Made by a program: the position numbers and the translations under genes. The notes under the pieces were generated by a model. It did not search any database, was not told the DNA's origin, and saw nothing but the letters and a program-made list of their open reading frames with translations. This document shows, in pieces, positions 1 through 64,000 of a DNA stretch of 64,000 bases (position 1 is its first letter; each line of letters opens with the position of its first letter). The stretch is from an uncultured delta proteobacterium (GTDB lineage Bacteria > Desulfobacterota > Binatia > UBA9968), in assembly GCA_963727625.1 (NCBI GenBank), contig CAVSHR010000004.1, forward strand, positions 928,001-992,000, in the 5' to 3' direction.

Positions 1-1
1 C

Positions 2-757
2 GAAAATCCCGAATTCACGGTAACGGTGGAAATTCTGCCGCGCGACGCGTTTTTTGGTTTTAACAAACTCCCCGGCGCGGGAGGATTACCCGTGGGTGCC
101 AGCGGGCGCGTCGTCTCGCTGATCTCCGGCGGCTTCGATTCCCCCGTCGCTGCCTACCGAATGATGCAGCGCGGCTGCCGCATCGTCTTTGTCCATTTTC
201 ATAGCGCGCCGTTTCAGGACAGAACCTCCCAGGACAAAGTTCGACAGCTCATTAAACTTTTGACCAGGCATCAATTTCTCTCGCGCCTTTACCTCGTCCC
301 CTTCGGCGAAATCCAACGCCAGATCGTCGCCGCGGTCGCCCGGCCGCTGCGCGTCGTCTTATATAGGCGCATGATGCTGCGCATCGCCGAGGCGATCGCC
401 AGGAAGGAAAAAGCCAAGGCGCTGGTCACCGGCGAAAGCCTCGGCCAGGTCGCTTCGCAAACTCTGGACAATATGGCGGCGATCCAGCAAGCCGCGCGCC
501 TGCCGATCCTGCGGCCACTTGTCGGCATGGACAAACAAGAGATCATCGATCAGTCGCGCCGGATTGGAACCTTTGAAATTTCCTCGGTCCCCGATCAGGA
601 CTGCTGCCAGCTCTTCGTGCCCAAGCACCCGGCAACCAAAGCAAGATTCGTCGATGTGGAAAAGGATGAAAGCAAACTGGATATAAAAGAGCTGCTACGC
701 TACGGATTCGATAACGCCACTAACGAGGACTTCATTTTCCCCGTGCAAAAGAATTGA
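2..757 (+). CDS. thiI: tRNA 4-thiouridine synthase ThiI, 5'-truncated by the window edge; short form with no C-terminal rhodanese domain
   Basis: GGLPVG..G, SLISGGFDSPVA PP-loop, TGESLGQVASQT, LRPL.GMDKQEI and DCC motifs; frame is open back to base 2. Confidence 0.93.
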   Translation, partial: ENPEFTVTVEILPRDAFFGFNKLPGAGGLPVGASGRVVSLISGGFDSPVAAYRMMQRGCRIVFVHFHSAPFQDRTSQDKVRQLIKLLTRHQFLSRLYLVPFGEIQRQIVAAVARPLRVVLYRRMMLRIAEAIARKEKAKALVTGESLGQVASQTLDNMAAIQQAARLPILRPLVGMDKQEIIDQSRRIGTFEISSVPDQDCCQLFVPKHPATKARFVDVEKDESKLDIKELLRYGFDNATNEDFIFPVQKN

Positions 758-789
758 ACGGCTTGAACGATTGGAACGATTTGAACCAG
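754..789. repeat. four tandem 9-mers (TTGAACGRY-like) overlapping the thiI stop
   Basis: ttgaacggc ttgaacgat tggaacgat ttgaaccag. Confidence 0.75.
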
Positions 790-802
790 TCGGCTTCCGC
801 CG

Positions 803-1774
803 CTACACATAGTGCTGAATCCGCTCCAGGCTGGGCGCGAAGAACAGCTCTTCGACCTTCGGCTTTTTCTTGATCATCCCCTGCTCATACTCGTACCGAA
901 TCACCGCTTCAAGCGCCTTGCGGTTTTCTTCGAGATTGTAAGGCCAGGGATCGGCGCCGAAGATTTCCTTCTGCTCGCGCATCAGATCCTGCACCCAGAC
1001 CAGCGCGAAACTGCGCGGGTCGCTGTTGCGCGCGTAGCAGATTTCCTTGGCCTTCTGAAACGCCCGCACCAGGCTGATGCCCACCCAGGGATGCCTTTCG
1101 AGAATCGGATTCTTGACCACCACGGTATGCATGATCGGAAAGAAGCCGCCGTTTTTGTAGTATTCGATTTCCGCTTTTTTCGGCGCGGGGAAAAGCAACG
1201 CAACCTTCGGGTTGCTGTTTCGGATCGACGGCAGGGTTTCCGGGTAGAGCGCCGCATCGAGCTCGCCATCGAGCAACATCTGATCGACGTTTTTCCCCGT
1301 CGGCACGCGTCGCACGTTCATCCACTTGGCCGGCTCAAAGGCAATATCCTCCTCTTCCTGACACCACCATTCGATGGTCTTGAGATCGACGTCGTAATGA
1401 TCCTGCAAGATGCCGCGCATCCATAGCCCCGCGGAATTTTGCAGCGTGTCCAGGCCGACTCGTTTGCCGTTCAGATCGGACGGTTTTTCGATATCGCAGC
1501 CGGTGCGCTTCACCATGTACTGATGGCGAAACCGGCGGTGCGGAAAGACCGGAATCGCGTTGTAGTTGCAGCCCTTGTCGCGGGACACGAGATAGCCAAC
1601 CAGGGACAATTCACAGACATCAAATTCCTCGTGCCGCAGCATGCGGCCATGGCGCTCAGGCGACGGCATCGTCAAGACGTTGAGCTCGATGCCCTGAGGT
1701 TGAATTTCGCCGTTGATCAGCGGCCGCAGAAAATCGTAATCGCCGCAGGCGAGCGTGAGTTGCAGTTTGGCCAT
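803..1774 (-). CDS. 4,5-dihydroxyphthalate decarboxylase (Pht5/OphC)-like protein, periplasmic-binding-protein fold
   Basis: LTLACGDYD, EFDVCELSL, IPVFPHRRFRH, FPIMHTVV and DPWPY motifs; no signal peptide. Confidence 0.75.
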   Translation of the reverse strand: MAKLQLTLACGDYDFLRPLINGEIQPQGIELNVLTMPSPERHGRMLRHEEFDVCELSLVGYLVSRDKGCNYNAIPVFPHRRFRHQYMVKRTGCDIEKPSDLNGKRVGLDTLQNSAGLWMRGILQDHYDVDLKTIEWWCQEEEDIAFEPAKWMNVRRVPTGKNVDQMLLDGELDAALYPETLPSIRNSNPKVALLFPAPKKAEIEYYKNGGFFPIMHTVVVKNPILERHPWVGISLVRAFQKAKEICYARNSDPRSFALVWVQDLMREQKEIFGADPWPYNLEENRKALEAVIRYEYEQGMIKKKPKVEELFFAPSLERIQHYV

Positions 1775-2365
1775 TCATTCTCCTTTGACATGTTGACGGA
1801 AAAGCTCGGGAGTGTCGATGTCGACCGTGATCCCTTCCTGGTCGGTCTCGATCTCGAGGGTGTCATCACGGTGCGCATTCACGACGGCTTTGGCACCTTG
1901 ATCCATCGGCGCCGCCAGCAGTTCGGCGAAAAGAGCCCGCGAAAAAATCACCGGGTGTCCTCTCCTGCCCTCGCGGCGAGGCACCACGATAAGTTTTTGC
2001 GACTCATAAAAGCGACGTATCATCTCATCGACCAATATGGGATCGATGTAGGGATGATCGACCAGATGGACCAGCATCCCCTCGCAATCGGCTTCCGACT
2101 CTAAGCGCCGCACGGCAACTTGCAGCGAGGATAATTGGCCGCGCATATAATCCGAATTGACTAAAATTTCGACGGGAAGATGCTCGATGCGCCGCCTCAT
2201 GTCCTCGGCGTTGTGGCCGAGAATCACGATCACCTTGCTGACAGAGCTCTGCTTAAGGGCGCTGACGATTCTCTCGATGAACGTTTGACCATCAATTGGC
2301 AACAGCGCTTTGGGCCGGCCCATGCGGCTCGATTCGCCCGCGGACAGAACGACGGCAACGATCAT
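1775..2365 (-). CDS. molybdenum cofactor cytidylyltransferase-like nucleotidyltransferase (MocA/MobA family)
   Basis: VVLSAGESSRMGRPKALL, DHP, GHPV.F and DIDTPE motifs. Confidence 0.85.
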   Translation of the reverse strand: MIVAVVLSAGESSRMGRPKALLPIDGQTFIERIVSALKQSSVSKVIVILGHNAEDMRRRIEHLPVEILVNSDYMRGQLSSLQVAVRRLESEADCEGMLVHLVDHPYIDPILVDEMIRRFYESQKLIVVPRREGRRGHPVIFSRALFAELLAAPMDQGAKAVVNAHRDDTLEIETDQEGITVDIDTPELFRQHVKGE

Positions 2366-2380
2366 GGCCTGGTTTAAGAC

Positions 2381-3373
2381 CTATTGATAAACCTTATCGA
2401 TAAAGCCGCTCTTATCGAGCTCCCTTACGATGCTGTTGTCGACGATGTCGTCGACGCGCAATGAAGCGCCTCTTCTTCTTGCCAGCGCGTCCTTGATCTG
2501 GACTTCGGTGCCTTCCCGCGTGACCAGCGGCACTTTGTCATAGAGCTTGGCCACCGCGTTGTAAGAATCTTCCAGATAGGCAGGATTGGTCTGCTTGCTG
2601 TATCTGGCGATCAGTTTTTTGCTCTCTTCTTTACGGGTTTTGAAATAGTGGGTAGCCTCGATCAAACCCATCAGGACCCGCTTGACGGTGTCCCGATGGC
2701 CGGTGAGATAGGACTTGGTCGTGGTGGCGCAAATATAAGGAAACTCGAAGCGCGTTTGGAAATCGGCGGTGCTGATCAACACCCGATGGGGCATTCCCTG
2801 GGCCAATTGAATAATCCCCGGCGGAGAAGGAAAGCCAGCGATTCGGCCGCTCCGAAAGGCGCCGGCTCTCTCGGGCGCGCCGCCCACTTGCAGAATCGGC
2901 ACGTCTTTAACCGGCTCCAGACCCAGTCCCCTGATCAGAACCCGCGCCGCTACGTCCGACGCGCTGCCCACTCGGCTGATGCCGATGCTTTTCCCTTTAA
3001 GATCCTCCGCGGATTTGATCGACTGCTGCACAACCAGCTCGTAGGGAAGCGTGTTGAGCATGCAGCCTACCATCACGAGATGTGCACCGCCTACGGCGGC
3101 GCTGGCCACGCCTCCCCCGGACGCGTTCCCGATCGGAACGTCACCGGCAATGATGCTGGAAACGGCTGTCGTGGTGCTCGGAATATAGATCAGTTGGCTG
3201 TCAAGGCCGTTCTTCTTGAAAAAACCCGCGTCCTGGGCCGTATACCAAACCGCGTTGCTCGCATCCACCGAGCTATAGTCCATTTTGATTTGCACTTGCG
3301 CGCGGGCGGCGGCGTGCCAGCACAACATACTCCAGAACAATGCGAAGATTACCGTCCTCCAACGCATATCCAT
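2381..3373 (-). CDS. ABC substrate-binding protein, NMT1/SsuA family
   Basis: signal peptide; GFFKKNGLD, DLKGK.IGISR.GS.SD, C-terminal GFIDKVY; AGGAG RBS before ATG 3373. Confidence 0.85.
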   Translation of the reverse strand: MDMRWRTVIFALFWSMLCWHAAARAQVQIKMDYSSVDASNAVWYTAQDAGFFKKNGLDSQLIYIPSTTTAVSSIIAGDVPIGNASGGGVASAAVGGAHLVMVGCMLNTLPYELVVQQSIKSAEDLKGKSIGISRVGSASDVAARVLIRGLGLEPVKDVPILQVGGAPERAGAFRSGRIAGFPSPPGIIQLAQGMPHRVLISTADFQTRFEFPYICATTTKSYLTGHRDTVKRVLMGLIEATHYFKTRKEESKKLIARYSKQTNPAYLEDSYNAVAKLYDKVPLVTREGTEVQIKDALARRRGASLRVDDIVDNSIVRELDKSGFIDKVYQ

Positions 3374-3511
3374 GTATCGCGATCCTCCTGTCAAGAATAT
3401 TTGCCGGAAACCTATCCTTTTTCCCTGGCAGAGAACCAATTAAACTCTACAGCGCAGAATGAATCAACCAATTCGGCGAGCGGGAAGAAGGGATTGCGCA
3501 AGCCAGGGCAC

Positions 3512-4612
3512 TTATTCAGCCGGCAGCGCCATGCATTCGCCGGCCGGCAGCTCAACCCAAACCGGCGTGCCGCGGCGCACTTGCAAGGTGTAACGTTGGT
3601 GGGTCTGCAAGGTATTCTTACCGAGCTCGATGGCGCATTCGAGATATTCGCCGAGAAACATCGCCGCGCCGACTTTGCCCTCGATAACATTGCCGTCCTT
3701 TGCGGGTTTTTCCAGAAGTACATTGATGCTTTCCGGCCGCACCACCACGACGACCTTGCTGCCCACCGACAGGCCATCAAGCAACATGCATTTGAGCCTG
3801 CCGTCATCGGTCTTAACCTCTCCCGAGCCGTCGGATTCGACTTTGGAAACCTCGCCGGTCATCTGATTGGTTGAACCGATAAAGTTGGCGACGAATTTAC
3901 TTTTTGGCTGCAGGTAAACCTCGCGCGGCGCGCCTTCCTGGATGATCACGCCGGCATTCATGATCGCGATTTTATTCGACATCGACAGCGCTTCGATCTG
4001 ATCGTGGGTAACGTAAAGCGTGGTGATCCTCAGGCGGCGCTGCAGTTCACGCAGCTCGAAGCGCATGCGTTCGCGTAGCTTGGCGTCCAAATTGCTCAAA
4101 GGTTCGTCCAGTAGCAAGACCTGCGGCTCGCGCACCAGCGCCCGAGCCAACGCGAGGCGCTGCTGCTGGCCGCCGGACAACTGCGTCGCCATGCGTTCTT
4201 CGTAGCTGTCTAACTCCACCTGGGCGAGCGCGTTGCGCACTTTCTTATGGACATCACTATTGCTAAAGCGCTGCTTGCCGACGCGCAAGGGAAATGCCAC
4301 GTTTTCGAACACGGTAAGATGAGGCCAGATCGCGTAGCTTTGGAATACCATGCCAATCGGCCGGCGATAGGCAGGCACAAAGGTTCGTTCAGAAGCTGAA
4401 TAAACCTTTGTTCCCGACACGATGATTTCACCCTCATTGGCTTTTTCCAAACCGGCGATACAGCGAAGCGTCGTGGTTTTACCGCAGCCGGATGGCCCGA
4501 GCAGCGTATAAAAGCGACCTTCCTCGACGGTGAACGAAATGTCGTTGACCGCCTTGACGCCGGCATTGTCGCCATCCTCGTATATCTTAACCAGAGACTT
4601 AACCTCTACCAC
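3512..4612 (-). CDS. ABC transporter ATP-binding protein (FbpC/PotA type, with TOBE domain)
   Basis: GPSGCGKTT, LSGGQQQR, LLLDEPLSNLD. Confidence 0.95.
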   Translation of the reverse strand: MVEVKSLVKIYEDGDNAGVKAVNDISFTVEEGRFYTLLGPSGCGKTTTLRCIAGLEKANEGEIIVSGTKVYSASERTFVPAYRRPIGMVFQSYAIWPHLTVFENVAFPLRVGKQRFSNSDVHKKVRNALAQVELDSYEERMATQLSGGQQQRLALARALVREPQVLLLDEPLSNLDAKLRERMRFELRELQRRLRITTLYVTHDQIEALSMSNKIAIMNAGVIIQEGAPREVYLQPKSKFVANFIGSTNQMTGEVSKVESDGSGEVKTDDGRLKCMLLDGLSVGSKVVVVVRPESINVLLEKPAKDGNVIEGKVGAAMFLGEYLECAIELGKNTLQTHQRYTLQVRRGTPVWVELPAGECMALPAE

Positions 4613-4630
4613 AGACAGCCTCGTAAATTC

Positions 4631-6355
4631 TTATGATTGAATACCGACCTTGCCGGTAAGCTTGTAAAAGAGCGCCACGATGCTCAATAGCGTGGCAATC
4701 ATCAAGACACCGATCGCGGCAACGACCGTGACTTGGCCCTGCTCGAACATGGTAAACAATAAAATCGACAGCACCCGGCTTTCGCCGGTGGCAAGCAGAA
4801 CCGAAGTGGAAAATTCCCGAAACGAAACGATAAAGATGTAAATCCAGCCCGCCACCAGTCCTGGCCGCAACAGCGGCAAGGTCACCCGCTTGAAGCTTTC
4901 CCACCACGAAGCGCCGGAAGCCGACGCGGCCTCCTCAAGCTCGCTGTGAATTTGCAGGATCGAGCCTGAAGCCGAGCGCATGCCGTAGGGTATATAGCGG
5001 GTTACATAGGCAATCAGCAAAACCCAGATGGTGCCGTAGATCGGAATCGGAAAAGCGACGTAGAGCAGAATCAGCGCCATGCCCATGACGATACCCGGAA
5101 TCGTAATCGGCACAAAAGCGAGAAAGTCCAGTATCCAAGCACCGCGGAGCTTGCTCTTGTAGACGATCCACGCGACCAATGACGTCAACACCATCGCAAC
5201 CGTCGCAGTAAGCGTCGCCAGGATGATGCTGTTTTTCATCGCGTCCCAAAATGGCCGAAAGCTCCCAAGATAGCGATAATTGTCGAGGCTGAGTTTATCC
5301 AGAGCGTCCCATCCAGGCGTGGCAAAAAATGGCAGGAACGAAGCCCAAAACAATACCAGAAAAGGCAGCAGCACAACGCATAGAAAATAAGTCAGTAAAA
5401 AGCCCAGGCCGACCCAGCGCCAGGTGCCCAGGTCGAATTGGCGCGGCCTAAACGCCTTGCCCGTAACGGTTTGAAACTTCTTGCCTTCCTTGGTCGCCCG
5501 CGTATACAGCCACACGCCGACCGCGCTTAATAACAGCAGCCCCACCGCCAATGCACCGCCGCGGCCGTAGTCGGGGGGGTACTCGTTGAAAGCCAGGTAA
5601 ATTTCACTGGTGTAAACGTAAATTCGCGCCGGAATACCGATCAGCGCGGGGGTCTCGAACGACTCGAGAGTGCGGACAAAGAGAATCAACAAGACCGATC
5701 CGGCAGTCGGCATGAGCAAGCGCAGAGTGATGCGCTTGAAGGTTTGTAAGGTGCCGGCGCCGGACATCATGGCCGATTCCTCAAGAGACGGATCCATGGA
5801 CTTGAACGCAGCCACCATGAGCAGAAACGCCAGCGGCACCTGTCCCACCGAGTGCACCCAAATCATCCCGGGCAGGGAAAAAACGTTGAACGGCGCCGAC
5901 TGCAGTCCAAACAGGCTCATCAGCCACACGTTAAGGTAGCCGAATTTCGGACTGAGCAGAAAAATCCACGCGATGGCCTCCAATACCCCCGGAAGAATCA
6001 ACGGCACGACGGCAAGCGGAACGAAGATCGCCCGCAGCGGCGTATTGGTGCGCTCGGTCAGCCAAGCGAGCGATGTTCCAAGGAGAAAGGATAATATCGC
6101 CGAGCCCGACGCGAAGATCAAGGAATTCATGAACGTCGAGTAGGTGTACTGGCTGGCGTACGCGGCCTGATAGTTCTTCAGAGTATATACGAACTCGCGC
6201 GGCGCCACCTCGGCTTGAAAGCTGCCGATGAGCAGCATCAACAGCGGCAAGACCGCCAGATAGATGAGGATTCCGGCGCCGACCAACGGAATCAGCAACG
6301 CCGGATCCAAAGAAAAGCTCACTCTGCCGGTGCGAGGCAATGTGGCAGTCGCCAT
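4631..6355 (-). CDS. ABC permease, FbpB/AfuB type (two fused BPD_transp_1 domains)
   Basis: about 12 TM segments; two EAA motifs (LEESAMMSGA, LEEAASASGA). Confidence 0.92.
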   Translation of the reverse strand: MATATLPRTGRVSFSLDPALLIPLVGAGILIYLAVLPLLMLLIGSFQAEVAPREFVYTLKNYQAAYASQYTYSTFMNSLIFASGSAILSFLLGTSLAWLTERTNTPLRAIFVPLAVVPLILPGVLEAIAWIFLLSPKFGYLNVWLMSLFGLQSAPFNVFSLPGMIWVHSVGQVPLAFLLMVAAFKSMDPSLEESAMMSGAGTLQTFKRITLRLLMPTAGSVLLILFVRTLESFETPALIGIPARIYVYTSEIYLAFNEYPPDYGRGGALAVGLLLLSAVGVWLYTRATKEGKKFQTVTGKAFRPRQFDLGTWRWVGLGFLLTYFLCVVLLPFLVLFWASFLPFFATPGWDALDKLSLDNYRYLGSFRPFWDAMKNSIILATLTATVAMVLTSLVAWIVYKSKLRGAWILDFLAFVPITIPGIVMGMALILLYVAFPIPIYGTIWVLLIAYVTRYIPYGMRSASGSILQIHSELEEAASASGASWWESFKRVTLPLLRPGLVAGWIYIFIVSFREFSTSVLLATGESRVLSILLFTMFEQGQVTVVAAIGVLMIATLLSIVALFYKLTGKVGIQS

Positions 6356-6365
6356 AGATCACCTT

Positions 6366-6418
6366 TATGAGATAACTGCTATGAGATAACTGCGGTGAAG
6401 TTTAGCCGCAGTTATCTC
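6366..6418 (-). promoter_or_regulatory. intercistronic stem-loop with one duplicated arm, between the last SBP and the permease
   Basis: tatgagataactgc occurs twice in tandem and is complementary to gcagttatctca, which overlaps the SBP stop. Confidence 0.6.
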
Positions 6419-7428
6419 AACCTGAAAATTTCCTTCCAAATCTTCTCGTATTTCGGAAATTCTTTGATGTCATTTGCGGTGATAAAATAGGTTTTTTCCG
6501 TGCGGGTCTTCTCGACCGGTTCGACCTTGGGATGAGCCGGGGTGCGCCCGCCTTGTGACATGACTTTTTGCCCCTCGAGGCTCGCTATCCAGCGGGCGAA
6601 CAACAGCGCGGTGTTCGGATGTGGCGCATCTTTGAAGATCGCCGTACCGTTGATCGAAGCCACGCCTTCGGTCAACATGTAATTGACCGGCGCGCCTTTC
6701 TTGATCCGGCGCGGGTAATGGTGCGAGTAGCAGGTCAAACAAGCCGCCGCTTGGCCGGCGACCAACAATTCGGCCAACTGGGAATGTCCCTTGTGAAATT
6801 CGACATTTTGCGCGGCGATTTTTTTCCAGAAATCGATCGCCTTCTCGTCGCTCTTGAACCGATACTTAGCGAAGGCCAGAAGCATTTCCAGGTCCCGCGG
6901 CTCGGCGATCAAGCGATTCTTCCAGCGCGGCTGGAGAAAATCGTCGTAGGATTTAGGCTCCTCGTCTTTCTTGACCAGATTGGTATTCCAGGCTGCGATA
7001 AAATACTGCAAGTCCGACGCTACCCAAAACGGACCCTTTAAGCCAGTGGGATACGCCGCGGATTCAGGTAATTGGGTATCGAGCAGCAAGCGCTGATCGT
7101 GGGCTTGGACGACATTTTCCAATGGGATCTGTAAAATATCGCCAAAAGTTTTGCCACCGCGCGCCTCGGTTACGGCGCGAGCGACCAATTTATCGGATGT
7201 CGCATCGACATGATTGACTTTTATGCCGGGAAAACGCTTTTCAAATACCGGTAAGATCCTCTCGGCATTGATCTGCGCCAGGGTGCCGTAGAAATTGAGC
7301 GTGCCGCCTTCTTTCACCGCCTTTTTATGGATTTCATCGAGGGTTTCGGCTCTCGCGCTGGAAACGCTTATCAGCCCAAGCAACAACACTGCTAAATTCA
7401 AAAAGCAAAATCGCTTCACCAATACCAT
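6412..7428 (-). CDS. ABC substrate-binding protein, AfuA/FbpA (SBP_bac_6) family, paralog 4 of 4
   Basis: signal peptide; FEKRFPGIK, APHPNTA.LF..W; GGAGG RBS before ATG 7428. Confidence 0.88.
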   Translation of the reverse strand: MVLVKRFCFLNLAVLLLGLISVSSARAETLDEIHKKAVKEGGTLNFYGTLAQINAERILPVFEKRFPGIKVNHVDATSDKLVARAVTEARGGKTFGDILQIPLENVVQAHDQRLLLDTQLPESAAYPTGLKGPFWVASDLQYFIAAWNTNLVKKDEEPKSYDDFLQPRWKNRLIAEPRDLEMLLAFAKYRFKSDEKAIDFWKKIAAQNVEFHKGHSQLAELLVAGQAAACLTCYSHHYPRRIKKGAPVNYMLTEGVASINGTAIFKDAPHPNTALLFARWIASLEGQKVMSQGGRTPAHPKVEPVEKTRTEKTYFITANDIKEFPKYEKIWKEIFRLR

Positions 7429-7458
7429 ATCAAAAAACCTCCAGTTAAATTTGTAGCG

Positions 7459-7507
7459 ACGGCGGGCGCCAACCACGTCCGGTTTTCTACCAATTGGCGC
7501 CCGCCGT
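7459..7507. terminator. 14-bp stem hairpin between SBP paralogs (mRNA-stabilising or attenuating)
   Basis: acggcgggcgccaa ... ttggcgcccgccgt. Confidence 0.55.
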
Positions 7508-7535
7508 TTCAATACACCGATCCTATTGGGGAGGG

Positions 7536-8558
7536 TTACCTCAGCTTGAAGATTTCCTTCCAAATCTTTTCGTACTTGGCAAATTGCGCTACGTCGTCGG
7601 CACCGATGGCGTAAATCTTCTTAGGCCGCACGGGAGACACGGGTTCGACCTTGGGATGCGCAGGCGTGCGGCCGCCCTTGGCATAAACCTCCTGGCCCCC
7701 CTTGGACTCCGCCCAGCGCGCAAACAGCCTAGCCGTATTCGGATGGGGCGCGTCTTTCGCAACCGCGACCGCTATGATTCCGGCTATCCCTTCCGACAGC
7801 ATATAACCCAACGGCGCACCTTTCTTAATTCGCGGGGGATAATGATGCGAGTAACAAGTAAAACAAGCCGCCGCCTGTCCCGCTACCAGCAGCTCCGCGA
7901 GATCTGAGTGCCCCTTGTGAAACTCGACGTTATTCGCGGCGATTTTCGTCAGGGTGGCACGGGCCTTTTCCAGGCTATTGTATTTATGCATCAAGCCGAT
8001 GACCATCTCGGCGTCGCGCGGCTCGGCGATCAGCCGGTTCTTCCAGCGCGGATCGGCAAAGTCATCGAAGGTTTTCGGTTCCTCCGACTTTTTGACCTTG
8101 TCGGTGTTCCAGGCGCCGACGAAAAAGATCAGATTGTTGGCGAGCCAATAGCTGCCCTTCATATCCTTGGGATAGTCGGCCGCTTCGGGGATCGGTTTAT
8201 CCAATAATAACTTCTGCTCGTACAGCTGATTGATATTCTCGAGACCGAATTCAAACACGTCGGAGAATACTTTGCCGCCGCGAGCCTCGGTAATCGCTCT
8301 CACTGCTAGCTTGTCGGAAGTCGCGTCGACATGGTTGATTTTGATGCCCGGAAAACGCTTTTCGAATACCGGGTAAATTTTTTCCGCGTTGATCTGCGCC
8401 AGCGAACAATAGCAATTGAGCACGCCTTCTTCCTTGAGCGCCTTCTTATAAAGCTCGTCCATTGTCTCCGCGCGCGTCCCTTGCGCTAGGCCGAGCAGAA
8501 ATAAAGCGGTCAGACCACCGAGAAACAAACCTTTCTTCATACTTCCTTTATCTACCAT
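7536..8558 (-). CDS. ABC substrate-binding protein, AfuA/FbpA family, paralog 3 of 4
   Basis: same motifs as neighbours; variant LNCYCSLAQIN. Confidence 0.88.
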   Translation of the reverse strand: MVDKGSMKKGLFLGGLTALFLLGLAQGTRAETMDELYKKALKEEGVLNCYCSLAQINAEKIYPVFEKRFPGIKINHVDATSDKLAVRAITEARGGKVFSDVFEFGLENINQLYEQKLLLDKPIPEAADYPKDMKGSYWLANNLIFFVGAWNTDKVKKSEEPKTFDDFADPRWKNRLIAEPRDAEMVIGLMHKYNSLEKARATLTKIAANNVEFHKGHSDLAELLVAGQAAACFTCYSHHYPPRIKKGAPLGYMLSEGIAGIIAVAVAKDAPHPNTARLFARWAESKGGQEVYAKGGRTPAHPKVEPVSPVRPKKIYAIGADDVAQFAKYEKIWKEIFKLR

Positions 8559-8671
8559 GAATCCTCCTTGGTTATTTCAATTGAGCATTTGCAGCCGCTT
8601 AGAGCCCTGGGCTCCCCACGCCTTTGTAACTGCCTACAGGCCTAAATCAAGCGACTTGGCCCAAAACTCAG

Positions 8672-9697
8672 CTATCGCAGTTTGAAAACGTCCCTCCATA
8701 TCTTCTCGTACTTCTTCCAGTCTTTGATCTCTTCGGTGCCGATCGGATAGATTTTCTCTGGACGAATTTTGTCCTTGGGATCCACCTTGGGATGTGCCGG
8801 ATTTCGGCCACCTTGCGCATAGACCTTCTGTCCCTCCTCGCTGCCCGCCCATCGCGCGAAAAGCAGCGCGGTATTCGGGTGCGGTGCCCCCTTGGCCAGC
8901 GCCGTCGCGTTTATCGTTGCGATCCCTTCAGTCAGCATGTACCCCACCGGAGCACCTTTCCTTATGCGCGACGGGTAATGATGAGAATAGCAGGTGATGC
9001 AGGCCGCGGACTGTCCGGCCACCAGCAACTCCGCGAGATCGGAGTGACCTTTGTGAAACTCGACATTATTGGCGGCAATTTTCTTGATCAGGCTAATAGC
9101 CTTCTCATCGTTTTTGAATTTATGCCGGGCCAACCCTATGAGCAACTCAACGTCCCGCGGCTCGCCGATCAATTTGCCTTTCCATTTAGGATCAGCGAAA
9201 TCGTCGAATTGCGTCGGCTCATCGCCTTTTTTAACTTTGTTTGTATTCCAAGCCGCTGTCATGATCGTTATCGAGCTAGCCAGCCAATATGTGCCTTTCA
9301 TGTTGGCCGGATAGGCGGCAGCCTCCGGTTGGGCTTGATCGAGCGTCAGCTTTTGTTCGTGAAGCTGCAAGATATTTTCCAAAGAGATTTGAAAAACATC
9401 TGCAAATATCCTGCCGCCGCGGGCTTCGGTGATCGCTCGCACCGCCAGTTTATCCGCGGTCGCGTCGACGTGATTGATTTTAATGCCGGGAAAGCGCTTC
9501 TCGAACACTGGCAGTATTTTGGCCGCGTTGATCTGTGCGAGGGTACCGTAAAAATTAAGCGTGCCTTTTTCTTTAAGGGCTTTCTGATAGAGCTCGTCTA
9601 AGGTTTCGGCGCGTGCTCCCGGTGTCACGCCGAGCAGAAATAGCGCTATCGCCCCAACGAACGTAGTTAGGGATCGCATTTTTCGCATACCGACCAT
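8672..9697 (-). CDS. ABC substrate-binding protein, AfuA/FbpA family, paralog 2 of 4
   Basis: same motifs; AAGGAGG RBS before ATG 9697. Confidence 0.88.
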   Translation of the reverse strand: MVGMRKMRSLTTFVGAIALFLLGVTPGARAETLDELYQKALKEKGTLNFYGTLAQINAAKILPVFEKRFPGIKINHVDATADKLAVRAITEARGGRIFADVFQISLENILQLHEQKLTLDQAQPEAAAYPANMKGTYWLASSITIMTAAWNTNKVKKGDEPTQFDDFADPKWKGKLIGEPRDVELLIGLARHKFKNDEKAISLIKKIAANNVEFHKGHSDLAELLVAGQSAACITCYSHHYPSRIRKGAPVGYMLTEGIATINATALAKGAPHPNTALLFARWAGSEEGQKVYAQGGRNPAHPKVDPKDKIRPEKIYPIGTEEIKDWKKYEKIWRDVFKLR

Positions 9698-9818
9698 GAA
9701 ACCTCCTTTTTCTACGGTCACCACAATACTGCGAGACTACTATCGATTCACCCGCTCGCTCTAAACTGAATCGCTCCGTCCACGCCCTTGGGTCACAATG
9801 CCCAGGGGCAAACCAAAT

Positions 9819-10835
9819 TTACCGGAGTTTAAATACTTCTTTCCAGATCTTCTCGTATTTTTTCCAGTCTTTGATCTCTTCGGTGCCGATCGGATAGATC
9901 TTATCCGGTTTGATCTTTTCGACGGGATCGACCTTTGGATGCGGCGGGGTGCGGCCGCCTGCCGCATAAACCTTTTGCCCTTCTTCGCTCGCCGACCAGC
10001 GCGAAAAGAGCAGCGCGGTGTTCGGATGCGGCGCGCCCTTTGCCAGCGCCGTGGCGTTTATCGTCGCGATTCCCTCGGTCAGCATGAACCCCACGGGAGC
10101 GCCTTTTTTGATGCGCGGCGGATAATGATGCGCGTAACAGGTGATACAAGCGGCGGCCTGACCCGCTACTAACAACTCTGCGAGATCCGAATGGCCTTTG
10201 TGAAATTCCACGCCGTTCGCAGCGATTGCTTTGATCAAGCTGACGGCCTTCTCGTCGTTTTTGAATTTATGTCGCGCCAACCCGATAAGAAGCTCGACGT
10301 CGCGCGGCTCACCGATCAACTTTCCCTTCCATCTAGGGTCCGCAAAATCGTCGAACTGCTTGGGCTCTTCGCTTTTTTTGACCGAATTCGTATTCCATGC
10401 CGCGGTGATAAAGATTAAATCCGCGGCGAGCCAATAGGTCCCTTTTAGATTAGCCGGATACGCGGCCGCCTCCGGCGGAATCTTTTCCAGAGTCAGTTTT
10501 TGTTCGTGCAGCTGCAAGATATTCTCGAGGGACATTTGAAAAATATCCGCCAGCACTTTGCCGCCGCGGGCCTCAGTGATGGCCCGAACCGCGAGCTTGT
10601 CGGCGGTCGCGTCCACATGATTTATTTTTATGCCGGGGAAACGTTTCTCGAAGACCGGAAGGATCCTGGCCGCGTTAATTTGCGCCAGCGTGCCGTAAAA
10701 ATTGAGCGTCCCGCCTTCTTTAACCGCCTTCTTATAAACGTCGTCCAGGCTGTCGCTCTGCGCCGAACTAATCGCCGGAAACAACACACCAAGGAGAACC
10801 AGCCAGATCCCTATGTGTCTTTTTTTAACAAACAT
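9819..10835 (-). CDS. ABC substrate-binding protein, AfuA/FbpA family, paralog 1 of 4
   Basis: signal peptide; same motifs. Confidence 0.88.
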   Translation of the reverse strand: MFVKKRHIGIWLVLLGVLFPAISSAQSDSLDDVYKKAVKEGGTLNFYGTLAQINAARILPVFEKRFPGIKINHVDATADKLAVRAITEARGGKVLADIFQMSLENILQLHEQKLTLEKIPPEAAAYPANLKGTYWLAADLIFITAAWNTNSVKKSEEPKQFDDFADPRWKGKLIGEPRDVELLIGLARHKFKNDEKAVSLIKAIAANGVEFHKGHSDLAELLVAGQAAACITCYAHHYPPRIKKGAPVGFMLTEGIATINATALAKGAPHPNTALLFSRWSASEEGQKVYAAGGRTPPHPKVDPVEKIKPDKIYPIGTEEIKDWKKYEKIWKEVFKLR

Positions 10836-11016
10836 ATCGACTTCCTCCGCTGTTTGTAATTATCCATCCCAGAGTTACTTTATCCGCCTTCGCCCCATTT
10901 CCTCTGTTACTTGTCCGAGCGAAAATGGAGTGCGCCACCGACCTATACCCAACTCACCATGATCCTTAGACGACCATCCCGGTGTAAAGCTTCAGCCTGA
11001 TTTTGCTGCGACACGA

Positions 11017-11997
11017 TTATAAATTCTCCAATTTTTTCAATGTCGCGCCGTAATCCCGCACCGCTTTGTCGACGGAATACTCAGGTTCGTAGCCGAGTTC
11101 CTCCTTGGCGCGGGAAAAATCGCTGGCAAGACGCGACTCGGGATAGGGCATAGGATTGTTTCCCTTGCGCAACGTAATCGCCGATCCGGGAAACACCTTG
11201 CGAACCGCGGCGACGATATCGTCGCCGCTAAGCGTATCCCCGTTGCCGATGTGAAACAGAGTCTCTTTGAACTTGTCCTTGAGCACGGCCAATACCGTGC
11301 CCTTGGCGGCGTCTTTGCCGTAAAGAATCTCCGCGGGGCCATAGGGCCAGCTGATGGTTGCGCTCTCGCCTTTCACCGCCGCGCGGATCATCTGCTGGAT
11401 GGCGATCTCGCGGGTCGCCTTGAGGCCGGCCGGCGACGGACCGTAGAGACCGCCGGTGTAGCGCAGACAAATAAAGTCAAAACCATATCGCTTAGAGTAA
11501 GCCCGTCCCATAAACTCGCAGCTCGCCTTGGTCGCGGCATAAACGGATGGGGGATTTAACGGAATGGATTCGTCGATTGCCTTTATCCCTTCGCCAAGCG
11601 AACCCAAATACACCGTTCCGGAGCTGGGAAACACCACGCGCGCAACTTTTTCCAGTCGCGCTGCCTCGAAGACATTAACCGTGCCCATGAAATTCAAACG
11701 CACGCCGCTGTAGGGACGGCGCTGCACTTCCTCGCCGAGAAAGGCGGCGAGATGAATGATGCGATCGCAGTCGTGATCGCGCAGAGCGGAAATGATCGCG
11801 GGCAGATCCATCATATCACCGCGAATCAGCGCGACCTTTTCGAGATCGACGCCCACGGCGCTGAGCAGCCGCTCGTTGAGGGCGACGTCAAAAACGACCG
11901 GTCGCTCGCCCCGCTCCAACAACATCGCGACCGCGTAGGCTCCGACCAGGCCCGACCCCCCGGTGATGAGTATTCCCTTCTTGGGCATGACGACCAT
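11017..11997 (-). CDS. NAD-dependent epimerase/dehydratase (extended SDR)
   Basis: ITGGSGLVG, HLAA, YAATK; start may be 11988. Confidence 0.88.
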   Translation of the reverse strand: MVVMPKKGILITGGSGLVGAYAVAMLLERGERPVVFDVALNERLLSAVGVDLEKVALIRGDMMDLPAIISALRDHDCDRIIHLAAFLGEEVQRRPYSGVRLNFMGTVNVFEAARLEKVARVVFPSSGTVYLGSLGEGIKAIDESIPLNPPSVYAATKASCEFMGRAYSKRYGFDFICLRYTGGLYGPSPAGLKATREIAIQQMIRAAVKGESATISWPYGPAEILYGKDAAKGTVLAVLKDKFKETLFHIGNGDTLSGDDIVAAVRKVFPGSAITLRKGNNPMPYPESRLASDFSRAKEELGYEPEYSVDKAVRDYGATLKKLENL

Positions 11998-12286
11998 TTT
12001 ATAACCAGCGGACCGTGCCTCTAGTATACTAAAGATGCGCTTGAGTCAATGCCGCAACCTTGCTTTTTGGATCGTTGTTTTGAACGGACAAACAAAATCC
12101 CGTCTTCCCATAAACTGATTGATCGCAATGAAACAGCTCTTACTATTTGGCAATTCAGAGGCAAGCCAAACCTCGACGTTTTGAAGTGAGCTCTTTGATA
12201 GATATGATGCGCTGCGTCTTGACCCAGCGCATTTTTAGCGCCATATGTCATCCCACTTGTCTATACCCTGAGGAGGAGAACCCGTT

Positions 12287-13276
12287 ATGTCGCACCGTCG
12301 AATATTTTCTTTGCTCGCCTTGATCGCCTTTCTGAGCACAAGCGCAACCGCAAGCTCACAGGAAAAACTGCGGCTCGCTTGGGCGGGCTTCAGTCCGACC
12401 AACAGCCCGATCTGGACGATTGAGGACAGAAAATTATTAGAGAAACAAGGCGTCGACCCGGAAATCATCGCGATCAATGCCAGCCCAACGGTGCTTCAGG
12501 CGCTGTTGGCGAACGAGATCGATGCCGCCAGCATTTCGGTCACGACTCTAACCAGCTCGCGCCTCCAGGGCGCCGACACGGTGATGATCGTCGGTGTCGT
12601 GCCGACTTTCGTCGACCACATCATTTCGCTCTCGAGCATCACCAAGGTCGAACAATTGAAAGGTAAAATCGGCGGCGTCAATCGTCTCGGCAGTACTTCC
12701 GATCTCGGCCTTCGGCTTGCGCTTCGGAAACTCGGCGTGGATCCGGAGAAAGACGTAAAGATTATTCCGGTAGGCGGCAATGCGGAACGTTTTGCAGCGT
12801 TGTCCAAGGGACTCACGCAATTTACCATCATGCCCGAACCGTTCTTGACCCAGGCCGAACGGCTCGGCTTTCACAACTTCTACAACGTAAGCGAGCTGAA
12901 GATTCCGTTTTGGTGGAATGGGATTATCACGCGCGAAAGCATTCTTAAAAAGAAACGGCCGCTGATGCTCAAGCTTGCCCGCGCCATGGTCGAAGCGATT
13001 CACATCATCAAGACGGAAAAGAGCTACGCGATCAACCTTATCAAGAAACATCTGGGCGTGAATGACCCCGAAGGGTTGGAGCGCGCGTACCGAGATTACT
13101 CCAGCATCTTTCCGGAAGTCCCCTACCCGACTCCTGATGGAGTCAAGACCATGCTCGACGATCTCGCGCCAAAGAACCCCAAGGCGGCAACCGCGGATCC
13201 AAAAGCGTTTGTCGATCCGAGCCTGATTAAAGAATTGGATTCGTCCGGGTTCATCAAACGGCTGTACAAGAAGTAA
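12287..13276 (+). CDS. ABC substrate-binding protein, NMT1/SsuA family
   Basis: signal peptide; QLKGK.GGVNRLGSTSD, SSGFIKRLY; GGAGGAG RBS. Confidence 0.85.
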   Translation: MSHRRIFSLLALIAFLSTSATASSQEKLRLAWAGFSPTNSPIWTIEDRKLLEKQGVDPEIIAINASPTVLQALLANEIDAASISVTTLTSSRLQGADTVMIVGVVPTFVDHIISLSSITKVEQLKGKIGGVNRLGSTSDLGLRLALRKLGVDPEKDVKIIPVGGNAERFAALSKGLTQFTIMPEPFLTQAERLGFHNFYNVSELKIPFWWNGIITRESILKKKRPLMLKLARAMVEAIHIIKTEKSYAINLIKKHLGVNDPEGLERAYRDYSSIFPEVPYPTPDGVKTMLDDLAPKNPKAATADPKAFVDPSLIKELDSSGFIKRLYKK

Positions 13277-13296
13277 TCACGCCAAGAACACATACG

Positions 13297-13353
13297 TGGA
13301 GCGATGGAGTATCGGGCTTGCGAAAACCCGGGTCTCCATCACTCCAGTAATCC
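13297..13353. repeat. degenerate GGAGTNNT-octamer palindromic element (empty copy)
   Basis: tggagcgat ggagtatc ggg ... cccg ggtctcca tcactcca; same unit as 25771/26289 and 62574. Confidence 0.65.
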
Positions 13354-13455
13354 GAACTTGCCGCGCCCGTTGAAATACCGCGCCGGTCTAAGATAAGACA
13401 TAGTGTCGCGTCGCAGTAATCTTGCGCGGCGGTACCTTTCAGGAGGCACTCAATC

Positions 13456-14286
13456 ATGGCGGAAATTCTCACAGACGAACATGCGCTGTTGCGCCCCGGG
13501 CTGGGCCGTTTGAAAGGCAAAGTGGCGATTATCACCGGCGCCAATAGCGGCATTGGCCGGGCCACCGCCCGTCTATTTGCGCGCGAAGGCGCGAAGGTGG
13601 TTTGCTGCGACATTCAAGAGACCATCTCGCCGCGCATCGACCAGCTGATAAAAAACAACGAAGGCGGAGAAGCGATCTTTGCCAAGGTCGACGTCACCAA
13701 GCAGGAAGACTTGGACCGGATGGTCCAAACCGCACTGGACAGCTTCGGCGATCTCGATATTCTCTATAACAACGCCGGCGCCGGCATCCGCAAGAAACTC
13801 CACGAGCACAGCGACGAAGAGTGGAATTTCGTGTTGAACACGAATCTCAACGCCATGTTCCGCGGCTCCCGCGCGGTCCTACCCCATTTCATCAGGAAAA
13901 AAAGCGGCAACATTGTGACCACGGCTTCGACCTTCGGACTGTTAGCCTCGGCGGAATATCCCGGCTACTGCGCAACCAAGGCGGCGATCATCAACTTGAC
14001 CCGCGAGATGGCACTGGATTACGGGCCGCTCGGCATCCGAATCAACTGTGTCTGTCCCGGCGCCATCGAAACTCCGCGATTTCGCGGATTCCCTCCCAGG
14101 CCGACACTCGGCGAAGGCATGACAGAAGAACAGCGAAAGACCATGGGCGCGAGCAACAAAGCACTCCTGCGCATGGGCCGCCCGGAAGAGATCGCCTACG
14201 GCGTGCTGTTTTTGGTTTCGGACGAAGCGTCCTTCGTCACCGGCCATGCGCTGGTGGTCGACGGCGGCCAGACGATCGACGCGTGA
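13456..14286 (+). CDS. SDR family oxidoreductase
   Basis: TGANSGIG, NNAG, YCATK, VVDGG. Confidence 0.93.
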   Translation: MAEILTDEHALLRPGLGRLKGKVAIITGANSGIGRATARLFAREGAKVVCCDIQETISPRIDQLIKNNEGGEAIFAKVDVTKQEDLDRMVQTALDSFGDLDILYNNAGAGIRKKLHEHSDEEWNFVLNTNLNAMFRGSRAVLPHFIRKKSGNIVTTASTFGLLASAEYPGYCATKAAIINLTREMALDYGPLGIRINCVCPGAIETPRFRGFPPRPTLGEGMTEEQRKTMGASNKALLRMGRPEEIAYGVLFLVSDEASFVTGHALVVDGGQTIDA

Positions 14287-14326
14287 GCGAGAATGGGGTC
14301 ATGTCCCCGTCCCACACTTCGATTTC

Positions 14327-15409
14327 CTACTTGCGCACCACGTACCAGTTGTTTTGAATATCGTGCGCCAGCGCGTGCTTTTCGATCGAGCGAAAACCGG
14401 CCTTCGCCAAATATTCTTTGGTCTTCTCTTCGCCCCACATCGCGCCCAAGCCCTCGCCGCGCTGCGCCAGCGACACCGTCATACAGTGCATGCAGGAGAT
14501 CGTGTAAAGTAGCGACCCGAGCGGATGATCGAGGTTTTTGTGCACATGACTCGATCCTTTGATGTCTTGCATCAAGTAAGTCGCGCCGGGACGAAGCGTA
14601 CGGTGGATTCCCCGCAGCACGTTCAGCGGCTTAGCCTGGTCATGAACAGCATCGAACGTGGTGACCCAATCGAATGCTTCGAATTCGGCCGTTTCATCGA
14701 AGCGGCTCAAATCGGCGACGATGAACTCCACGTTGCGCAATTTTTTGTCGGCCGCCTCCTGCCACGCGGCAAGAATTGCTTCGGCAGACAAATCCATTCC
14801 CGTGAATCGGCTATTGGGATAGAGCTCGGCCAATCGATTAATAATTCGGCCGCGACCGCAACCGACATCTAGCATATGAACGCCGCGCGTGAGCTGATCC
14901 GCCAAACCTGGAACCAGCGGTACGATATGGGATTGCAACGATGAGAGGACGGACTGCCCGCTGTCTTCCGCCATGACCTCATGAAAACGCGGAAACCTGG
15001 CGTAGGGAACACCGCCGCCCTTCTTGAAGCATTCAACGATATCGTCCTCGACGCCGCCGAGCACAGCGATGTACTGCGAAAAGACCGCGACATTGTCAGC
15101 GCCCGCAGCGCGCGTGAGATAAGCCGCGTGTTCCGCAGGCAAATGAAAGCGCCCGCCGGTTGAATCAACTTCGACAATCCGTCCGGTAACCATGGCCCCC
15201 AGCCACTCGCGTACATAGCGCTCGTTCAGCCCGCTCTTCGCGGCGATCTCCGGTGAAGTGGCAGGCGGCTGATCTTTCATCGCATCGAATAAACCGGTGC
15301 GATGGCCCACTGAAATCATCAAGCACAGCGCGCCTCGGTTGAGCGTTCCTAAGAGTTCCTCGGCGAAGGCGCCGGCCTTGTCGGCGTTAAAGTTCGCGTC
15401 TTTCGACAT
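14327..15409 (-). CDS. class I SAM methyltransferase with N-terminal HTH (Rv2258c-like)
   Basis: SVGHRTGLF, ERYVREWL, LDVGCGRG, HCMTVSLA..GEGLGAMWGE. Confidence 0.88.
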   Translation of the reverse strand: MSKDANFNADKAGAFAEELLGTLNRGALCLMISVGHRTGLFDAMKDQPPATSPEIAAKSGLNERYVREWLGAMVTGRIVEVDSTGGRFHLPAEHAAYLTRAAGADNVAVFSQYIAVLGGVEDDIVECFKKGGGVPYARFPRFHEVMAEDSGQSVLSSLQSHIVPLVPGLADQLTRGVHMLDVGCGRGRIINRLAELYPNSRFTGMDLSAEAILAAWQEAADKKLRNVEFIVADLSRFDETAEFEAFDWVTTFDAVHDQAKPLNVLRGIHRTLRPGATYLMQDIKGSSHVHKNLDHPLGSLLYTISCMHCMTVSLAQRGEGLGAMWGEEKTKEYLAKAGFRSIEKHALAHDIQNNWYVVRK

Positions 15410-15551
15410 CTGTATCCTCCGTAATTACGATCAGTGCAGCCGTCTCTCTTAAAGCGGACGGCGAAGAGAATGCCGTGCAATCCTAACCTAGCCAAAGTTC
15501 AGGCCTGAATTGTAGCCCCTCATGTGGCCGAATCAATATCATCGGCCGGGG

Positions 15552-16193
15552 TTACTCCCAGGAGGGAAAATTCCCTTCGTCGGCCAGCTGGGTCATGCGC
15601 TGATCGAGGGCACGCAAGTAAGAGCGCCGATCGCCGGCCCACACTAGGCGCTCGCCAACAAAGATATCGCAAAAGAACGGCACGAGCAGCGCTTCGCCTT
15701 TCGGCAGCGCTTTTCCCAAACCATGTAGGAAAACCGGGATCACCGGCACCGTCGGATTGCTCGCAGCCAAGCGCGCGATGCCGCCTTTGAAGCTCTGCAG
15801 TCGTTCCGGCTCGCCGCGGCTGCCTTCAGGGAAGATGATCAACACCGCTCCTTTGGACAACGCTTCGTTGCACGGCCCGAGCGGATTGTCGTCGCCCCGG
15901 GAAACGGTCCGCTTGATCGGCAGGATACCGATCACTTTCAATGTGAACCAGGAAAACAGCCGCGAGCCGAGAAAATAGTCCACCGCTGCGACCGGACGCA
16001 GCTTTGGTAAGAGCCGCAGCGGAAAAAGGCTCATCAGCACCATGGTATCGAGATGGCTGTTGTGATTGGCGACGATGATCGCCGGGCCGCCGTCCGGCAG
16101 GCGTTCCCGATGGCGCACGTTGAGACCGAGAACGATCAGCACCAGCAGTCGGATAAACACGCCGTAAAATAAAAATCGCAGCAACGGAGCCAT
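15552..16193 (-). CDS. 1-acyl-sn-glycerol-3-phosphate acyltransferase family (PlsC-like)
   Basis: NHNSHLD and FPEGSRG motifs. Confidence 0.9.
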   Translation of the reverse strand: MAPLLRFLFYGVFIRLLVLIVLGLNVRHRERLPDGGPAIIVANHNSHLDTMVLMSLFPLRLLPKLRPVAAVDYFLGSRLFSWFTLKVIGILPIKRTVSRGDDNPLGPCNEALSKGAVLIIFPEGSRGEPERLQSFKGGIARLAASNPTVPVIPVFLHGLGKALPKGEALLVPFFCDIFVGERLVWAGDRRSYLRALDQRMTQLADEGNFPSWE

Positions 16194-16194
16194 C

Positions 16195-17133
16195 TCAATA
16201 ATAGAGATAATAAACGAAGTGGAAGAACAACGGCGCGGTATAGGTCAAGCTGTCGATGCGGTCCAAAATACCGCCGTGGCCCGGCAACATGCTGCCGCTG
16301 TCTTTAAGACCGATGTCGCGTTTGAGTGCCGAGATCGTCACGTCGCCGATAAAACCGGCGACACTGATCAACACGCCGGCCAGCAGCGCGGTATCGAGAT
16401 GCAGCGGCGTCAACCACCCCGATAAGAACACCGCAAGAAGCGTGGTTGTAGCCACGCCGCCGAGAAAACCTTCCCAGGTCTTGTTTGGGCTTACTTTCGG
16501 AACGATTTTATTGCGGCCGAATATTTTCCCCCAAACATATTGCGCGACGTCGTTGAACTCGGTGAGAAAGACCAGAAACAAGACCAGACCGGCGCCGCCG
16601 GCGCTGGAATTTTTCTCCTCGGGCAGAACCAAAAGATAAGCGATATGGCTGATCCCAAACACCAGTGTCATGACACCCCAATGAATCGTTCCCGCCGCGC
16701 GCAGAAAATCCCTCGTCTCACCGATCATCACCATGCGCATGGGCAGTAAGAGAAAGACGTACACGGGTACGAATATGATAAACATGCCATACCAAGCCTG
16801 CGCCACCCAGTAATATTGCAGAGGAATGGCGAGATAGGCCCAGAACAGCACACGCCGATCGGCGCGCCGGGTCGGAATGATCGAGAAATACTCTTTGAGC
16901 GCCAAAAAGCTCACGAAACCGAAGAATGCCACGGACAGGTTGCGGCTCATCACCATGGCCGCCGTGAAGATCGTGACGATCACCCACCAGGAGCGAATGC
17001 GCAGCGCCAATTCGCTCCGGTCTTTTTCCGCTTTACGCCAGCGCAGCCATAGCAGGGACGCGGAAGCGAGGACGAGAATCGCATAGAGGCCGCCGAGCGA
17101 CCACAGAACCGCGGGAGCGACCCCGAGCTGCAT
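16195..17133 (-). CDS. phosphatidate cytidylyltransferase (YnbB/CdsA family)
   Basis: RIRSWW, SPNKTWEG, GD...S..KRD.G.KD, PGHGGILDRIDS; ATG overlaps the upstream TGA (TGATG). Confidence 0.92.
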   Translation of the reverse strand: MQLGVAPAVLWSLGGLYAILVLASASLLWLRWRKAEKDRSELALRIRSWWVIVTIFTAAMVMSRNLSVAFFGFVSFLALKEYFSIIPTRRADRRVLFWAYLAIPLQYYWVAQAWYGMFIIFVPVYVFLLLPMRMVMIGETRDFLRAAGTIHWGVMTLVFGISHIAYLLVLPEEKNSSAGGAGLVLFLVFLTEFNDVAQYVWGKIFGRNKIVPKVSPNKTWEGFLGGVATTTLLAVFLSGWLTPLHLDTALLAGVLISVAGFIGDVTISALKRDIGLKDSGSMLPGHGGILDRIDSLTYTAPLFFHFVYYLYY

Positions 17134-17738
17134 CAGCGAAGCTCCGCCAGCGCGCCGCGCGCGCGATTGACGATGGTGACGACCAATAAAATTGCAGTTA
17201 AGATGAGCAGACCCGTTATCCAGTGGCCCGGCTTCAGGCCGACCCCCAAGAGCAGGCATAGAAGGCCAAAGACAAACGCGCGATCGCTCTTACCCATCGG
17301 TCCATCGAAGCGGCGCGCCGCACCGACTTGCACGGCAACCACTCCGGTCATTTCACTAATGATCGCGAGGATTACGATGATCACGACCCAGACCGCCTCC
17401 ACACCCGGCAGCAAAGCCAATGGCAGATAAAGCACCGTGTCCGAAAGCACGTCGCCCAGTTCATTGAGAATGGCGCCAAGTGAGCTTTGCATGCCATGCT
17501 CGCGCGCCAGCATGCCGTCGATGGCGTTGAGCGCCATGCGCAAAAATAACGCCACCGGCATGAGCAGCAGCGGCCATTTGGCATTTGGATTGAATGCGAT
17601 CGATGTGCCGACGAGACATGACAGCACCAGCGCCGCGACAGTCACTTGATTTGCGCTGACTCCAACCCGAGCGAGCCATCCGACCAAGGGGCGGAGCGAG
17701 GTTTGGAAGCGCGGCTTAAGAGCGTAGATCGAAGCCAC
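17133..17738 (-). CDS. CDP-alcohol phosphatidyltransferase (YnbA-like)
   Basis: SIYALKPRFQ, DGMLAR...SSLGA.LNE.GD..SD, GPMGKSDRAF; GTG start at 17738. Confidence 0.9.
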   Translation of the reverse strand: MASIYALKPRFQTSLRPLVGWLARVGVSANQVTVAALVLSCLVGTSIAFNPNAKWPLLLMPVALFLRMALNAIDGMLAREHGMQSSLGAILNELGDVLSDTVLYLPLALLPGVEAVWVVIIVILAIISEMTGVVAVQVGAARRFDGPMGKSDRAFVFGLLCLLLGVGLKPGHWITGLLILTAILLVVTIVNRARGALAELR

Positions 17739-17814
17739 CGGCGATCCTCGTTGTAAATTGGAAATTGCTGCAAAGCCTGGCCCGATGGCCTCGCAAGTGT
17801 CGAGTGCACGCAGT

Positions 17815-18657
17815 TCAGGGACGAGCCGGCTCGGCACTCACCGCCAGAAAGGCGCGCGCAAACTTTTCGATGGCTTCGGCCAAATCGTTGGCCGTGCGCT
17901 CGAAATTCCGCCGCGCGCGCAGATTACTGCCCAGTTCCAGCTGAATCGCGTCGATCTTGCTGCCGCGATGGCTGCCGTAGGTCCGCGTCGTGTAGCCGCC
18001 GGTATAGCGTCGTTCCCGCTCGACGCCGGCCGTATCGGGAAGAATCTTGTAGCCCTTGGAAGCGAGCTGGCCCAAAATGCTGTTGGGTCCGCCAATCGCC
18101 GCCGCTCCATGTCGCTGCTGCAATGCCGCGACGCTCTTGCCGTTGTCGGTGCCGCGGAAGATCGCGTCCGGCTCGGCGCCCTGACCGTGGACGTCGAGCA
18201 ACAAGCCTTCGCCCCAACGGCTGCGAATTCGTTCCGCCGCGGTTGCAACCGCACGGTGATAAGCGTCGTAATAAGGCTTCGCCGCCGCGGACTCATAGGC
18301 GCTCGATTCGGGCCTGTTGGCGTCAAGATATTTCCGTTCGAAATGAGCGATGACGAGAAAAGGCCTGGCGCCGAGCCGTTGGTCGATTTTCACGCCGACC
18401 GCCTCGGCGAGCTCGGCTGTATTGTTATCGCGCTCCGCGGTGAATTGCGCCACGCCGACACCGCGCCGCCGCGGCACACCGGGAAGCGACACTCTGCCAC
18501 CGTGGGGCGCCGCCAGAATTATCGGCAGCATACCGGACCACACCGTAAGCAAATCTGCCGGGTTCTTAAATTCCTGAGCCCAGACCGATCCATACAGCAA
18601 CAGCAGGATGGCTATCAATAAAGATCTCGCGGCAAGGGTTCGGCAAAGCTTCAGCAT
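17815..18657 (-). CDS. N-formylglutamate amidohydrolase family protein, with predicted signal peptide
   Basis: APHGG, R..LDANR, YH.AV, LLLDVHG, GGYTT, AIQLE. Confidence 0.75.
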   Translation of the reverse strand: MLKLCRTLAARSLLIAILLLLYGSVWAQEFKNPADLLTVWSGMLPIILAAPHGGRVSLPGVPRRRGVGVAQFTAERDNNTAELAEAVGVKIDQRLGARPFLVIAHFERKYLDANRPESSAYESAAAKPYYDAYHRAVATAAERIRSRWGEGLLLDVHGQGAEPDAIFRGTDNGKSVAALQQRHGAAAIGGPNSILGQLASKGYKILPDTAGVERERRYTGGYTTRTYGSHRGSKIDAIQLELGSNLRARRNFERTANDLAEAIEKFARAFLAVSAEPARP

Positions 18658-18750
18658 ATTTTTAAGGCAGCCCAAGTGAAAGTCACAGCCCCGAACGCGC
18701 CATTCTGCCGGGAAGAGGCCGAACCGGCAATGAAGTCAAAAAATTAGATT

Positions 18751-19506
18751 TTAAGGTTTTGGCTCCGGCATCTTGGCCGACAATTTTTTGAGAAAGTCCG
18801 CTGGAAACGGCTCGGCTTGCAGTTCTTGCGCTTGCCTGACCTTGTTCCAAGCCTCGGAGTAACGTTCCTGCTCATACAACGAGATCGCCCATTCGCGCCA
18901 ACTCATGGCGTATTTGGGATTGTTTTCTAAACTCTCGGTAAAGCGGCTGTTGCCCAGCACGAAATGCTGCGCCCGCTCCAGCTCGCGATCGGGCGGCAAA
19001 CGGGCGGCGTACTCCGAGTGCAACGTGCCGAGATCGCATAGCAATGGCACCCGTTGGGTCGGATCGTCGAGCAACTCGCGCGCCGTTTCTAGGAGCTCGA
19101 TGGCCTCGTACAATTTACCGCGCTGGCTCAGCACCGCGCCGAATCCCCAGAAAGCGCGAAAATTTTTCGGATTGACCAACCAGGACTGATTGAAGCGCAG
19201 CATCGCCAGATCCGACTGCCCGGAGCGCAGTGCCGTCCAACCCTGAGCCGCCAGCGCATTGCTGCCCGCCTGACGGCTTCCGAACCGCAAAGTCACGCCG
19301 CGAATGAAATTCTCGTCGGCTTTCTTTAGCTTGTCGGGCCTTGCGATCTTCGGCTGGCCGAACATCGGCAATTTATCGACGTCATCGCTCTGCGCTTGCG
19401 CCGTTCCGAGGGTGAACAACAAACCACCCAAGCACCCGGCTGCTGCGAATATGCGCGCGCGCGCCGCAAGACCCTTGATTGGCAATGGAAACCTTAATTT
19501 CATCAA
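18751..19506 (-). CDS. exported TPR-repeat protein
   Basis: signal peptide; LPMFG, A..RFNQSWL..P.N..AFWGFG TPR pattern. Confidence 0.75.
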   Translation of the reverse strand: MMKLRFPLPIKGLAARARIFAAAGCLGGLLFTLGTAQAQSDDVDKLPMFGQPKIARPDKLKKADENFIRGVTLRFGSRQAGSNALAAQGWTALRSGQSDLAMLRFNQSWLVNPKNFRAFWGFGAVLSQRGKLYEAIELLETARELLDDPTQRVPLLCDLGTLHSEYAARLPPDRELERAQHFVLGNSRFTESLENNPKYAMSWREWAISLYEQERYSEAWNKVRQAQELQAEPFPADFLKKLSAKMPEPKP

Positions 19507-19565
19507 TAATTCCGCCTTAGGGTCAACTTATCACATAACTTAACCGGTCCAGTGCCAAGCTTTCC

Positions 19566-19595
19566 TTGACACCCTAAAACTTCTAGGGCTATTTT
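19566..19595 (+). promoter_or_regulatory. putative sigma70 promoter with palindromic spacer (possible operator)
   Basis: TTGACA-ccctaaaacttctagggc-TATTTT; CCCTA-N7-TAGGG inverted repeat. Confidence 0.4.
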
Positions 19596-19622
19596 GACGG
19601 CAAATCAAACCGAGGAGCCTCC

Positions 19623-20393
19623 ATGATCGAAGGACTGAAAGATAAAATTGTCATTGTTACCGGCGGCGGCCACGGCATCGGCCGGGCCTATTGCCATGGA
19701 TTTGCCGAAGCCGGCGCAAAAGTCGTGGTTGCCGACATCGACGCGCCGGCTGCGGAAAAGGTCGCCGGCGAAGTCATTCAACAGTACGACGGCAAAGCGC
19801 TGGCCGCCAAAGTCGACGTTGCCAATGAACCATCGACCAAGGACATGGTCAAGCTCGTGCTCGACAAGTACGGCCGCATCGACGTCTTGATCAACAACGC
19901 CGCGATCTTCGCCACCATACCGATGAACCGTGGCGGCATCGATACCATCGACCCGGCGGAATGGGACCGTATGATGCTGGTTAATCTCAAGGGCTTGTTT
20001 TTCTGCTGCCGCGCCGTCCTGCCGACCATGCGCCAACAGAAGTCCGGGAAGATCATCAACATTTCTTCGGGAACCGTCATGAACGGCAGTGCCGGTCGCA
20101 TCCACTACGTGACCTCCAAAGCCGGCGTCATCGGCTTCACCCGTACGCTGGCGCGAGAAGTCGGCGATGACAACATCAACGTCAACGCCATCGCGCCGGG
20201 CTCGACATTGTCCGAGGACAATCCCAGCGAAGAAGTGCTCAAGATGCGCGGCGCGCGCGTCGGCGATCGCTGTTTGAAACGCGTTCAGCTGCCGAAGGAT
20301 TTGGTCGGCGCCATGCTGTTTCTCGCTTCACCGTTGAGCGATTTCATGACCGGCCAGACCGTCGCCGTGGACGGCGGCTCAGCGTTTCTTTAG
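19623..20393 (+). CDS. SDR family oxidoreductase
   Basis: TGGGHGIG, NNA, YVTSK. Confidence 0.93.
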   Translation: MIEGLKDKIVIVTGGGHGIGRAYCHGFAEAGAKVVVADIDAPAAEKVAGEVIQQYDGKALAAKVDVANEPSTKDMVKLVLDKYGRIDVLINNAAIFATIPMNRGGIDTIDPAEWDRMMLVNLKGLFFCCRAVLPTMRQQKSGKIINISSGTVMNGSAGRIHYVTSKAGVIGFTRTLAREVGDDNINVNAIAPGSTLSEDNPSEEVLKMRGARVGDRCLKRVQLPKDLVGAMLFLASPLSDFMTGQTVAVDGGSAFL

Positions 20394-20405
20394 AAATTAC
20401 CTTTC

Positions 20406-21227
20406 ATGGCTGCGTACCAGCGCCGAACGATCATTGCCGGCGATATTAAAACCCATTTTCTGGAGGCCGGCAGCGGGCCGGATCTCGTATTGCTGCACGG
20501 CGGCGAATACGGCGCCTCGGCGGAAATCACCTGGCGCTCCAACATCGAAGCCCTCGCCCAGCGCTTTCATGTCGTCGCTCCCGACCTGCTCGGCTGGGGG
20601 CAGACCGACAAGATCTACAGTTTTTCCGACCCGGCCGGTTTGCGGATCAAGCACCTGCAACGCTTTCTCGAAGCCTTGGCCATCGGCCCGGCCTACTTTG
20701 TAGGCAATTCGGCCGGCGGCGGCCTCGTTCTGCGCGCGAGCGTTCGTCAGCCGGCGCCGATACAAATAAAAAAAATGGTCACCATCTGCGGTAACGCCAG
20801 CGTGTTCAAGACCACTTCCCAAGCCGATCTAGAAAACTACACGCCTTCGCCGGAGAACATGAAGAAGATCGTGGCGTTGCTCTATCACGATGCCAAATGG
20901 CAGTCCGAGGAGCACATCCGCGAGCGTTATGAGGCCTCGATCATCCCGGGCGCTTGGGAAACCTTATCCGCCGCCCGTTTGCGCAGTCCGGTCCATCAAG
21001 CGCGCTCGACCACGGACGAATTCGTCAAACTGCTTTCGCGCCTACAGATTCCCCTGCTGATCATGTCCTGTGAACACGATCCGGCGAATCAACCGGATTG
21101 GGACGTTAACTTTCAGAAGATCGTGCCGGGCTCCAAGGTCCACCGCTTCAGGCGTTCCGCGCACGAGCCGCAGATCGAAGAGACCGACGAGTTCAATCGG
21201 GTATTGACCGAATTTTTGTTGAGTTGA
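20406..21227 (+). CDS. alpha/beta hydrolase (meta-cleavage product hydrolase-like)
   Basis: LLHGG, GNSAGG nucleophile elbow, AHEPQIE. Confidence 0.85.
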   Translation: MAAYQRRTIIAGDIKTHFLEAGSGPDLVLLHGGEYGASAEITWRSNIEALAQRFHVVAPDLLGWGQTDKIYSFSDPAGLRIKHLQRFLEALAIGPAYFVGNSAGGGLVLRASVRQPAPIQIKKMVTICGNASVFKTTSQADLENYTPSPENMKKIVALLYHDAKWQSEEHIRERYEASIIPGAWETLSAARLRSPVHQARSTTDEFVKLLSRLQIPLLIMSCEHDPANQPDWDVNFQKIVPGSKVHRFRRSAHEPQIEETDEFNRVLTEFLLS

Positions 21228-21249
21228 AATATTCTCCACAGGAGACCCT

Positions 21250-22254
21250 ATGACCGCGCCGCGCTTACGCTACAAGATTTCGATCTTCTCTTTCATTCTG
21301 AGTTTTATCGCCGGCGGCAACGCTGCGGCGCAATTGACCAAGCTCAAGACCTCCTACAGCGCGCTCACCGCCAACATGGGTGCCTACTGGTTGGCCAAGG
21401 ACACCAAGATCTTTGAAAAGTACGGACTGGATGTCGACGTCGTGCTGATCGAGAGCGGCACGATCACGATCCAGGCTTTGGTTGCCGGTGAAACCGATAT
21501 CGCCATGGGCGGCGGCACGGTCGCCGTGAGCAGCGCGCTGGGCGGCAGCGATCTAGTGTCGATCTCGAGCATCGAAAGCCGACTTCCCTACGGGTTGCTC
21601 GCGCAGAAAAACATCAAAACCATCGGCCAGCTGAAAGGCAAGAAACACGCGATTTCGCGTTTCGGCAGTGTGTCCGATCTCGGCTCGCGATTGATCCTGC
21701 AAAAATTTGGTCTGTTGCCGGAGAGAGATGTGACGCTGCTACAGATTGGCGGCACCAGCACGCGTCTCGCGGCTTTGAGCAAGGGCACCGTCGACTCGAC
21801 GATTTTGACCCCGGAGTTCTTTCTACTGGCGAAAAAAGCCGGCTTTACCATCCTGGTCGACCCGACCCAGTACCAGATCGATTTTCCCCAGCTCGAAGTC
21901 GTTACCACGCGCCGTTTATTGAATTCGCGGCGCGACGTCGCGATGCGCTATTTGCGGGCGATTCTCGAAGGCATTCACAACTACAAGAACGACCGAGAAG
22001 GCAGCATCCGAGCCCTCGGCAAATATCTCAGAATCAACGACCGCGAAGCCCTGGAAGAAGTATATAAAATCTATTACAAGATCTATCAGCCGATCCCCTA
22101 TCCTTCCGCCGCGGCGATCCAGACCCAGCTCACCTGGATGGCCGAGCGCGATGCGCGCGCGAAGGCCGCTAAACCGGAGCAATTCATCGACGGCTCGATT
22201 CTGCGCGAGATTGAAAAAAGCGGATTCGTGTCCCGCCTTTACCGGCAAAAATAG
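21250..22254 (+). CDS. ABC substrate-binding protein, NMT1/SsuA family
   Basis: FEKYGLDV, LKGKK.AISRFGSVSD, SGFVSRLY. Confidence 0.85.
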   Translation: MTAPRLRYKISIFSFILSFIAGGNAAAQLTKLKTSYSALTANMGAYWLAKDTKIFEKYGLDVDVVLIESGTITIQALVAGETDIAMGGGTVAVSSALGGSDLVSISSIESRLPYGLLAQKNIKTIGQLKGKKHAISRFGSVSDLGSRLILQKFGLLPERDVTLLQIGGTSTRLAALSKGTVDSTILTPEFFLLAKKAGFTILVDPTQYQIDFPQLEVVTTRRLLNSRRDVAMRYLRAILEGIHNYKNDREGSIRALGKYLRINDREALEEVYKIYYKIYQPIPYPSAAAIQTQLTWMAERDARAKAAKPEQFIDGSILREIEKSGFVSRLYRQK

Positions 22255-22262
22255 TCATTGAG

Positions 22263-23711
22263 TCAAGCCAGTTTTGGCTGGGCGACTGCTATCGGCGGCC
22301 GTTTTTTACCGAAGCCGGTCGCCTGCTCAAACGCGTGACCGATTTGCAGCACTCCCAGATCGTCGCGATAGCGCCCGACGATTTGAATGCCGATGGGCAA
22401 GCCGTCATCGGTAAATCCGGCGGGGACTGAGACCGCGGGACAAAACGTCGGCGTGATCCAATAGGCGCTCTTCATCCAATCGAGATAACTCGTCATCCGC
22501 ACACCGTCGATTTCACCCGGCCAGTGAAGACTTGCGTCGAAGGGCGGCACTTGATTGACGGCGCAAAGCAGAAATTCATATTTTTGCTGAAACAGGCGCA
22601 CGCGCTGCATCAACTCGCCGTGCCGCGCCATCGCATTGGCAATATCGCTGCCGCTGAATTTACTGCCTGATTCTATTTGCCAGACCGCTTCGGGTTTCAT
22701 TTCATGGCGGTGTTTGACCAGCAGTGGACCGAGCGTGTGCCAGTAGTTCCAAGCGCGAAGGGTACGAAATATTTCGTCGCTGCCGGTTAAATCCGGAGTA
22801 GCTTTTTCGACGATGCAGCCAAGATCTGAAAAGGTTTGTCGCCGCGCGTCCAGAACAGACCGCACACGGCGATCGAGCGGCAAATTGCCCAGATCAGGCG
22901 ACCAGGCGACGCGTACACCTTTAAAATCGCGACCCAAGGGTTGCGCGAACAGTGACCGATCACATGGATAAACCGCGGGGTCGCGAGTATCCGCACCCGC
23001 CATCGCGCTGAGCAGAAAAGCAACATCACCGACCGACCGCGCCATCGGCCCTTTGACCGTGAATCCCAAAAACGGCATCGCCGTCGGCGCGGCAGGCACC
23101 AGACCGACGGTCGGCCGCAGCGCCACAATGTTGTTAAAGTTGGCGGGATTGCGCAGCGAGCCGCCAAGGTCGCTGCCGCTCGCCAAGGGCAACAGCCCCG
23201 CAGCCAGCGCCGCGCCGGCGCCGCCGCTCGAGCCCCCGGCGGTTTTGCTTAAGTCGTACGGATTGAGCGTCGTGCCGTAAACCTCGTTGTAGGTATGCGA
23301 GCCCATACCGAACTCGGATACGTTCGTTTTGCCGATAGCGATGACGCCCCTCTTGCGCAGGCGCTCAACCAACACCGAATCTTCGCTCGGCATGAAATGT
23401 TTGAAGATCGCCGAGCCGCGCGTCATCGGGAAACCGACAGCGGCGTCCAGATCTTTGAAGGCAAACGGCAGGCCGTGGAGCGGTCCAACATCCTCGCCTC
23501 GCGCGCACTGACGATCGGCCTCGTCCGCGAGAGCGAGACATCTTTCGTCGTCCAATTTGGCGACGATGGCGTTGATCTTGGGATTGACCCGCTCTATTTG
23601 ATTCAGAAACGCGCTCATGATTTCGCGCGCCGAGAGTTTGCCGGTCCGGAGGAGCGTCGCGAGATCGCGCGCGGCCATGAAGCAGATTTCGAAGTCAGCG
23701 CCGGTAGTCAT
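22263..23711 (-). CDS. amidase (amidase signature family)
   Basis: GPLHGLPFAFKD, GGSSGG, GSDLGGSLRNPA. Confidence 0.93.
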   Translation of the reverse strand: MTTGADFEICFMAARDLATLLRTGKLSAREIMSAFLNQIERVNPKINAIVAKLDDERCLALADEADRQCARGEDVGPLHGLPFAFKDLDAAVGFPMTRGSAIFKHFMPSEDSVLVERLRKRGVIAIGKTNVSEFGMGSHTYNEVYGTTLNPYDLSKTAGGSSGGAGAALAAGLLPLASGSDLGGSLRNPANFNNIVALRPTVGLVPAAPTAMPFLGFTVKGPMARSVGDVAFLLSAMAGADTRDPAVYPCDRSLFAQPLGRDFKGVRVAWSPDLGNLPLDRRVRSVLDARRQTFSDLGCIVEKATPDLTGSDEIFRTLRAWNYWHTLGPLLVKHRHEMKPEAVWQIESGSKFSGSDIANAMARHGELMQRVRLFQQKYEFLLCAVNQVPPFDASLHWPGEIDGVRMTSYLDWMKSAYWITPTFCPAVSVPAGFTDDGLPIGIQIVGRYRDDLGVLQIGHAFEQATGFGKKRPPIAVAQPKLA

Positions 23712-23882
23712 CTTGGAGTTCGAGACGAATTGGAAAGTCTCGGCATCGGGCCGAGCAGTGCACGAGTCTCAGTCAAGCGAATAAGATCCATTCACTGAGA
23801 ATCGGCTTGTGGGATTGATGTCATTTCGAACCCAGGAGAATTCCTTCTGTAATAGCGCCAAGTGGAAACACTTCGAGCGAAT

Positions 23883-24428
23883 CTATATCCCCGGCGTCCT
23901 CACTCCGACGGGCGGTCGAGCAACGTTCTTCGATATTTCGTCGACGTCCCACAACCGGGAGAACTTGAGCGCGCGCGGGCAGTGGCTGTAAGACTCTTCA
24001 ACGTTAAGCAATAATCCTTGAAGCACTTCCGCTTTTTCGTCCGGATCGAAGACTTCGAGTTTGGTGCCGTTCAATTCCGATCGATCAAGGACCTGAACTC
24101 GCCCGTTGATCCGCACCGTGGAATTGTGTCCGGGAATAAAAAATATCAATCCGACCTTGGGATTGCTTTCGACGTTGCCGTAACCGTGAAACAGCTTGTT
24201 GCCGGCGACGTCCGGGATGAATAACTGCTTGTCGTTGAGAATTTTCACGAAACCCGGCGTCCCTCCCTTGGGCGAGGCGTCGCAATCACCGTTTGCGTTG
24301 CTCGTCGCCATCACGCAGAAGGGCGAATGGCGGATAAAATCTTGGATCCACCCGGCCATGTATGCGCGCACTTTGCCTTTTGTCCGTTCCACCGGATATC
24401 CGAATTTGTCCTGATACTTGGTGTTCAT
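23883..24428 (-). CDS. pyridoxamine 5'-phosphate oxidase-like FMN-binding protein (MSMEG_1061 type)
   Basis: DASPKGG.PGFV, IPD..GNK, N...NPKVGL.F, HCPRA. Confidence 0.85.
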   Translation of the reverse strand: MNTKYQDKFGYPVERTKGKVRAYMAGWIQDFIRHSPFCVMATSNANGDCDASPKGGTPGFVKILNDKQLFIPDVAGNKLFHGYGNVESNPKVGLIFFIPGHNSTVRINGRVQVLDRSELNGTKLEVFDPDEKAEVLQGLLLNVEESYSHCPRALKFSRLWDVDEISKNVARPPVGVRTPGI

Positions 24429-24463
24429 ACTCTCTCCTTTTTATCCGCGGCCGAGCTTTGAAC

Positions 24464-25168
24464 TCAACGTCTTTTGCTTATCTCCGAAAGCAGTTCAAGC
24501 TGGATCTCCTGGATCTGCGTCAATCTTTCCCACTGATGAGATATCAAATGATCGACTTTCTCGTGCAGGTGTCGAATCTCCAGCTCGGCTTTTAGGTTTA
24601 CCTGATAATCATGTTGCGACCGCAGCCGGTCTTTGGTCTCCTGGCGATTCTGGCTCATCATGATCACCGGCGCCTGGATCGCCGCGATGCAGGAGAGAAT
24701 CAAGTTCAACAAGATATAGGGATAGGGATCGGGCGGGCGGGCATACAATACGAATGAATTAGACCCGATCCAAAGCACTAAGAACACACCGAAGCAGATG
24801 AGGAAAATCCAGCTGCCGCCGAACGTCGCGATCCGATCTGCCAGGCGCTCGCCGAAACTCCACACCTGTTCGAACTCTGTATCGACGTCTTTGGCCAGCG
24901 TCTCGTGCTCACGAAGGCTGTGTAAGACTTCTTGCTCGAGCGAGCTCAACTCGCCCTTCTCGGACTCAAGCAATCGATGAACATATTGCGACCGGTGGCG
25001 GTTGAGGTCGGTCCGGCATATCCACTTGTCCTGCGACCAGTCCGGGTGCTCACGCAAGATCTCCTCGGCAATCACGTCGCGCACGGCGATCCCGGGTATC
25101 AGCTCCCGCGGCGCAAAGCTCTTGGCGCAGATTGCGCAGTTTTTGGTTTCTTTAGCGGCGGTGACCAT
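24464..25168 (-). CDS. DUF1003 membrane protein with N-terminal Cys motif
   Basis: GERLADRIA.FGGSW.F, DPYPYILLNL.LS, IMMSQNRQ, NLKAELEI. Confidence 0.9.
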   Translation of the reverse strand: MVTAAKETKNCAICAKSFAPRELIPGIAVRDVIAEEILREHPDWSQDKWICRTDLNRHRSQYVHRLLESEKGELSSLEQEVLHSLREHETLAKDVDTEFEQVWSFGERLADRIATFGGSWIFLICFGVFLVLWIGSNSFVLYARPPDPYPYILLNLILSCIAAIQAPVIMMSQNRQETKDRLRSQHDYQVNLKAELEIRHLHEKVDHLISHQWERLTQIQEIQLELLSEISKRR

Positions 25169-25205
25169 GGCGCCATTGCAACTTTGGCAGAGCCAATAAT
25201 GATCG

Positions 25206-25760
25206 CTAGTTGTTTTCCAAAAAGGTCAGCCGCTCCGCCATCGGCGTTTCCGGAAAGATATAGCCGCAAGCCCGGCAGGTTCGCAGTTTCGGATCGGCGT
25301 TGAATTCGGCATAGACGGCGGAGACCTGCGAAGGGATGTTGCCTTGATTGACGATTCGCGACAACACCAGCTCATCGCATTTTTCACAGAACCAGGCGAA
25401 TTCTTCTTTTTCTTCCTGCCGGCGCTTGCGCTCGATCACCAGGCCCCAGGTGTTTTCGAAGCGGCGCGGCGAGTGCGGCAAGCCGCCCGGACAAACCAAG
25501 ATTTCCCCTTCTTTAATCCACGCCGACTGCCGGCGCTCCCCGTCCGGTTTGAGCACCAATTCCATCTGCCCTTCGACCTGATAGAAAAACTCATCTCCCG
25601 GCTCGATATGAAAATCCAGCCGAGTATTCGGCCCGCGCAGCATCATGACAAGAAAGTCTTTGTGATGAACCATGAGCTTGTTGGTGCGAAACGGCGGGTT
25701 GAACAGATGCGCGTTCTCTTTAACCCAATTCCTCAAATGGACTGTGGATAGTAATTCCAT
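25206..25760 (-). CDS. 3-hydroxyanthranilate 3,4-dioxygenase-like cupin (NbaC/HAO family)
   Basis: GPN.R.DFH...GDEFFYQ, PHSP.R, GLVIER, rubredoxin-like CEKC/CRAC. Confidence 0.82.
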   Translation of the reverse strand: MELLSTVHLRNWVKENAHLFNPPFRTNKLMVHHKDFLVMMLRGPNTRLDFHIEPGDEFFYQVEGQMELVLKPDGERRQSAWIKEGEILVCPGGLPHSPRRFENTWGLVIERKRRQEEKEEFAWFCEKCDELVLSRIVNQGNIPSQVSAVYAEFNADPKLRTCRACGYIFPETPMAERLTFLENN

Positions 25761-25770
25761 GGAAATCCTT

Positions 25771-25807
25771 TTGGAGTGATGCAGTAGTGGAGTGTTGAAG
25801 TAATGGG
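25771..25807. repeat. left arm: four GGAGTNNT-like octamers
   Basis: tt ggagtgat gcagtagt ggagtgtt gaagtaat ggg. Confidence 0.8.
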
Positions 25808-25828
25808 TCTCGGAACCTACCCACCCCG

Positions 25829-26260
25829 CTACCCATACGTTTCATTACTCTCCTTGACGATTAAGTTATCGATCCAGTCTCCATCCAGTTTTTTTCTTTC
25901 AAGGCTTTCAACTAACTTTAGCAAACCGTTCTCTAGTTTATAGGCCAGTTGATCGAGCACCGAAAAGTCTTTATCGCTAATCTGCCCTGCAGTCCGATAT
26001 GCGTGCAAACCTGAAACGCTCTCGCCCAGTGATCCTAAGGCAATGTTGAGGAAATTCAGATACTCTCGGATCGATCGACGACAATACCCTTCAGCAATTT
26101 TCCGGTGTACCGAATCGCTGGCCGCGATTGCCTGCGATCCGATCCGTTTCAACTCATAAGGCAGTTTTCCGAACACGTGACTGGACAGGCGATAGAATTC
26201 TATGGCATCCTGTCAAATCCGGAGTTGCTGATAGCCACAATTTTTGTTCTTCAGCGCCTC
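25829..26260 (-). pseudogene. four-helix-bundle protein (TIGR02436/23S rRNA IVS protein/Avd-like) with in-frame TGA at 26213-26215
   Basis: frame reads ALKNKNCGYQQLRI*QDAIEFY...SDSVHRKIAEGYCRRS..EYLNFL.IALGSLGE; the family L.VWQ Trp is replaced by TGA. Confidence 0.8.
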
Positions 26261-26288
26261 AAAACTCCATCAGTCCAGTTTTCTCTTG

Positions 26289-26325
26289 CCCAACACTCCA
26301 GTACTCCAATACTCCATCACTCCAA
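26289..26325. repeat. right arm: four inverted octamers complementary to 25771-25807
   Basis: cc caacactc cagtactc caatactc catcactc caa. Confidence 0.85.
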
Positions 26326-27099
26326 CTACTTTGCCTTCCCTGCTTCCCTTGCCACCCCGTCGGTCAATGCCCACCAGATCGACAGGCCTTTGCGCAGCGC
26401 CTTGAGCACGCGGACTTGTAGTTCATGGGTCGTTGCAAGCTGTTCGACCAGCTCGTAGCCGATGTTGCTATGCTCGGTGTCGGCCTCGCCATGCTCGGCG
26501 AAGAATTCTATGTCGTGAGGCTTGAGTCCGTAATTATCCCGAAACGTCCGGAAAAACTTTCCGCCGGTCAACTGGTTGGAGAATTCGTTGCAGCAGTTGG
26601 TCGACGCCAGCTGTTCGAGAATGTGGTTGCTTCTCAGCGCGATGTCGAGCCAGCCGACGCGGGCCAAAACCGTCGTTGGCAAAAAATCTTCCTCGGTTTC
26701 GCAACGCTCCATTTCCTTGGCTGGGATACCGATGCTCTCGCCGAAGCGCAGGAACAACGCCCTGTGGCCCAATACTTTTCGCGGTGACCCTTCGAAGTAG
26801 CTGTAACCGACTTCCGAATGAATGACATCGACGAACTTCTTGTGGATCTCCGGATCGTGGATGCCGGACAACTGGCAGCGCACCAGCTTGGCGGTGTTGA
26901 TCGCCACGTTGTAAGCGAAGATACCCCAGGCTTCCTTGGCCCAAATCTTCACAGCCTCCAACGGCAGCTTGCCTTGGTAAAGATCCAAGTAGAACGGATG
27001 GTGCAAACGGGCATGACCGTTTTTCACCTCGTTGACCAAGACTTCACAGAATTCTTGAGTCGCTAGAGTCTTTCCTCTCAGTACCGCTTCAGCAGACAT
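26326..27099 (-). CDS. heme-oxygenase-like diiron protein (TenA/PqqC/CADD family)
   Basis: HHPFY..L..G.L, E...H, E and FF.EH...D.EH ligand pattern. Confidence 0.8.
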   Translation of the reverse strand: MSAEAVLRGKTLATQEFCEVLVNEVKNGHARLHHPFYLDLYQGKLPLEAVKIWAKEAWGIFAYNVAINTAKLVRCQLSGIHDPEIHKKFVDVIHSEVGYSYFEGSPRKVLGHRALFLRFGESIGIPAKEMERCETEEDFLPTTVLARVGWLDIALRSNHILEQLASTNCCNEFSNQLTGGKFFRTFRDNYGLKPHDIEFFAEHGEADTEHSNIGYELVEQLATTHELQVRVLKALRKGLSIWWALTDGVAREAGKAK

Positions 27100-27129
27100 A
27101 TTTGCACCTCTTCGAGTCGTTGCGTTGCT

Positions 27130-27567
27130 TTACGGCTGCGGCCGTCTTCGATTGTCAAACTTGAACTTGTTGGCATTGCAGGCGATCTCGACCCGGTTGC
27201 CGTCGGGGTCGAGAAAACTGATCGAACGGTTACCCGCCACGATCAAGGTCTCCGGCCCACTGACAATCGGAATTTTTCGCCGCTTCAACACCGGATAGAT
27301 CTTGTCGATGACCTCGTTCGAATCGACATAGATACAGAAGTGATGCAGCTTCGGCGCGCCCTTGCCCGAGACATGCCGCACGGCCTTCGGCAGCGCCTGA
27401 AGAGCGATATCGTGATGTTCCCTTCCGTAACTCAAGAATGTCATCTTGGTCTTTAGGTTCCGCGCCGAAACCTTCAACCCGAGAATATCCCGGTAAAACC
27501 TCTCCGACTTCTTTAGATCGGCGACATTGAGGACAATGTGACCGAGCACTCCGTTGCGAATGTTCAT
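27130..27567 (-). CDS. VOC/glyoxalase family protein
   Basis: LGHIVLNV.DL..SERFYRDILG, HHDIAL, LHHF, DPDGNRVE. Confidence 0.88.
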   Translation of the reverse strand: MNIRNGVLGHIVLNVADLKKSERFYRDILGLKVSARNLKTKMTFLSYGREHHDIALQALPKAVRHVSGKGAPKLHHFCIYVDSNEVIDKIYPVLKRRKIPIVSGPETLIVAGNRSISFLDPDGNRVEIACNANKFKFDNRRRPQP

Positions 27568-27699
27568 AAACGGCCCTAATAGATAACGGCGCCCGGATTC
27601 TGTCAAGCAGCCGCGTGTCCGATCGAATGATTCATTTGACAATGCTTTCGCGAATACGAGATATTCCGCGCTGGTGCAAAGACTATCGAGGAGTTGCGC

Positions 27700-28407
27700 A
27701 TGAAAATTATGGTGGTCATGGGCGAATACCCGCCCGAGGAAGGCGAACGGCGCCGTAAAGCGGTGCTCAAATGCGCGTCGCCGGGCACAGAGATCGGCTT
27801 CGGCGTCATCAAGGCGACTTTTTTTAAGCGCTCCAACTCTCAGGTCAATTCTCTTTCCGCCGGGCCGTTGGTCGCCGAAATTGCGCTCAAAGCGGAAGCC
27901 CATGGCTACGACGCGGTGGTGCCCTTCGGCACTCTCGATGCCGGCGTCGAGCTATCGCGCAACCTGGTGCGCATCCCCGTCGTGGGTGCGGGCCAATCGG
28001 TACTGCACCTCGGCGCCCAACTCAGCAACCGACTCGGAGTAATCGCTTACGAGGAAAAAAGCATTCCGTTCATGCGCAAGCAGATGCACGCCTGGCGCGT
28101 CGCTGACTCGGTGATCGGCATCCGCGGCGTACAGATTCCGCTCCCGGAAAGCACCAAGCACCGCGATGCCATGCGGGCTCGCTTCATCGAAGTAGCCCGC
28201 GAGTTAATCGACAAGTACGACGCCGAAATCATCGTGCCCATGGGCGTCACCATGGTGCCGGTGCAATATCCACCGGCCGAATTCGAAAAAGAGTTGGGCG
28301 TGCCAGTGATGGACGCGCTCAAGACCAGCATTCAAACCGCCGAGATGCTGGTGCGTATGGGTTTAACCCACAGCACCCGTACCTATCCGCGCCCGCCCGC
28401 AGCATAG
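27700..28407 (+). CDS. Asp/Glu/hydantoin (allantoin) racemase family protein
   Basis: GYDAVV, IPVVGAG, GVPVMD, C-terminal S..TYP.P; canonical catalytic Cys positions not conserved. Confidence 0.75.
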   Translation: MKIMVVMGEYPPEEGERRRKAVLKCASPGTEIGFGVIKATFFKRSNSQVNSLSAGPLVAEIALKAEAHGYDAVVPFGTLDAGVELSRNLVRIPVVGAGQSVLHLGAQLSNRLGVIAYEEKSIPFMRKQMHAWRVADSVIGIRGVQIPLPESTKHRDAMRARFIEVARELIDKYDAEIIVPMGVTMVPVQYPPAEFEKELGVPVMDALKTSIQTAEMLVRMGLTHSTRTYPRPPAA

Positions 28408-28434
28408 TGCTGAGTTATGAGTGCTGAGGGCTGA
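28407..28434. repeat. four tandem 7-mers (GTGCTGA-like)
   Basis: gtgctga gttatga gtgctga gggctga. Confidence 0.65.
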
Positions 28435-28451
28435 TTTTTGGAAGACAAGGA

Positions 28452-29324
28452 ATGAGACAGTTCGAATTAATTGAACCGCAAACTTTACACGACGCCTGCA
28501 TGGTTCTCGCCGAGAGTGAGGACACCAAGGCTGTCGCCGGCGGGACGGCGCTCTTGACGATTATCAAGCAAGGACTGCTGCGGCCAAAGGCGCTGGTTAA
28601 CTTGAAAAAAATTCGCGACGCTTCCGAGATCAACTTCGATCCGCAATACGGCCTGCGCATCGGCGCGCTGGCGACGATCAACGAGATTGAAACTTCCGAG
28701 TTGGTTCGCGAGCACTCCCCTGCGCTTACCGAAGCCTGTCACTTGGTCGCCAATATCCGGATTCGCAACATGGCAACCATCGGCGGCAACTTGGCGCACG
28801 CCGATTATCAATCTGATCCGCCGACGGTGCTTGCCGCGCTGGACGCGCGCATAGAACTCATGAGCACGACGGGATGCCGCGAATTGCCGTTAGGTGATTT
28901 TCAGCTCGGCAGTTACGAAACCGCGCTTCTGCCCGGAGAATTGCTCTCCGCAATAATCATTCCCCCGCCGCCTCAAGGGATGAAGGGTCGCTACGTCAAA
29001 TTCACCACCGGCTCGTCGGAAGAACGTCCCTGCGTGGGAGTCGCGGCAATGGCGCAGATGGAAAACGGCGTCTGTCGTGAACTGCGCCTTGCTATCGGCG
29101 CCGTCTCGCCGCAAGCCGTGCGCATTTCCGCGGGTGAAGAAGTTGCTCGTGAAATGATTCTGACCGATCAATTGATCGACAGCATCGCCTTAAAATCAGC
29201 ACGTAACGTTGAACCCATCGATGACCTGCGCAGTCCGGCGGATTACAAACGCCACCTGGTTCGCGTGCTGGTGCGCCGCGCGATCACGGCGCTGGTTGTC
29301 GACGTAGCGGAGCCAGCGCGATGA
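28452..29324 (+). CDS. xanthine dehydrogenase family FAD-binding subunit (CoxM/CutM-like)
   Basis: AGGTAL, IGAL.T, RIRNMATIGGN, D.R...DYKR. Confidence 0.92.
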   Translation: MRQFELIEPQTLHDACMVLAESEDTKAVAGGTALLTIIKQGLLRPKALVNLKKIRDASEINFDPQYGLRIGALATINEIETSELVREHSPALTEACHLVANIRIRNMATIGGNLAHADYQSDPPTVLAALDARIELMSTTGCRELPLGDFQLGSYETALLPGELLSAIIIPPPPQGMKGRYVKFTTGSSEERPCVGVAAMAQMENGVCRELRLAIGAVSPQAVRISAGEEVAREMILTDQLIDSIALKSARNVEPIDDLRSPADYKRHLVRVLVRRAITALVVDVAEPAR

Positions 29325-31600
29325 CTCTTGTCGGCAGCAATATTGAAATGGCCGGCGCCCGCGCCAAGGTGAGCGGTTCGGTTAATTATGCCGCCAACCT
29401 GGAATTGCCGGGCCAGCTTTACGCCAAGGCGCTCCGCAGTCCTTATCCCCACGCGAAATTGATTCGCATCGATGCAAGCAAAGCCGTTGCCGTCCCTGGT
29501 GTGCGCGCCGTCGTAACGCGCGGCGATCTGGCGGAGCTTCATCCTCACTTCGGCACGGGAGTTGAAGATCAGCCCGTGGTGGTCATCGATAAGGTCCGCT
29601 ACGCCGGCGATATCGTCGCCGCGGTCGCGGCCGATAGCCGCGAGATCGCCGAAGCAGCGGTTGCGCTCATCAAAGCGGAATACGAAGAATTACCCGCCGC
29701 CACGGATATCCTCGAAACCATCAAAGCCGACGCACCGATCATCCACGAGAACCATGTCGACAAAAGCGCCGGGGGAAACATTCACGGTGTCTATCGCGGC
29801 ACCAGCGGCGACATCGAGCAGGGCTTCAAGGAATCCGACGAAGTGATTGAAAACTCTTATACTCTACCGCCCGTACAGCATGGCCATATCGAGCCCCAAG
29901 CGGTGACGGCCTTCTGGGAGCCGAGCGGCAAACTGGTCGTCCACACGCCCTGCCAAACGCCGTCGCCGCTGCAGGAGCAATTGGCGAAAGTGTTCAAGCT
30001 ACCGCTCAATCGGGTGCGCGTCATCGTGCCCCCGGTGGGCGGCGGCTACGGCGGCAAGAACCACGCGCGCATCGAGCCGGTGGTCGCGCTGCTGGCGCGC
30101 AAGGCGCGCCGCCCCGTGCAGTGGGTTCTCACGCGCGAGGAAGTTTTTCTCACCGGACGGCGCTTCGGCGCAGTGATTAAAATAAAAACCGGCTTCAAGC
30201 GCGACGGACGCCTGTGGGCGCGCAAAGCCGAAGTCTTTTACGACATGGGCGCCTACGCGCTCTCCGGCCCGGCCAATTCGAAGAACGCCTGCGTCATCGC
30301 CGGCGGCCCGTACAACATCCCGCACCGCGACTACACCACCTACGCGGTGTACACCAATCTTCCGCCGGCCGGTCCCTATCGCGGCGTCGGCGCGTCCCAT
30401 GCCTGCTGGGCCTATGAATCCGAAATGGACGAGATCGCCCGCCGATTACGCATGGACCCGCTCGAGCTGCGCTTGAAGAATCTACTCCAAGAGGGTGATA
30501 AATTTATTACCGGGGAGCCCATGATCTCGGTCGGGGTCTCCGAGTGCGTGAAGCAAGCGGCAAGCTCGATCGGCTGGCAAAGCGATCAAGAGCAAGCGCC
30601 GCGATCCGGCGTGATCGTCCGTGGCAAAGGATTGGCCGTCGCGATCAAAAGTACCTCTACGCCGAGCACTTCGGCCGCCAGCGTGCGTCTGAACTCGGAC
30701 GGGTCGGCAATCTTGCTGACCAGCAGCGCCGAGATCGGCCAGGGCGCGCACACCGCGCTAGCGCAGATCGTCGGCGACGTGCTCGGTCTAACGATCGAAC
30801 GAGTGACCGTGACTTTTCCCGACACCGACGTCACACCCTACGACAAATCCACCAGCTCGAGCCGCACGACGTTCCACATGGGACGCGCCGCCCAGATCGC
30901 CTCCCAGCAGATCCGTGATCAGATCCTAGAAGCGGGCGCAAAAGCACTTGAAGCAAGGGTTGAAGACCTAGAGCTCAAAGACCTTTCTCTAAAAGTAAAG
31001 GGCGTACCTGAAAGACGCCTCTCCTTTCCACAGATTTTCCGCGCGATCTACGGCGATCCGAGCGGTAGTCTATTCGGCAATTTCACCTTGCGGACCGAAG
31101 GCGGCGTCGATTCCAAGACCGGATTGGGCAAAGGATCGTCATTCTGGTTTTACTCCGCCGCCGGCGCCGAAGTCGAAGTCGATAGCGAGACCGGCAAAGT
31201 GCGCGTGCTCAAAGTCGCCACCGCCGTCGACGTCGGCAAAGCGATTCACCCGAAGCAATGCGACTTGCAAAACGAAGGCTCCGCGCTCGCCGGCTTGGGC
31301 TCCGCCCTTTTCGAAGAGATGTGCTTCGATAACGGCCAGCCGATCAACGCCACGTTTCTCGATTACCTCCTGCCGTCCATGCAGGACCATCCGGAACAGT
31401 TCGAATCCGTGCTCGTCGAAACGCCGCATCCCGACGGCCCCTTCGGTGCCAAAGGCATGGGCGAAGCCGCTCTCCCGCCCATGGCCGCCGCCATCGGCAA
31501 CGCGGTCGCCAATGCGCTCAACGGCATCCGCGTCCGCGACCTCCCTATCAAGCCGGACAAGATCGTGGCGGCGCTCAACGCCGCGCCGGACAAGCACTGA
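29321..31600 (+). CDS. xanthine dehydrogenase family molybdopterin-binding subunit
   Basis: GGGYGGK, PYRGVG, EIGQG, GPFGAKGMGE. Confidence 0.93.
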   Translation: MTLVGSNIEMAGARAKVSGSVNYAANLELPGQLYAKALRSPYPHAKLIRIDASKAVAVPGVRAVVTRGDLAELHPHFGTGVEDQPVVVIDKVRYAGDIVAAVAADSREIAEAAVALIKAEYEELPAATDILETIKADAPIIHENHVDKSAGGNIHGVYRGTSGDIEQGFKESDEVIENSYTLPPVQHGHIEPQAVTAFWEPSGKLVVHTPCQTPSPLQEQLAKVFKLPLNRVRVIVPPVGGGYGGKNHARIEPVVALLARKARRPVQWVLTREEVFLTGRRFGAVIKIKTGFKRDGRLWARKAEVFYDMGAYALSGPANSKNACVIAGGPYNIPHRDYTTYAVYTNLPPAGPYRGVGASHACWAYESEMDEIARRLRMDPLELRLKNLLQEGDKFITGEPMISVGVSECVKQAASSIGWQSDQEQAPRSGVIVRGKGLAVAIKSTSTPSTSAASVRLNSDGSAILLTSSAEIGQGAHTALAQIVGDVLGLTIERVTVTFPDTDVTPYDKSTSSSRTTFHMGRAAQIASQQIRDQILEAGAKALEARVEDLELKDLSLKVKGVPERRLSFPQIFRAIYGDPSGSLFGNFTLRTEGGVDSKTGLGKGSSFWFYSAAGAEVEVDSETGKVRVLKVATAVDVGKAIHPKQCDLQNEGSALAGLGSALFEEMCFDNGQPINATFLDYLLPSMQDHPEQFESVLVETPHPDGPFGAKGMGEAALPPMAAAIGNAVANALNGIRVRDLPIKPDKIVAALNAAPDKH

Positions 31601-31601
31601 A

Positions 31602-32096
31602 ATGAAGCTTTCGTTCTCTACAACGATCAACGACCAGGAGCATGCTGTTCAGGTCAATCCCAGCCAGACCTTGCTAGAATTTCTGCGCGATGACTTGAAG
31701 CTCAAAGGTGCCGTTGAAGGCTGCAGCGTCGGCGTCTGCGGCTCGTGCACCGTGTTGATCGACGGCAAACCGGTCAGTTCCTGCCTCACCCTCGCGAGCA
31801 ACATCGAAGGCAAACAAATCACCACCATCGAAGGCCTCTCGCAAAACGGCGAGCTCGATCCCGTGCAGCAAGCGTTCCTCAAGAACCAGGCGTTTCAATG
31901 CGGCTACTGCACGGGTGGCATGATCATGGCGGTTAAAGGCTTGCTCAACGCTCACCCGCACCCGAACGAGGAACAAGCGCGCGATTATTTGTCCGGCAAC
32001 CTGTGCCGCTGCGGAACGTACAAAGAAGTGCTGGCCGCGGTGGCGGAACTCACGCGGACAAGCGAGGGGAAGTTGCGCCATGAGACGGATAGCTAA
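31602..32096 (+). CDS. (2Fe-2S)-binding subunit (CoxS/CutS-like)
   Basis: GC..G.CGSC, QCGYCT.G, GNLCRCG.Y. Confidence 0.93.
   Translation: MKLSFSTTINDQEHAVQVNPSQTLLEFLRDDLKLKGAVEGCSVGVCGSCTVLIDGKPVSSCLTLASNIEGKQITTIEGLSQNGELDPVQQAFLKNQAFQCGYCTGGMIMAVKGLLNAHPHPNEEQARDYLSGNLCRCGTYKEVLAAVAELTRTSEGKLRHETDS
32004..32048 (+). repeat. direct repeat copy 1 (3' end of the 2Fe-2S gene)
   Basis: 43/45 identity with 32738-32782. Confidence 0.9.
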
Positions 32097-32185
32097 AATT
32101 GTACGACGTCGAAAGCCTTGCGAAGAATCGGGTTGGTCAATACACTGTATGTAGTCCGGTTCGATAATAGCTCTCCCAGCATACC

Positions 32186-32380
32186 ATGAAGGTTCGCGAT
32201 TTTATCGCACTCATCGAAGCGGACGGTTGGCGTCAACTTCGCGTGAGAGGCAGTCATCGACAGTTTCATCATCCAATCAAAAAAGGCACGGTCACTGTTT
32301 CCGGAAAACCAAACATAGATATTCCGCGCGGAACATTAAATAGCGCCCTCAAACAAGCCGGCCTAAAGGAAAAGGAGTAA
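32186..32380 (+). CDS. hicA: type II toxin HicA (mRNA interferase)
   Basis: DGW....RGSHRQF.HP.K.G.VTV, GTL.S.LKQAG. Confidence 0.93.
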   Translation: MKVRDFIALIEADGWRQLRVRGSHRQFHHPIKKGTVTVSGKPNIDIPRGTLNSALKQAGLKEKE

Positions 32381-32385
32381 GTGTC

Positions 32386-32601
32386 ATGAAATATCTGGTA
32401 GTCATTGAACAAGGTGCCAGTTCGTTCGGCGCCCACGTTCCCGACCTTCCGGGTTGCATAGCGGTCGGCGAAACAAGAGAAGAAGCGCTCAAGCTCATTC
32501 GCGAATCCATCGAGTTTCATCTTGAAGGCCTGAAACAAGATGGCGTATCCATCCCCCCTCCGGCATCTACGAGCGAGGTTGTCGAGGTCGAAGCGGCATA
32601 G
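32386..32601 (+). CDS. hicB: HicB family antitoxin (short form, no C-terminal DNA-binding domain)
   Basis: Y.VVIE, VPDLPGC.A.GETREEA...I.E.IE.HLE. Confidence 0.92.
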   Translation: MKYLVVIEQGASSFGAHVPDLPGCIAVGETREEALKLIRESIEFHLEGLKQDGVSIPPPASTSEVVEVEAA

Positions 32602-32737
32602 TTTTGCACGCGGTGTGCAGTCGCCGAGAAAGACATGCCATTGGCGGGAGCATTTAATTCGCTTACCTCGCATCGGCATTCGATCTCGCAAGCTTCCAAA
32701 TAAGCGCCTTCCCTTTCAATATAGTGTCCGGTAACTA

Positions 32738-32797
32738 TGCCGCTGCGGAACGTACAAGGAAGTGCTGGCCGCGGCGGCGGAAGCGGCAAATAAGTAA
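32738..32797 (+). repeat. direct repeat copy 2: orphan 3' end of the 2Fe-2S gene (CRCGTYKEVLAAAAEAANK*)
   Basis: 43/45 identity to 32004-32048, followed by its own TAA. Confidence 0.9.
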
Positions 32798-33290
32798 TTT
32801 ACGATCCAAACCGGACAGATTTTCAATTTCAACGGCAGGGGAATTTTGCGCATGGCACTAAAGGATTCAATCTCATTCGGCTTTGCGCTGCCGCATCGCT
32901 CTCCGAACCCGATCGATGTCGCTGCGGTGCGACAAGTCGCCCAGCGCGCCGAGCAGGTTGGGTTTCGCGATCTCTGGGTGACCGAGAACACGCTTGACCA
33001 CGTCTTTTGCCTCGACTCGGTGGCAGCGCTGACCTACGCGGCAGCCGTAAAGACACGAATCCGACTGGGGGTTTCCGTGATGGTGCTGCCACTACACCAC
33101 CCCGTCCATGTCGCACACCAGATGGCGACCCTGGACTATCTCGGCAATCGCCGCGCGATCCTGGGGTGCAGGTTTGGGGGCGGGACAGCCACTACGCGGA
33201 GTTTCAGACCCCTCGTGAACGGCGCGTGCTGCGATTCCGAGAATGCGTTGACGTGATCAAGGCGCTATGGACCGAGTCCGAGGTCAACTA

Positions 33291-34412
33291 TCAATCGTTG
33301 CAAAAGTAATGGCTATTTGTAGGTAACTGGTGTAGAGTCTACTTATGCCAAGGAAAGCAAAGAAGAAGCCGGTAAGCGTTAGAGCGCAAGTCCGTTATGA
33401 GAAGCGGCGCATGGCAGTTGAAGCCCTGAGCAAAGGAGAGCTAGCTTCAGATGTGGCTCGAGTGATGAAGATTCCGCGAAGAACGCTATTCACTTGGATA
33501 GCTCGCTACCGGCATGGAGGCGAGCATGCCTTGCAAGACCGCCAGAAGAGCGGGCGACCTCGAAAGGCCGAGGCGAAAGTTCTGCAATGGCTTTACGACG
33601 CGATTACACTGGGCGACCCGCGGCAATACCAATTGCCATATTGCCTGTGGACGCTGGCGATCGTGCGGCGATTGTTGAAGAAGGAGCATGGCGTGGAAAT
33701 GAGCAAGAGTGGAGTGAGCCGCATGCTCAAGCATTTGGGGCTGAGCCCACAGCGGCCAATTTACAGGAGCTACAAGCGCGATCCCGAGGAGATGAAGAAG
33801 TATCTGGATAAGACGTTTCCCGGCTTGCGGGCCAAAGCAGGTCGAATGGGGGCCGCGATCTACTTTGTGGATGAGGCGTCGGTCCGGTCGGACGCTCATC
33901 GCGGAACGACCTGGGGCAAGATCGGGCAGACCCCGGAGGCTGACGACAGTGGCGACCGCTTCAGCATCCGGCTCATCAGCGCAGTCAGCCCGCGTGGGGA
34001 CATGAAATTCAGCAGCTTCACAGGCAGAATGAACGGCATCCGTTTTGTGAACTTTCTCAAGAAGCTCCATGCCGATGTCGGCCGCCCCATCATCGTCATC
34101 GCGGACAACGCCAGCTACCACACTGGCGGGGTTGTCCAGCGCTACGTGAAGCAGACTCGCGGACAGGTCACTGTGGGAAGCCTGCCCAGATACTCGCCAG
34201 AGCTCAATCCGGACGAACAAGTGTGGAATCATGCGAAGGCAAGACTCGCCAAGCTATTCGTGGCGACTAAGGATGAGTTCAAAGCGGCTCTATCCTCGAT
34301 TCTGCTCTCGATTCAAAGGTCGACTGATCTTGTCCTCTCCTTCTTTCAGCTTCCTGACACCCAGTATGCTGCCAAAGCTGTCTTCTAGTGCATATACTTA
34401 TGCAATGATTGA
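33291..34412 (+). mobile_element. IS630-family insertion sequence
   Basis: TIRs tcaatcgttgcaaaagta / tacttatgcaatgattga; TA duplication at 33289-90 and 34413-14. Confidence 0.93.
33345..34388 (+). CDS. IS630 transposase (HTH + DDE_3)
   Basis: FVDEA, DNASYH, LP.YSPELNPDEQVW. Confidence 0.95.
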   Translation: MPRKAKKKPVSVRAQVRYEKRRMAVEALSKGELASDVARVMKIPRRTLFTWIARYRHGGEHALQDRQKSGRPRKAEAKVLQWLYDAITLGDPRQYQLPYCLWTLAIVRRLLKKEHGVEMSKSGVSRMLKHLGLSPQRPIYRSYKRDPEEMKKYLDKTFPGLRAKAGRMGAAIYFVDEASVRSDAHRGTTWGKIGQTPEADDSGDRFSIRLISAVSPRGDMKFSSFTGRMNGIRFVNFLKKLHADVGRPIIVIADNASYHTGGVVQRYVKQTRGQVTVGSLPRYSPELNPDEQVWNHAKARLAKLFVATKDEFKAALSSILLSIQRSTDLVLSFFQLPDTQYAAKAVF

Positions 34413-35143
34413 TATAACGGCAGCATCTTTCAGCTCCACGGTGCCGCCATGACGCTGAAACCAGCGCAGCGGCCGCGCCCGCCGATCTGGCTCGGCGGCA
34501 ATCATCCGCATGCAATCCGCCGGGCCGCAACCATTGCCGACGGTTGGATGGGCTCAGGTGCTTCGAGCATAGAGGCCTTTGCCCGCAGCGTGGCGACCCT
34601 CAAAACCAAATTGGATAGCGCCGTCCGCGACCCGGCGACATTCCCGATTTCGAAGCGCGTGTTTCTCTCGGTCCACGAGCACTCGGAAGTAGCGCGCGCC
34701 GAGCTTTACCGTTGGTTCACCACCGTTTATCAGAGAACCGAGGGAACCGATGCGTTGGGGCCTCACGGCACACCCGAGCAACTGCGCGCGGGGATCGAAG
34801 AAATGATCGCCATGGGTGCGAACCACTTGCTCCTCAATCCTGTGTGCCGCATGCCGAACAGTTAGAGGTTCTCGCCGAAGTCATAGGACTGCGCTACCCG
34901 CAGAGAGTGAAAAAGCAGTGCCGGCCAAGGCCGAATGATTTAATTCAGATCATTGTGCCCCGGCGGGTATATTGGGAATATAACAAATCCGTATGCCAAC
35001 TCTCGATTTTGCTTTAGCATTTCTTGTAATACTGCTAAAATTTTTGAATATCTCGGACATAAAGTTGCGACACGTGAGCCGTAATATACAGATCAGTATA
35101 TTCACTAGGCAGTCGACATTATCAGAGAATGTGAGGCGCAGAT

Positions 35144-35875
35144 ATGCTCGGGAGCAGCGGCATTGATTCGCGGAAGGTGTTTGTGGTCCACGGGCGCGAC
35201 CAACGACTGAGGGCAGATCTGTTCGCCTTCCTTAGGGCCATCGGGCTGGCACCGATCGAATGGTCAGAAGCCGTGAAAATGACTGGCAAGGGCTCTCCCT
35301 TCATCGGCGAAATCCTCGACGTCGCGTTCGCCGCGGCACAGGCGGTCGTTGTGCTGCTGACACCGGATGATGAAGTACGACTCTCGCCAGAGCTCACATC
35401 TCCCCACGACCCGCCCGACGAGAGAGAGTTTCGGCTTCAGGCAAGACCAAACGTTTTGTTTGAGGCGGGTACGGCTTTTGGTCGGTCCCCCGACCGCACT
35501 GTGATTATTGAAGTGGGGAGGATAAAGCACTTTAGCGATGTAGCGGGTCGCCACGGCGTTCGGCTAACGAATGATGCTGCGAGTCGCAACGAAGTCGTAG
35601 TTCGCCTGAGAACTGCCGGCTGCCCAGTTTCGACGGACGGCACGGACTGGCTGCGGCAAGGCGATTTTGTTGTCAACCGCGTTGTGTCGAATACTGCTTC
35701 GGCCAAAGTTCCAGCCGAAGGGTCAAGTCCAAATGCATTCCAGCCACCGTTCTGTCCGAGGTGCTCGACAACTACCACGAAAAGGTATCTGACGAGACTC
35801 TCCAACGCGGGTCAAAAACTATACGATGCAACGCACGAATGTGATTTGTGCCTCTATCGCGAGAAATTCTCGTAA
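35144..35875 (+). CDS. TIR-like nucleotide-binding protein (CAP12/PF10137 type) with C-terminal Zn ribbon
   Basis: VFVVHGRD, VVLLTPDD, ARPNVLFEAG, SD.AG; CPRC...HECDLC. Confidence 0.85.
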   Translation: MLGSSGIDSRKVFVVHGRDQRLRADLFAFLRAIGLAPIEWSEAVKMTGKGSPFIGEILDVAFAAAQAVVVLLTPDDEVRLSPELTSPHDPPDEREFRLQARPNVLFEAGTAFGRSPDRTVIIEVGRIKHFSDVAGRHGVRLTNDAASRNEVVVRLRTAGCPVSTDGTDWLRQGDFVVNRVVSNTASAKVPAEGSSPNAFQPPFCPRCSTTTTKRYLTRLSNAGQKLYDATHECDLCLYREKFS

Positions 35876-36197
35876 CTGGCGTGTTGTCCAACAAGGGCTT
35901 GCACCTGGCGTTAGGTGAATGCCATGCAGATGCGAATCGCTACTGTTGACCTTTGAGCAAAACAACTGTTTCCCCGTGCTCGCTACAGAGAGTTGGGTTT
36001 TTACAAAGGCCAGGGCCGCTCTTTCACCCCATCCTGCAAAACACTGCTGATGAAACCTTGCTGTCTGATCGATGGAGATCGGCGCAAACTAGCCCGAAGG
36101 CGGTGGAATACAAGGGGCTGCACCGGTTCGCTGGCGCGGCGACATGGCGGTACTATATACTATTGCCACCCGTCACCGACCAACGGAGGAATTTGGC

Positions 36198-36812
36198 ATG
36201 GATACGACACACCGCAACGATGCCTACACCGTTACTTCGCTTGACGATCTCGCGAAGATTTATGCTAAGCCGACGCCCAACGTCGCCTCCAAAGAAACCG
36301 ACCACATCACCGAGGTCGGGCGCGCCTTCATCGCGGCATCGCCGTTTCTGGTGCTCGCCGCCTCCAACGGGACCAGCATCGACTGTTCGCCCAAGGGTGA
36401 CGCGCCGGGCTTCGTGCAGCTGCTCGACGACCGCACACTGCTGATCCCGGACCGGCCGGGCAACAACCGCATCGACGGGATGAGGAACCTGCTCGTCAAC
36501 CCGAAGGTCGGTCTCATTTTCATGGTCCCGGGATCGAACGAAACCTATCGCGTGACCGGCAGTGCGACAATCAGCACAGACCCGGAGTTGCTGAAACGAT
36601 TCGAGGTGCGCGGCAAGGCGCCGCGCGTGGTCATGGTCGTCGCGGTCCAAGAAGCCTTCAATCACTGTCCCAAAGCCTTCGTGCGGGCGAAGCTGTGGGA
36701 CGCGACGGCGCGGCCGAACAGGGCGCCGAGCCACGGCGACTTCGCCGCCGCCCGCGACGGCAAGGATGCTGCCTACGCCAGGGATTATAACGAGAATATG
36801 CCGAGCGCCTGA
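36198..36812 (+). CDS. pyridoxamine 5'-phosphate oxidase-like FMN-binding protein (MSMEG_1061 type); extreme C-terminus possibly frameshifted
   Basis: DCSPKGD.PGFV, IPDRPGNNR.D, HCPKAF.R..LW; GGAGG RBS. Confidence 0.85.
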   Translation: MDTTHRNDAYTVTSLDDLAKIYAKPTPNVASKETDHITEVGRAFIAASPFLVLAASNGTSIDCSPKGDAPGFVQLLDDRTLLIPDRPGNNRIDGMRNLLVNPKVGLIFMVPGSNETYRVTGSATISTDPELLKRFEVRGKAPRVVMVVAVQEAFNHCPKAFVRAKLWDATARPNRAPSHGDFAAARDGKDAAYARDYNENMPSA

Positions 36813-36934
36813 GACCGAGCTTTACTGATCAGGCCGCGAAACGAGATGCAGCGACCAGAAATCCACGCCGCTGTGCGTAACTGCTCGGACCCTATTAGCG
36901 CTCTCGGCTCACGTGAAGTATTAGGAATGAATCT

Positions 36935-37468
36935 ATGCCTCGGATCATGTTGCTTGCCCTACTCCTGGCAATTGCCGCTCCTTCCTCAGTTCCATCCGCA
37001 CAAGTCTCTGCTCAGCTCGACACAACGGGATGGAAGTCTTACAGAAACGAACGGATGGGATTTGAAGCCAAGTATCCCGACAACTGGCACGTCCGCTCTG
37101 TAACCGTAAACAGACCGGGAATCGAAAGCGCGATGGTCGATGAGACTCCCCGTGTCGGAAAGCCGCATTTGGCTGTGCAGTTCTGGGTTCAACGACGTGC
37201 CAATCCCGATGGTTTACCGATCGAGCAGTGGTATACGGCTCAACTTCGGGCGATGAAAGCGTCGCCGCCTCCGACATTGATCACTGCAATTGGCGGCCGC
37301 ACCACAGTCCGCATGGAGGCCAACGGGACTTTGGGCAGAACGTTTCAGTTCTTCACCTCACTCAATAGGACCGATATATTTGAGATCACGATGATTCAAC
37401 CGTCGTCAGAGACCGAGCTTGATCCGACGTATCAGAAGCTTCTTTCCACGGTCCGGCTCATAGATTGA
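36935..37468 (+). CDS. exported hypothetical protein (PsbP/DcrB-like)
   Basis: signal peptide; WK.Y.N...GF...YP..W and C-terminal ..LST.R pattern. Confidence 0.65.
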   Translation: MPRIMLLALLLAIAAPSSVPSAQVSAQLDTTGWKSYRNERMGFEAKYPDNWHVRSVTVNRPGIESAMVDETPRVGKPHLAVQFWVQRRANPDGLPIEQWYTAQLRAMKASPPPTLITAIGGRTTVRMEANGTLGRTFQFFTSLNRTDIFEITMIQPSSETELDPTYQKLLSTVRLID

Positions 37469-37514
37469 GTGTAAGTCGCGGAACCACACCAAGCGATGCG
37501 CAACCAGGCGCTAG

Positions 37515-39548
37515 CCCAACTTTCTCAACTCGGATCGGAATGAAGTTTTTTAGCGGGTATGAAGGCGAAAAAGCTTCGTGATTTCAAGGGGTGAGAGTTT
37601 CAAAGCGGCTGTAGTGTAGACCAAGTATCTTTTCAAGGGAAAGTTTTTGCGTACAATCAGACACCAAGATGTATTTACGCTGCAATCGGAGATTGAAGGA
37701 CGGCAAAGAGCATTGCTATTGGAACATCGTCGAGAGTAAACGCTGCGCTGGGGGCAAGGTGGTGCAGCGCCAAGTGTTGTATCTGGGCGAGCTCAACGAC
37801 AGCCAGCACCAATCGTGGTACCGGGTGATTGAAGCCTTCGATGAGCAAAGCCAACAGCGCACGCAGCTGGCGTTATTCCCGGCGGAAAAGGAGTTGCCCG
37901 CGCACGCCGAGGGTTACGCAGTGCAGGTGCGTCTTGAGGCGATGGAGCTTAATCGGCCGCGCCAGTTTGGCGCGTGCTGGTTGGCTTGTCATCTCTACGA
38001 GCAGTTGGGCCTGGAGCAGTTCTGGAAGGATCGTTTGCCCGATAGTCGTGAGGGCACTTGTTGGCAGCATGTTGTTCAGACGTTGGTGTGTTACGGGCTG
38101 ATTGATCCGGGCAGCGAGTGGCGATTGCACCGGCTGTGGTATGAGCAGAGCGCGATGGGCGATCTGTTGGGCGAGGACTTTGCGCTGGTGGAGAAAAATG
38201 CCCTATATCGCTGTCTGGACAAAGTGATCGAGCATAAGCAAGCCCTGTTTAGTCATCTCACCGAGCGCTGGCAGGATCTGTTTGGCGCCAAGTTCGATGT
38301 GCTGCTCTACGATCTGACCAGCACCTATTTTGAGTCCAGCCGACCCGATGACGAGAACGACAAGCGGCGCTACGGCTACAGCCGCGACAAGCGTTCGGAC
38401 TGCGTCCAAGTGGTCATCGCATTGGTGGTGACACCGGACGGTTTTCCGTTGGCCTACGAAGTGCTGGCGGGCAACACCTCGGAGCGGACCACGCTTAAGG
38501 ATTTTTTAACCAAGATTGAAACTCAGTACGGCAAAGCCCAACGCATCTGGGTGATGGATCGCGGTGTTCCCACCGAGAAAATCCTCACCGAGATGCGCCA
38601 GAGCGATCCGCCGGTGTATTATCTGGTGGGCACGCCCAAAGCGAGACTGAGTAAATTGGAACAAGAGCTAGTTGCGCTGCCCTGGCAAGCGGTGCGGTGC
38701 GGTGTCGAAGTGAAACTGTTAGCCCAGGAGCAAGAACTCTACGTGTTGGCCAAGAGTATCGATCGAGTCAACAAAGAACGCTCGATGCGCCAAAGGCAGC
38801 TCAGAGCGCTGTTCAAGCGGCTCAAAGAACTGCATGGGATGAAATTTAACAAAAGCCAAGCCTTGCTGCTCAAACTGGGAGCGGCCAAGGGAAAATATCG
38901 GGCGGCCTGGCGGCTGATTGACATCGTCCTACCTGAAGCCAAAAAACGCGCGGGCAAAATCGCTTTCTCGTTCCGGCTCAATCGGCAAAAGCTGAGAGAA
39001 GTACGCCGGCGCGAGGGCCGCTATCTATTACGGACCAATCTGACGGGCCGAGAGCCGGCGCAACTCTGGCAGTTCTACATCCAACTGGTCGAGATCGAAG
39101 CGACCTTCAAAAACTTAAAAGACGATCTGCAATTGCGGCCGATTTACCACCAGCTTCAACACCGCATCGAAGCGCATATCTTTGTCGCCTTTATGGCCTA
39201 CTGCCTCAACGTTACGCTCAAGGCGCGCCTGCGGCCTGTGGCCGCTGGGCTGACCCCGCGCGCGGTGCTCGATAAGTTTGCCACCATGCAAATGTTGGAC
39301 GTGAAGTTTCCCACCACTGACGGGCGCATGTTGATCCTTAGCCGTTACACTGAGCCTGACACCGATCACAAACTTTTCTTAGAACAGCTCAAGCTCAGGT
39401 TACCGCCCCAGCCGCCACCACGAATCACCGCCCGTGGCCAACGCGTACACTGACGACAGCAAGCCCGATGTAGTGGAGACCTTTTGACTGTGCAGGTTGA
39501 TTTTGTTGGCTTTTTAGATCGACTACCCTTCCAGTTGGGAAGGTTGGG
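37515..39548 (+). mobile_element. IS1634-family insertion sequence
   Basis: TIRs cccaactttctcaact / agttgggaaggttggg; CTAG duplicated at 37511-14 and 39549-52. Confidence 0.9.
37669..39453 (+). CDS. IS1634 transposase
   Basis: LYDLTSTYFE, GYSRDKRSD, VMDRG, IEA.FKNLK, LRPIYH. Confidence 0.93.
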   Translation: MYLRCNRRLKDGKEHCYWNIVESKRCAGGKVVQRQVLYLGELNDSQHQSWYRVIEAFDEQSQQRTQLALFPAEKELPAHAEGYAVQVRLEAMELNRPRQFGACWLACHLYEQLGLEQFWKDRLPDSREGTCWQHVVQTLVCYGLIDPGSEWRLHRLWYEQSAMGDLLGEDFALVEKNALYRCLDKVIEHKQALFSHLTERWQDLFGAKFDVLLYDLTSTYFESSRPDDENDKRRYGYSRDKRSDCVQVVIALVVTPDGFPLAYEVLAGNTSERTTLKDFLTKIETQYGKAQRIWVMDRGVPTEKILTEMRQSDPPVYYLVGTPKARLSKLEQELVALPWQAVRCGVEVKLLAQEQELYVLAKSIDRVNKERSMRQRQLRALFKRLKELHGMKFNKSQALLLKLGAAKGKYRAAWRLIDIVLPEAKKRAGKIAFSFRLNRQKLREVRRREGRYLLRTNLTGREPAQLWQFYIQLVEIEATFKNLKDDLQLRPIYHQLQHRIEAHIFVAFMAYCLNVTLKARLRPVAAGLTPRAVLDKFATMQMLDVKFPTTDGRMLILSRYTEPDTDHKLFLEQLKLRLPPQPPPRITARGQRVH

Positions 39549-39596
39549 CTAGCCAACGCCAATCAGTGCGGCTGAGCGTGACCCCTTGCGCAATGG

Positions 39597-40391
39597 ATGG
39601 CTCTGCACGCCAAGGATGCAATGAAAATAACGCATGCGCCCAGAGCCGAGCGGCCTTCCCTGGAGGGCTTGGTCGAAACCGGCTGGCTCAACCTGGAAAG
39701 CCTTCACCCCGGCGGCTTGGAGTTAACGCGAGAGCTTGCCGAGCTGTGCAGCATCAAAGAAAGTGCTCTAGTGCTGGATGTTGCTTCCGGGACGGGCGAG
39801 ACGGCTTGCTTCCTCACCGAGCGATTAGCTGCCCGTGTCCATGGAATTGATCGCTCCGCCGAGATGATTCGCCGAGCAACGGCGAAGGCGCGGGCAAAAG
39901 GGCTGAAGGTGGCGTTCACGAAGGCCGATGCCGCCAAGCTGCCGTTCGAAGATGCCGAGTTCGACACCGTTATCTGCGAATGCACGCTGTGTTTCTTGGA
40001 CAAAGAGCGCGTGCTCGCTGAGATGGTGCGGGTAGTTCGTCCCGGGGGATGCGTTGGCATACACGATCTGTGCTGGAAAGAGGACACGCCCGAGAGTGTA
40101 AAACGCACCCTCGCAGTGCTGGAACGGGAGAGCCCGGAAACCCTTGAACGGTGGCGGCGGCTGTTTGATCATGCCGGTTTGGTTCGGATCAAGGCCGTTG
40201 ACAAATCCGAACTCATGGCCCGCTGGATGCAGGAATCGAGGAAACAGCTCGGACTGACCGGGCAGCTATCGCTCGCCCTCAAGATCATCCGGCGTTGGGG
40301 AATCCGCGGTGCATGGCAAGTTTTTCAATCCGTGCGGCTGTTTTTGAGCGAGTTCCTCGGCTATGGTATCGTCGTCGGGACCAAGCCTTGA
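39597..40391 (+). CDS. class I SAM methyltransferase
   Basis: LHPGG, VLDVASGTG, LPF.D..FD, RPGG. Confidence 0.88.
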   Translation: MALHAKDAMKITHAPRAERPSLEGLVETGWLNLESLHPGGLELTRELAELCSIKESALVLDVASGTGETACFLTERLAARVHGIDRSAEMIRRATAKARAKGLKVAFTKADAAKLPFEDAEFDTVICECTLCFLDKERVLAEMVRVVRPGGCVGIHDLCWKEDTPESVKRTLAVLERESPETLERWRRLFDHAGLVRIKAVDKSELMARWMQESRKQLGLTGQLSLALKIIRRWGIRGAWQVFQSVRLFLSEFLGYGIVVGTKP

Positions 40392-40473
40392 AGTTCTGGT
40401 TCAGGTGTTCCCTCGCCGTAGCCGAAAGAGTTCCGATTTTCAAAAGCGATCTATGTTTACGGAGGCAAACCGT

Positions 40474-40914
40474 ATGGGTACGATAAGTGAAGTATGGCCG
40501 AATGGCATTCCATCGATTGGTCAAACGGCACAGCGATCAAGACTCGTCACGGCTCGCGACATCGAATTATTCACAGAGATGAGTGGCGACCGAAATCCCC
40601 TGCATTATGATGAAGCCGCGGCCCGAAAAACCCGCTTTGGAGGCATCGTAGTGCAGGGCGGCATTACCAGCGCCATTCTCAATGCGGTGGTCGCGGAAGA
40701 CCTTCCCGGTCCCGGCACGGTCTTTCTGCAGGTCAACTGGTCCTTCAAAGCCCCGGTTCGGCCTGGCGACACCATCACCGGCGACGTCAAGGTCGCCAAC
40801 GTTCGTGAGGACAAACCGATCACGGAGCTAGAGACGCGGGTTATTCTTGCCAATGGCTCCGTCGTCCTCGACGGCACCGCCGTCTGCTACACGATGCCAC
40901 TTTTACACAAATAG
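40474..40914 (+). CDS. MaoC/PhaJ family dehydratase
   Basis: SGD.NPLH.D, LPGPG, F.APV..GD. Confidence 0.9.
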   Translation: MGTISEVWPNGIPSIGQTAQRSRLVTARDIELFTEMSGDRNPLHYDEAAARKTRFGGIVVQGGITSAILNAVVAEDLPGPGTVFLQVNWSFKAPVRPGDTITGDVKVANVREDKPITELETRVILANGSVVLDGTAVCYTMPLLHK

Positions 40915-41102
40915 TCCTTTTAATAAACTTGCGTTATCGCCGAGGAAATCTGATGATTCACGATCCGACCAACGTTAGCGATATTCAGCTTATTCTAAGT
41001 AGCGCCGCGCTTTGACGCTGTGAGCATTGTTGCTGTGACGACAGAAACGGCAAAAAGAACAGTTCCGAAGCTTCGCTCGTGAGAAGGACCATCGGAGATC
41101 GT

Positions 41103-41584
41103 ATGAAAGTGGAGGCACGACTGAAAAAACTCGACCATGTTCTACCCAAACCGTTAGCGCCACCGCCTGGGGTGGAAATTTCGTTCGCTTGGGGGCGCCG
41201 GTTCGAGAATCGCATTTATATCTCAGGGCACGGACCTCAGAATGCCGACGGATCGCTAGCCGGTCCCTTCGGCAAGGTCGGCGCTGCCATCTCTCCCGAG
41301 CAGGCGGCGATCGCCGCGAGGCTCGCCACGCGCTGTCCATGCTTGGCACGTTGAAACGGCTGATTGAAGACCTGGACCGCGTGACGGCATGGTTGACTGT
41401 CTCCGGGATGATCAATGTCGCTCCCGGATTTACCAACACGACAAACGTGATGACTCCCTGTTCGGAACTAAATCTGGAAATCTTCGGCCCGGAAATCGGA
41501 CAACACGCCCGCACCGCCATCGGCATGGCCCAAATGCCGCTCGATCTGCCCGTCGTAATCGCCGCGGAAGTGGCGGTGCGCTAA
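41103..41584 (+). pseudogene. RidA/YjgF (Atu1372-like) family, frameshifted near 41330
   Basis: YISGHGP..DG....GKVG in one frame; GMIN..PGF, FG.E.G.HARTAIG in another. Confidence 0.85.
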
Positions 41585-41608
41585 ATCTAGTTTTTAGTTG
41601 GAGGCTTT

Positions 41609-42019
41609 ATGCGCCTACTATCCGGATTCATCGTTCTCCTTCTTGCAGCCTGCGCCACGACTCCCATAACTGTCAATCAGGCAGTTTCGGTCCCGGATTC
41701 GCGCATCCTGGCGCCGCAGTTGGTGTATCAGACATCGAATACCGGAAGCCTCGTGGTCAAGCGCGACAGCGGACTCATGGGCTCGGCGTGCACGATTCGC
41801 GTCTTCGTCGACGCCGTGCCAGTCGCCGATCTCGAACCGACGGAAAAAGTCGAGCTTTTCGTCGCTTTAGGAGAACACAGCGTGGTTGCAACGTCCAACG
41901 GCATTTGCGGCGGCGGGACATCCGAAGCTGCGGTCGTGATTATGCCGGAGCGTCAACGGATTCTGCGCATCGCCAGCGGCCAAAGCGGAAACATTTTTTT
42001 GCAGCCGAGCGCCTTCTGA
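41609..42019 (+). CDS. putative lipoprotein
   Basis: LAAC lipobox; V.RDSG..GS.C...V.VD. Confidence 0.75.
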   Translation: MRLLSGFIVLLLAACATTPITVNQAVSVPDSRILAPQLVYQTSNTGSLVVKRDSGLMGSACTIRVFVDAVPVADLEPTEKVELFVALGEHSVVATSNGICGGGTSEAAVVIMPERQRILRIASGQSGNIFLQPSAF

Positions 42020-42077
42020 GCCTGCCAGGCATGCGCTCTCACCCATTCGATGAGTACCTAGACCAGCAGGAGTCATG

Positions 42078-43658
42078 CTACCCCGGAGGTACTTTCAATT
42101 CGAACTTTCCATCTTTGTCTTGAATAATTTTCCCGTCCTCGTACAGTCGCGCCACCGCGCTGGCGACGGTTTTATAATCCGACTTGGAAAACTTCTCCAG
42201 GAGATCGGCGAAGAAGCAGTGGGACTTTTCGAGGGCGGCGACGATCTTTTCACCCAATTCGTCCACGCCCTCGGACGGCTTCGCGGCCGCGCTTGATTTC
42301 TTCGTGTCAGCCACCGGGCCGAGATAGGTTTTTAGATCGACCTTGTCTTGATTGAAGTAAACGATGCGTTTGTATCGCTCAGCGGGGATATTCTCCGGGA
42401 TCGTGGCGTCGATGCCCATCTTGGCTGTCGTCGGCACCTTACCGAGGACCGGCAGCGGCAGCGATGGATCGAGCGGCTTGGAGCGGGCGTTTGAGACGAT
42501 GACCACGTCGCGGTCGGCTTGCACCCGCGTCGCCACCGCCCATTCGACATCCACCGAATCGAAGACGTCGATGTCGTCGTCGACGATGGTCACATGCTTG
42601 ATGTCGGCGATGGAGAGCAGCGCCATAATCGCGTTCTTGCCGTCGCCGGGGACTTTTTTGATCGATGCGACGATATGCCAGTGGCAACAGCCGCCCGGGG
42701 TGACGTTCACCGCCACGGTCTGCACGCCGGCCTCGAAGAGCACACGGCGCGCCGCCGCTTCATAGATCGGTGCGCTCATCCAGATATTTTCCCAGGGCAT
42801 CTGCAGCGCGTAGTAGATGGCGTCCTTGCGATGCATGATCGATTTGATACGCACGCGCGGGTTCATGTGCAGGCCGCCCATAAGCCGGTTGAACTCGCAG
42901 AACGGCCCTTCGGAATGGACCCAGCCTTCCGGCAGGATCTCCCCTTCCAAAACGATTTCCGCATCCGCGATACACGGCACCGGCACAGCCTCGCCTTCGG
43001 CGAGGCGCAGCGGCTCGTTGCGCAGGCCGCCGGCGAAGGTCAGCTCGTTGACGCCCAGGTTCGCCTTGAAGGTGGAGGCGACCAGCTCGTAGGGATGCGT
43101 GCCGATGGAGATCGAAATCGGCAGCGGTTTTTTCTTCGCCAGCGCGCGCTCGGCGAAACGGCGCATATTGTTGGGCGTGACGATGTCGATGCCGGTAATA
43201 TTTTTCTCTTTGAGCATGAGCCGGTACATGCCGGCATTGATGCCGAACTCCGGATCCTCGGCGATCACCACCCCACCGGTGATCATCGGCCCTCCGTCCA
43301 TGATCGAAAATACCGGCACCGGCAAATCGTAGAGATTCACGTCTTTGCCGGTGATTTTTACTTCTTTCACCGGCGCGTTGGCGAGGCACTTGGGCTTGAT
43401 CGGCTTGGCCATCGCCTTGCCGAGCTTATCGGCGACGTTTTCGTAAGCGACGCCCATGCCGAGCGCGATCCGATTGCGCGACTGCAACAGCCCCGAAACC
43501 ACCGGCATTGTATATCCGGGCAAATTCTTGAACAGCAGCGCCTTCTCCGACTGAGCCACCAGCGCCGCCACGTCGCGCAGGTCGACGGGCTTGGTGATCT
43601 CCAGTAATTCATCGTTCTTACGCAGTGTGTTGACGTAATCTCTAAAGCTCGCCTTCAT
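42078..43658 (-). CDS. UbiD family (prFMN) decarboxylase with C-terminal extension
   Basis: DGGP.IT, N.GMYR, EIVLEG, EGPF.EF, VDDDID...V.WAVATR, KMGIDAT. Confidence 0.9.
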   Translation of the reverse strand: MKASFRDYVNTLRKNDELLEITKPVDLRDVAALVAQSEKALLFKNLPGYTMPVVSGLLQSRNRIALGMGVAYENVADKLGKAMAKPIKPKCLANAPVKEVKITGKDVNLYDLPVPVFSIMDGGPMITGGVVIAEDPEFGINAGMYRLMLKEKNITGIDIVTPNNMRRFAERALAKKKPLPISISIGTHPYELVASTFKANLGVNELTFAGGLRNEPLRLAEGEAVPVPCIADAEIVLEGEILPEGWVHSEGPFCEFNRLMGGLHMNPRVRIKSIMHRKDAIYYALQMPWENIWMSAPIYEAAARRVLFEAGVQTVAVNVTPGGCCHWHIVASIKKVPGDGKNAIMALLSIADIKHVTIVDDDIDVFDSVDVEWAVATRVQADRDVVIVSNARSKPLDPSLPLPVLGKVPTTAKMGIDATIPENIPAERYKRIVYFNQDKVDLKTYLGPVADTKKSSAAAKPSEGVDELGEKIVAALEKSHCFFADLLEKFSKSDYKTVASAVARLYEDGKIIQDKDGKFELKVPPG

Positions 43659-43795
43659 CAGATCGCTCCAATCAATCCCGGTTATTTTCCGTGGACGCTT
43701 AACACGCCCCCGGGGTTAAGTCCAATTAATGCCTCTCCATGAAATGCTCATATTCAGCCGCTTGCGCATCTCGTGTTCGATAGCGATTCGGAGAT

Positions 43796-43935
43796 CTCAC
43801 CGCGGAGGCGCGGGGAGCACGCCGATAAAAGAGTTTTTTATCGAGCTACTCCGCCTCTGCGAACTCTGCGCCTCAGTGATCAAATAAGGCTTTCTCCTTT
43901 GGCTGCGCTCCGCCGCGCTGGGTCTGTGCAGTGAA
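43796..43935. repeat. degenerate GC-rich palindromic (MITE/REP-like) element
   Basis: tcaccgcggaggcgcgg ... ctctgcgaactctgcgcctc; internal cgataaaa/ttttatcg stem. Confidence 0.45.
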
Positions 43936-44019
43936 GATGATCTCATCAGCGCCTTCGCATTGCGCTCGCCCCTATGTTATAAATCGGCCTGAAAAATTCG
44001 CTCGTTGGAAAGGTATTTT

Positions 44020-45018
44020 ATGGCTTCCTTCGGACTGACTCTGGCAAATCGCGGCGTGATCATCGGCGCGGTGACGGTTCCCGAACTTTTCGACATGGCA
44101 AAACGCGGCGAAGACTCCGGCGCATTCAACGCCGTATGGGTCGGCGACAGCCTGCTCGCCAAGCCGCGTCTGGAATCGATTACTCTGCTGTCCGCCTTGG
44201 CGGCGATCACTAAGAAAGTGAAACTCGCCGTCGGCTGCATGGCGACCTTTCCCCATCGTCACCCGGCGCTGCTGGCGCAGCAGTGGGCGAGCCTGGATGT
44301 CATTTCCGGCGGTCGCTCGTGGCTGGCTGTATGTCTCGGCGGGCCCAATGAGCAGAGTCCGGCGCAGGCGCTCGAGCACAAAGTCATGGGCATCAAAGAT
44401 ACTGAGCGCGTCGGCCGCCTCGAAGAAGGCATCGTTATTTTGAAAAAACTCTTTCACGAAGAAAAAGCCTCGCACCAAGGGAAGTATTATCAATTCGAGG
44501 GCGTGACGATCCAACCGCGCCCGGTGCAAAACCCGCTGCCGATCTGGATCGCCAGCAACCCCACCGGACTCACCTGGAAGGACGGGGCCAGCGCGCCGTC
44601 GCCCGCGGTCGAACGCGGTCTGCGCCGCGTCGCCAAGTACGCCGACGGCTGGATGACCAACAAAGTGACGCCGGAAGAATTCAAGTCGCAATGGACACGC
44701 ATTTTGACGATGGCTAAAGAGGAAGGCCGCGATCCGTCGAAGATCGGCAGCGCCCTTTACCACAACATCAACATCAACGAGAACCGCCAGGCAGCGCTCG
44801 ATGAAAGCAAAGCCTTTCTCGACAAATATTACACGTCGAATTTCAGCATGAAATTCGTCGAAGGTTTCACCACGGCGGGGAGCCCGCAACAATGCATCGA
44901 TGAATTGAAGGCCTACTTCGCCGCCGGCATCGAGCATATCACCCTGCGCATGACCTCCTGGGAGCAGCAGAAACATCTTAAACGATTTCTTGAGGAAGTG
45001 GCGCCTGCGATTAAGTAA
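44020..45018 (+). CDS. LLM-class flavin-dependent oxidoreductase
   Basis: VWVGDSL..KPR, WASLD.IS.GR, PIWIA, YADGW. Confidence 0.9.
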   Translation: MASFGLTLANRGVIIGAVTVPELFDMAKRGEDSGAFNAVWVGDSLLAKPRLESITLLSALAAITKKVKLAVGCMATFPHRHPALLAQQWASLDVISGGRSWLAVCLGGPNEQSPAQALEHKVMGIKDTERVGRLEEGIVILKKLFHEEKASHQGKYYQFEGVTIQPRPVQNPLPIWIASNPTGLTWKDGASAPSPAVERGLRRVAKYADGWMTNKVTPEEFKSQWTRILTMAKEEGRDPSKIGSALYHNININENRQAALDESKAFLDKYYTSNFSMKFVEGFTTAGSPQQCIDELKAYFAAGIEHITLRMTSWEQQKHLKRFLEEVAPAIK

Positions 45019-45047
45019 ACAATCGCAGATTCAAAATCGTTAGAGCG

Positions 45048-45818
45048 ATGATTCAAGGAATAGATCACCTGGTTGTCGTGGTCAAAGATCTCGACCAAGC
45101 CGCTGGAGATTATGAGCAGCTCGGATTCACCGTCGTACCCGGCGGCCGGCACCCGGTCGGCAGCCACAACGTGCTGATTTCTTTTCTGGACGGCTCCTAT
45201 CTTGAGATCATCGCTTTTTATCGCGAGGCTATCGATCACCGCTGGTGGAACCCGCTGAGCAAAGGCGAGCGTTTCGTCGATTTTTGTTTTCAAACCAACG
45301 ATCTGCGCGGCGACACCGAGAAACTTAAAGACGCCGGCGTGGCGATAAACGATCCGGTTCCTTGGTCGAGAAAGCGGCCGGACGGTTACGAGCTGAAATG
45401 GCTCCTTTCTCTGGTCACCGGAAACCACCGCGGCGTCGCGCCGTTTCTCATTGAAGATCTCACCCCGCGCAGCGAGCGGGTTCCGCAGCGGTTCGATCAC
45501 CGGAACGGCATCAACGGCATAGAAAAAGTCACGGTTGCAGTGGCCGAGCTCGGTCCGATTGAAAAATGGTACGGCCTGCTGCTGGGAGCCAAGGGCACTG
45601 CCATCGCCTCCGCTGAGCTTGGCGCCGACGGTGTAAGCTACCCAGTCGGCCCCCACCTTTTTGAATTCCTTGCGCCGCGGGACGCCGCCAGCCCGCTGGT
45701 CAATTGGCTGCGGCAATACGGTCCATCGCCCTACTCGGCCGTTCTCAAGGGCAAGGTTGGAACCCCCGGAGCATTCGATATCACACTGACCCATGGCGCC
45801 AATTTCTTGGCTCATTAG
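45048..45818 (+). CDS. VOC family protein (Glyoxalase_3-like)
   Basis: IDHLVVVV.DL, GG.H..GSHN.LI.F.DGSYLE, R.RPDG..L.W, PFLI. Confidence 0.88.
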   Translation: MIQGIDHLVVVVKDLDQAAGDYEQLGFTVVPGGRHPVGSHNVLISFLDGSYLEIIAFYREAIDHRWWNPLSKGERFVDFCFQTNDLRGDTEKLKDAGVAINDPVPWSRKRPDGYELKWLLSLVTGNHRGVAPFLIEDLTPRSERVPQRFDHRNGINGIEKVTVAVAELGPIEKWYGLLLGAKGTAIASAELGADGVSYPVGPHLFEFLAPRDAASPLVNWLRQYGPSPYSAVLKGKVGTPGAFDITLTHGANFLAH

Positions 45819-45908
45819 CCGATTGCTCCGAGGAGCTTTCACGGCGCAGCAGTTCAGATAAACAAAATGCTTGCGGCAACGTCTAAGCGGTTGGAAGGAG
45901 AAATTCCG

Positions 45909-46241
45909 ATGAAAAGTAAAAATCGGTGTGGAAATTTTTTATCCGGGGCGCTGATTTTAACGCTGATGCTGTCGATTCTCGTCGCACCGGGAGCGGCATG
46001 GAGCGGATTGCGCGACGATATGCGCCAGTTCCACATTTTCTTGCACGAGCATCCCAAGGTATCGGCGGATTTGCGCAACAATCCCAGGCTCGCCAACAAC
46101 AAGAAATACTTGGACAAGCACAACGACCTGGAAAAATTCTTAAAACGCCATCCGGCGGTAAAGCGGGAAATACTCGATCATCCGAGCCGCGCTTTCGGCG
46201 CCTACTACCGCGCCGATGGGCCGGCTTGGTCAAGACGCTAA
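45909..46241 (+). CDS. small exported hypothetical protein with two FL..HP repeats
   Basis: signal peptide; FLHEHP / FLKRHP; GGAG RBS. Confidence 0.6.
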   Translation: MKSKNRCGNFLSGALILTLMLSILVAPGAAWSGLRDDMRQFHIFLHEHPKVSADLRNNPRLANNKKYLDKHNDLEKFLKRHPAVKREILDHPSRAFGAYYRADGPAWSRR

Positions 46242-46264
46242 GTTTTTAATCGAACGGTCATCGC

Positions 46265-46295
46265 AACGGCAGGCACATCGCCTGCCGTTTTTTTT
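46265..46295 (+). terminator. rho-independent terminator
   Basis: aacggcaggc-acatc-gcctgccgtt followed by a T tract. Confidence 0.8.
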
Positions 46296-46400
46296 CTGTG
46301 GATCTTTTCGCAGGCGGATTTGACAGAGCTTCGCGCTCTCCGCTAGTGTCGAAGCACGAAATAGTGAAATTTCTCGCCGGGAATTTTCAGGAGGATCGAG

Positions 46401-47093
46401 ATGAGTTTGCAAGAAACTTTGGCTCTGGCCTGCCGCATACTGGCCATGCAGGGCCACAACGATATGATCTACGGCCATGTCTCGGCGCTTACCGATACAC
46501 CCGGGCAGTACTGGATCAAAGGTTCGGGCATCGGCCTCGAAGAAGCCACGGCCGACGATATGGTGTTGATCGACTTCGACGGCAACACTCTCGCCGGCAA
46601 ACGTAAACGTCACAATGAATTTCCAATTCACAGCGAGGTCTACCGCGCCAATCCCGAGATTCGCTGCGTGATCCACACTCACCCAACCTATTCGACGATC
46701 ATCGCATCATCGGAGCATCGGCTGTTGCCGATCACCAACTTGAGCTGCGCGTTTTATCCGCCGGCGCTGAACAAATTCGAAGAATCTTCCGACTTGATCG
46801 TCACCGCCGAACAAGGCACGGCCGTCGCGAAGCTGTTGGGCGAGCATAAAATCGTATTGCTGCGCAACCACGGCATCGTAGTCGCGGGCCCGTCGATCGA
46901 AGAAGCCTGCATCCGCGGGGTCTTGCTCGAGCATAGCGCCAAGACCCAGGTCACCGCCGCATCGATGGGCGCCTTCTCCTGGGCCACCGACGCCGAGGCG
47001 CTGATCAAGCGCAAGCGGATTTACCGGCCGGACGCGATGATGAATCTGTGGAACTACTATGTGCGCATGTTAGCGAAACACGAGGGCAAATAA
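46401..47093 (+). CDS. class II aldolase/adducin family protein
   Basis: GHVS, E..IH..VY, VIHTH, LRNHG. Confidence 0.9.
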   Translation: MSLQETLALACRILAMQGHNDMIYGHVSALTDTPGQYWIKGSGIGLEEATADDMVLIDFDGNTLAGKRKRHNEFPIHSEVYRANPEIRCVIHTHPTYSTIIASSEHRLLPITNLSCAFYPPALNKFEESSDLIVTAEQGTAVAKLLGEHKIVLLRNHGIVVAGPSIEEACIRGVLLEHSAKTQVTAASMGAFSWATDAEALIKRKRIYRPDAMMNLWNYYVRMLAKHEGK

Positions 47094-47095
47094 CC

Positions 47096-47166
47096 GTTCA
47101 ACCGGCTACTGGCAGCCTCCGTTCAAACCGTTTAAATAGTTTAAGACATCAGAAAACGATTTGAAC
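47096..47166. repeat. degenerate 9-mer (GTTCAAACC/TTGAAC) array between convergent genes
   Basis: ccgttcaacc ... ccgttcaaac cgtttaaata gtttaa ... aacgatttgaac; reverse complement of the 754-789 unit. Confidence 0.5.
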
Positions 47167-47173
47167 ACCGCGC

Positions 47174-48361
47174 TTAGCGGTGAATTGCTAAGAACGCAAA
47201 CACCTTCGCCGCGTTAAAAACATTATCCAGGGGCACCAGGTCGTGATCGGTGTGCTGGAAGCGAATATCGCGCGCGCCGTAGTTGATCGCTTGGATGCCG
47301 CGGAAATTGAATAACCCGGTGTCGTTGGCAGCGGTGGAAAAACTGAACCTGGGCTCGTAGCCAAGCATGGCGCGTATGCCATGCTCTAAAGCCTGCACCA
47401 CCTCCGCTTCTTTACCGACCTCGCTCGGATACATGAAATCGCGCGGCTGCACTTCGATCTCGAAAGGCTCGATTTCGCCGATGGCGTCTTTCATCTGTTG
47501 AATCGCTTTGACCGGATTGTCGCCCGGCAGCAGGCGGCGGTCGAACATGATGCGGCACTCGCTCTGGATCGTGTGCGTTGCCTTTGGAAAACTCTCGATC
47601 GCGTTAGGCGTGAGACTGACCTTGCCCAATTCCGGATGAGATTTCGTTTCCGGGTAGGGCATCAACGGTTTAAGCTTTTCCAACACTTTCATGGCGCCGT
47701 CGATGGCATTGATGCCCTCCCAAGGTCGGCTGCTGTGCGCCTGCTTGCCGCGCACGATGACCAGTACGTCGACGCGCCCCTTGTTGCCAAGCTGAATCTC
47801 CGGCGGACCGTCGATGATGCACCAGTCGGCTTCGACGTTGCCGTGATCGAGGACATGGGCCAGGGAATTATGCCGGCCGGTCTCGCCGGCGGTGCTCACG
47901 ACGAAATACAAATCGCTCGGCAACTCAACTTTTAACACACCGATCAATTTCACCGCCGCCATCATCGCTGCCAGACTGCCCTTTTGCTCGCACGCGCCGC
48001 GGCCCCACGCGCATTCGCCGTCGAGCTTATAAGGCGCGCCGTCGATGATCTCGCCGGAATAGGGATTTTGCATGGTGCTCGGGGCCGCGCACATGGCATA
48101 ACCGACAAGCATCAAGCGATCACTGCCCGCCCGCCCTCTGATGCGCAAAATAAGATTACCGAGCTTATCGATCGCCGGCTTGAACCCCGCTTGCTCCAAC
48201 TCCGGCTTGACCACATCGCGAATGAGCGCCAGCACCTGCGGCTCCGCTTCGAGCAACTCGGTCTGCGGGCTGGCATGCTGGAGCAGACTGACGGTCAGCC
48301 GTTTCACCTCGTCGTAAGACAGGTTTTTCTCGATCAGTTTCTTCGCCGTACCCGCATCCAT
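47174..48361 (-). CDS. M20 metallopeptidase family (ArgE/DapE-like) with divergent metal ligands
   Basis: GRGAC..KG, GK.AHSS.P..G.NAI, DRR.LPG, HT..D. Confidence 0.78.
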   Translation of the reverse strand: MDAGTAKKLIEKNLSYDEVKRLTVSLLQHASPQTELLEAEPQVLALIRDVVKPELEQAGFKPAIDKLGNLILRIRGRAGSDRLMLVGYAMCAAPSTMQNPYSGEIIDGAPYKLDGECAWGRGACEQKGSLAAMMAAVKLIGVLKVELPSDLYFVVSTAGETGRHNSLAHVLDHGNVEADWCIIDGPPEIQLGNKGRVDVLVIVRGKQAHSSRPWEGINAIDGAMKVLEKLKPLMPYPETKSHPELGKVSLTPNAIESFPKATHTIQSECRIMFDRRLLPGDNPVKAIQQMKDAIGEIEPFEIEVQPRDFMYPSEVGKEAEVVQALEHGIRAMLGYEPRFSFSTAANDTGLFNFRGIQAINYGARDIRFQHTDHDLVPLDNVFNAAKVFAFLAIHR

Positions 48362-48419
48362 CCAGGAGTTGCCTCTTATGTCTTACTCTTGCCTGTTGAC
48401 TACCGCCCGAAGCCTCTTT

Positions 48420-50165
48420 CTAATGCCCCTCCATCGAAACACCCACGTTGCCGATCTTGCGCGCGATCACTATAAGCGTCAGACAAATGACACTGACAAT
48501 CATCGCGAGCGAACACATCGGACCGAAATAACCGTCAGTATAGAAATTGTAGAGTAAAGGACCGATGGGCTCGGCTCCGGGGGAATAAAGAAAAACTGAA
48601 GTACTGAACTCACGCAAGAAAATGGTCGCCAGGATGATCCAGCCTGCGATAAATCCAGGTCTCATGAGGGGTAGAAGAACGCGGCGAAAAGTCATCACAA
48701 AGCCGGCACCGCACGCTTTCGAGGCATCCTCCATCTCGTCATGGATCTGAACAATCGTGCTTGTCATCGACCGTAATCCGTACGGAAGAAAACGACTAAT
48801 ATAACCGATCATTAAAATCCATAGCGTGCCGTAGATCGGGATTGGGATATAGACGTAGGTCCAGAGCAAACCGAGAGCCAAGGCTGGTCCGGGAAAGGCC
48901 CACGGGATAAAGGTCAGTGCTTCAATAATGCCCCGCCCGGCGAATTTCGTTTTAGTCGTGATATAGCCGGTAACAGCGGCGAGAAGCATACAGAGCGTTG
49001 CGCCCGCGACAGCAAGAAACACACTATCTTGAATCGCTTTATAGGTTCGAACGTCGGTCAGGTTGAAGCGATAGTGTTCCAGCGTCAGAAGGCTCAAGGT
49101 TTTTGTTCCGGGTACATGAAGGTAGCTCACGAATGAGGTGAACAAGAGAATCGCAAACGGCAATACCACGATCAAGGTTAAAATTAAGGCAGCGAAGCCC
49201 AAGGCGAAGTAACGCCATTTTCCTAAGTCGATGAGATCGGGATGGTACCCCCGACCGGTAACCGTCACGTATCGTTCTGCGCGAACCGTCAGACGCCGAT
49301 AAAAATACACCAGAACCATCGTAATCAACAACAGCGAAACCGCGTAGGTCGCCGCTAGATTATAGTTTGGCGGAAACGCGCCGATGGTCTCTCGGTAAAG
49401 CTTGGTCGTGAAGACTTCGATCCGCGCCGGCAACGCAATCACTGCGGGAGTATCGAAGCTCTCAATCGCCCGGACAAAATTGAGCATTACGGCGGCAGCG
49501 AAGGCCGGCCTGATGATCGGAAAGGTGATACGCCAGGCCACTTGAAGATTTCCAGACCCTGCCACTCGGGCTGCCTCTTCCAGGGCCGGATCCATCGAAT
49601 AGAGAGAGGCCGAAATGATCAAGAATGCCAGCGGAGTCGTGATCAGGGCTTCGACAAAAATCATCCCCGACATCGAGTAGATGTTCAACGGTGCGGATTG
49701 CAAGTCGAACGTCTTCATCAATGCGAGATTGATCAGGCCGACGCGCGGATTGAGAAGAATAACCCAGGAAACCCCCAACATTAGCGGCGGCAGGATATTG
49801 GGTATGATTGCGATCAATTCGATAAATTTCCGGAAGGGAACGTTGGTCCGAATTGCGATCCAGGCCAGCGCAGCTGCCAGAGTGGTTGCAACCAATGCGG
49901 CTCCCCCCGCGAAAGCAAACGAGTTGACCAGCAGCCTGAAAGTCAACGGATCCGAATAAGCGGTAACGTAGTTGGCCAAGGTAAAATAGCCGGGGACGCC
50001 GAGCGGCTGGCTCATGAAACTTCCGTAGATGAGCATCAAAGTCGGTGAAAGACTCAGATAGCCGACGATCGCTCCTACGATCAAAATGACCCATCGCTGC
50101 GGATCGCGGCGAATAAGCTGCGCTGGCCACTCCCGGATTTGCGATAGAACTGCCGTAGGACTCAT
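48420..50165 (-). CDS. ABC permease, FbpB/AfuB type
   Basis: paralog of 4631-6355; LEEAARVAG and MEDASKACGA motifs. Confidence 0.9.
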   Translation of the reverse strand: MSPTAVLSQIREWPAQLIRRDPQRWVILIVGAIVGYLSLSPTLMLIYGSFMSQPLGVPGYFTLANYVTAYSDPLTFRLLVNSFAFAGGAALVATTLAAALAWIAIRTNVPFRKFIELIAIIPNILPPLMLGVSWVILLNPRVGLINLALMKTFDLQSAPLNIYSMSGMIFVEALITTPLAFLIISASLYSMDPALEEAARVAGSGNLQVAWRITFPIIRPAFAAAVMLNFVRAIESFDTPAVIALPARIEVFTTKLYRETIGAFPPNYNLAATYAVSLLLITMVLVYFYRRLTVRAERYVTVTGRGYHPDLIDLGKWRYFALGFAALILTLIVVLPFAILLFTSFVSYLHVPGTKTLSLLTLEHYRFNLTDVRTYKAIQDSVFLAVAGATLCMLLAAVTGYITTKTKFAGRGIIEALTFIPWAFPGPALALGLLWTYVYIPIPIYGTLWILMIGYISRFLPYGLRSMTSTIVQIHDEMEDASKACGAGFVMTFRRVLLPLMRPGFIAGWIILATIFLREFSTSVFLYSPGAEPIGPLLYNFYTDGYFGPMCSLAMIVSVICLTLIVIARKIGNVGVSMEGH

Positions 50166-50190
50166 GGGGCAATCATTGCAACTGGCTATT

Positions 50191-50240
50191 AAAAATAGAG
50201 GGCTGGCCGGCCTCCATCCTTCGACCGACCAACCCTCTAT
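50191..50240 (-). terminator. stem-loop with U tract after the SBP gene
   Basis: atagagggttggtcgg ... ccggccagccctctat then ttttt on the minus strand. Confidence 0.65.
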
Positions 50241-50276
50241 GAAACTTGTTACTGGTTAATTCAAAAACCGATCACT

Positions 50277-51299
50277 TTATTTGGCGAAAAAAAGCTTGCG
50301 GTATTCATCCCGCAACTTTTTAAATTCCGCCTCATTTGGAGTATCCATGATGATCGTGCGACTGCTGACCTTGTCGGCATCATGAATATCTGGAGTGATC
50401 CCTGGGTAGAGGACGAATTCACCTTCTTGGGCGATCGCTTTTTGCCCTTCCGGCGAAGTCACGTACTCGATATAGAGCTTTGCCGCGTTTGGGCTATGCG
50501 CCTTCGCGCTCAGATTGGTATAATTGGCATCGGCCAGGAATTTATCCAGCATGGCGTAATCCATGGGTCCCTTATACTGCTTGATGTATTTCACGTAGGT
50601 GATACCGACCTTCGCCTCGCCTCGAATCAGCACATTGGCAACCGGCGCCAATGACTCCACCATATGGGGCTGCTGCCGTGCTAGTCCTTTGACGAAATCC
50701 TTCGCTTTTTCTCCGACGATCTTGTCCAAATTGTCCAGGAACTGCGCGGTCGTCGTGTGTCGTGACGGATCGGGCATGCTGATTTGATTCTTCCATTTCG
50801 GATCGAGCAGATCGCTAAAACTCTTGGGAATATCATTTCCTTTGACCAACTCCGTATTATAGAGGATGCCGATCGGTACCAGGCGCCACGGGGTCATAAG
50901 GCCGTCTTTTTCTTTAAACTGTTCCGGAAATTTTTCCGATGGCGGAGAGATAAATTTGCCAAAGAGCCCCTCCTTTTTCATGATGAGTTGGACCCCTCGG
51001 TTTCCTTCGACCACATCGAACCCCGGCCGTCCCGCGCGCCATTCGGTCAGAGCTCGATCCATAACTTTGGTTGAGGAAGCGCGCCAATACTCGACCTTGA
51101 TACCGTATTTTTTTGCGAAACCGTCATTGATCGCGCTCATGGATTTTGAAGGAACAGAGCCGTAGACAACAACCTTCCCTTCCTTTTTGGCGGCGGCGAC
51201 GTTTACCGTTTGCGCGCCTACATTTGGAACAAGGAAAATTAAACTTGATATCAGCGAAGAAAATATCAAGCGCGGCAACTGTTTTTGAACAAATCTCAT
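50277..51299 (-). CDS. ABC substrate-binding protein, AfuA/FbpA family
   Basis: AKKEGKVVVY, YNT.LV, DLLDPKWK, A.SPNAAKL. Confidence 0.88.
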   Translation of the reverse strand: MRFVQKQLPRLIFSSLISSLIFLVPNVGAQTVNVAAAKKEGKVVVYGSVPSKSMSAINDGFAKKYGIKVEYWRASSTKVMDRALTEWRAGRPGFDVVEGNRGVQLIMKKEGLFGKFISPPSEKFPEQFKEKDGLMTPWRLVPIGILYNTELVKGNDIPKSFSDLLDPKWKNQISMPDPSRHTTTAQFLDNLDKIVGEKAKDFVKGLARQQPHMVESLAPVANVLIRGEAKVGITYVKYIKQYKGPMDYAMLDKFLADANYTNLSAKAHSPNAAKLYIEYVTSPEGQKAIAQEGEFVLYPGITPDIHDADKVSSRTIIMDTPNEAEFKKLRDEYRKLFFAK

Positions 51300-51401
51300 A
51301 TCCTTAACCTCCATTTTTTCAGCTCTAAGTAGAGAAGAAACTCTATACGGACCCCCTAGGACTGTCAACCAAGGTATCTTTCGAGAAAACGCGTGTCGTC
51401 A

Positions 51402-52379
51402 TTAAAGTTCGCGAGCTAATTTGACGACTTGACTCCTTGCCTCCTGGGTGCCCATGGGTAGCAAAATCGGCAAGCTTAGGCCGCCTTGGAGAAACTTCTC
51501 CAATTGCGCGCCGCATTCCTTTACGGTTCCGCAAACGGAATGAGCAAACACGACTTCGTCGCTGATGAATTTCTTCGCCGCCTCCCAGTCGCGCTTGGCC
51601 ACCGCGGCCGCCAGACCTTCTTGATCGACCTTGCCGCCGCCCAGGCGAATGTTTTCGGCGTGATGGGTATTGCGGAAAATATAGGCGAGAAAAAGCTTGT
51701 TCGCTTCGACCGCTTCGCGCGCGTCGTCGGCGACTGCCGCGGTCACGAAACCAGCCACGTCCACTTCGCTCCGCGACTTGCCTGCCTTGGCCGCGCCCTT
51801 GGCGATCTCGACGACGCTACGTTTGATATATGCCGGCGCGCAACCGGCGGAGAGCAGCACGCCGTCGCCGATTTCGCCGCCGAGCTGCAACATGCGCGCG
51901 CGCACCGCCGTAATATACATGGGAACCGTCGCCTCGGGCACAAAGCTTATTTTGGCGCCGCGGACGGTAAATACCTTGCCCTGGTAGTTCACCGTCTCAC
52001 CTTTAAGATAGCGCCGTAGGATCTCCACGTATTCGCGCATGGTCTGGAGCGGGTGAGGCGATTCGATGCCGGCTTCTTTGAGCGCCGCGGCATTGCCCGT
52101 GCCGGGCCCGGCAATCACCCGCCCCGGCGCGAACTCATCCATGGTGGCAATCGACATGGCCGTGATGATCGGATTGCGCGAATAGGGGCTCATCGGCGCC
52201 GGCGCCAGTTTGATTTTCTTGGTTGTCGCCAGCAGCGCCATCGAGGTGGTCAGAGAATCGCGGAAACAGAGATGATCGGACATCCACACTGACTCCATGC
52301 CGGTATCGTCGGCAAGCCGGGCCAGCTCGATCATTTCCTGGATCGAATAAAATCCATCAAAGCATAATCCGATGCGCAT
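51402..52379 (-). CDS. LLM-class (Mer-like) oxidoreductase
   Basis: VWMSDH...RDS, PYSRNP, GR.I.G.G.G, GE.GDGVLL. Confidence 0.88.
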   Translation of the reverse strand: MRIGLCFDGFYSIQEMIELARLADDTGMESVWMSDHLCFRDSLTTSMALLATTKKIKLAPAPMSPYSRNPIITAMSIATMDEFAPGRVIAGPGTGNAAALKEAGIESPHPLQTMREYVEILRRYLKGETVNYQGKVFTVRGAKISFVPEATVPMYITAVRARMLQLGGEIGDGVLLSAGCAPAYIKRSVVEIAKGAAKAGKSRSEVDVAGFVTAAVADDAREAVEANKLFLAYIFRNTHHAENIRLGGGKVDQEGLAAAVAKRDWEAAKKFISDEVVFAHSVCGTVKECGAQLEKFLQGGLSLPILLPMGTQEARSQVVKLAREL

Positions 52380-52455
52380 ATCGTATCTCCTGGGTCTCGT
52401 CTTCGCGACCGGTTAAGTCAGATTCTAAAAAGCGCCGCCGAACACTCCTCATTCC

Positions 52456-52567
52456 GTCATCCTGTGCCGAAGGCGAAGGATCTGCTTTGTTAAGGAGATT
52501 GGACGATTATTTTAGTGTGCTTAAGCATCAAATGCAGATCTTTCGTCGCCCGGCTCCTCAAGATGAC
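52456..52567. repeat. REP-like inverted repeat pair
   Basis: gtcatcctg..cgaaggcgaaggatctgc ... gcagatctttcg...caagatgac. Confidence 0.6.
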
Positions 52568-52597
52568 AGCTCGCGGAAGCAAATAACGAACCGCATG

Positions 52598-53704
52598 CTA
52601 AAAACCGTCGTGCAGAACCTTGGGCAATATTTCCGGATTGACGTTTGCCAGCCCCATTTTCTCCAGCGTCAATCCTTCTTCGCGAAAATTCACGCCGAGG
52701 GCCGTCGACGCCAGCGTGATCAACGCATCCATCACCGGGGTATGGACGCCCATCAGCTTGCCGATCTCGGCCATCGGCACAAGACCGTAGCCAATATCTT
52801 CTCGGATGTAGCGATGATCGAGCGACGGCGGAGATTTGATAGTCTTATTCGGTTCGCTCTCGTGGATCGCATGATAAGCCAAACCGCGGTCGCGCGCCTC
52901 GGCTGTGGTGAGTCCGGCTTGATAAAAAATATCGACGAAACGCAGCGGCTGTAGACCGATCGACCGAACGATCGCCATGCGCTCCGCGTCGACCGCGTCG
53001 ATCCAAGCGCCGATGGCCGGCGTCACCCCTTCGCGATACCAGAGAAAATCGCCGCTGGTTTTTTCGATCCAGCCGGCGTTGCCGAGCATGCCGGCGGGAT
53101 GCATGACCGCATTGATGTTGGAGAAGCCGGTCTCCAACACGTTTTCCGCCGCGACGACATTCGGAAAGACCGCTTGAATGTCCTCCACTAGCGCGCCGGT
53201 ATGCTTTCCCGGAAATGCCGCGCACCCCAGATGGGTCGTGCGCCGGTAGACCTCCACTTTCCCGGGTTCGGACATGCGGCAGATGTAGGTCAAGGTCACC
53301 GTTTCACACAGCCGGACATCGCCGGTGCAGCCAAATTCTCGTAACAGATGAGCGAAATGGAGCGAGCCGCCGGTATGGCCGGGGTTGAGCAAAATCCGCT
53401 GGCCGTCGTTGAGATAGTTTGCCAAGTTCCGTGCGAGATACTCATGCGCCACCGACGGTGCCGCAATGACGATGAGATCGACACCCTGCACCACCGGCGG
53501 CAAATGCGGGCTCATAAAGTACGGCGCCGCGGATTTTCTTTCGCCGCCCTCGATGAACTCGATCTCGCCGCGCCTGGCGAGCTTGGCGATGGTGCTTTCC
53601 GACCTCGAGAAAAGACGTACTTGAAAACCGCGCAAAGTCAGATCGGCGGCCGCGGCGCACCCGCCATTGCCAGCGCCCAACACCGCGATTTTTTTGATGG
53701 CCAT
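52598..53704 (-). CDS. NAD/NADP octopine/nopaline (opine) dehydrogenase family
   Basis: VLGAGNGG, NPG.TGG, N.NAVMHP, D.ER, HRYI.ED..YGLVP. Confidence 0.9.
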   Translation of the reverse strand: MAIKKIAVLGAGNGGCAAAADLTLRGFQVRLFSRSESTIAKLARRGEIEFIEGGERKSAAPYFMSPHLPPVVQGVDLIVIAAPSVAHEYLARNLANYLNDGQRILLNPGHTGGSLHFAHLLREFGCTGDVRLCETVTLTYICRMSEPGKVEVYRRTTHLGCAAFPGKHTGALVEDIQAVFPNVVAAENVLETGFSNINAVMHPAGMLGNAGWIEKTSGDFLWYREGVTPAIGAWIDAVDAERMAIVRSIGLQPLRFVDIFYQAGLTTAEARDRGLAYHAIHESEPNKTIKSPPSLDHRYIREDIGYGLVPMAEIGKLMGVHTPVMDALITLASTALGVNFREEGLTLEKMGLANVNPEILPKVLHDGF

Positions 53705-53717
53705 TGAATTACGGAGG

Positions 53718-53741
53718 GTAGGGGCGCAATTCATTGCGCCC
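53718..53741 (+). repeat. GTAG-type REP element
   Basis: GTAG + gggcgcaat-tc-attgcgccc perfect 9-bp stem. Confidence 0.8.
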
Positions 53742-53748
53742 GGTGAAT

Positions 53749-54903
53749 TTAAGAAAAACGGTACTGCTTTAGTTTATCTTCGTCGAGCTCGATGCCCAGC
53801 CCGGGCTTCGAAGAAACGATGATGTCGCCGTCGGCGTAGTCGAACGCCTCGGCAATGATGTCGTCCTGATAATAGATGCCCGCGATCCCGCCTTTGCCCT
53901 TGCCCTTCGGCGCCGACACCGGCACGACGCAGCCGTAGGTGACTATTCCTGTGGAGGCGGCGAGATGAACATTGGCCGCGTTGCCGACACCGGTCTCCAC
54001 CGAGCCGTTGACATTGCAACCGAGTCCCGCGGCCTCAGCAACGGCCGCCACTTTTTTGGCCTTGAACATACCGCCCGGCTTGGTCGTGTAAATCGAGATC
54101 ATGTCCGCGGCATTTTTCTGGACGATCTCGATCACGTCTTCCGGCGTCCATGCACTCTCGTCAGCCATGATCGGGGTATCGACGCGACGCGCCACTTCGG
54201 CCATCTGGTCGACGCCTTCCACCGGCTGTTCCATGTAAAGGAGATCGAACTCTTCCATCGCCTTGGTTATTTTCACTGCGGCCTTGGCGCTCGGATAACC
54301 TTGATTGGCGTCGACGCAAATTTTTAGTTCAGGGCCGATCGCCGCGCGAATTTGTCTCACGAGTTCCACATCACGCCTTTGATCAATGCCCCCTTTGAGT
54401 TTGATCGTTTTCACCCCTTCCGATTTGACCAGCACGGCTTCTTCGACAGCCTTCTCAATTTCCATCAAACCGAGGCTATGGGCGATCGGCACGCGCTCGC
54501 GGAAGAGCCCGCCCAAAAGTTGATAGACCGGAACTTTCAGCGCCTTGCCGACGACGTCGAAGAGCGCCGCGTCGATGGCCGCCTTGCAGTAAGGATAACC
54601 TTTGACGGCCTTGTCCATCAGCGCATGAACCGACTCGAAACGACCCGGATCCTGCCCCGCCAACGCGGGCGCGATAATGTCGTTGATGACATGCATCGTC
54701 GTTTGCGGCGTCTCGCCGAAATATTTGCCGTGGTCGCCGCCCCAGTCTTTCAACACCGGCGCTTCGCCGAGACCGATCAAACCTTCGTCAGTGTGAAGCT
54801 TAATAATCACATACACGCCGATGGGCGTAGTAAGGCTCGCCCACCGGTGCACGCGCCGGGTCGGCAGGCGAATCGGAATGGTTTCGATCTTGGTGATTTT
54901 CAT
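53749..54903 (-). CDS. mandelate racemase/muconate lactonizing enzyme family (enolase superfamily)
   Basis: GLGEA, KLK, DANQGY, EQP, MADES, PGLGIE. Confidence 0.9.
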   Translation of the reverse strand: MKITKIETIPIRLPTRRVHRWASLTTPIGVYVIIKLHTDEGLIGLGEAPVLKDWGGDHGKYFGETPQTTMHVINDIIAPALAGQDPGRFESVHALMDKAVKGYPYCKAAIDAALFDVVGKALKVPVYQLLGGLFRERVPIAHSLGLMEIEKAVEEAVLVKSEGVKTIKLKGGIDQRRDVELVRQIRAAIGPELKICVDANQGYPSAKAAVKITKAMEEFDLLYMEQPVEGVDQMAEVARRVDTPIMADESAWTPEDVIEIVQKNAADMISIYTTKPGGMFKAKKVAAVAEAAGLGCNVNGSVETGVGNAANVHLAASTGIVTYGCVVPVSAPKGKGKGGIAGIYYQDDIIAEAFDYADGDIIVSSKPGLGIELDEDKLKQYRFS

Positions 54904-54909
54904 GGCGGC

Positions 54910-56022
54910 TCAACCCACGCTTAACAGCGCGTCCGTCGGAAAGACGTCGGAAAGCAGCTCGCAGCCGTTTTCGGTCACACAAAACATGTCCTTGTTCTGC
55001 ATGCCGAAGCGGCCTGGAATATAAAGCAGCGGCTCGAACGCGCCGACCATCCCGGCTTCGACGGTTTCGTTACCGTATCGTCCCATATAGGGCTCCTCGT
55101 GCAGGTGCAGCCCAATGCCGTGGGCGACGAAACTGATCGGCGCGAAACCGAGTTCGCTGAACTTCTGGAGAAACTTTCGATAAACCTCGGCGCAGCTGGC
55201 GCCGGGTTTGATCAAATCCATCACGAGATATTTACACTCGATCAGGTTCGACCAGATCTTGTATTGCTCGGGCGTCGCGTCGCCGACCACGGCCGTGCGG
55301 CATACGCCGGCGAGATAGCCATTTTTCTGACCGAAGATCTCCATGCGGATAATGTCGCCACTCCGCAGTTTACGATCCGTCGGCCCGACGTTGGGAAACT
55401 GGCTGCGCTCGCCGGAAGCGATGATCATCAGCTTGTGGCTATCCGCTCCGCCGCTGAATAGCGAAGTCAGCAGCCGGCCGGCGAGCTCGAGCTCGCTTAT
55501 CCCGACTTTCGCCGAGCGTAGCGTGTCGCCGAGCGCCTTGTCGGTGAGCTTGCTCAGAGACCGAAGCAGCGCCAGTTCGTCGAAGGTCTTGATCTGCCGC
55601 GCCTTGTTGAAGATCGCATCCGCTGCGGCCCACTGCACAGCGGGAAGTTCCTTTTGCAGCGTAGCGAAATCTTTTGCCGGCAGAAATTCCAGTTCCACCC
55701 CGACTCTCCCTCCATCGAGCTTCAAGTCCTTCAGCGCATCGGCAAGCTTGTCCATCGGATCGTCGGTAAACTCGCGATAGACCCTGAGATCGCCGATGCC
55801 CGCGTGCGTCCGCACCGTGGTTGCTTCCATGTCGATCGCGATCATACAAATCCGCCCATCGGCAGTCAAAACACATGCGGCGTGGCGCCATCGCATGAGT
55901 GACTGCGAGGGAACAACGAAACCAGAAACGTAGGTGACATTTTCCGGGGAGATAGCGACGATGGCATCGAGCTTTTCAGCGGCAATGCGCTTGTTGAGTC
56001 GCGAAATGATTTCCCGGTCCAT
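54910..56022 (-). CDS. M24 (Xaa-Pro peptidase/creatinase) family protein
   Basis: ENV.Y.SG, R.IK...E, HGIGL.LHEEP, FEP. Confidence 0.85.
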   Translation of the reverse strand: MDREIISRLNKRIAAEKLDAIVAISPENVTYVSGFVVPSQSLMRWRHAACVLTADGRICMIAIDMEATTVRTHAGIGDLRVYREFTDDPMDKLADALKDLKLDGGRVGVELEFLPAKDFATLQKELPAVQWAAADAIFNKARQIKTFDELALLRSLSKLTDKALGDTLRSAKVGISELELAGRLLTSLFSGGADSHKLMIIASGERSQFPNVGPTDRKLRSGDIIRMEIFGQKNGYLAGVCRTAVVGDATPEQYKIWSNLIECKYLVMDLIKPGASCAEVYRKFLQKFSELGFAPISFVAHGIGLHLHEEPYMGRYGNETVEAGMVGAFEPLLYIPGRFGMQNKDMFCVTENGCELLSDVFPTDALLSVG

Positions 56023-56138
56023 TTGGCTTGAATCGTAAAATGGGAGAATAGCGGCTGCTTCCCGGAGCGTCAAGCGAAGGACAGATGACCTGGCGGTGAC
56101 TCCGCGGGGCATTGTATTCGATGCACCGGAAAACGGTT

Positions 56139-57098
56139 TCAACCATCATTGGGCGATTTACTCTTGCTCAAAATCCACTCCACCGCCGGATCGCCGCTCT
56201 CGTCTTGCATGCGCATGAGTAAATTTTTGCCGCTCAACTTGCCCCAGTAGCGGTTTTCGCGCTGGCGAGTTTCAGCGCCGGCGACCTCGTTGAAACGAAC
56301 AAAGAACGAGAAGCCGTCGCCTTCCAGCTTGCCATCCTCGATCCCGCGCGCGCGGCCGAGAAACCCGGCCGTGCCGAATATCTTCTTGCCCTCCGGTCGG
56401 AAGAAAAACTGCTCAGAGTACTTAGCGCCCCAGCTGTATGTAACCTCACCCGCCCAACCGCCGGCGATCGCCGCCGCGGTGGCGCCTCTTTCGGATTCCT
56501 GCTCTTTGCTTCGCTGCCACCACAACGCGAAGGTCACCAGCAGTACGATAAGCGGCACCTTCCATATAAACCTGCGCAGTAATTTGTTTCGCAGATCGTG
56601 GCTCTTACGATCCTTGATGATCCGACTTTGTCCTTGCAAACCGGATGCCTTTGCGAGTGCGCCGATCAATTCGCCTGCGTCGCGCTGAAAATCCCGGTCG
56701 TTCAATGTCAAGGCGTTGCGCCCTGCCAACGGGCGGAGATCCGCCCGCAGTTCTTCAGCTTTAGGCATCTGCGCGCCGCCCACCAGGACTGGAATGACCA
56801 GCACGTTTCGTTGCAACGCCAGCACGACTTCGAGACCAACGAAGTCGTTGGGGTCGCTCAGGCGCAGATGTCCCTCGGCATTGCGGGTCGTGAGCCAATC
56901 CTTGCCGATCACCACCACCATCGCGTCGCAGGATCCGACTTTGAGATCAATCTGCCGGGCAAAGTCAGCACCCGGCGGAATATCGTCGACGTCCATGAAG
57001 ACTTGATCCGCGCCAAAGCGAGCCGACAAACGGTCATATAGCCGGCCGGCATACGCAGAGCTGTCTTCCCTGCGATAGCTGATAAAAATTCCGGACAT
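56139..57098 (-). CDS. TIR_2 domain membrane protein with extracytoplasmic C-terminal domain
   Basis: IFISYRREDS, VF.DVD.I.PG.DF, D.V..E, IPVL; TM helix near residues 180-195. Confidence 0.85.
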   Translation of the reverse strand: MSGIFISYRREDSSAYAGRLYDRLSARFGADQVFMDVDDIPPGADFARQIDLKVGSCDAMVVVIGKDWLTTRNAEGHLRLSDPNDFVGLEVVLALQRNVLVIPVLVGGAQMPKAEELRADLRPLAGRNALTLNDRDFQRDAGELIGALAKASGLQGQSRIIKDRKSHDLRNKLLRRFIWKVPLIVLLVTFALWWQRSKEQESERGATAAAIAGGWAGEVTYSWGAKYSEQFFFRPEGKKIFGTAGFLGRARGIEDGKLEGDGFSFFVRFNEVAGAETRQRENRYWGKLSGKNLLMRMQDESGDPAVEWILSKSKSPNDG

Positions 57099-57279
57099 CG
57101 ATCGTGAAAAGATCGCCGGCGCTCAAGGCACCCGCAGCAATACGGGCTTTGATCGGTGAATCTTTTGAGCTGACGGAAAATGATATCGGCTTTTCGATGG
57201 AAATGTCCAAGCCGACGAGATTTGATGGAATTTTGCCGATGTGTCGCGCTGTCCAGCGGAAAGTCGCCGCGCAGAACAA

Positions 57280-58257
57280 CTATTTACCGCTTGCTTCGCG
57301 CTTCACCTCCCTGAGGAAACTAAAATCGGCGACCTTGTCGATCGGGATTTCACCGATTTTTTTGTCGCGCCGGCGGATAAGGTCGAAATGGACTTTCAAT
57401 TGTTTTTCTCCGATGATGCCGTCTTCATTAAGCGCTTTGATGATTCGTTGATAGGACTCCTGGGCGATCTCGGAGTCGACTTTCCATTCGTTTTGAATCA
57501 CGTCGATAGTTCCCTCGGGATTGTCCTTGGCGTAGCGCAAGCCACGATAGAGCGCCCTCACGACTTTTTTAACTTCGTCCGGATGCTCCTTGATACGCTG
57601 GTCCGTGGTGGCATAGCCGTTACTGGCAAACTCGACCACGTCGCCGACGAATGAGACGACATGGTAGCCCTCGCGTTTGAGAATGGCGACGGCGGGCACC
57701 GGTACGATGATCGCGCTCACCGATCCCGCGCGCAGCGCGGCCATCCGGGTGCCCTCGGAACCAATCTGAATGAGCACGGCATCTTTTTCCGGTTCAATGC
57801 CGAAGTGCCTGAGCACCAGGCGCGCCGAAAGATCGGAGGTGCCGCCGAACTGGCTGACTCCCACTCGTTTGCCCTTAAGCTCGGCCACCGAGTTAATGTC
57901 TTTTTGTGCCACTAAAAAATACATGGGGCGGTCGGCGCCGTAAAAGATCACTTTCAGCGGCAAGCCGCGCGCAGCCAGACGTAGGGCTGAATCAGCCAGG
58001 CCGTGATACTGCACCTCTCCCGCTAAAAGCGCGTTTTGCGCAATCGACGGCCGCAGCCGCGGCAGCTCGATGTCCAACCCCTCGTCTTTGAAAAACCCTC
58101 GATGCACCGCGACAAACAGCGGCAGGTAGCCCATCGAATTCCCCGGCAGCGCGAACTTGATGGCATCGGCGGCCAACGCAGAAACATTCGTACCCGCGAA
58201 ATTTACGGCAAAAGCGACGGCAGCGATCACGAGACAGCGAGAAAAACGTCTTTGCAT
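57280..58257 (-). CDS. ABC substrate-binding protein, NMT1/SsuA family
   Basis: GFFKDEGLD, ELKGKRVGVS..GG.SD. Confidence 0.85.
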   Translation of the reverse strand: MQRRFSRCLVIAAVAFAVNFAGTNVSALAADAIKFALPGNSMGYLPLFVAVHRGFFKDEGLDIELPRLRPSIAQNALLAGEVQYHGLADSALRLAARGLPLKVIFYGADRPMYFLVAQKDINSVAELKGKRVGVSQFGGTSDLSARLVLRHFGIEPEKDAVLIQIGSEGTRMAALRAGSVSAIIVPVPAVAILKREGYHVVSFVGDVVEFASNGYATTDQRIKEHPDEVKKVVRALYRGLRYAKDNPEGTIDVIQNEWKVDSEIAQESYQRIIKALNEDGIIGEKQLKVHFDLIRRRDKKIGEIPIDKVADFSFLREVKREASGK

Positions 58258-58395
58258 TACACGAGCCTCCCAAACTGATGCTAGAGCCTAAGCAACGAAA
58301 TTTATCGAAACAATTTTCGCCTAACACGCGCGTTTCGTTGAGTCAAGGCTGACAGCGGGACAATGCGGTGCATCCGATCGAGCCCGCGCCGATAA

Positions 58396-60132
58396 TCAAA
58401 CATGGGGTCGCTCGCTCCGCCTCAACGCTTCCGTCGAGCGACGATCCACAGACATGGTTTGGACATCGATGGCCACCCCGTAATCTTCGCGCGCGCCAGC
58501 GATCGACACATAGCCGTCGAGCACATCGCCGAGCACCAACTCCGGATCGCGTTCGAACGGATCCCCGTAGCCGCCGCCGGCATTCATATTGACTCGCACG
58601 ACATCACCCGGCTTGAGCGGGGCTTCGCGAGCCGTCTCCGGCAGCTCCTCTCCATTTACGGCGTAGGCGCCGGTGCGCGCAGCTTTGCCGCCGAGCACGC
58701 CCCAGGGAGGGAATTTGCTGCGCATATCGCCCTTGCCTCGCACGCGCACGGCAGCATCTTCAAGTAATTGATATTCGCGCGTGCAGCCGAGGCCGCCGCG
58801 AAATTTTCCCGGCCCACCCGAGTCCGTGCGCACGTCGAAACGCAGGACACGCATGGGAAATTCGGTTTCGTGGATTTCGATAGGCCCCGGACGAAACTGG
58901 CCGACGCCAAGCGTCCCATGAATCAGGGACACGCCGTCTTGCTTGCTGCTGCCGCCCAAGGCAGTGTCGAGTAATTCCATGAAAACCCAGGCCGTGCCGC
59001 TGCTGGAGCCAGCGCTGGTGATGCGCACCCCGCCCCCTCCGCCTGAGGAGCCTACCGCTCGCTCAGGAAGGAATTTCCCCAAGGCATGCAGCACCACGTC
59101 GGCAGTGAGATAAGCCAACGGCACGTAATAGGACACCGGCGCGCCCATGCGCGGGCAGACGATGGTGCCTTCTTTAAACTTTGTCCGCACCACATCGACA
59201 AAGCCGTGATTGAACGGGAGGCTGGCATCGGTCATCGCCATCAATCCGAAGTAACAAGTGTTCTTGATCAACGCCGGCGTGACGTTGACCGGGCCGCGCG
59301 CCTGGTCGTCGGACGCGCTGAAGTCGAAGAGAATGTCGTCGTGTTTTTTCTCCACGATGACGTGAACCCGGCGCGGCCGGTCGTGGCTGATGCCGTCGTG
59401 GTCGAGCAAGCCCTCGGCTTCATGTCTGCCATCCGGCATCGCCGCCAAAGCGGTTCGCAACTGCCCGGCGACCCGCGCCATCAGCTCGACACAGCCGTCG
59501 CGCACGGTGTCGACGCCGAAGCGATTGCAGAGCTCGCGCATGCGCTCGGCGCCGACGCGGCAGGCTGCCACCTGGCCGCGCAAATCGCCCAGGGTCTCCA
59601 CGGGAATGCGGCTGTTGGCGGCAATGAATCGCTCGATCTCCGGGTTGACCTTGCCGCGGGAATAGAGCTTGGTCGGTGGAATAACCAGACCTTCCTCCCA
59701 AATATCCCGTGCCAGCGTCGCGGCGCGCGGCCCGCCCAAGTCCGCCTTGTGCGCCAGCGTCGCGGTGAAACCGACAAGCTTGCCGGAGACGAACACCGGC
59801 ATCAGAATCACCGTATCATTGGGATGGGTGACGTTGCCGGCGTAGGGATGGTTAAAAACGATGACATCACCATCTTCAAGATCTTCACGCTGGTAATAGC
59901 GCGGCAGATGCTCGGCCACCGCCGCGAAGGAGCCGAAGTGCAGCGGCAACTTTTTCGACACCGCGACGGTGCGCAGCTCGGCGTCGAGCAACCCGGCGCT
60001 GCCGTCCTCGGACTCGCGCAGCACCGTCGAGTAGCCGCTGTGAAACAGCACGACCCGCATCTCTTCGATGATGCTGGTGACTTTAGAGTGAATGAGCTCC
60101 AGAGTTATAGGATCGAGATCAGCCATCGTCAT
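58396..60132 (-). CDS. hydantoinase B/oxoprolinase family protein
   Basis: DPITLE, S..LRE..D, H.ND, HKAD.GG, DSGGPG.FRGG, GGGYGDP. Confidence 0.92.
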   Translation of the reverse strand: MTMADLDPITLELIHSKVTSIIEEMRVVLFHSGYSTVLRESEDGSAGLLDAELRTVAVSKKLPLHFGSFAAVAEHLPRYYQREDLEDGDVIVFNHPYAGNVTHPNDTVILMPVFVSGKLVGFTATLAHKADLGGPRAATLARDIWEEGLVIPPTKLYSRGKVNPEIERFIAANSRIPVETLGDLRGQVAACRVGAERMRELCNRFGVDTVRDGCVELMARVAGQLRTALAAMPDGRHEAEGLLDHDGISHDRPRRVHVIVEKKHDDILFDFSASDDQARGPVNVTPALIKNTCYFGLMAMTDASLPFNHGFVDVVRTKFKEGTIVCPRMGAPVSYYVPLAYLTADVVLHALGKFLPERAVGSSGGGGGVRITSAGSSSGTAWVFMELLDTALGGSSKQDGVSLIHGTLGVGQFRPGPIEIHETEFPMRVLRFDVRTDSGGPGKFRGGLGCTREYQLLEDAAVRVRGKGDMRSKFPPWGVLGGKAARTGAYAVNGEELPETAREAPLKPGDVVRVNMNAGGGYGDPFERDPELVLGDVLDGYVSIAGAREDYGVAIDVQTMSVDRRSTEALRRSERPHV

Positions 60133-60171
60133 TATTCTGACTCCCTTGATTGGCGGCTTTTGCCCGCTTTA

Positions 60172-61422
60172 TCAATTTCCTGTTCTGATCAATTCCAACG
60201 GAAACTTGTTGAGACAGCGCGGGCCGGTTGCTTCGATCGCAAAGAAGTCGCCGACAAACAGACCGCGTGTGTGGCTCGGGTCGACGATATGCATCTGCAA
60301 AGTGAACACATGGCCGGGTTGGTAGACCAGCCGTCCGTCTTGATCGAAAAGATAGCGATCCTCGGCGCTCTGAACCCGGTCAAAGCCGATTTGCGGCTCG
60401 TGGCGTGGATTGGCGCCGAGCATGCCCTGGAGAAAGCCCCCGTAAAATTCGAAGCCGGTGTCGCGAATGAATTCCATCGCCGCGATCGAATCGTCGCTGC
60501 TCTTCCCCGGGTAAAGCGTCGGCACCAGCCGGCGGTAGCCCTCCTGGGCGACCTCGAACAGCGCTTGGTACTCTGCCGTCACATCGCCGGTCACGACCGG
60601 CCGGCCGCACTGGGCTTCGTAGCCGTTGTAGAAAATCCCCAGCTCGTTGTTGATGATATCGCGGTCACCGATGATCCGCTGCACCGGACGGGGCCGCTGA
60701 TCGTTAACGTCGGGATCGAGCATGGAGCAAGAGCCGATCTGAATCATGCCCATCTCGCCGCCTGCCTTGAGCACCGCTTCGTGGACGATGCCAAACACCT
60801 CCCCTTCGGTCATTCCCGGCTTCACCCGCTCCCGCATGGCTCTCAGGCCGATATCACCCAGCTCCGCCGAGCGTTCGAGAAATTGAATCTCCTCGGCGCT
60901 CTTCAACAGGCGCAAAGCGATAAATTCTTTGGTCACGAAGACAAACTGCGCCCGGGGCAGATTGGCCGTAAAGAATTCCCAGTGATTCTTCGGAATCGAG
61001 GTGTAGGGATCGTATTCGACGATGCCGATGCGCCCCTTGTCGTAGCCGCGGTCTTTGATTTCGTTGACGATCGCGCCGAGCACGCTTGGCTTGCCGACGA
61101 TCACGTTGCGCACCGCGGTGCGCGCCAGCATGCCCCCGGCCAACGAATGCCCCGGACGAGTCACCACCGCGGGCTCGCCCTCCTTCGGAAAAAAGCAGTA
61201 GGTGGCCATCTCCGCCTTGCCCATCATGTTGGTGACGTAGCGCAGGTTAAACCACAGCCGCCCGTAGGCAGCGGAGCCGCCGACGATCAGCAGACAATCG
61301 AGATTGAGCCCGCGCATCATCTTGCGGATGTTGGCGTAGCGCCGTTCGTACTCGGCCTTGGAAAAGCGCGGGTAGGGAAAGCGCTTTTGCATGCGCTCCA
61401 GTTCTTCGTTCGTTAGCAGCAT
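60172..61422 (-). CDS. M24-fold protein (divergent, lacks typical metal ligands)
   Basis: FS..EY.RR, N.RY.TN, R..KS.EEI, KPGMTE, GY.AQ..R. Confidence 0.75.
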   Translation of the reverse strand: MLLTNEELERMQKRFPYPRFSKAEYERRYANIRKMMRGLNLDCLLIVGGSAAYGRLWFNLRYVTNMMGKAEMATYCFFPKEGEPAVVTRPGHSLAGGMLARTAVRNVIVGKPSVLGAIVNEIKDRGYDKGRIGIVEYDPYTSIPKNHWEFFTANLPRAQFVFVTKEFIALRLLKSAEEIQFLERSAELGDIGLRAMRERVKPGMTEGEVFGIVHEAVLKAGGEMGMIQIGSCSMLDPDVNDQRPRPVQRIIGDRDIINNELGIFYNGYEAQCGRPVVTGDVTAEYQALFEVAQEGYRRLVPTLYPGKSSDDSIAAMEFIRDTGFEFYGGFLQGMLGANPRHEPQIGFDRVQSAEDRYLFDQDGRLVYQPGHVFTLQMHIVDPSHTRGLFVGDFFAIEATGPRCLNKFPLELIRTGN

Positions 61423-61441
61423 CGGTTCCCTCAAGGAGCTT

Positions 61442-62557
61442 TTACTCGATTTTGTACAAACGCGCGCAGTTGTCCCACAGGATCTTCCGCCGGTTGTTCT
61501 CGGTCAAGCCGCCGACCTCGAGAAATTCATCGATCGCGTGGGGAAAGTGCGCGTCGATGTGCGGGTAGTCCGTGGACACGACCAGATTGTCGTCGCCCAG
61601 CCGCTTGACAACGTCAGTGACCAGATATTCGTCCGGGTCCACCGAGATGAAACATTGCTCGAGAAAATACTCGCTCGGCTGACGTGACAGCGGCACGTCA
61701 GCCAGCGGGCCGTGAAGTTTTGCTCGCTCGTCAAGCCGATACAGCAGCCAGGGGAGCCAGGCGCAGTTGCCTTCCAAAAACGCTACCCGGAGCTTGGAAA
61801 ACTTTTCCAGTACGCCGCCGGCGCAGAAGCTCGACACCGCTTGAATCAGCTCGACGGGATTACGCAGCGCGAGTGCGATGATGTTGGCGTTGGGATGGCC
61901 GAAAAATTTGTTCGCCACTTGGTCTTGCTTAGGCCGCGCCGGCGGATGAAAGCACAGCGCGACACCAAGCTGTTCGATTTCCGCCCAAAGCGGATCGAAG
62001 CAGCGGTCATGAATCCGCCTGCCGTTGATCGGCTCGGGACAAAGAGACAGTGCCCGGATGCCTAGCTGACCGACGACGCGCCGTACTTCGTCGACCGCGA
62101 GATCGACATCGTGGAGCGTAATCAGGGCCGACGCTTTGAGCCTTTGCGGGTTCTCTTTGCAAAAATCCGCAATCCAGTCGTTCCACGCCTTACACAGATC
62201 GTTGGCGTACTCGGGCTCTAGGGTTTCGTCGCAGTGCAGCGGTGAGGTGCGAAACAAGACTGCCATGTCCAAGCCTTCCCGGTCCATCGCTTCCAGCTGC
62301 GACACCGAGTCGTAGTCCCGGGCCACGGCAAAATCATAGCGATCGGCCACCTGCTTTTGGCCATGATCGATCACGTCGGTGATCGCTCGCAAGGTTTCTT
62401 TACCGCCGCCCAACTTGAACTCGACCCGGCCATGTTTGCCGTTTCTCTGTCCACGCGGGATCCGCTCGCCCCACTTGGGGTTCATGTATTTCTCGTAGAG
62501 AAACGCCGGATCGTAAACATGCATGTCGCTGTCAAAGGCGCGCAATCCATTATTCAT
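61442..62557 (-). CDS. amidohydrolase_2 family protein (ACMSD/LigW-like)
   Basis: D.D.H, MD.EG.D, WNDW, FH, FLE....W, STDYPH.D. Confidence 0.9.
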   Translation of the reverse strand: MNNGLRAFDSDMHVYDPAFLYEKYMNPKWGERIPRGQRNGKHGRVEFKLGGGKETLRAITDVIDHGQKQVADRYDFAVARDYDSVSQLEAMDREGLDMAVLFRTSPLHCDETLEPEYANDLCKAWNDWIADFCKENPQRLKASALITLHDVDLAVDEVRRVVGQLGIRALSLCPEPINGRRIHDRCFDPLWAEIEQLGVALCFHPPARPKQDQVANKFFGHPNANIIALALRNPVELIQAVSSFCAGGVLEKFSKLRVAFLEGNCAWLPWLLYRLDERAKLHGPLADVPLSRQPSEYFLEQCFISVDPDEYLVTDVVKRLGDDNLVVSTDYPHIDAHFPHAIDEFLEVGGLTENNRRKILWDNCARLYKIE

Positions 62558-62573
62558 AAAATCCTCTCGGGAA

Positions 62574-62651
62574 TTGGAGTGGTGGAGTTTTGGAATACTG
62601 GAGTATTGGCAAACCCATCATTCCAACACTCCATTACTCCAGCACTCCAAT
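62574..62651. repeat. GGAGTNNT-octamer palindromic element (empty copy, four units per arm)
   Basis: tt ggagtggt ggagtttt ggaatact ggagtatt gg-caaac-cca tcattcca acactcca ttactcca gcactcca a. Confidence 0.85.
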
Positions 62652-62656
62652 CTCGG

Positions 62657-63610
62657 CTATTTCTTGCTACTCAACGCCTTCTGCACCTCGCGTATCAGCT
62701 TGAAGTCCGCGACCTCCGAATTCGCCACCGGCCGCTCGATCTTCATCGTTTTGCGTCCCTGGTCGACCACCAGTTTGAGGCCGCTATCGGAGATCGTCCC
62801 GTCCTCGCTGAAAATCTTCCAGGTTGCATCGTAAGTCGCCGCCGCACTTTCCCGATCGACCTTGATCCAATCCATCATCGTCTGAATCGTCCCCTCGCGA
62901 TTCGACCGCACGAAGCGATTGGCGCGCAGCAGGGCTTTGAGCATGCGCTTGACTTCGTCGGGCTTCTCTTTGAGTTTTTTTAAATGGGTGCCGAGCCCGG
63001 TGAACGGGAGTTTGAAATGTTCGTAGAAACGCGACAACACATGATAACCCTGCCGCTGTGCGTCCGTGTCAGTGGGCGGGGACAAAACCGCGACGTCGAC
63101 AATCCCCTCTTTCAAGGCCGCATAGCGCGATCGCTCGCCGCCAAGAGGAACAATCTTCAGCTCTTTTTCCGGATCGAGCCCGCCCTGCCTCATCATCATG
63201 CGCGCCGCCACGTCCGAGGTTGCGCCGAACGTGCTGACGGCGAGCGTCTTGCCCTTTAAATCACGAATCGATTTGTACTGGGGCCGGGCGATCAGCAGAT
63301 GCGTCGAGCTGTCCATGAAGCTCGCCACCACCCTCATCGGCATGCCGCGCAGCGCGCCGCGCACCACTGAGGCAAAAACCATCGTGTAATCAATATCGCC
63401 GGTGCTGAGCGCCGTCACCGATACGTTGGCGTTCATCCGGATAAGTTCCACTTCCAGGCCTTCGTCGCGAAACATGCCGCGCTTGAGCGCTACCCCCGAT
63501 GTGAGAAAGGACACGTCGACGGCCGAAATCGACATACGAACCTTATCCGCGGCGCTCGCTGTTCCCGCGGCCAGCAACAACGCTAAAACAACAACCGTCT
63601 TTCGTCTCAT
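62657..63610 (-). CDS. ABC substrate-binding protein, NMT1/SsuA family
   Basis: signal peptide; GMFRDEGLEVE, DLKGK.LAVS.FG. Confidence 0.85.
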   Translation of the reverse strand: MRRKTVVVLALLLAAGTASAADKVRMSISAVDVSFLTSGVALKRGMFRDEGLEVELIRMNANVSVTALSTGDIDYTMVFASVVRGALRGMPMRVVASFMDSSTHLLIARPQYKSIRDLKGKTLAVSTFGATSDVAARMMMRQGGLDPEKELKIVPLGGERSRYAALKEGIVDVAVLSPPTDTDAQRQGYHVLSRFYEHFKLPFTGLGTHLKKLKEKPDEVKRMLKALLRANRFVRSNREGTIQTMMDWIKVDRESAAATYDATWKIFSEDGTISDSGLKLVVDQGRKTMKIERPVANSEVADFKLIREVQKALSSKK

Positions 63611-63818
63611 GATCTTTCCCTTTGATCCATGAAGAATTTATTGGTGCCTAACGGAGCGCCTTAACCAGATCATCGACTCCGAAATTACAAATTTGACAAG
63701 CACAACGCCTTCGGTTAACTAACGACTTTGTAGTGAGAAGTGACTCACAGATAGCAGAAGGATCGGGTCTGGAGCAACAATTCTCGCCGGGCGGAAACGA
63801 AATATTTCGGAGGTCGCC

Positions 63819-64000
63819 ATGAATGACGCAATACCTGACATCGAAGAGCTCGATCGCCGTCTGGCGGAAAAACAGATTTCCGGCATCTGGCGCATTCCCG
63901 CCGGCGCTCGCCCGGGCGATCCCAAGACGAAAATTCAACCTTATCTTTGGAAGTGGGCCGACATCTACGACGGCCTCGTCCAGGCGCGCGATCAGATTCG
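63819..64000 (+). CDS. probable gentisate 1,2-dioxygenase-like cupin, 3'-truncated by the window edge
   Basis: GGAGG RBS, then MNDAIPDIEELDRRLAEKQISGIW...PYLWKWADIY; the P..W.W pattern is typical of this family's N-terminus. Confidence 0.55.
   Translation, partial: MNDAIPDIEELDRRLAEKQISGIWRIPAGARPGDPKTKIQPYLWKWADIYDGLVQARDQI

Follow-up and report, generated by a model that had tools for sequence, protein, structure and literature searches.

A decayed four-helix-bundle gene between inverted octamer arrays in a bacterial operon: a candidate intervening cassette with a REPIN/RAYT-like layout

Introduction

Why does a small gene lie between two inverted arrays of octamers that, together with it, fill the entire spacer between two enzyme genes of a bacterial operon? 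We encountered this arrangement in a window of 64,000 nucleotides from an uncultured delta proteobacterium of the class Binatia (assembly GCA_963727625.1, contig CAVSHR010000004.1, positions 928,001 to 992,000), and all coordinates below are positions within that window. The enclosed frame belongs to PF05635, a very common family in bacteria whose only understood relative is Avd, the DGR accessory protein, which has a nucleic-acid-associated role. We know of no catalytic activity in PF05635 and, to our knowledge, the family has no nuclease or transposase motif. It is called functionally uncharacterised in the passage of bioRxiv 10.1101/2024.02.27.582315 that deals with it, and the corresponding part of PMC4990558 describes it as having no known function. 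A preliminary description of the window regarded the locus as one of a family of filled and empty elements that may be processed out of mRNA or spread without a transposase of their own.

Results

A cassette fills the spacer between two operon genes

An inverted-repeat search located the arms at 25771-25807 and 26289-26325; they are 37 nt long, 81% complementary and 481 nt apart. Each arm consists of four 8-nt units, which read TGGAGTNN on the sense (minus) strand. Repeat and profile searches confirmed that these arms enclose a four-helix-bundle frame, as the preliminary description had claimed, and its statement that the unit lies without any gap between the HDO stop codon and the AAGGA ribosome-binding site of the dioxygenase gene was confirmed from the sequence. 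The features are listed below in the order of transcription.

26326..27099, minus strand: upstream gene 'HDO', encoding a heme-oxygenase-like iron-containing redox enzyme (PF14518 58.3 bits, PF03070 35.9 bits)
26289..26325, minus strand: 5′ arm, four TGGAGTNN octamers plus GGG (inverted repeat of 37 nt, 81% complementary)
26258..26288, minus strand: inner 5′ region, made up of CAAGAGAAAAC and then a second, degenerate array of octamers (TGGACTGA TGGAGTTT), from a comparison of orthologous spacers
25829..26257, minus strand: PF05635/TIGR02436 four-helix-bundle pseudogene with stop codon TAG at 25829-31, from profile matches and orthologue comparison
25805..25817, minus strand: inner 3′ motif GGTTCCGAGACCC, a homologue of the end (...TCCGAAACCC) of the loops in cargo-less hairpins
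25771..25807, minus strand: 3′ arm of inverted octamers, NNACTCCA, which are more degenerate than those of the 5′ arm (inverted repeat)
25206..25770, minus strand: 3-hydroxyanthranilate 3,4-dioxygenase gene with its AAGGA ribosome-binding site (PF06052 136.5 bits)

The cassette occupies the whole spacer from the HDO stop codon to the 3-HAO ribosome-binding site. On the minus strand, the 5′ arm abuts the TAG stop codon (26326-28) of the PF14518 gene (26326-27099), and the 3′ arm is directly followed by AAGGA (25766-70) and then by the ATG (25758-60) of the 3-hydroxyanthranilate dioxygenase gene (25206-25760). The second octamer array is longer in orthologues, where its last GGAG lies 6 nt upstream of the GTG start. 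The site is flanked by protein-coding genes (PF14518 and PF06052) and is not in a 23S or 16S rRNA helix. By-eye inspection of the arm ends (GTAG/TTGGAG ... CTCCAA/AAGG), including those of orthologous spacers, revealed no direct repeat of the kind left by target-site duplication.

The enclosed four-helix-bundle gene has decayed

With its in-frame stop read through, the enclosed frame matched PF05635 at 56.3 bits; the portion after the stop scored 52.1 bits (cut-off 33.8), and the match to TIGR02436 reached 63.6 bits (cut-off 24). PF05635 was the sole Pfam match of the gene, and no match to the HUH Y1 transposase was obtained. The link of this protein family to rRNA IVS proteins and to Avd, which the preliminary description had put forward, is documented in the relevant passages of PMC4990558 and PMC10053308. 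The enclosed frame is broken. An in-frame TGA (26213-15) occurs where intact orthologues encode Trp (TGG), and GCG (26255-57) stands in place of their GTG start codon. The local gene is thus a pseudogene that has lost its start codon and gained a nonsense codon. An alternative code with TGA read as Trp was rejected, since the neighbouring genes read normally in table 11 and the orthologues use TGG. A frameshifted start at ATG 26267-69, which is out of frame, was also discarded because the orthologues start with GTG directly after the arm.

When an intact orthologue was used as the query, the closest solved structures were 2GSC (E 8.7e-7) and 2RLD. PADLOC defence models returned no family for the intact orthologue or for two paralogues. 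The PF05635 paralogues within this genome share only 18-34% identity, which indicates that the filled copies have not recently multiplied.

Alleles at the orthologous site

Comparison of orthologous loci, a check proposed in the preliminary description, yielded filled, remnant, empty, other-hairpin and absent alleles. Seven alleles were filled at full length: four with intact cargo (G033, G037, G003 and G007), two with nonsense mutations and one with a frameshift (G005). The others comprised one remnant, one empty octamer hairpin and nine alleles with another hairpin or none; unrelated hairpins in this spacer included a CACGAAGG hairpin in G006 and CGCAAAG arrays in G031 and G036. The arms matched at 36/38 and 34/36 positions in intact alleles, versus 30/37 in dead alleles and 11/13 in the remnant, and arm length differed among orthologues by whole repeat units. 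Among G037, G003 and G007, the dN/dS of the intact cargo was 0.04-0.05, with dS of 0.5-1.5 or saturated. The intact cargo is thus under strong purifying selection, yet it is frequently lost.

The cognate octamer-armed gene was found in one copy per genome. In G105, which belongs to another genus, the cognate four-helix-bundle subfamily occurred with the same octamer arms between different genes. These findings show that the arms and the gene form one heritable unit, which three or more genera retain at this site and a further genus carries elsewhere. The cassette is a long-established, vertically transmitted resident on which purifying selection acts; it has been repeatedly lost and has not been spreading recently. 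What remains of the earlier idea of a spreading element is this single relocation together with the arms.

Cargo-less hairpins and dispersed octamer arrays

The window contains two further octamer hairpins, neither of which is assigned to a strand.

62574..62651: cargo-less octamer hairpin with 4+4 units and loop GGCAAACCC, lying between two genes that both run on the minus strand
13297..13353: degenerate cargo-less octamer hairpin, downstream of the stop codon of ORF 12287-13276 (plus strand)

Both had been noticed in the preliminary description. The first proved to be real, with folding energies of −43.5/−47.8 kcal/mol (z −6.0/−8.3), and lies between the stop codon of ORF 62657-63610 (minus strand) and the start of ORF 61442-62557 (minus strand). 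The degenerate copy is likewise present and folds at −31.3/−34.8 kcal/mol; the next gene begins about 100 nt later.

Across the genome, we detected 52 GGAGT arrays with a period of 8 and three or more units, compared with approximately 0 expected from a shuffle. A 3-unit octamer pattern occurred 9-380 times per genome in 31 genomes of the genus, and the reversed pattern occurred 0 times. These array counts rest on motif-period scans; TRF-based and strict autocorrelation scans for array pairs, which are insensitive to units with variable spacers, gave 24 and 6 pairs, respectively. The octamer family of this genome comprised 18 paired cargo-less hairpins versus one filled copy. The loops of the cargo-less hairpins end in GGG...TCCGAAACCC, the same ends that border the cargo of the filled copy, which supports the filled/empty family proposed earlier and points to homology of the two forms, loop ends included. 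Sixteen of 19 empty hairpins were located between co-directional genes and none between divergent genes, and they occurred in both orientations relative to transcription.

Octamer hairpins reached up to 34 per Mb in genomes in which the cognate gene was not found, and the protein is therefore not required for their persistence. Median octamer density was 29 per Mb where the cognate gene was intact (n=4) versus 16 per Mb in the comparison set (n=23; one-sided Mann-Whitney p=0.014, not corrected for phylogeny).

Inverted tandem arrays around PF05635 and GxxExxY genes

We scored a locus as array-flanked when the local inverted-repeat alignment between its 250-nt flanks reached at least 31, the 99.9th percentile of 3000 random positions. 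By this measure, flanking inverted arrays were present at 6 of 11 PF05635 loci in this genome (5 of 11 fell below the threshold), at 17 of 26 in relatives (G005 left out) and at 53 of 78 from many phyla (25 of 78 below the threshold). As a control, ordinary genes were examined, and only 7 of 1497 had such flanks. GxxExxY nuclease-like genes, searched for in 21 related genomes, carried flanking inverted arrays at 19 of 22 loci.

In the phylum-wide PF05635 set, 84 of 93 detected arms had a period of 7, with a median of about 4.4 units, and 18 of 72 loci were not co-oriented with both neighbours. A stricter period test found period 7 in 59 of 160 flanks versus 2 of 149 displaced control flanks. 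The GxxExxY arms had period 9 in 14 of 16 cases, and their units share a C[AG]C[AG]AAG core. Across phyla, PF05635 genes are thus usually placed within a repeat hairpin, as are GxxExxY genes in the 21 related genomes, and the repeat period is specific to the cargo family, being 7 for four-helix-bundle and 9 for GxxExxY genes.

The preliminary description had also proposed testing octamer hairpins for co-location with TIGR02436 genes. Co-location was seen for the cognate subfamily, to which GGAGTNNT arms are restricted, and not for other PF05635 genes, which have their own units, mostly heptamers. The unit AGGCANT flanks one four-helix-bundle subfamily in MAGs labelled Deltaproteobacteria, Ignavibacteriaceae, Bacillota and Planctomycetota. 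Dispersed repeats agreed with the arm units. In five genomes with AGGCA-type four-helix-bundle arms, AGGCANT arrays numbered 14, 20, 312, 0 and 13, the count of 0 coming from the genome whose arm units are AGGCAAC; in five genomes whose four-helix-bundle gene has other arms, the counts were 0, 0, 0, 0 and 3.

When this genome was surveyed without bias, by a seed-based search, for inverted repeats separated by 250-1000 nt, 37 were obtained, of which five were four-helix-bundle or GxxExxY loci. About nine of the 37 enclose IS200-like Y1 transposase genes (three checked, PF01797 46-65 bits), and one encloses a DUF559 endonuclease-like gene. As a separate observation, a soil MAG labelled Deltaproteobacteria shares its flanks with one paralogous locus (L044).

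RNA folding and strand signature

The preliminary description had suggested that the arms could pair in the mRNA. In agreement with this, the minimum-energy and centroid RNA folds are both predicted to pair the arms across about 480 nt (z −4.45). A search of sequencing runs listed no RNA run that contains this sequence, and the sampled words were present in any one run at a fraction of 0.13 at most. When we examined 353 arm mismatches from 95 loci, there was no G·U bias: 84 were G·U-compatible on the sense strand and 83 on the antisense strand. Because G·U and A·C mismatches were equally frequent, this test gives no support to selection on RNA-level pairing, and their strand symmetry implies that arm complementarity may be maintained at the DNA level.

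Discussion

We put at about even the probability that this dead, operon-embedded locus is a cassette of the IVS type, with a layout like that of REPIN/RAYT, which RNase III would loop out. Such a cassette would consist of a small PF05635 gene (S23p/Avd-like and pentamer-forming) between inverted short tandem-repeat arrays, the arms of which are predicted to pair within the polycistronic mRNA. By analogy with the 23S rRNA element, RNase III would cut the near-perfect stem (36/38 bp in intact orthologues), and the cut stem would leave the cassette looped out of the host transcript. The 5′ arm would provide the cassette gene with its GGAG ribosome-binding site and could also hide that site. Probably, the core motif repeated in its own arms and in the dispersed copies is what the protein recognises; the system would then be an analogue of RAYT/REPIN that has no transposase. 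The copy studied here has no start codon left and contains a nonsense codon, and its arms are decaying.

A broader proposal, which we advance tentatively and hold to be less probable than the looped-out cassette itself, is that PF05635 and GxxExxY proteins may be trans-acting partners of tandem-repeat hairpin families, forming a second, transposase-free REPIN/RAYT-like system that spans many phyla and in which the 4-5 units per arm serve as binding sites for a pentameric ring. If true, one rule would cover ORF-bearing rRNA intervening sequences, the excess of heptamer repeats and the multi-copy operon genes annotated as 'four helix bundle protein'.

The strand-symmetric arm mismatches (84 vs 83) are what constraint at the DNA level would be expected to leave, and they lead to the best-surviving alternative, a REPtron-like action on DNA, which we regard as somewhat unlikely. 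Here, the four-helix-bundle protein, or the PD-(D/E)XK-like GxxExxY protein, would work on array hairpins or cruciforms and promote the spread or upkeep of the arrays as RAYTs do for REPINs, and effects on RNA would be secondary. The Y1 transposase genes enclosed by inverted repeats in this genome have the known RAYT/REPIN layout, and the cognate gene, present once per genome, is passed on vertically and has frequently been lost. Arms are better kept in intact than in dead alleles; repeats are also denser where the cognate gene is intact, although this comparison is uncorrected for phylogeny, and hairpins are plentiful in genomes lacking the gene. A role in DNA processing is further weakened by the lack of a known nuclease or transposase motif in PF05635 and by the lack, on inspection by eye, of target-site duplications at the arm ends.

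Quite improbable, in our judgement, is the alternative in which the arms are unrelated to the protein, the hairpins being independent REP-like intercistronic stabilisers or terminators in whose loops small promoterless genes such as the four-helix-bundle gene land or stay. REPs of E. coli typically lie between co-directional genes and are not known for placement between divergent ones, and the empty hairpins are placed in the same manner (16/19 and 0). The ratio of 18 paired empty copies to one filled copy in the octamer family, the unrelated hairpin families that fill the same orthologous spacer in different species, and the Xanthomonas GGGAATC arrays, with 70-75 convergent pairs and no associated gene described in the passage on them (PMC4692102), would all fit such independence. 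It is difficult to reconcile with the joint movement of arms and cargo to a new site in G105, with the constancy of the AGGCANT unit beside one four-helix-bundle subfamily in MAGs of differing labels, with the cargo-family-specific period and unit consensus, and with the rarity of such flanks around ordinary genes (7/1497).

A classical transposable element or MITE, with the arms as TIRs for a transposase encoded elsewhere, the four-helix-bundle gene as cargo and the empty copies as MITEs, would account for the terminal inverted repeats, the cargo-less derivatives and the one relocation, and similar ideas were voiced for rRNA IVSs by Burgin et al. and Ralph & McClelland (as related in the discussion of PMC4990558), but it is very improbable given that inspection by eye showed no target-site duplication at the ends of the arms, that the arm sequence differs for every paralogue, so that no single transposase could serve all, that the filled copies are ancient, divergent and not multiplied, and that arm length changes in steps of whole units, a pattern that suggests slippage more than fixed termini.

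In our literature search, mostly of openly accessible papers, no publication turned up that associates PF05635 or GxxExxY genes with inverted tandem arrays on their flanks; the closest published remark was the passage in PMC4990558 on tandem heptamers in the Coxiella IVS. The setting of PF05635 genes in such hairpins, together with the dispersed cargo-less copies, connects three puzzles that had been described separately, namely ORF-bearing rRNA intervening sequences, genome-specific heptamer families and orphan small genes in operons. It offers a testable hypothesis, a protein-repeat partnership combined with RNase III looping-out from mRNAs, and the gain, retention and loss of such cassettes can be followed, as in a natural experiment, in the filled, empty and absent alleles of a single orthologous site.

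Comparison with known systems

RAYT genes are reportedly flanked by inverted REPs, an arrangement said to go back to Nunvar 2010, Bertels & Rainey 2011 and Ton-Hoang 2012. The cassette resembles this system in having a single-copy, vertically inherited and often-lost gene between inverted copies of a repeat that is dispersed as intergenic hairpins, and the same layout is seen around Y1_Tnp genes elsewhere in this genome. Unlike in REPIN/RAYT, the cargo is a four-helix bundle (or a GxxExxY PD-(D/E)XK-like protein) and not an HUH transposase, and the repeats, instead of being a single palindromic REP, are 7-9-mers in tandem that combine a conserved core with a variable spacer.

Heptamer families have been described in Xanthomonas (GGGAATC, 70-75 convergent pairs) and Nostoc (GGGGA(C/T)T) in a passage of PMC4692102, and in Beggiatoaceae (TAACTGA) in a passage of PMC4679880. 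As portrayed there, they are genome-specific, intergenic, often in inverted pairs and conserved in position between related species, as are the arrays studied here; these passages of the two papers do not link heptamer arrays to PF05635 or GxxExxY genes.

The resemblance of PF05635 to Avd is noted in the part of PMC10053308 that compares 4DWL with 2GSC, and 2GSC is described as a homopentameric toroid in the introduction of PMC4990558. The PF05635 gene product shares this homologous four-helix-bundle fold and family with Avd. Unlike DGR Avd, the gene sits in a metabolic operon, and no reverse transcriptase was found among six neighbouring ORFs (with PF14518, PF06052, PF00903, PF01243 and PF06210 matches).

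A close counterpart is the 23S rRNA IVS of Coxiella burnetii and Leptospira, in which, according to the passages of PMC4990558 on these elements, an S23p ORF encoding a PF05635 protein lies in the loop of a long stem of terminal inverted repeats. The same passages report tandem heptamers beside the start codon of the Coxiella IVS, variable in number among strains, an ORF that is often decaying, and horizontal acquisition followed by vertical maintenance. Unlike the rRNA IVS, the cassette has as its host an operon mRNA spacer between enzyme genes, not 23S helix 25 or 45; both of its arms are tandem octamer arrays, and cargo-less copies are dispersed genome-wide. Excision by RNase III was shown experimentally for the rRNA IVS, as stated in PMC4990558, and for the operon cassette it is proposed by analogy. 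The two share a PF05635 gene inside terminal inverted repeats that form a stem, a stem that in the operon cassette is predicted.

The cassette locus

The cassette at window positions 25771-26325 comprises a four-helix-bundle (4HB; PF05635/TIGR02436) gene enclosed by inverted octamer arms, in a stretch where every gene is carried on the minus strand.

Features of the cassette locus, in minus-strand order
26326-27099, minus: heme-oxygenase-like iron enzyme gene (PF14518), followed by its TAG stop
26325-26289, minus: 5′ arm, octamers TGGAGTNN x4, after the TAG stop
between 5′ arm and PF05635 frame, minus: short spacer and degenerate second octamer run
26257-25829, minus: PF05635/TIGR02436 reading frame
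between PF05635 frame and 3′ arm, minus: motif GGTTCCGAGACCC
25807-25771, minus: 3′ arm, four inverted octamers
25760-25206, minus: 3-hydroxyanthranilate dioxygenase gene (PF06052)

The arms are 81% complementary over 37 nt, and the AAGGA and ATG of the dioxygenase gene abut the 3′ arm with zero gap. The locus sequence and profile matches confirmed the preliminary description of a 4HB frame within inverted octamer arms between two operon genes. That description was correct, including its view that the protein needed to be "repaired", since the layout, the arms and the broken frame all match: the conserved Trp codon of the motif LRVWQDA has become an in-frame TGA (26213-15), and the GTG with which four intact orthologues start is GCG here (26255-57). 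The copy at this locus is a pseudogene in decay.

The octamer hairpin family

The genome under study (G000) contains 52 GGAGT arrays of period 8 with at least three units, against a shuffle expectation of about 0. At a two-unit threshold we found 20 forward/reverse array pairs, namely the filled locus and 19 short pairs, two of which have an arm in common, giving 18 distinct cargo-less hairpins. Their loops typically open with GGG and close with (T)TCCGAAACCC, while the cargo of the filled copy is bracketed by GGGCAAGAG... and ...GGTTCCGAGACCC; because the loop ends correspond to these bracketing motifs, filled and empty forms are homologous beyond the octamers, as the proposed filled/empty family implied. 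The two other hairpins named in the preliminary description, an empty one at 62574-62651 and a degenerate one at 13297-13353, gave strong folds (z -5.7 to -8.3). When the degenerate hairpin was added to the 18 cargo-less ones, 16 of the 19 lay between co-directional, three between convergent and none between divergent ORFs, with hairpin-to-ORF gaps mostly below 25 nt. The three-unit octamer pattern was present in all 31 genomes of the genus (9-380 matches each), across which a reversed control pattern gave 0 matches. The octamer hairpins constitute a genuine repeat family.

History of the orthologous site

We recovered the orthologous spacer, from the iron-enzyme stop to the dioxygenase start, from 18 genomes of the genus. 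Seven hold a full cassette, which is intact in G033, G037, G003 and G007, carries a nonsense codon in two genomes (G000 and G028), and is frameshifted in the unpublished genome G005. The other spacers contain an internally deleted cassette remnant (G002), a degenerate empty octamer hairpin (G026, 93 nt), an empty CACGAAGG hairpin with the GxxExxY type of arm (G006), CGCAAAG arrays (G031 and G036), a REP-like element of the CCCGCGCACGCGGG type that surrounds the G000 DUF559 gene (G030), or 65-84 nt with a small hairpin (G011, G032, G034 and G038); G012 is essentially without a spacer. Filled, empty and absent alleles, proposed earlier as the comparison to make, were all found among these spacers. 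In the G002 spacer (locus L141, 1047 nt), an extra iron-enzyme-like gene, recognized by eye, lies between the upstream iron-enzyme gene and the remnant.

In a midpoint-rooted tree built from the two flanking proteins, with moderate support values, filled alleles were interleaved with the others, and cargo divergence tracked the flank tree. The simplest reading is an ancestral cassette followed by many independent losses or replacements. Because intact orthologues show dN/dS of 0.04-0.05 at dS of 0.5-1.5, the cassette protein has long been under strong purifying selection; synonymous sites are saturated in comparisons involving G000 or G033. The cognate 4HB subfamily was found in at most one copy per genome; of 123 genomes in the order, 11 gave a match, and these all belong to one family. 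It occupies the same site in G077, from a different genus; in G105, which represents a further genus, its neighbours are unrelated genes, yet the octamer arms are the same, which implies at least one joint move of arms and gene as a unit. Arm matches were 36/38 and 34/36 in two intact alleles, 30/37 in G000 and 11/13 in the remnant; in this small sample, arm quality tracks gene integrity.

Inverted arrays as the setting of PF05635 and GxxExxY genes

Nearly all of the ten other PF05635 genes in G000 are bracketed by inverted short tandem-repeat arrays, each gene with its own repeat unit (AGGCATT, CGTTCAANN, CTGAGGN, AGGGCAT, GGATTTT, TTCGGA-type, GACCGAC-type). We scored arms by local alignment of the two 250-nt flanks of each gene, the downstream one reverse-complemented, with a threshold of at least 31.

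Loci with an arm score of at least 31
PF05635, G000: 6/11 (all six at least 34)
PF05635, relatives, G005 excluded: 17/26
PF05635, MAGs and isolates of many phyla: 53/78
GxxExxY, G000 and relatives: 19/22
Control, ordinary G000 genes: 7/1497
Control, 3000 random positions: 99.9th percentile = 31

The phylum-wide set carries the labels Deltaproteobacteria/Desulfobacterota, Bacteroidota, Ignavibacteria, Bacillota, Planctomycetota, Acidobacteriota, Patescibacteria, Alpha-, Beta- and Gammaproteobacteria, and others. Its PF05635 arms are tandem arrays: 84 of the 93 detected have period 7, and the median arm contains 4.4 units. A stricter test gave period 7 in 59/160 flanks versus 2/149 controls taken 600 nt away. 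Where both neighbours were called, 54 of 72 loci were co-oriented with both.

GxxExxY genes, which are nuclease-like, form a second cargo family. One G000 array pair encloses a GxxExxY protein (TIGR04256, 134 bits; PF13366), and inverted arrays flank 19 of 22 such loci in G000 and its relatives (21 of 24 with G005). The units read C[AG]C[AG]AAG(G)NN; of the 16 arms detected, 14 have period 9, and an arm contains about three units. Since these are 9-mers with their own core, as against PF05635 heptamers, repeat period and core are cargo-family-specific. 4HB and GxxExxY genes may not be the only cargo of array hairpins. The earlier interpretation, which took the octamer as the signal around 4HB genes, is partly supported, by the allele series and the predicted pairing; the signal lies in family-specific tandem arrays, and the octamer as such is not general.

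Several individual loci were also recorded. On G000 contig C4, inverted CGTTCAA nonamer arrays surround a 229-aa frame with weak, sub-threshold ferritin-like/MiaE-like matches (C4:140371-141246), and inverted AGGCANT heptamer arrays surround a 209-aa frame for which a Pfam search gave no match (C4:769287-769988). Contig C11 has five PF05635 genes together with a GxxExxY gene within about 85 kb (C11:200000-285000; loci L003-L007 and L011), an apparent hotspot for cassettes of this kind; at least some neighbours are sugar-nucleotide/polysaccharide biosynthesis-like by eye, such as an RmlC-like frame beside C11:202353. At L003 (C11:281887-282195), the 4HB frame continues through the downstream CTCAGNN heptamer array as a 185-aa open frame, so either the array is partly translated or the original stop was lost. 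Arrays can be very long: about 20 GTCCGA(A/G) heptamers lie downstream of the gene at locus L059. A stretch of N interrupts the arrays at locus L064, suggesting assembly breaks at these repeats; several matches in genomes G109 and G125 lie at contig ends.

Dispersed repeats and their cognate genes

Other arm units are likewise dispersed in G000: AGGCA (period 7, 22 arrays), CGTTCAA (period 9, 60 arrays), CTGAG (period 7, 21 arrays) and AGGGCA (period 7, 5 arrays), each with a shuffled-sequence expectation of about 0. CGTTCAA arrays show a strong strand bias (17 forward vs 43 reverse) and a single short hairpin pair, being mostly solo direct arrays in contrast to the octamer family. Three-unit AGGCANT matches numbered 14, 20, 312, 0 and 13 in five genomes with AGGCA-type 4HB arms, the genome with 0 having an AGGCAAC unit, and 0, 0, 0, 0 and 3 in five with a homologous gene but other arms. 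Octamer density was 27-69 per Mb in four genomes with an intact cognate gene versus 3-34 per Mb in 23 where the gene was not found (one-sided Mann-Whitney p = 0.014), a link that is only suggestive, given overlapping ranges and the relatedness of the genomes. There is good support for arms and gene making up a single unit connected with a dispersed repeat family.

Possible RNA-level and DNA-level action of the arms

An RNA-level role for the arms and hairpins is consistent with the predicted fold, which had been suggested as a check: in a 591-nt transcript model, the arms pair in both the minimum-energy and centroid structures (z -4.45). It also fits the location of the cassette and empty hairpins inside co-directional gene pairs, and the excision by RNase III of an element of the same kind from Coxiella 23S rRNA (PMC4990558). 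The 5′ array of intact orthologues has its last GGAG 6 nt upstream of the GTG start, so the 5′ arm doubles as a ribosome-binding site, whose GGAG would be sequestered by the ACTCC arm. By analogy, RNase III likely cleaves the stem in transcripts of intact alleles. Against a selected RNA structure, however, transition mismatches at 95 strong-arm loci were evenly divided (84 sense G·U-compatible, 83 antisense-only-compatible), and empty hairpins occur in either orientation.

A DNA-level logic resembling REPIN/RAYT draws on an unbiased G000 scan, which returned 37 inverted repeats 250-1000 nt apart. The 4HB and GxxExxY loci account for five of these, and IS200-like Y1 transposase genes lie inside about nine (three Pfam-confirmed as PF01797, the rest assigned by eye); a DUF559 gene (PF04480) lies inside another.

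A conserved core next to a variable spacer, together with about 4-5 units in each arm, makes it a plausible hypothesis that the pentameric protein recognizes the repeat core.

The Y1 genes, outside the window, have their own inverted repeats of several distinct types in a RAYT/REPtron-like layout. The DUF559 endonuclease-like gene (122 bits; C5:711567-712386) lies between inverted REP-like copies of the CCCGCGCACGCGGG type.

IS200-like Y1 transposase genes in G000
C13:3888-4650
C4:223281-224290
C4:363083-363890
C6:141821-142593
C8:235729-236738
C8:240878-241886
C9:287860-288859
C4:1092409-1093201

Comparison with known systems

Each component is known in isolation: rRNA intervening sequences (IVSs), Avd homology, heptamer arrays, and REPIN/RAYT systems, which are already established. 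Our literature search, of incomplete coverage, did not find stated either a general nesting of PF05635/GxxExxY genes in inverted tandem-repeat hairpins or dispersed arrays as cargo-less counterparts of such cassettes; the local pseudogene brings to light a genomic design that is widespread and, it appears, has not been described before. Published accounts describe ORF-bearing rRNA IVSs (PMC4990558), PF05635-Avd homology (PMC10053308), heptamer arrays of Xanthomonas and Nostoc, including 70-75 convergent pairs (PMC4692102), and TAACTGA repeats of Beggiatoaceae (PMC4679880). The closest likeness is the Coxiella 23S rRNA IVS, the same kind of element as the cassette: as described there, the terminal stem of this RNase III-excised element is 28 bp, and tandem GACAGAT heptamers, variable in number among strains, precede the start of S23p, the ORF inside the IVS (PMC4990558).
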